Below, one piece after another: positions 1-15,235 of a stretch of 15,235 nucleotides of DNA (the first letter of the stretch is position 1; each line of letters begins with the position of its first letter). Source of the stretch: Promethearchaeota archaeon (GTDB taxonomy: Archaea > Asgardarchaeota > Lokiarchaeia > Sigyniarchaeales > SOKP01); NCBI GenBank assembly GCA_048941265.1, contig JBHLNT010000098.1, forward strand, positions 1 to 15,235, given 5' to 3'. The notes below the pieces were generated by a model. It was not told the DNA's origin. It searched no databases and saw nothing but the letters and a program-made list of their open reading frames with translations. The translations under genes were made by a program, and so were the position numbers.

Positions 1-181
1 TAATCGCATAAGGCCACCAAGGTTGAGTTATTAAAATCATGACAATACCCATTAGTAATAAATTTCTATCTTTATATCTAAAATATTTAATAATCATGAG
101 AACCCCTAAAACAATGCTTAATGTAATTCCAACGATACTTGAAAATCCAGAAAAAATTTCTAATTGAGATAATTCAATCAT
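1..181 (-). CDS. Partial (N-terminal 60 aa) multi-pass membrane protein resembling a family expanded in Lokiarchaeia; runs off the window start
   Basis: Not in the ORF track. Manual translation from the ATG at 181 gives MIELSQLEIFSGFSSIVGITLSIVLGVLMIIKYFRYKDRNLLLMGIVMILITQPWWPYAI with no stop. It has two hydrophobic helices joined by a basic loop (KYFRYKDR), followed by PWWP. The family assignment is from recall, not a search. Confidence 0.8.
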   Translation of the reverse strand, partial: MIELSQLEIFSGFSSIVGITLSIVLGVLMIIKYFRYKDRNLLLMGIVMILITQPWWPYAI

Positions 182-240
182 TTTAATTCCCAATATATTC
201 TTAATTTAGATTTCTATTAAAAAAATAATAATTCTTATTA

Positions 241-254
241 TATTTAAAACTTTA
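241..254 (-). promoter_or_regulatory. Putative archaeal BRE/TATA promoter for the 181 minus-strand gene
   Basis: The minus strand reads TAAAG-TTTTAAATA about 60 nt upstream of the ATG. The AT-rich background limits specificity. Confidence 0.4.
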
Positions 255-603
255 GTTATTTATTATTTTTTTAGGTAGTAAAGGGGAAAGAGAATTTTTC
301 TATGTATTTTTAAATTATTTGCTTCTCTATAAGTTTCTGATGTTTTGAATACCTCATTTTATCAGTTATTAATTGAATTTCTAATTCGATTTGAGTATTA
401 CGAACCAACAAAATAATTTCAGACACGATTAAGGATATTCTAAGTTTATCTTCAACATGTATTATATAAAAATATAAAGGTTCCTTATCTTCTGACAAAT
501 ATATATAATCACTCACGTGATAATGAAATAAGACAGACAAATAGTAGAATTTTAAATAAACCATAGAATTCCATTAAATTTTAACAATTTAATTCAAACA
601 TCT

Positions 604-618
604 AAAAATAAAAAAAAA
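604..618 (-). terminator. Putative oligo-T terminator of the coiled-coil/winged-helix operon
   Basis: The minus strand has T9-A-T5 about 30 nt after the stop codon at 648. U-rich tracts are known archaeal termination signals. Confidence 0.45.
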
Positions 619-647
619 GAATTTATAAAATTGAAAGTTAAAAATAA

Positions 648-1376
648 TTAGGGAAGCGTAATTTCATTTGTTTCTTCGTTTAGATTGATTATACCCTTAA
701 TAGCCATCTGCTTTATGGTCCTAACCGCCATAATAGGGGGTACATCGAGTTGTTTTTTCAAATCGTCCAAATTAGCCGTACCTTTTCCCATAATTGTTGC
801 CAAAATATCTACTTCATGAATTTCCTCATCAGAATTTTCCATTAGAAATGAGGCGAAGAAGCTCATTTGTTTTGATTCGCTGATCTTTTTATCCAAATCT
901 GCCATTTTATTGGCATAGTTAGCTTTTAAATCACTTTCTCTTGATTCGTTATCCACTTTTTTCTGATCTAAAGTAGTTTTTTCTGATTCCTTTGCGGTAA
1001 TCTGTTCATTTACGGAATTTAATTTTGAAGTCAGCGTTTCTAATTCAAACTGAGGTTTTTTCAAATCGTTTGTTGTTGTTTCAAGTGTAGTGGTGAGTTC
1101 CGTAATTTTTGAAGTTAATTCATCTTTTGTAGCCTTAAGATCTTCAAGTTTTTTATCTAGTCCCTCGGATTCAGTTCTTAGACCTGTTATCTCTGAATTC
1201 TGCTCTTTTATATTCTCTAATAGTTTTTCATTTTCAGCTTGTACTGATTTCATACTTTTCCAGGTATTGCTTAAATTTTGAACAATGTCTTCCCCTTGTT
1301 TATTTAAAAGTTGGTGGTATGTATCAAATGCAGTCTCGAATTGCTCAATCAAAGCTAATATCTCTTTTGCGCTCAT
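648..1376 (-). CDS. Coiled-coil protein with C-terminal winged-helix domain (protein B, 242 aa)
   Basis: Continuous heptad core L66, L73, L80, L87, L94, T101, P108, L115, V122, K129, L136, N143, L150. The C-terminus EVDILATIMGKGTANLDDLKKQLDVPPIMAVRTIKQMAIKGIINLNEETNEITLP fits a helix-strand-helix-helix-hairpin winged-helix pattern. The start overlaps the upstream stop (ATGA) and has a purine-rich GGGGG SD-like site. Confidence 0.88.
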   Translation of the reverse strand: MSAKEILALIEQFETAFDTYHQLLNKQGEDIVQNLSNTWKSMKSVQAENEKLLENIKEQNSEITGLRTESEGLDKKLEDLKATKDELTSKITELTTTLETTTNDLKKPQFELETLTSKLNSVNEQITAKESEKTTLDQKKVDNESRESDLKANYANKMADLDKKISESKQMSFFASFLMENSDEEIHEVDILATIMGKGTANLDDLKKQLDVPPIMAVRTIKQMAIKGIINLNEETNEITLP

Positions 1377-2122
1377 ATATCAATCGCCCCCTTTAATGTA
1401 ACTGTTCCAGCGGCCTCATCATATTCAATAGGACCGTTTTGTTCAATCATTTTATTTAAAATCTTTTTAGCAGTAGCTTCTTTCATATCTATTGCTAGCA
1501 GAATATTTCTTAGTTCTAAAGTGGTGTTTGGCTGTAAAGACATGATAAACTGCAAAAGCTGGGAAGAAATATATTTAGATTTTATTAACGCTTTCATGGC
1601 AGCAACTCTATTTATATAGGAATTAGCGAATATTTCTTTCTTTTCAAATTCAATTTTTAGCTCTTCTTCGATTTGATTCATTTTTTCATCGAACTCATCC
1701 TGGAGAGTGGTTAATTCTTGAATTCTATCTTTTAATTCAGCCAATCGTTGGCTGCGGTTTTCTAATTCTTCTTTTTTTACCTTAATTTTCTCCTGTGTCT
1801 CATTTAGTTCATTTTGCACTTTTTGAATTTTGTCCAACAAATCTTGGCGTTGTTTGGATAATTGAGTGTTTTCCTCATCAAATTTAATGATATCTCTGTT
1901 ATTCTGCGAAATCTTATTTTTAAGGGAATTTATTTCATCATCATTTAATTCAATGGTTTTGACATTATTGTTTTTTTCATTTTCAAACTGTTCAATCAAG
2001 TTTAATAAATTTGTAGGATACTCCTTCAGTTTTGGTACTGATTCGGAGTTTATCCTAGTTATTTCTTCGATTGTAGTGATAATTTTCTTTAAGGATGTTT
2101 TCGCATCGGTTATTTCACTCAT
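1373..2122 (-). CDS. Coiled-coil protein with C-terminal winged-helix domain (protein A, 249 aa)
   Basis: Continuous heptad core L67, N74, F81, L88, L95, V102, T109, K116, R123, L130, L137, F144, I151. The C-terminus LLQFIMSLQPNTTLELRNILLAIDMKEATAKKILNKMIEQNGPIEYDEAAGTVTL is winged-helix-like. SD AGGAG lies at 2135..2131, 8 nt before the ATG. Confidence 0.88.
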   Translation of the reverse strand: MSEITDAKTSLKKIITTIEEITRINSESVPKLKEYPTNLLNLIEQFENEKNNNVKTIELNDDEINSLKNKISQNNRDIIKFDEENTQLSKQRQDLLDKIQKVQNELNETQEKIKVKKEELENRSQRLAELKDRIQELTTLQDEFDEKMNQIEEELKIEFEKKEIFANSYINRVAAMKALIKSKYISSQLLQFIMSLQPNTTLELRNILLAIDMKEATAKKILNKMIEQNGPIEYDEAAGTVTLKGAIDI

Positions 2123-2172
2123 AGTACTAACTCCTTTAAAATTTTCTTTAAACCTCTAATCTTAATTATTTA

Positions 2173-2242
2173 ATTTAAATCTTTATAATTCGATGAAATT
2201 GGAGGTCATAATTAAAATGAAATAAAAAATAAGGTTTTAAAA
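2173..2242. promoter_or_regulatory. Divergent promoter region: minus-strand AAAGA-TTTAAAT (about 2184..2173) and plus-strand AAGG-TTTTAAAA (2231..2242)
   Basis: A purine-rich BRE plus TATA-like box lies about 50-60 nt upstream of each divergent start (2122 and 2297). Confidence 0.45.
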
Positions 2243-2296
2243 AGTATTTGTAATTACTTCACGTTAAGGTACAAACATTTTTAATCGCTTTCTAAA

Positions 2297-3397
2297 ATGG
2301 AAGATCAAGACATATATAAGCAATTAATGAAACATTTGTCTAAATTATCAATGAGTTACTCACCAACAGAAGCATTACTTTACATTTTGAAAGAAAATTT
2401 TAATCAAGAGGAAGCTAAAGTTATTTTAGCGTTACATAATAACGTTATACCGTTACAAGGAGCAACTATTAGTGGAATTTCAAAAAACATAGATATTTCA
2501 TTAGATAAACTAGAAAAAATTCTTGTAAATCTCTCGGTAAGAGGATTAATATATTCATATAAAAGTGAAAAAGATGGTGAAATAAGATATGCAATCAATC
2601 AACCAGGATACGGCTTTCCACAAACGTTTTTTTGGAAAGATGAGGTCACTTCTCAATCAGAAAGCATGGCAAGACATGTTCTTCAATATTTTAATACCGA
2701 GGTAACTAAAGAAGTATTCTGCCCATCGCCAATACCATATCGGTTTGTTCCGGTTGATGAAACTATTGAACCAGATATCCAATCAGTATTACCATATCAA
2801 GTAATGAACAATATCATTAAAAACGCAAACGTGATAGCCGTTGCGAATTGTTCATGTAGGGTTACTGGAAAACTTATTGGGAAAGATTGCGGACATCCTT
2901 TAGAAGTATGTATGAAATTTAATGAATTAGCAGAATATATAATCGAAAAAGGATTTGCGAGAGAAGTTTCTAAAGAGGAAGCAATAGAAATTAGTAAAAA
3001 GGCTTCTGAAGCGGGATTAGTTCATTTTGCGGATAATTCAATTGATAATGTACTGCAGAATTGTAATTGTTGTGGATGTAGCTGTTGGAATTTAGGACGT
3101 ATCAGGCGTAGAAAAATTCCAAGAGATGAGATAATTGCCACTTATTTTATTCGCGAAACTCTTGAAAATGAATGTGTTGGTTGTGGTAATTGCATAAGTA
3201 TTTGTCCTGCTGATGCAGTTCATTTGGTAGATAATTTTGCACAAGTAGATAAAGATTGGTGTATAGGCTGTGGTGTTTGCATCTTTAAATGTCCGAATGA
3301 AGCAATTAAAATAGTTCTTAGGGATGATTTGAAAAACAAGATTCCTGAAAAGACTTTTGAAGAATTACATCAAAAAATATTAGAAAATAGATGTTAG
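2297..3397 (+). CDS. Multi-cluster 4Fe-4S binding protein with N-terminal HTH-like region and C-terminal 2x[4Fe-4S] ferredoxin domain
   Basis: Motifs ANCSCR, DCGHPLEVC, CNCCGCSC, CVGCGNCISICP and CIGCGVCIFKCP. The N-terminal ATISGISKNIDISLDKLEKILVNLSVRGLI is winged-helix-like. Confidence 0.9.
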   Translation: MEDQDIYKQLMKHLSKLSMSYSPTEALLYILKENFNQEEAKVILALHNNVIPLQGATISGISKNIDISLDKLEKILVNLSVRGLIYSYKSEKDGEIRYAINQPGYGFPQTFFWKDEVTSQSESMARHVLQYFNTEVTKEVFCPSPIPYRFVPVDETIEPDIQSVLPYQVMNNIIKNANVIAVANCSCRVTGKLIGKDCGHPLEVCMKFNELAEYIIEKGFAREVSKEEAIEISKKASEAGLVHFADNSIDNVLQNCNCCGCSCWNLGRIRRRKIPRDEIIATYFIRETLENECVGCGNCISICPADAVHLVDNFAQVDKDWCIGCGVCIFKCPNEAIKIVLRDDLKNKIPEKTFEELHQKILENRC

Positions 3398-3423
3398 GTA
3401 CCAAATAATTTAACTCAATCTGG

Positions 3424-3455
3424 ATTTTTTTTTAAAATTTTTTAATTTCTTTTTA
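3424..3455 (+). terminator. Putative T-rich terminator
   Basis: Several T-runs 27-55 nt after the TAG at 3397. Confidence 0.35.
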
Positions 3456-3545
3456 TTAAGTTATAATTTAAAACATGCGATAATTATAAATCTAACATAA
3501 AAGAATAATTGATATAAAAACAAGTAAAATTATAGAGTATCAATT

Positions 3546-4007
3546 ATGGCGGAAGATTTCCAAAAAAAAAAGATTGAAGAATTAGAAACAGAACTAGAGT
3601 TAAAAAATAAAGAAATCTCTAGTTATCTTGATCGAATAGAATATCTGGAAGATACAATTATGGAAATAGAAGAATCTCTCTCCAATAAAACCAAAAAAAG
3701 CGAAGATCTACTGCTAAAATTTCAATTAAAGGAATTAGAAAAAAACTATCGGGAGTTAAAAGATAGATTGGGTTATTTACGAAAAGAAAATGTAAATCTT
3801 AAAATAGAACTAGAAAAACTGAATAAAATCAACCCTGAGTCTTCTTCAATTAAAATAATTACTCGAAATCCCCTTTCAGATCAAGTAATTACTTCCATCG
3901 CTAAAGATGTAGTTTATATAGAAAATGAGCTTAAAAAAACAAATATGAATAAAGAAGAAATCGTAAAAAAATTAAGACATTTTATGAAAATCATTAGGGA
4001 TGGTTAG
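3546..4007 (+). CDS. Hypothetical coiled-coil protein (153 aa)
   Basis: E/K/L-rich heptads over about residues 5-95, then a short helical C-terminal segment. A TATA-like TTATAAAT lies at 3484..3491. Confidence 0.8.
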   Translation: MAEDFQKKKIEELETELELKNKEISSYLDRIEYLEDTIMEIEESLSNKTKKSEDLLLKFQLKELEKNYRELKDRLGYLRKENVNLKIELEKLNKINPESSSIKIITRNPLSDQVITSIAKDVVYIENELKKTNMNKEEIVKKLRHFMKIIRDG

Positions 4008-4070
4008 CTTTTTAATCTTAAAAATCCAAATTTAAAGAAATCTTCATTTACGAATTCTTTTAAATTAAGA

Positions 4071-4109
4071 TAATGAAAATTTAAAATCAAAAGCCTTAAT
4101 TTTTCATTA
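4071..4109. repeat. Imperfect inverted repeat, 13 of 14 bp, 11-nt spacer
   Basis: TAATGAAAA-T-TTAA (4071..4084) pairs with TTAA-T-TTTTCATTA (4096..4109). It sits just upstream of a TATA-like TTTAATATA. Confidence 0.45.
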
Positions 4110-4163
4110 ATGATACAATTTAATATAAATAATATTAAGGAACTCTTTTAGAGATGATATAAA

Positions 4164-4853
4164 TTGATACAACAGGGAATTTTAAAAGGTGGGGACCGCA
4201 AAGAACCAAATTGGAAAAAAACTAAACTTGGGGAACCTTTTAAGCAAGCATTAGACAGGTTTAGAAAGGATGTGTTAGGGCGTGATGATTTTGATTCCAC
4301 AGCATTATTACAGTTTGGTTTGTTTATGTCAATGGCAGTTATTAACATGTTGAAAGAAAATGAAGCCACCTTCGGTGTAGAAGGTCAAAGGGCAGTAAAC
4401 AGGGCATTAATTAAAACCGGGTATGATGTAGGAAAACAAATTGTTGAAAATGCTGAAATTCCTACAGATATTACTCCTATAGAATTAATAAGTTTTATAG
4501 CTACTATTATCAATACTCAGGCTTGGACATCCATAGAAGAACCAACCATTGATAGCGAAGAACAATGTTCTTTTAATATTTTATGGTGTCCATTACAAGA
4601 TGTCTATCGAGCTTTTGATTGTAGAGTCCAGCGCTATTTAGTCCAAGGGATTATAGATGCCTTTAGAGAAAAAAATCCTTTTAGTAATGATTATCAAGTA
4701 GAATTCACCCAGACTATTCCGACCGGAAAAGATTTTTGCCGATTTATAATCAATGAAAAAAAGCCGGGGGAACCGGATAAATGGGAAACCTACTCTAAAC
4801 TCTTGGAAAGAAAAGCAATGAATAGGTTAAATGAAAGGAAAAATAAAGAATAG
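4164..4853 (+). CDS. V4R / L-2-amino-thiazoline-4-carboxylic acid hydrolase-like small-ligand-binding protein
   Basis: TTG start. The pattern GYDVGK ... WCPLQDVY ... DC ... QGIIDAF ... VEFTQTIPTGKDFCRFII is the typical CP..C..C/'G.D.C.F' signature of this fold. Confidence 0.7.
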   Translation: MIQQGILKGGDRKEPNWKKTKLGEPFKQALDRFRKDVLGRDDFDSTALLQFGLFMSMAVINMLKENEATFGVEGQRAVNRALIKTGYDVGKQIVENAEIPTDITPIELISFIATIINTQAWTSIEEPTIDSEEQCSFNILWCPLQDVYRAFDCRVQRYLVQGIIDAFREKNPFSNDYQVEFTQTIPTGKDFCRFIINEKKPGEPDKWETYSKLLERKAMNRLNERKNKE

Positions 4854-4913
4854 ATTGGTACAATCATTGGCAAGATAATGTTTTAGATCTTAAAGGGAAG
4901 TTTCAGGAAGGAT

Positions 4914-4928
4914 AAAAAGCTTTATATA
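4914..4928 (+). promoter_or_regulatory. Archaeal BRE + TATA box for the MFS transporter
   Basis: AAAAAGC-TTTATATA is near consensus. An SD-like AAGTGAT lies at 4990..4996 before the ATG at 5000. Confidence 0.6.
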
Positions 4929-4999
4929 AAATTTGAGAAATATATTATTGAAATATTTTATTTTTATGCAATTTAAGAAAAGATTACTGAAGTGATATT

Positions 5000-6394
5000 A
5001 TGTCAAAAGAAAGTAGAATACGAACTTACACTCGAACTGATAAACTTATATGGAGTTGTGCTAGTTTGGGAGGTTCAATAATTCAAGGAATATTTGCTTC
5101 ATTACTTCTCTATTTTTACCAAGTTTATTTGGGACTTGATGCTTGGCTTATAGCCATCGCAGCAGTAATATTTGCCGTATGGAATGCTATAAATGATCCT
5201 CTCTTTGGATATATTTCTGATTCAAAAAGTTATAAAAAAATGGGCCGTCGAATACCTTACATGCGCTTCACAACTCCATTTTTAGGGATTAGTTTTATAT
5301 TAGTATGGTTTGTGCCCATAACTTGGGATAATTTCTCCATTTTCTGGTGGATGCTTATTACAATGCTCCTTTATGATACAGGTTATACTATAGTTTTTCT
5401 TGTGTATTCCGCGTTATTACCGGAGATTTCAGAATCAGATTGGGAAAGGGGGGAATTTCAAAAATATAGTTCTATTTTCTACCTTATAGGGGTAATCATT
5501 GCCTTTGCTATCCCTGATTTATTACGACCCAAAACTGGTCAAGTATCTCTAGTTCCATTGTATATAGGAGTAGTTTTAGTTGCAATTGTTGGATCAATAC
5601 TCATAATAATTCCCACTTATAGATTTGAAGAGCACCCAGAATTCACGCAGATTGACAAACCTCTCGGTCTTATTGATTCTGTGAAATTTACCTTTAAGAG
5701 TAAATCATTTCTAATTGTAGCATGTGCCAACTTTATGAGTATCTTTATGCAATCAATACTCTTAGGATTAATGTTCTATCTGGCAGATTACGTTATGTTG
5801 ACTTCCACTCTTTATCTAGTTATGGCTTTATTTTTAGGATTGGTGATTGGTACACTTTTTGCTAATATTTTAGCAGGAAAATTAGGCGTAGCAAAAGCCA
5901 ATCAAATACTCTTAATTATTGGGGCAGTATTTTTGATGCTTATTCCTTTTGTACCGGTGATATTTATTTTTGCGTGTTTATTTTTTGCTGGATTTGGCTT
6001 ATCTGGACCATTAGTGCTAACTAATGTGCTTTTCGCTCAAGTTGCTGATGAGGATGAAACTAAATCTGGAGTAAGAAGAGAAGCTATGTTTTTTGGAACT
6101 AACGCTTTAATAACCAAACCTGCTCAATCTCTCGCTATTGCATTAGCTGCTGTATTAATACAATTATCTGGTTTCATACCTGCTGGAAAGGAAGGAATAG
6201 TTTTAAATCAACCACCAGAGGCTATTTTTATGATAAAATTTGTGGTCGGCTTTCTCCCAGGATTGGCTATTTTAATTGGTGCGCTTTTTTATATCTGGTA
6301 TCCGCTAAAAGGAGAATATCTAACAGAAATCCAAAAAAAAGTACTAGAAATGCATGAAGAAAAGCACGCAAAATTAATGGAAAAACAAGCTTAA
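5000..6394 (+). CDS. MFS transporter, glycoside-pentoside-hexuronide (MelB/GPH) cation symporter family
   Basis: About 12 hydrophobic segments. GPH motifs WNAINDPLFGYISD, MGRRIPY, YSALLPEIS, VADEDETKSGVRREAMFFG and YPL near the C-terminus. Confidence 0.93.
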   Translation: MSKESRIRTYTRTDKLIWSCASLGGSIIQGIFASLLLYFYQVYLGLDAWLIAIAAVIFAVWNAINDPLFGYISDSKSYKKMGRRIPYMRFTTPFLGISFILVWFVPITWDNFSIFWWMLITMLLYDTGYTIVFLVYSALLPEISESDWERGEFQKYSSIFYLIGVIIAFAIPDLLRPKTGQVSLVPLYIGVVLVAIVGSILIIIPTYRFEEHPEFTQIDKPLGLIDSVKFTFKSKSFLIVACANFMSIFMQSILLGLMFYLADYVMLTSTLYLVMALFLGLVIGTLFANILAGKLGVAKANQILLIIGAVFLMLIPFVPVIFIFACLFFAGFGLSGPLVLTNVLFAQVADEDETKSGVRREAMFFGTNALITKPAQSLAIALAAVLIQLSGFIPAGKEGIVLNQPPEAIFMIKFVVGFLPGLAILIGALFYIWYPLKGEYLTEIQKKVLEMHEEKHAKLMEKQA

Positions 6395-6405
6395 ATATTA
6401 AACCT

Positions 6406-6422
6406 CTTTTTTTTCATTTTTT
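6406..6422 (+). terminator. Putative oligo-T terminator
   Basis: T9-CA-T6 about 12 nt after the TAA at 6394. Confidence 0.5.
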
Positions 6423-6538
6423 GCTTAATTATTTTTATTATATGATTATATTAACTAGATTTATTTATTCATAAAAATTAGCAAATAAATATAATTCTCA
6501 TTTAATATTTTTTTATTGCTTAAAAGTGAAGGAATTAT

Positions 6539-7969
6539 ATGAAGAAAAAGGTATTAATAATTGGTTCTGGTATTGGTGGCTCTGGCATAGGAGCTCTTTT
6601 AATCAATACGGGTAAATATGACATTGAATTATTTGAAAAAAATTCCCTAATTGGCGGGAGATTTTCTACGTATGAAAAAAATGGGTGGAAGTTAGATATT
6701 GGTTGTCATTTAGTGGCAAATTGCGAGAATGGTTCTATTGGATGGATATTAAATGAGATTGGGAGTTCAAACGAAGTGCAATGGTCTTATGCAAGGAATC
6801 CAACACCTAAGTTTTATTATATTAATAAATTTTTATTATTTCCTAGAGAATTGGTTAGATTAGATATTTCCAACAACGATTTAAAGAGTTTATTGAGCTT
6901 AATGAAAGATTTAAATTCATTTTCTGAGGCAGAGCTACAAAAATTAGAAGATGAACAAGTTGATATGCGCACATTTCTTTCCAAATACACGAATAATATG
7001 AAAGTTCTTTCATTATTTTCATTTTTTGCTGGGTTATATTTTGTAATTCCTGATTTCTTGACTCCTGCAAGTGAGTGGATTCGGTGCCAACGTGAAATTT
7101 TAAATTTTAAAACATCTGGATATCCAATCGGAGGCACAATTAGCATTCCAAATGCTTTTTGTAAGTTTATAGAAGATAAAGAGGGTAAAATTCATATGAA
7201 TACAGAAGTGAAAGAAATTATAATTGAGAACGGTAAAGCAATTGGAATTCGGACGGAACTTGGTGTTATTAAAGGAGATTTAATAATATCTAATGCTGGA
7301 GTAAAAAATACTATTCAAAATTTAATCAGAAATGAATTAATAGACCAAAAGTATTACAAAAAAATAAATTCATATGAGTATTCTCTTGCAACCATTCAAA
7401 CGAAAATTGCTTTAGATCAAAAAATAACTAATGAAAAAATGATAATGTTTGTAGGACAAGAAATTTCGCAGGATAATTTGAATGAAAAAGTATTTGAAGA
7501 GAAAAATTTTACGAAATTCCTTCAAGATCTCGATTTTCATCCCATATTGTTCATTCCTATTGTTTCTAATCTAGACCCTTCTCTTGTTCCAGAGGGAAAA
7601 CAGTTAATTATTGCAGGTGGTGGATGTCCGACTCCAAGTCAAGGTTTTAACAACAAAGATCATAAAAACATGTGGGAGCAGGCTATTATTAAAAGCCTAG
7701 AAATAATCTTTCCTAATATTCGCAAGCACATTTTATGGACTGAAACAACAAGTCCAGAAGATATTAACAATTTCGTGAATAAAGATGGAACTGTCATTGG
7801 AATTGGCCAAACCATTGAACAAGTGGGCATTAACAGACCTTCTCATGAAATACCTGGAATAAAGAACCTTTTTTACTGTGGTGCGGATACGGGAAGGACG
7901 GGAATTGGAGGAGAATTAGCAGCTAATTCTGCGATAGAATTATATAAAAAAATTTTGGAAAGTAATTAA
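6539..7969 (+). CDS. NAD(P)/FAD-dependent oxidoreductase, phytoene dehydrogenase-like (COG1233)
   Basis: N-terminal IIGSGIGG, EKNSLIGGR, LDIGCH, YPIGG, and C-terminal IPGIKNLFYCGADTGRTGIG. The substrate is unknown. Confidence 0.9.
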   Translation: MKKKVLIIGSGIGGSGIGALLINTGKYDIELFEKNSLIGGRFSTYEKNGWKLDIGCHLVANCENGSIGWILNEIGSSNEVQWSYARNPTPKFYYINKFLLFPRELVRLDISNNDLKSLLSLMKDLNSFSEAELQKLEDEQVDMRTFLSKYTNNMKVLSLFSFFAGLYFVIPDFLTPASEWIRCQREILNFKTSGYPIGGTISIPNAFCKFIEDKEGKIHMNTEVKEIIIENGKAIGIRTELGVIKGDLIISNAGVKNTIQNLIRNELIDQKYYKKINSYEYSLATIQTKIALDQKITNEKMIMFVGQEISQDNLNEKVFEEKNFTKFLQDLDFHPILFIPIVSNLDPSLVPEGKQLIIAGGGCPTPSQGFNNKDHKNMWEQAIIKSLEIIFPNIRKHILWTETTSPEDINNFVNKDGTVIGIGQTIEQVGINRPSHEIPGIKNLFYCGADTGRTGIGGELAANSAIELYKKILESN

Positions 7970-7991
7970 TTATTTTTCTGATAAAAGAGGC

Positions 7992-8017
7992 GGAAGATAT
8001 GAGAAAAAAAATCTTCC
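7992..8017. repeat. Short perfect inverted repeat (7-bp stem, 12-nt A-rich loop)
   Basis: GGAAGAT (7992..7998) and ATCTTCC (8011..8017), 22 nt after the oxidoreductase stop. Confidence 0.4.
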
Positions 8018-8147
8018 AAAATTAGTTTTCCTAAATATATTTTCTATGTTGTGGTTAAAGCGAATCTATATAATTACCTTATTTAGATAATCAGAAAGAA
8101 TATAAATCATTTTAAAATTATAATCTTAAATTTACAAGTGCATCATT

Positions 8148-9461
8148 ATGGTTAATATCAGCTCTAAAATCGAACAGAATAAATTACAAAAGAATACAGA
8201 GAAGAATTTGCCTCAAAAGTTTAATTTTATGAAGAATAAGGTTGTAGTTCTTAAATTAGATGATTATGTACCAAAAAAAATTAATGAAGCTTTACGATCC
8301 ATTATCGAAATGTTAGGAATTAAGGAATATTTTGTCAATACATCAATTATGCTTAAACCCAATCTTCTTGCCCCTTCGAAAAATGCATTTACCCCCCCTG
8401 AAATTGCATTGGAATTAATTAAAATCTTAAAATTAGATATGAAAGCAAAAGAGGTTGTCGTTGCTGATTCGACCATGACAAAGAAATTAACTAGTCTTAC
8501 TATTAAGAGAAGTAAATTCAAAGAAATATGCGAAGCAGAAGGGGTTAAAATTATTAATTTTTTTGAGTCTGAACGTATTAAAGTTGAATTAAATAATCCT
8601 GATTATGCTATTGAAGAGAAAATCTATCTACCGAGAGAAGTTAAAGAAGTTGATCTACTTATTAATTTGCCCAAACTAAAAACTCATAATGGATATGTCT
8701 ATACAGGTGCTATAAAAAATCTTTTTGGACTTTTGGGAAATAAAATGAATATGCATATGACTCATAAAAATAAGATAGATTTTCAAAAAATGCTCGCAGA
8801 CATATTTTTTGCAGTGGAAGAGACGAATAGTAGATATATCCCTAAAGTGTTAACTATCATGGATGCGGTAATAGCAATGGAGGGTAAAGGGCCTAGAGCG
8901 GGTAAACCAAAAAAAATTGGTCTTATGATCGCGGGATTTAATCCAGCAGCAGTAGATATTGTAGGATATACCTTAATGAATGGAGATCCAAAAGATTTAG
9001 ATGCGATAACCTCATTAGCAAAAAGAACAGAGCTCCCTGTAGATATAACTCAATTAGATATCATTGGTGTAGATAATATTAATGACTTCATTGTAAAAGA
9101 CTTTAAAAAACCGAAAATTACCCTCCTAAACAAGGACCGTATTAGAGAAGGGAGTCTTTTTTCAATAATATCAGAAAAATTGATGAAAATCTCTATTAAA
9201 ATCAATCGCAAACGATGTATCCTCTGTGAAGAGTGTGTGAGACACTGCCCTGCTGAAGCTTTAGTTAGTAAACATGATCGGATTTTTGTTGATCATGATG
9301 CATGTATTGAGTGCTTTTGTTGCGGAGAAAGTTGCCCAAATAATGCCATTAGTGCAAAATTTTACGTATTTAGAATTTTACCGTTATTGATACTAGTATT
9401 AAGTTTAGGAGCAATATTTATCATTTGGTTGTTAATTTCGATGGTGAATTGGATTTTTTGA
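8148..9461 (+). CDS. DUF362 domain Fe-S protein with 2x[4Fe-4S] ferredoxin domain and C-terminal transmembrane helix
   Basis: DUF362 motifs LKPNLL, INLPKLKTH, TGAIKNLFG, DAVIAMEGKGP and AAVD. Ferredoxin motifs CILCEECVRHCP and CIECFCCGESCP. The last 28 aa are hydrophobic. An alternative ATG start exists at 8229. Confidence 0.9.
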   Translation: MVNISSKIEQNKLQKNTEKNLPQKFNFMKNKVVVLKLDDYVPKKINEALRSIIEMLGIKEYFVNTSIMLKPNLLAPSKNAFTPPEIALELIKILKLDMKAKEVVVADSTMTKKLTSLTIKRSKFKEICEAEGVKIINFFESERIKVELNNPDYAIEEKIYLPREVKEVDLLINLPKLKTHNGYVYTGAIKNLFGLLGNKMNMHMTHKNKIDFQKMLADIFFAVEETNSRYIPKVLTIMDAVIAMEGKGPRAGKPKKIGLMIAGFNPAAVDIVGYTLMNGDPKDLDAITSLAKRTELPVDITQLDIIGVDNINDFIVKDFKKPKITLLNKDRIREGSLFSIISEKLMKISIKINRKRCILCEECVRHCPAEALVSKHDRIFVDHDACIECFCCGESCPNNAISAKFYVFRILPLLILVLSLGAIFIIWLLISMVNWIF

Positions 9462-9582
9462 TTTTTCAAAATACGCAAAATGTTCATTTACTTTGCTAAA
9501 ATAATTATTTTAGTTTGAGTTTTTTTCTGCTTAAATCTCATAAATTTAAATATTTTTCTTCTCTTATTATAATGATAACTCA

Positions 9583-10626
9583 ATGAGAGTAAACAAGGGA
9601 AATTTCCCTGTGGGGAAACTCAAACATGACTTTTTAGCTAAGATGCTTAATTATTTCATTTCTGATTTAGATATTCAAGATGAGAGAGTGATTCTTGGAT
9701 CCAAAATTGGTGAGGATGCCGCTGTAATTGATATGGGAGAAAAATACTTAGTTGCTAAAATGGATCCCATAACATTTGCTACTGATGAGATTGGATATTA
9801 TGCTGTGAATGTTAACGTGAATGATGTAGTTTGTATGGGTGCCGAACCAAAATGGTTTCAATCTACAATTTTATTACCAGAAGGAGCCACAAATGAAGAG
9901 AATATTGAAAAAATTTTCAAAAGTATCCATGATACATGTAAGTCAATGAATATAACAGTAATAGGGGGTCACACAGAAGTAACTCCTAACCTTGATAGGC
10001 CAATTGTTATTGGATCTTTATTTGGTGAAGTCGACAAGGAAAAACTTGTTTTAACCTCAGGGGCAGAACCGGGAGATGCCCTTATTCTAACTAAAGGAAT
10101 TTTTATAGAAGGGACGTCTATTATTGGTCGTGAAAAAGAAAATGAACTTAAAGAAAAGGGATATGATTCGTCATTTATTGAAAGATGTAAGAATTATCTT
10201 TATGAACCAGGAATAAGCGTTTTTAAAGAAGCCCTTTTAGCTAATGGAAATTTTAAAATTAATTCTTTTCATGATCCTACGGAAGGTGGTTTATTCTGCG
10301 GTATTGCAGAAATAGCTCTTGCTTCTGAAACGGGATTTCTCATAGAACTAGAGAGAATTAAGGTTTTACCTGAACCATTAGAATTAAGTAAGGTTTATAA
10401 TTTAAATCCTATGGGAACCATCTCATCAGGTTCATTATTGATTACTTTAAATGATGATAATGATAAACCCTCCAAATTAATTGATATTTTAAATAAAAAT
10501 AACATTTTAGCAGAAAAAATTGGCAAGGTAGTGGATAAAAAAGAAGGACTAATGATAAAAAGAAAAGATGGAAAAATAAAACCCCTTAGATATTCTGAAA
10601 CGGATGAGATAATCAAAATCTTCTAA
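9583..10626 (+). CDS. AIR synthase (PurM) superfamily protein, HypE-like but lacking the C-terminal PRIC cysteine
   Basis: Motifs GKL, GEDAAVI, DPIT, NVNDV..MGAEP, IGGHTEVT, HDPTEGG and SSGSLL. The protein ends SETDEIIKIF. Confidence 0.88.
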   Translation: MRVNKGNFPVGKLKHDFLAKMLNYFISDLDIQDERVILGSKIGEDAAVIDMGEKYLVAKMDPITFATDEIGYYAVNVNVNDVVCMGAEPKWFQSTILLPEGATNEENIEKIFKSIHDTCKSMNITVIGGHTEVTPNLDRPIVIGSLFGEVDKEKLVLTSGAEPGDALILTKGIFIEGTSIIGREKENELKEKGYDSSFIERCKNYLYEPGISVFKEALLANGNFKINSFHDPTEGGLFCGIAEIALASETGFLIELERIKVLPEPLELSKVYNLNPMGTISSGSLLITLNDDNDKPSKLIDILNKNNILAEKIGKVVDKKEGLMIKRKDGKIKPLRYSETDEIIKIF

Positions 10627-10773
10627 TATAATTTAGAACATAATAATATTTCATGAAGTACCTAATATTTTTATATTCAAAATTTAATCTAATATTATAT
10701 CTGTATAATTTATTATTGATTAATCTTTTATATTGATATTAAATCGACATATTAATCTAAAAATTGGTTCAAA

Positions 10774-12699
10774 GTGGTAAATAAAGAATTATCGGATATT
10801 CTAAATCAACTAAGTGAGATCTTTTCCAAAGAACTATTCAATCTTAAAATGCATAAAAAAGTCTATTTTAATATCTTAGAAAAAAGAAAAGATAGATTCG
10901 AAGAATTATTAGATCTTATAAGATCAAAATGGATTGAGTTTAAGGATTCAAATCAAAAAAGAGTAATTAAGAAAACTTTTACCAGTTTTCTTTATATCAA
11001 TTTTCATAAGTTTTTTAAAATCTATTTACAAAATTTTTTTGGATTTGATGGTGATTCTTTAGAATTAATTATAAAAGAAAATGTTTCTGACGACACTCTC
11101 CTCTTAGAATATAATTATCATCTAAACTTCGAAGAGATAGCCCAATATGAAGAGATTTCTAAGAAAGTTGATGGCAATCTCTATGGAATGCTATTTTTTA
11201 CAGGATATTTATATTTACTCATCGATGTAATAGGAATCCTAATAAGGAAAACTATTGGAGAGGATATATTAATTACTCTGGATTGTGGGATAATAAAAAG
11301 TGAGGATGAACGAAAATATCTAAATTTTTTGGTATTAGCTAGAAAAGATAATAAAGAAATCTTTATTAATTATTTTTACATGACGCTCTATTACTTTCTT
11401 AAGCAATTTAAAGGAATTCCTGATAAAATCTATGATAAATTATTGGAGGGGAGGGAAAGTATATACCAAATAGCATTAGATCAATATCCTACAGTAAAAG
11501 AACGACTAGCTAATTTATTATTTTACTTTTATAAAAAATGTAAGTTATTAGAAAATTTTTGTCCCTTATTAGATTTTTTGAATTTTGTATGCTCACGTGT
11601 AGAAGATTCCTCTTTTTCTAAACATGATGTTATTAGAAAAGATTTTTTAGATAATTTTGAATATACCATTGAAAAAAAAAATTCCTTGACCAGAATTTTC
11701 GATTTCTTGGATCAGAAAAGTACTCTTTATAGTACGTTTCAAGCAAATAACCTTCCTTCTCAAAAATCTCAGTTCAATTTATTTTTATTAATCATGAAAT
11801 ACTTCTTTGCGAGCGGACTAGAGGCTTTTGAAGTCGGTGATCTATTATTTTTACCTGAAACGTTTAAAGATAGATTAAATCAATATAATAAAAACGTAGA
11901 TAATGGTGTAATAGGTTCAAATACCATCAATGAAATAAATGAATTCATTAATCATTTTGCAATAATATCGAATATTGGAGAAATCAATAATATTTTTAAG
12001 AAAATCTTTAAAAAGGAAGTTTCTCAAATGAATTATCGATTTTTTAGGTCCTTTTTAAAAAGTTTTAATACTAAATTTTTAAAGTTAATCGAAAAAGAGA
12101 ATGAGATATTATCTGAGAATCCGAAAAATGAGCCCTATACATTTAATATTATTGTAGATCATGTTTCCAGAATGTTGTATGTATTAATAGATAAAATTTT
12201 CCTTACATCATCCAATCCAGATGATTCTTCTAAAAATTTTATCGATCCTCGAGGTAGATATATTGGCAAAAATATTGCTTTAAGAGTATTAGAACTTTTC
12301 ATCTTTCAAGAGTTTAATTATTCAGACGATATCTGGCCAGAAATATTAATCTCTATAAATGCTAATAGAGTTAAAAAGGATTTAAAAGGTATTATTAACA
12401 TTCCAGATAAATATTTCTATAATGACAAAGATTTAACTAGGTTCTACACCACTTATAATTTGCAATCGCTTGCTCCAGCATTATTTTTTGAAGAGTGGTT
12501 AATTAGTGAGATTATTTTACCTTTAAACGATTTTATTTTAACAATTAAAAAATTAGTAAAGGATACTTCAAACAAAAAAGAAATTTCGGAACAACTTTTT
12601 AATTTTTTGCGTAAAAATATTAGAGCAAAGAATGCTTTAAATGATATAAAATTTGTATGCGAGCGTCTGGCTCAATTCTGGGTCCAAGAAAAAAAGTAA
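10774..12699 (+). CDS. Hypothetical protein, 641 aa, predicted mostly alpha-helical, F/Y/L-rich
   Basis: A long open frame in a very AT-rich genome. The track gives a GTG start, and a downstream ATG (MHKK) is also possible. No family was recognised. Confidence 0.85.
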   Translation: MVNKELSDILNQLSEIFSKELFNLKMHKKVYFNILEKRKDRFEELLDLIRSKWIEFKDSNQKRVIKKTFTSFLYINFHKFFKIYLQNFFGFDGDSLELIIKENVSDDTLLLEYNYHLNFEEIAQYEEISKKVDGNLYGMLFFTGYLYLLIDVIGILIRKTIGEDILITLDCGIIKSEDERKYLNFLVLARKDNKEIFINYFYMTLYYFLKQFKGIPDKIYDKLLEGRESIYQIALDQYPTVKERLANLLFYFYKKCKLLENFCPLLDFLNFVCSRVEDSSFSKHDVIRKDFLDNFEYTIEKKNSLTRIFDFLDQKSTLYSTFQANNLPSQKSQFNLFLLIMKYFFASGLEAFEVGDLLFLPETFKDRLNQYNKNVDNGVIGSNTINEINEFINHFAIISNIGEINNIFKKIFKKEVSQMNYRFFRSFLKSFNTKFLKLIEKENEILSENPKNEPYTFNIIVDHVSRMLYVLIDKIFLTSSNPDDSSKNFIDPRGRYIGKNIALRVLELFIFQEFNYSDDIWPEILISINANRVKKDLKGIINIPDKYFYNDKDLTRFYTTYNLQSLAPALFFEEWLISEIILPLNDFILTIKKLVKDTSNKKEISEQLFNFLRKNIRAKNALNDIKFVCERLAQFWVQEKK

Positions 12700-12700
12700 T

Positions 12701-13216
12701 CTATTTTAAATCAAATATTTCTAAAAATTTTTCAAAATCTTCTTCGATATCAACAATTGGTGCATCAAAATTATCTAAAAATTCTATTTTTTCTTTACAA
12801 ATTAACCCCGAAATCATTTTTACATGTATAGTTAATTGAGACTCAATATCCTCTAATTTATTTACACATAATATAGTAGGATAATCTAGATTTCTAAAAC
12901 CTTCTATAAAAATCAAATCTAATTGAAATGGACCTTTAGATATCCAGTCCATTATGTGTGGTAAATCTACATATTTTCTTATAAAAATAGTAGTTTCGTT
13001 GTAAACATTTTTCGTAATAGCATAATTCCCACCCGCTTTAAGATATTTAAAAGTATCTTTTCCCTCCTCATCGATCTGATGTTCATGAATGTTTTTTATC
13101 ACAGCTATTTGAAAATTAAAATGTTTCTTTAATAGCTTAATTGCGGTTTCAATAAGATACGTCTTACCACTTCCAGAATATCCAACCAAACCAATCACTT
13201 TATAGCTAGAATGCAT
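12701..13216 (-). CDS. mobB: Molybdopterin-guanine dinucleotide biosynthesis protein B
   Basis: Walker A GYSGSGKT, IAVIKNIHEH, D.EGKDT..Y.KAG and DLIFIEGFR, at a typical length for the family. Confidence 0.9.
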   Translation of the reverse strand: MHSSYKVIGLVGYSGSGKTYLIETAIKLLKKHFNFQIAVIKNIHEHQIDEEGKDTFKYLKAGGNYAITKNVYNETTIFIRKYVDLPHIMDWISKGPFQLDLIFIEGFRNLDYPTILCVNKLEDIESQLTIHVKMISGLICKEKIEFLDNFDAPIVDIEEDFEKFLEIFDLK

Positions 13217-13585
13217 CTTTCTTGACCTATCTATTATTTTGTAAGCTCTAATTTAAAATAGATTTGTTTTACCTAAAAATTTAGTGAAATTATGTTCAAT
13301 TACTCCAATAATTTTGATTATTTTGCAATACTTAAAAATTAAAACTAAACCGACAAAAATAGAATCATTAAATTAATCGCAATAGGGGAATGTTTAGCTT
13401 TTTAAAAAAATTCAAGGCTTCTATTAATTGTATAGCTCTAAATTAACTTTATCATTTATCTATATTTCAAGTTCTTAATTCTAGATTAATAATTAAATAT
13501 AAATAATAATTAACATGAATTTTTCTTTAAATATTTAGAGATTATGAAAAAAATATGAGAACCTTGACATAGTTCAAGATTTAAT

Positions 13586-14017
13586 ATGATTAGCAAAACC
13601 TATAAGAAAAGATATCAAGATATATTTGAAGAGAGCTATTACATACCTCAGGTACCCCGATTAAACCTGAAAGAATTTCAAAAAAGGAAGTCCTCACTTA
13701 TTTCAGAGCTTAGTTTTCTGCTTACTACTCATCATAACTCCAAAAATGAATATATTAATATTTCAAAGTTAATCATATCAACGCTAAACGCGCCTGAAAC
13801 TTATTTTTTCGATAAAATATTTTCTTTTAAAAAAATTGATCCTTTTGAGAATTTTGATTTGAAAGATTATCTTATAACCATTAAGAAAATCAGCATCCTG
13901 CTGAAATCATATCCATTCTCATCGGTTCAACAGACACTAGAAAATTGTTCAACAGAGAGATTTTTTATCAAACTATTTTTGAAAGTTTTTTTATTAAACA
14001 AGCAATTTTATAAATGA
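13586..14017 (+). CDS. Hypothetical protein (143 aa)
   Basis: An isolated ATG-started ORF with a TTTAAATA box at 13526..13533 and no competing ORF. No motif was recognised. Confidence 0.55.
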   Translation: MISKTYKKRYQDIFEESYYIPQVPRLNLKEFQKRKSSLISELSFLLTTHHNSKNEYINISKLIISTLNAPETYFFDKIFSFKKIDPFENFDLKDYLITIKKISILLKSYPFSSVQQTLENCSTERFFIKLFLKVFLLNKQFYK

Positions 14018-14174
14018 AGTAGTTTAGTAATCTCCTTATTTTCAAATTAATCCATTAAATTATATTTAAAAATTATTAATAATGTTCTTGTATATATTAA
14101 ACTTCTAATTATTTATAAAAATCTTATAACAATAGTATAAATTCAATGGGATAAATAACAATTAAGTGATTAAA

Positions 14175-15235
14175 TTGAAGGTATTATTGATATATCCCCC
14201 TTTTCCGTTTGGTAAAGGAATGGGAGCTACAATGTGCAGTCCACCTTTAAATATATTAACATTGGCTGGTTCTGTCCCAGAACATAAAGTTGATATACTC
14301 GATTTAAACATTGATAAGTCTTATGGAATCAAAAAAATGGAAGAAAAGTTTTGCAACTACGATTTGGTTGGTGTTACATGTATGACATTTTCCTTACGGT
14401 TAGTTTTGAATATTTGCAAATTAGCAAAAAAAAATGGCATACAAACACTATTAGGTGGTTTCCATCCTACTTTAGATTCAAGCGTCATTGATAAGTTCGA
14501 TTGTATAGATATGATTGTGAGAGGTGAAGGCGAAATTACTTTTAAGGAACTTTTAAGTGGTAAACCAAAAAAAGAAATTTTAGGCTTATCATATAGAGAA
14601 AATGGAAAGGTATATCATAATCCTGATAGACCATTTGTTAAGAATTTAGACGAATTACCATTTCCTCGAAATGATCTTGTGGATCCTAGGCCTTATCATT
14701 ATTTATGGATCCGCGCTTGGGTCTGTGAATCATCGAGAGGGTGTCCATTTAGTTGTAAATTTTGTTGTGTTACAAAATTTTATAAAAGAACTTATAGAAC
14801 AAAATCGCCAGAACGTGTTATTAAAGAATTAATGCAAGTTCCTCTTAAAACTAATCTCGTCTTTTTTGTTGATGATAACTTCACAATGAATAAAAAAAGA
14901 ATTATGCGAATCTGTAAATTACTTCAAAAAACTCATCTTAATGAGCACTTATTACTAGTATGTCAATCCAGAGTTGATGATATCGCAAATAATCCAGATA
15001 TGGTTGAAGAAATGCATAAAAGTGGATTCGTTTGCTTTTTCATAGGATTTGAGAGTTTCAAACAAATTGCCCTAGATCGTATGAAAAAAGGATATACGCT
15101 TGATAAAGTAAAAAAATGTATAAAAATATGTCATGAGAATGGTATAATGGTTTTTGGTTCGTTTATAATTGGTAATATTGGAGAAACTAAGGAAGATACA
15201 AGAAAAACATTTAAATTAATGAAAGAACTTGACTT
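14175..15235 (+). CDS. B12-binding domain radical SAM protein (partial, runs off the window end)
   Basis: Not in the ORF track. A TTG start at 14175 (in-frame GTG at 14166 also possible) follows the SD-like AAGTGAT. Translation: MKVLLIYPPFPFG...SPPLNILTLAG...DLVGVTCMT...LLGGFHPT...IVRGEGEITF...NLDELPFP...ESSRGCPFSCKFC (CxxxCxxC at 14742..14765)...FFVDDNF...FIGFES. Confidence 0.93.
   Translation, partial: MKVLLIYPPFPFGKGMGATMCSPPLNILTLAGSVPEHKVDILDLNIDKSYGIKKMEEKFCNYDLVGVTCMTFSLRLVLNICKLAKKNGIQTLLGGFHPTLDSSVIDKFDCIDMIVRGEGEITFKELLSGKPKKEILGLSYRENGKVYHNPDRPFVKNLDELPFPRNDLVDPRPYHYLWIRAWVCESSRGCPFSCKFCCVTKFYKRTYRTKSPERVIKELMQVPLKTNLVFFVDDNFTMNKKRIMRICKLLQKTHLNEHLLLVCQSRVDDIANNPDMVEEMHKSGFVCFFIGFESFKQIALDRMKKGYTLDKVKKCIKICHENGIMVFGSFIIGNIGETKEDTRKTFKLMKELD

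Follow-up and report, generated by a model that had tools for sequence, protein, structure and literature searches.

Introduction

Eukaryotic connectors that act in kinetochores, in recombination and in trafficking are built from heterodimeric coiled-coil rods with paired heads. Spc24-Spc25 and Ndc80-Nuf2 are parallel rods of this kind, with both heads at one end, and serve as connectors of fixed length. Hop2-Mnd1, the accessory heterodimer of eukaryotic recombinases, consists of two paralogous chains, each with a winged helix (wH) and a long coiled coil, which run in parallel and bring their winged helices side by side.

Here we analyse two adjacent genes, called A and B, in a window of 15,235 nucleotides (the whole stretch of DNA under study, contig JBHLNT010000098.1 of a Promethearchaeota archaeon). 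Their products resemble Hop2-Mnd1 in that two paralogous chains each combine one wH with a long coiled coil. However, the wH is N-terminal in Hop2-Mnd1 and C-terminal in A and B, whose heads are moreover acidic, and we claim no homology. Neither Mnd1 nor TBPIP was matched among the Pfam families listed at E ≤ 1 (for B, the best 25 of 44), and Hop2-Mnd1 was not matched in the lists shown by the PDB sequence searches. The kinetochore rods differ from A and B in their heads, which are RWD or calponin-homology domains and not winged helices, and the matches obtained to them concern generic coil only (SPC25 at E 2 and E 0.52; Ndc80 at E ~1e-5, confined to the coil).

Among archaeal proteins, arCOG09748 and arCOG11741 are described, in the parts of PMC10936438 used here, as coiled-coil proteins with a C-terminal wH that are encoded beside ESCRT-III and Vps4; the same parts propose the wH and the coiled coil as ancestral ESCRT building blocks and present Hermodarchaeia and Hodarchaeia as devoid of ESCRT components. 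These two families and CdvB share with A and B an archaeal origin and a helical region followed by a C-terminal wH thought, in those parts of PMC10936438, to bind protein and not DNA. On the other hand, and comparing by architecture alone, arCOG09748 and arCOG11741 are described there as single genes in euryarchaeal Vps4/ESCRT-III loci, whereas A and B form a paralogous pair with no ESCRT neighbour in the loci scanned; furthermore, an additional central globular domain in arCOG09748 and a duplicated wH in arCOG11741 set these families apart from A and B.

Results

The A-B locus

An initial annotation of this DNA had described two reverse-strand reading frames of 249 and 242 aa that overlap by ATGA, with Shine-Dalgarno sites and a T-tract of their own. 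Both frames are present as claimed and the coordinates match (Table 1). A Shine-Dalgarno-like motif precedes each ATG and T-runs follow the B stop, where they probably form an oligo-T terminator of the archaeal type. Of the promoter also proposed at first, nothing more is seen than an AT-rich, divergent spacer of 174 nt. A and B are real genes: at E ≤ 0.001, A has 306 and B 441 relatives among database proteins, nearly all of equal length. They are translationally coupled and probably co-transcribed.

Table 1. Positions in the window of the A and B genes, of their signals and of the predicted parts of their products.
Feature	Position	Strand	Remarks
Gene A	1373..2122	(-)	249 aa; helix at the N-terminus, then a long coiled-coil helix; the winged helix at the C-terminus has a short extra tail
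A residues 2-24, N-terminal helix	2051..2119	(-)	highly conserved inside the order; T5, K8 and K12 invariant
A residues 30-181, single long helix	1580..2035	(-)	heptads 43-157 unbroken, followed by a stutter (157/158)
A residues 186-249, winged helix	1376..1567	(-)	residues 182-249 net charge -1
Gene B	648..1376	(-)	242 aa; A paralogue, with one long helix beginning at residue 3 and a winged helix at the C-terminus
B residues 3-181, long helix	834..1370	(-)	heptads 28-156 unbroken; stutter between 156 and 157; P108 invariant inside the order
B residues 182-242, winged helix	651..833	(-)	residues 187-242 net charge -2
ATGA, overlap of A stop and B start	1373..1376	(-)	+ strand reads tcat; translational coupling
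GGAG, Shine-Dalgarno-like site	2131..2134	(-)	8 nt upstream of A ATG; read from sequence
GGGGG, Shine-Dalgarno-like site	1387..1391	(-)	10 nt upstream of B ATG, within the last codons of A
T-runs beyond B stop	604..644	(-)	T5 640-644, T9 610-618, T5 604-608

Paralogy, distribution and gene order

Profile comparison shows that A and B are full-length paralogues. With hhalign, the Loki-level profiles of A and B align at 93.9% (E 1.6e-7, 174 columns) and the phylum-wide profiles at 99.7% (E 8.8e-27), over 246 collinear columns. The paralogy had first been read from the common architecture and a gapless alignment of the two heads. The five residue pairs then named (T201/T200, L204/L203, D212/D211, A218/A217 and M225/M224) are all correct, and the terminal V/I-T-L lies, as VTL and ITL, in the last strand. 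However, this pairwise likeness taken alone is not above chance (6 identities over 58 positions; BLASTP of A against B, E = 1.4), and it is the profiles that carry the paralogy.

Profile searches of 400 Asgard genomes matched A in 121 and B in 147. In the window's family (134 genomes), a hand tally of the two profile-match tables gave both genes in 99 genomes, A only in 2, B only in 4 and neither in 29; both are thus carried by 99 of the 105 genomes with either gene. In five of the six single-gene genomes the match is partial, sits at a contig end, or shows both features; the remaining genome holds the B′ of a second pair (see below). In other genomes, 65 loci with a match yielded 59 adjacent A-then-B pairs, 55 of them distinct; the two genes overlap by 1 nt in 33 of these 55, by 4 nt in 9 and by 11 nt (as called) in one, and lie at most 28 nt apart in the others. 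The A-then-B order recurs in eight further Asgard families (f3, f9, f11, f13, f16, f17, f18 and f19), B being present in 9 of the 19 f19 genomes, and family f29 gave B only, at a cut locus. Every relative that bears an organism name is Asgard, as the proposal of an Asgard family implied, and the synteny survey found the pair constantly adjacent, in the order A then B, with no orthologues apart. We conclude that an adjacent, translationally coupled pair is kept from Loki-type to Heimdall-type lineages. Four genomes with a completeness of 97-99% lack the pair, which is therefore dispensable and not an essential core machine.

Predicted fold of the two chains

In the AF2 models, each chain forms one helix of 150-170 residues that leads into a C-terminal wH. 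In A (pLDDT 88.0), helices span residues 2-24 and 30-181, and the head is made of helix 188-194, strand 201-203, helices 204-211 and 215-227, and strands 232-235 and 240-243. In B (pLDDT 85.3 overall, 58-76 over the head), helices 3-171 and 173-181 precede a head made of helix 187-198, strand 200-202, helices 203-209 and 214-226, and strands 231-233 and 238-240, for which confidence in the model is only moderate. The models bear out the shared architecture proposed at the outset, with a long coiled coil and a C-terminal wH, and helices of 152 and 169 residues are compatible with the 20-25 nm rod then envisaged. Mean column identity along the coil, within the order, is 73% and 76% in the A and B alignments, with no indels; beyond the order the sequence of the coil is not conserved, whereas its length and the head are. 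Across the phylum the B head follows the motif FLLxES..PEVxIL...LK...PP....RT...L..KGI.

By AF2 secondary structure, A 188-243 and B 187-240 have the H1-S1-H2-H3-S2-S3 topology of the winged helix-turn-helix (wHTH). The A head superposes on the wHTH of BirA (Z 8.7, rmsd 2.3, 63 residues aligned), on the DprA wH (Z 8.3, rmsd 1.6, 55 aligned) and on SarZ (Z 8.1, rmsd 1.7, 59 aligned), and the B head on BlcR (Z 10.5, rmsd 2.0, 60 aligned); Foldseek returns wHTH matches for the heads at probability 0.9-1.0, with E of 0.025 or more. Topology, Foldseek and superposition thus agree that both C-termini fold as winged helices. Against Pfam MarR (PF01047, cut-off 24.6 bits) the window's B scores 15.2 bits, below the cut-off, and A gives no match, while the B orthologues P0151 (25.2 bits) and P0233 (25.7 bits) reach it. 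The last ~60 residues of A and B therefore share fold and topology with the MarR/IclR/ArsR-type wHTH, but they differ from the MarR type in being acidic, in capping a coiled coil of 150 residues and in lacking the MarR dimerisation helices. No ESCRT-II or CdvB winged helix appears among the 50 VIA-align rows listed per model, which does not amount to an exclusion.

The isoelectric points of the whole proteins are 5.04 (A) and 4.73 (B), the heads have net charges of -1 and -2, and the wings ('IEYDEAAG' and 'NLNEETNE') contain no basic residue. Because the heads are acidic, they are likelier to bind protein than DNA. Protein-binding winged helices are indeed found among their structural neighbours (APC2, Z 8.7; Cul1, Z 8.1; the PolD-binding wH of Rpa2, Z 8.5).

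Pairing of the two chains

We propose that A and B would pair 1:1 in a two-stranded coiled coil of ~150 residues (~22 nm), parallel and in register. One end of this rod would expose the conserved N-termini, namely the extra helix 2-24 of A and the N-terminus of B, and the opposite end two differing, mildly acidic MarR-like wH domains side by side. The rod would act as a fixed-length adaptor, whose twin heads hold one protein partner and whose N-terminal tip holds another. We give this reading a probability of about 0.55.

The heptads of the two chains are in phase, with 'a' positions at 57, 64, 71... in A and 56, 63, 70... in B. At the same aligned place (A 157/158, B 156/157) d-e-f is skipped in each chain, and two conserved polar 'd' residues, N60 of A and Q59 of B, stand opposite each other. 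However, matching heptad phase and stutter are also expected from common descent alone. The g-e′ charges were scored with a crude script in 16 lineage representatives, which are related and not independent. At the in-register parallel offset, A:B complementarity scores 4-14 and, tested against 500 within-position shuffles, is significant (p ≤ 0.05) in 10 of the 16, the non-significant six being g2 (p 0.44), f13 (0.27), f16 (0.17), pair2 (0.13), f18 (0.06) and f19 (0.05). A:B lies above both A:A and B:B in 14 of 16, with A:B taken at its best among up to three in-phase offsets and each homodimer scored at one. Parallel A:B is higher than the best antiparallel register in 12 representatives, ties with it in 3 and is lower in 1. 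Fully hydrophobic core layers in A:B number 20-22 of ~45, which is about chance, with no enrichment; counts of hydrophobic or like-charged layers were rejected as a test of A:B against A:A and B:B, since homodimers pair identical residues by construction.

Complex prediction gave A:B a score of 0.52 ('weak support'), against 0.00 for the best of three controls, and returned no interface; the runs had at least 98% of contacts in common, with partner pLDDT of at least 84. Of 157 solved complexes 116 reach the mark, as do 2 of 215 mismatched pairs, but only 18 of the 157 solved complexes, and both mismatches, do so at scores ≤ 0.60; 0.52 falls in a range where a pass is wrong more often than it is right. 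Of the complex modelling that had been suggested as a check, the A:B run thus ends in a pass, albeit a weak one in an unreliable score range. As for the 1:1 heterodimer first put forward, the coupling of the genes, the heptad phase and stutter, the A:B-specific g-e′ charges and this weak pass all speak for it; the heterodimer, its parallel register and the protein binding of its heads are what we infer from the data rather than what they prove.

Duplicated and variant pairs

A second pair, A′ (283-284 aa) and B′ (288-289 aa), has ~33 extra residues in each chain, in the C-terminal third of the coil; the matching insertions are those of a pair that, judging from its sequences, was duplicated as a unit. 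In a third pair (L059), A″ of 249 aa adjoins a B″ of 488 aa whose coil is ~55 residues shorter, and this pair does not fit matched coil lengths. A head-only profile run against 1.84 billion representatives gave 353 matches at E ≤ 0.001. The best 150 of them comprise 86 family-like proteins (200-300 aa, C-terminal match), 28 short fragments, 24 long proteins with at least 3 generic wHTH repeats (MarR, HTH_24, HTH_11) and 12 others; no new informative architecture is found in these 150 beyond the 283-289-aa, 322-aa and 488-aa forms. One of the 24 long proteins is a Wolbachia SET-domain protein.

Searches for a known family

In Pfam and NCBIfam, A and B exceed no family cut-off and match only coiled-coil families below threshold. 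PDB sequence searches with the single proteins and four profiles found only generic coiled-coil proteins (myosin, SMC, keratin, tropomyosin, MCP, hemolysin E), none of them over the head, and the ESM Atlas searched with A gave only the family's own Asgard clusters. PF24161, precomputed on many homologues, is a 925-position coiled-coil model of CCDC39 without a match in this genome, and was set aside. The JGI automatic name 'chromosome segregation ATPase' was likewise rejected, together with SMC, Rad50 and RecN: SMC_prok_B, whose cut-off is 567 bits, reaches 30.0 and 31.7 on the coil only, and A and B, at 249 and 242 aa, have no NTPase domain match. No eukaryotic homologue was found, and full-text search of the literature found no description of the pair, which the asCOG tables of PMC10936438 may list under a number. 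The family accordingly keeps the status of undescribed that it had been given, with no characterised family, solved relative or published description among our results.

Gene neighbourhood

No neighbour is common across lineages in the scanned loci, and no chromosome, division or ESCRT gene (Vps4, Snf7, ESCRT-I/II) occurs among the scanned neighbours in the loci fetched. Together with the acidic heads, this absence argues mildly against a DNA or division role; the roles suggested at first were those of a tether, a cytoskeletal element or a chromosome or division scaffold. In 6 of the 11 pair-bearing genera of the window's family, the gene immediately upstream encodes a Kdo/APH-like kinase; its coupling to the pair was rejected, as four genomes of the window's genus that lack the pair (G168, G169, G172 and G174) have this gene too. 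The recurring hints to function are local, and point to small-GTPase and longin genes only. In all three f18 genomes examined (two genera), the next gene downstream, on the same strand, encodes an Arf-family GTPase. Longin genes stand on either side of A′B′ in two genera, in genomes that have 4-8 matches each to that longin family. The window's genus has a longin-X-longin cluster at a distance of 3.5 kb from the pair, and in f13 a GPP34/GOLPH3 gene lies two genes off the pair.

Discussion

The heads could also be taken at face value as DNA readers. Their top structural matches are wHTH regulators (BlcR, Z 10.5; AntR, 8.8; BirA, 8.7; SarZ/MarR, 8.1), Foldseek gives SarZ, HlyU and OhrR, some B orthologues pass the Pfam MarR cut-off, and R219, T220 and K222 in helix 3 of B are kept over most of the phylum. 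A and B would then be a heterodimeric regulator or chromatin/chromosome protein, in which the coil merely dimerises two MarR-like winged helices to read an asymmetric site or to bridge DNA. We consider this unlikely, because heads and whole proteins are acidic, the wings are free of basic residues, a 150-residue rod far exceeds what dimerisation needs, and no conserved neighbouring target gene is seen. Still less probable, in our opinion, is a cytoskeleton-like filament formed by homo- or heterodimers that polymerise end to end or laterally, in the manner of intermediate-filament or crescentin proteins. The long unbroken heptads with their stutter, the unusually high, indel-free conservation of the coil within the order and the weak sub-threshold matches to Filament, crescentin, lamin, tropomyosin and keratin fit such an assembly, but the matches are of the generic coiled-coil type (Filament 16.8 bits against 40; Rod_CreS 18.6 against 100), only coil length and head are kept beyond the order, and genomes 97-99% complete do without the pair.

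One A orthologue bears the UniRef name 'V-SNARE coiled-coil homology domain-containing protein', after which the pair would be a SNARE-like fusion protein. Residues 97-155 of A do weakly match Synaptobrevin/VAMP (Pfam 14.6 bits, E 0.03), an A orthologue matches it at E 0.0015, the A profile matches VAMP4 at E 0.0015, and R123 of A aligns with what we take to be the zero-layer arginine of VAMP2. However, 14.6 bits is below the Pfam cut-off of 26.4, R123 is kept in the Loki order only and lost in other lineages, L115 of B faces it in the profile alignment, the coil has ~150 residues instead of ~60, and the chain ends in a soluble winged helix with no membrane anchor; we disfavour this explanation and find it barely credible. 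An ESCRT-linked adaptor, whose heads would bind ESCRT-III-type proteins like the euryarchaeal ESCRT-locus proteins or the CdvB wH in its contact with CdvA, has in its favour that the architecture of A and B is the one reported beside ESCRT-III/Vps4 in the parts of PMC10936438 used here. Yet Vps4, Snf7 and ESCRT-I/II are absent from the neighbours scanned, and the family does not appear in the Asgard section of PMC10936438. Moreover, family members carry Hermodarchaeia/Hodarchaeia labels (P0407, P0351 and P0295), lineages presented as ESCRT-free in the same parts, and B occurs in f19 genomes (9/19), both points depending on an inferred mapping of labels to lineages. We regard an ESCRT link as very improbable.

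Returning to the fixed-length adaptor, a more specific version can be drawn from the local gene neighbourhoods. The rod may be an Asgard-specific tether of small-GTPase/longin membrane trafficking, with heads that dock the GTPase or longin and an N-terminal tip that docks a second partner. This is a speculative assignment, to which we give little weight; if true, it would be a prokaryotic counterpart of the eukaryotic coiled-coil tethers.

Overselling the pair would be unwarranted, as no eukaryotic homologue was found and some genomes dispense with it. Nevertheless, A and B appear to form a two-protein module of fixed geometry, for which we found no family name, solved relative or published description. 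Knowing what the rod links together would contribute a new element to Asgard cell biology.

A conserved two-gene module

A and B, two neighbouring minus-strand genes of the window, form a real, conserved and undescribed Asgard two-gene module. The initial annotation had described two open reading frames overlapping by ATGA and followed by a T-tract, and both points hold, with T5, T9 and T5 runs downstream of the B stop. GGAG lies 8 nt upstream of the A ATG, GGGGG lies 10 nt upstream of the B ATG within the last codons of A, and an AT-rich spacer of 174 nt separates A from a divergent gene. The divergent gene encodes a protein with a 2x[4Fe-4S] ferredoxin domain at the C-terminus (Fer4_21, E 6.5e-11) and, at the N-terminus, a weakly wHTH-like stretch for which TrmB scores 14.7 bits, short of its cut-off. 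This gene and the following coiled-coil gene have counterparts, within the loci fetched, only in L034, from the same genus. The contig ends 647 nt beyond B.

Features in the window and in fetched loci (L) of surveyed Asgard genomes (G; C, contig)
Feature	Location	Strand	Basis or remark
Gene A	window 1373-2122	minus	ORF, 249 aa
Gene B	window 648-1376	minus	ORF, 242 aa
ATGA, common to A stop and B start	window 1373-1376	minus	read from sequence
AT-rich 84-aa ORF downstream of B	window 310-564	minus	no family match; probably not a gene
Divergent gene	window 2297-3397	plus	366 aa
Coiled-coil protein gene	window 3546-4007	plus	153 aa, no family
ORF	window 10774-12699	plus	641 aa, no NCBIfam match at E <= 0.1
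ORF	window 13586-14017	plus	143 aa, no NCBIfam match at E <= 0.1
Gene A cut by 100-N run	L046:5900-6800 (G065)		last 59 residues readable directly upstream of B
Third pair, A'' then B''	L059:3820-6036 (G275:C16)		249 aa, 488 aa
Kdo/APH-like kinase gene	L038:7874-8710	same strand as A	~280 aa
Arf-family small GTPase	L050:4533-5087	same strand as B	Pfam Arf E 3e-52
Arf-family small GTPase	L064:1779-2318	same strand as B	Pfam Arf E 1.5e-52
Arf-family small GTPase	L051:8140-8697	same strand as B	assigned by BLAST clustering
A'B' cluster	L052:3474-8547, L053 (G208, G237)	one strand	SIR2_2-TPR protein 947 aa, ORF 111 aa, longin 132 aa, P-loop NTPase-like 730 aa, A', B', longin 130 aa, OsmC-containing protein
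Longin / 243-aa unknown / longin	L034:946-2780 (G170)		3.5 kb downstream of pair
Same longin tandem	G000:C105:5096-6787		window's own genome
GPP34/GOLPH3-family gene	L049:8953-9615		E 2.5e-19

Fold and paralogy

In the AlphaFold2 models, built from 40- and 43-row alignments, A (pLDDT 88.0) comprises a helix at 2-24, a single helix at 30-181 and then H-E-H-H-E-E across 188-243, and B (pLDDT 85.3) comprises helices at 3-171 and 173-181 and the same succession across 187-240, the B head being modelled with lower confidence (pLDDT only 58-76). At 152 and 169 residues, the long helices would measure about 22-25 nm, which fits the rod of roughly 20-25 nm initially proposed. Compared with 48,161 solved chains using VIA-align 2, both C-termini superpose on winged helix-turn-helix domains: the A head on BirA (Z 8.7, rmsd 2.3, 63 aligned), the DprA winged helix (Z 8.3, rmsd 1.6, 55 aligned) and SarZ (Z 8.1), and the B head on BlcR (Z 10.5, rmsd 2.0, 60 aligned), AntR (Z 8.8) and the winged helices of APC2 (8.7), Rpa2 (8.5) and Cul1 (8.1). 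Foldseek agreed, with high probability but weak E-values (at least 0.025). The C-terminal winged helix claimed for both proteins is supported by these models.

The five residue pairs quoted between the heads were all correct. The gapless alignment of the heads holds only 6 identities over 58 positions, and a BLASTP comparison of A with B yields E = 1.4, so that pairwise similarity by itself does not rise above chance. It is at the profile level that the claimed paralogy stands: profile-profile comparison gave 93.9% (E 1.6e-7, 174 columns) with Loki-level alignments, and 99.7% (E 8.8e-27) with phylum-spanning alignments of 21 A and 23 B sequences, where the 246 collinear columns run from the first residue through the final strand. 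The B profile also matches A proteins directly in distant lineages (for example at 9.6e-10).

No Pfam or NCBIfam model scored above its cut-off for A or B, all matches being to coiled-coil families far below threshold; Pfam MarR is narrowly passed by two B orthologues (residues 188-231 and 190-234). PDB sequence searches with four profiles returned generic coiled coils only, and full-text literature searches found no description of the pair, in line with its supposed undescribed status. The closest published analogues found are the coiled-coil and winged-helix proteins of euryarchaeal ESCRT loci (PMC10936438). The JGI name 'chromosome segregation ATPase' is unsupported (30 bits versus an SMC cut-off of 567), and the 'V-SNARE homology' label on one orthologue goes back to a match with A 97-155 that stays below threshold. 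A SNARE reading of A is further disfavoured by the loss of the would-be zero-layer arginine outside the Loki order and by the lack of a membrane anchor.

Distribution across Asgard archaea

Homologues at E <= 0.001 numbered 306 for A and 441 for B, nearly all of 248-251 or 242 aa, and adjacent locus tags joined the A and B matches. In a set of 400 genomes of the phylum, A-profile matches occurred in 121 and B-profile matches in 147. A tally of these matches for the window's family (134 genomes) found both genes in 99, A only in 2, B only in 4 and neither in 29. Five of the six single-gene cases had a match at a contig end, a partial match or both, and the remaining one is the B' gene of a second, longer pair (A'B'). 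The apparent solitary B at L046 arises because a run of Ns cuts gene A. As four genomes that are 97-99% complete (G168, G174, G166 and G227) have neither gene, the pair is dispensable.

Wider profiles placed the pair in Asgard families f3, f9, f11, f13, f16, f17, f18 and f19, invariably as two genes of ~245-265 aa, A then B. The 65 loci with a match, chosen around matches and therefore not a random sample, yielded 59 adjacent pairs (55 distinct), 33 with a 1-nt and 9 with a 4-nt overlap, and the gap never exceeded 28 nt. Apart from matches at contig ends, partial matches and the one B' gene, A and B were not found separately in the window's family, and adjacency and order are kept. A profile of the head alone, searched against 1.84 billion representatives, retrieved 353 proteins at E <= 0.001; among the best 150 of these, 86 have the length and layout of the A/B family. 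Ten of 22 family-like clusters looked up carried an organism name, and all 10 were Asgard, the labels being Promethearchaeota, Thor-, Hermod-, Baldr- and Heimdallarchaeota, Hodarchaeales and 'Asgard group'.

Pairing of A and B

Several lines point to a parallel, in-register A:B heterodimer. Co-occurrence is strict, gene order fixed and the stop/start overlap conserved, and in some genomes the pair is duplicated as a unit (A' 283-284 aa, B' 288-289 aa), each protein having about 33 additional residues in the C-terminal third of the coil. By simple heptad assignment, heptads are unbroken over A 43-157 and B 28-156, their 'a' positions are offset by exactly one residue, d-e-f is skipped in both chains where they align (A 157/158, B 156/157), and the conserved polar 'd' residues N60 of A and Q59 of B lie opposite each other. 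However, the co-occurrence and coupling of the genes, the duplication as a unit and the heptad match are also expected from common descent. At the in-phase offset that brings both ends into line, the g-to-e' charge score of A:B is 4-14, the mean over all 49 tested offsets being about 0 (SD about 3). Of 16 lineage representatives, 14 score higher for A:B than for either homodimer, A:A or B:B; the A:B score is higher than the best antiparallel register in 12, tied in 3 and lower in 1, and it beats 500 within-position shuffles (p <= 0.05) in 10. A complex predictor gave A:B 'weak support', with a score of 0.52 where the best of 3 controls scored 0.00. Its mark is reached by 116 of the 157 solved complexes and by 2 of the 215 mismatched pairs, but only 18 of these solved complexes, along with both mismatches, pass at 0.60 or under. 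Between runs the contacts agreed by at least 98%, partner pLDDT was at least 84, and no interface was returned.

Other observations weigh against pairing or limit the case for it. The charge score comes from a crude script of our own, applied to lineages related to one another, and was not significant in 6 of the 16 representatives. No enrichment of hydrophobic core layers was found in A:B. The third pair breaks the matched-length rule: the B-like coil of B'' is shorter by about 55 residues and leads to a winged helix at about 145-196, after which come 290 residues without a Pfam match. Taken together, A and B most likely form the two-headed heterodimeric coiled-coil rod suggested by the initial annotation, a claim favoured by coupling, heptads, charges and the weak predictor pass, and weakened by the non-significant scores and the mismatched A''/B''.

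Genomic neighbourhood

The neighbours of the pair vary between lineages. In the window's genus it lies beside the divergent Fe-S protein gene and metabolic genes. In genera g4, g6, g8, g11, g12 and g13 of the same family, the Kdo/APH-like kinase gene lies directly upstream of A. In g11, where 9 genomes have no pair, 7 of these are also missing this gene; within the window's genus it sits elsewhere and persists in four genomes without the pair. A radical SAM gene is found downstream of the pair in f16, a DNA methylase is among its neighbours in f19, and an Arf-family GTPase gene directly follows B in each of the 3 f18 genomes analysed, which belong to 2 genera. In an f13 genome, the GPP34/GOLPH3-family gene stands two genes from the pair; the B protein of this locus shares 87% identity with a protein that bears the label Heimdallarchaeaceae.

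By the coordinates of profile matches, A'B' also occurs in G217, G239, G263 and G257. With its SIR2 and NTPase genes, the surrounding cluster is reminiscent of defence or signalling islands. The second pair has a longin gene on either side, and genomes with A'B' have only 4-8 matches each to the longin family concerned. A longin cluster also lies near the pair in another genome of the window's genus, and the contig bearing the same tandem in the window's own genome may be the continuation of the window's contig. None of the neighbours of the pair scanned in the fetched loci is an ESCRT, SMC, division or replication gene. The neighbours are local hints to small-GTPase biology, not a conserved link.

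Proposed role

Both proteins are acidic (pI 5.04 for A, 4.73 for B), the heads have a net charge of -1 (A) and -2 (B), and the wings are without a basic residue. In these features the heads depart from typical DNA-binding winged helices and come closer to those that bind proteins (cullin and APC2 WHB, Rpa2 wH, ESCRT-II). Phylum-wide conservation peaks in the linker and head, with the motifs 'AL..L..K..I..PE...I..L' in A and 'FLLxES..PEVxIL...LK...PP....RT...L..KGI' in B, and the coil keeps its length and not its sequence. The N-termini of both proteins are nearly invariant within the Loki order, which suggests that the rod may have another binding site at its opposite end. Because protein-binding-like acidic heads are combined with a conserved linker and head, a kept coil length and invariant N-termini, the A:B complex may act as a fixed-length adaptor between partners.
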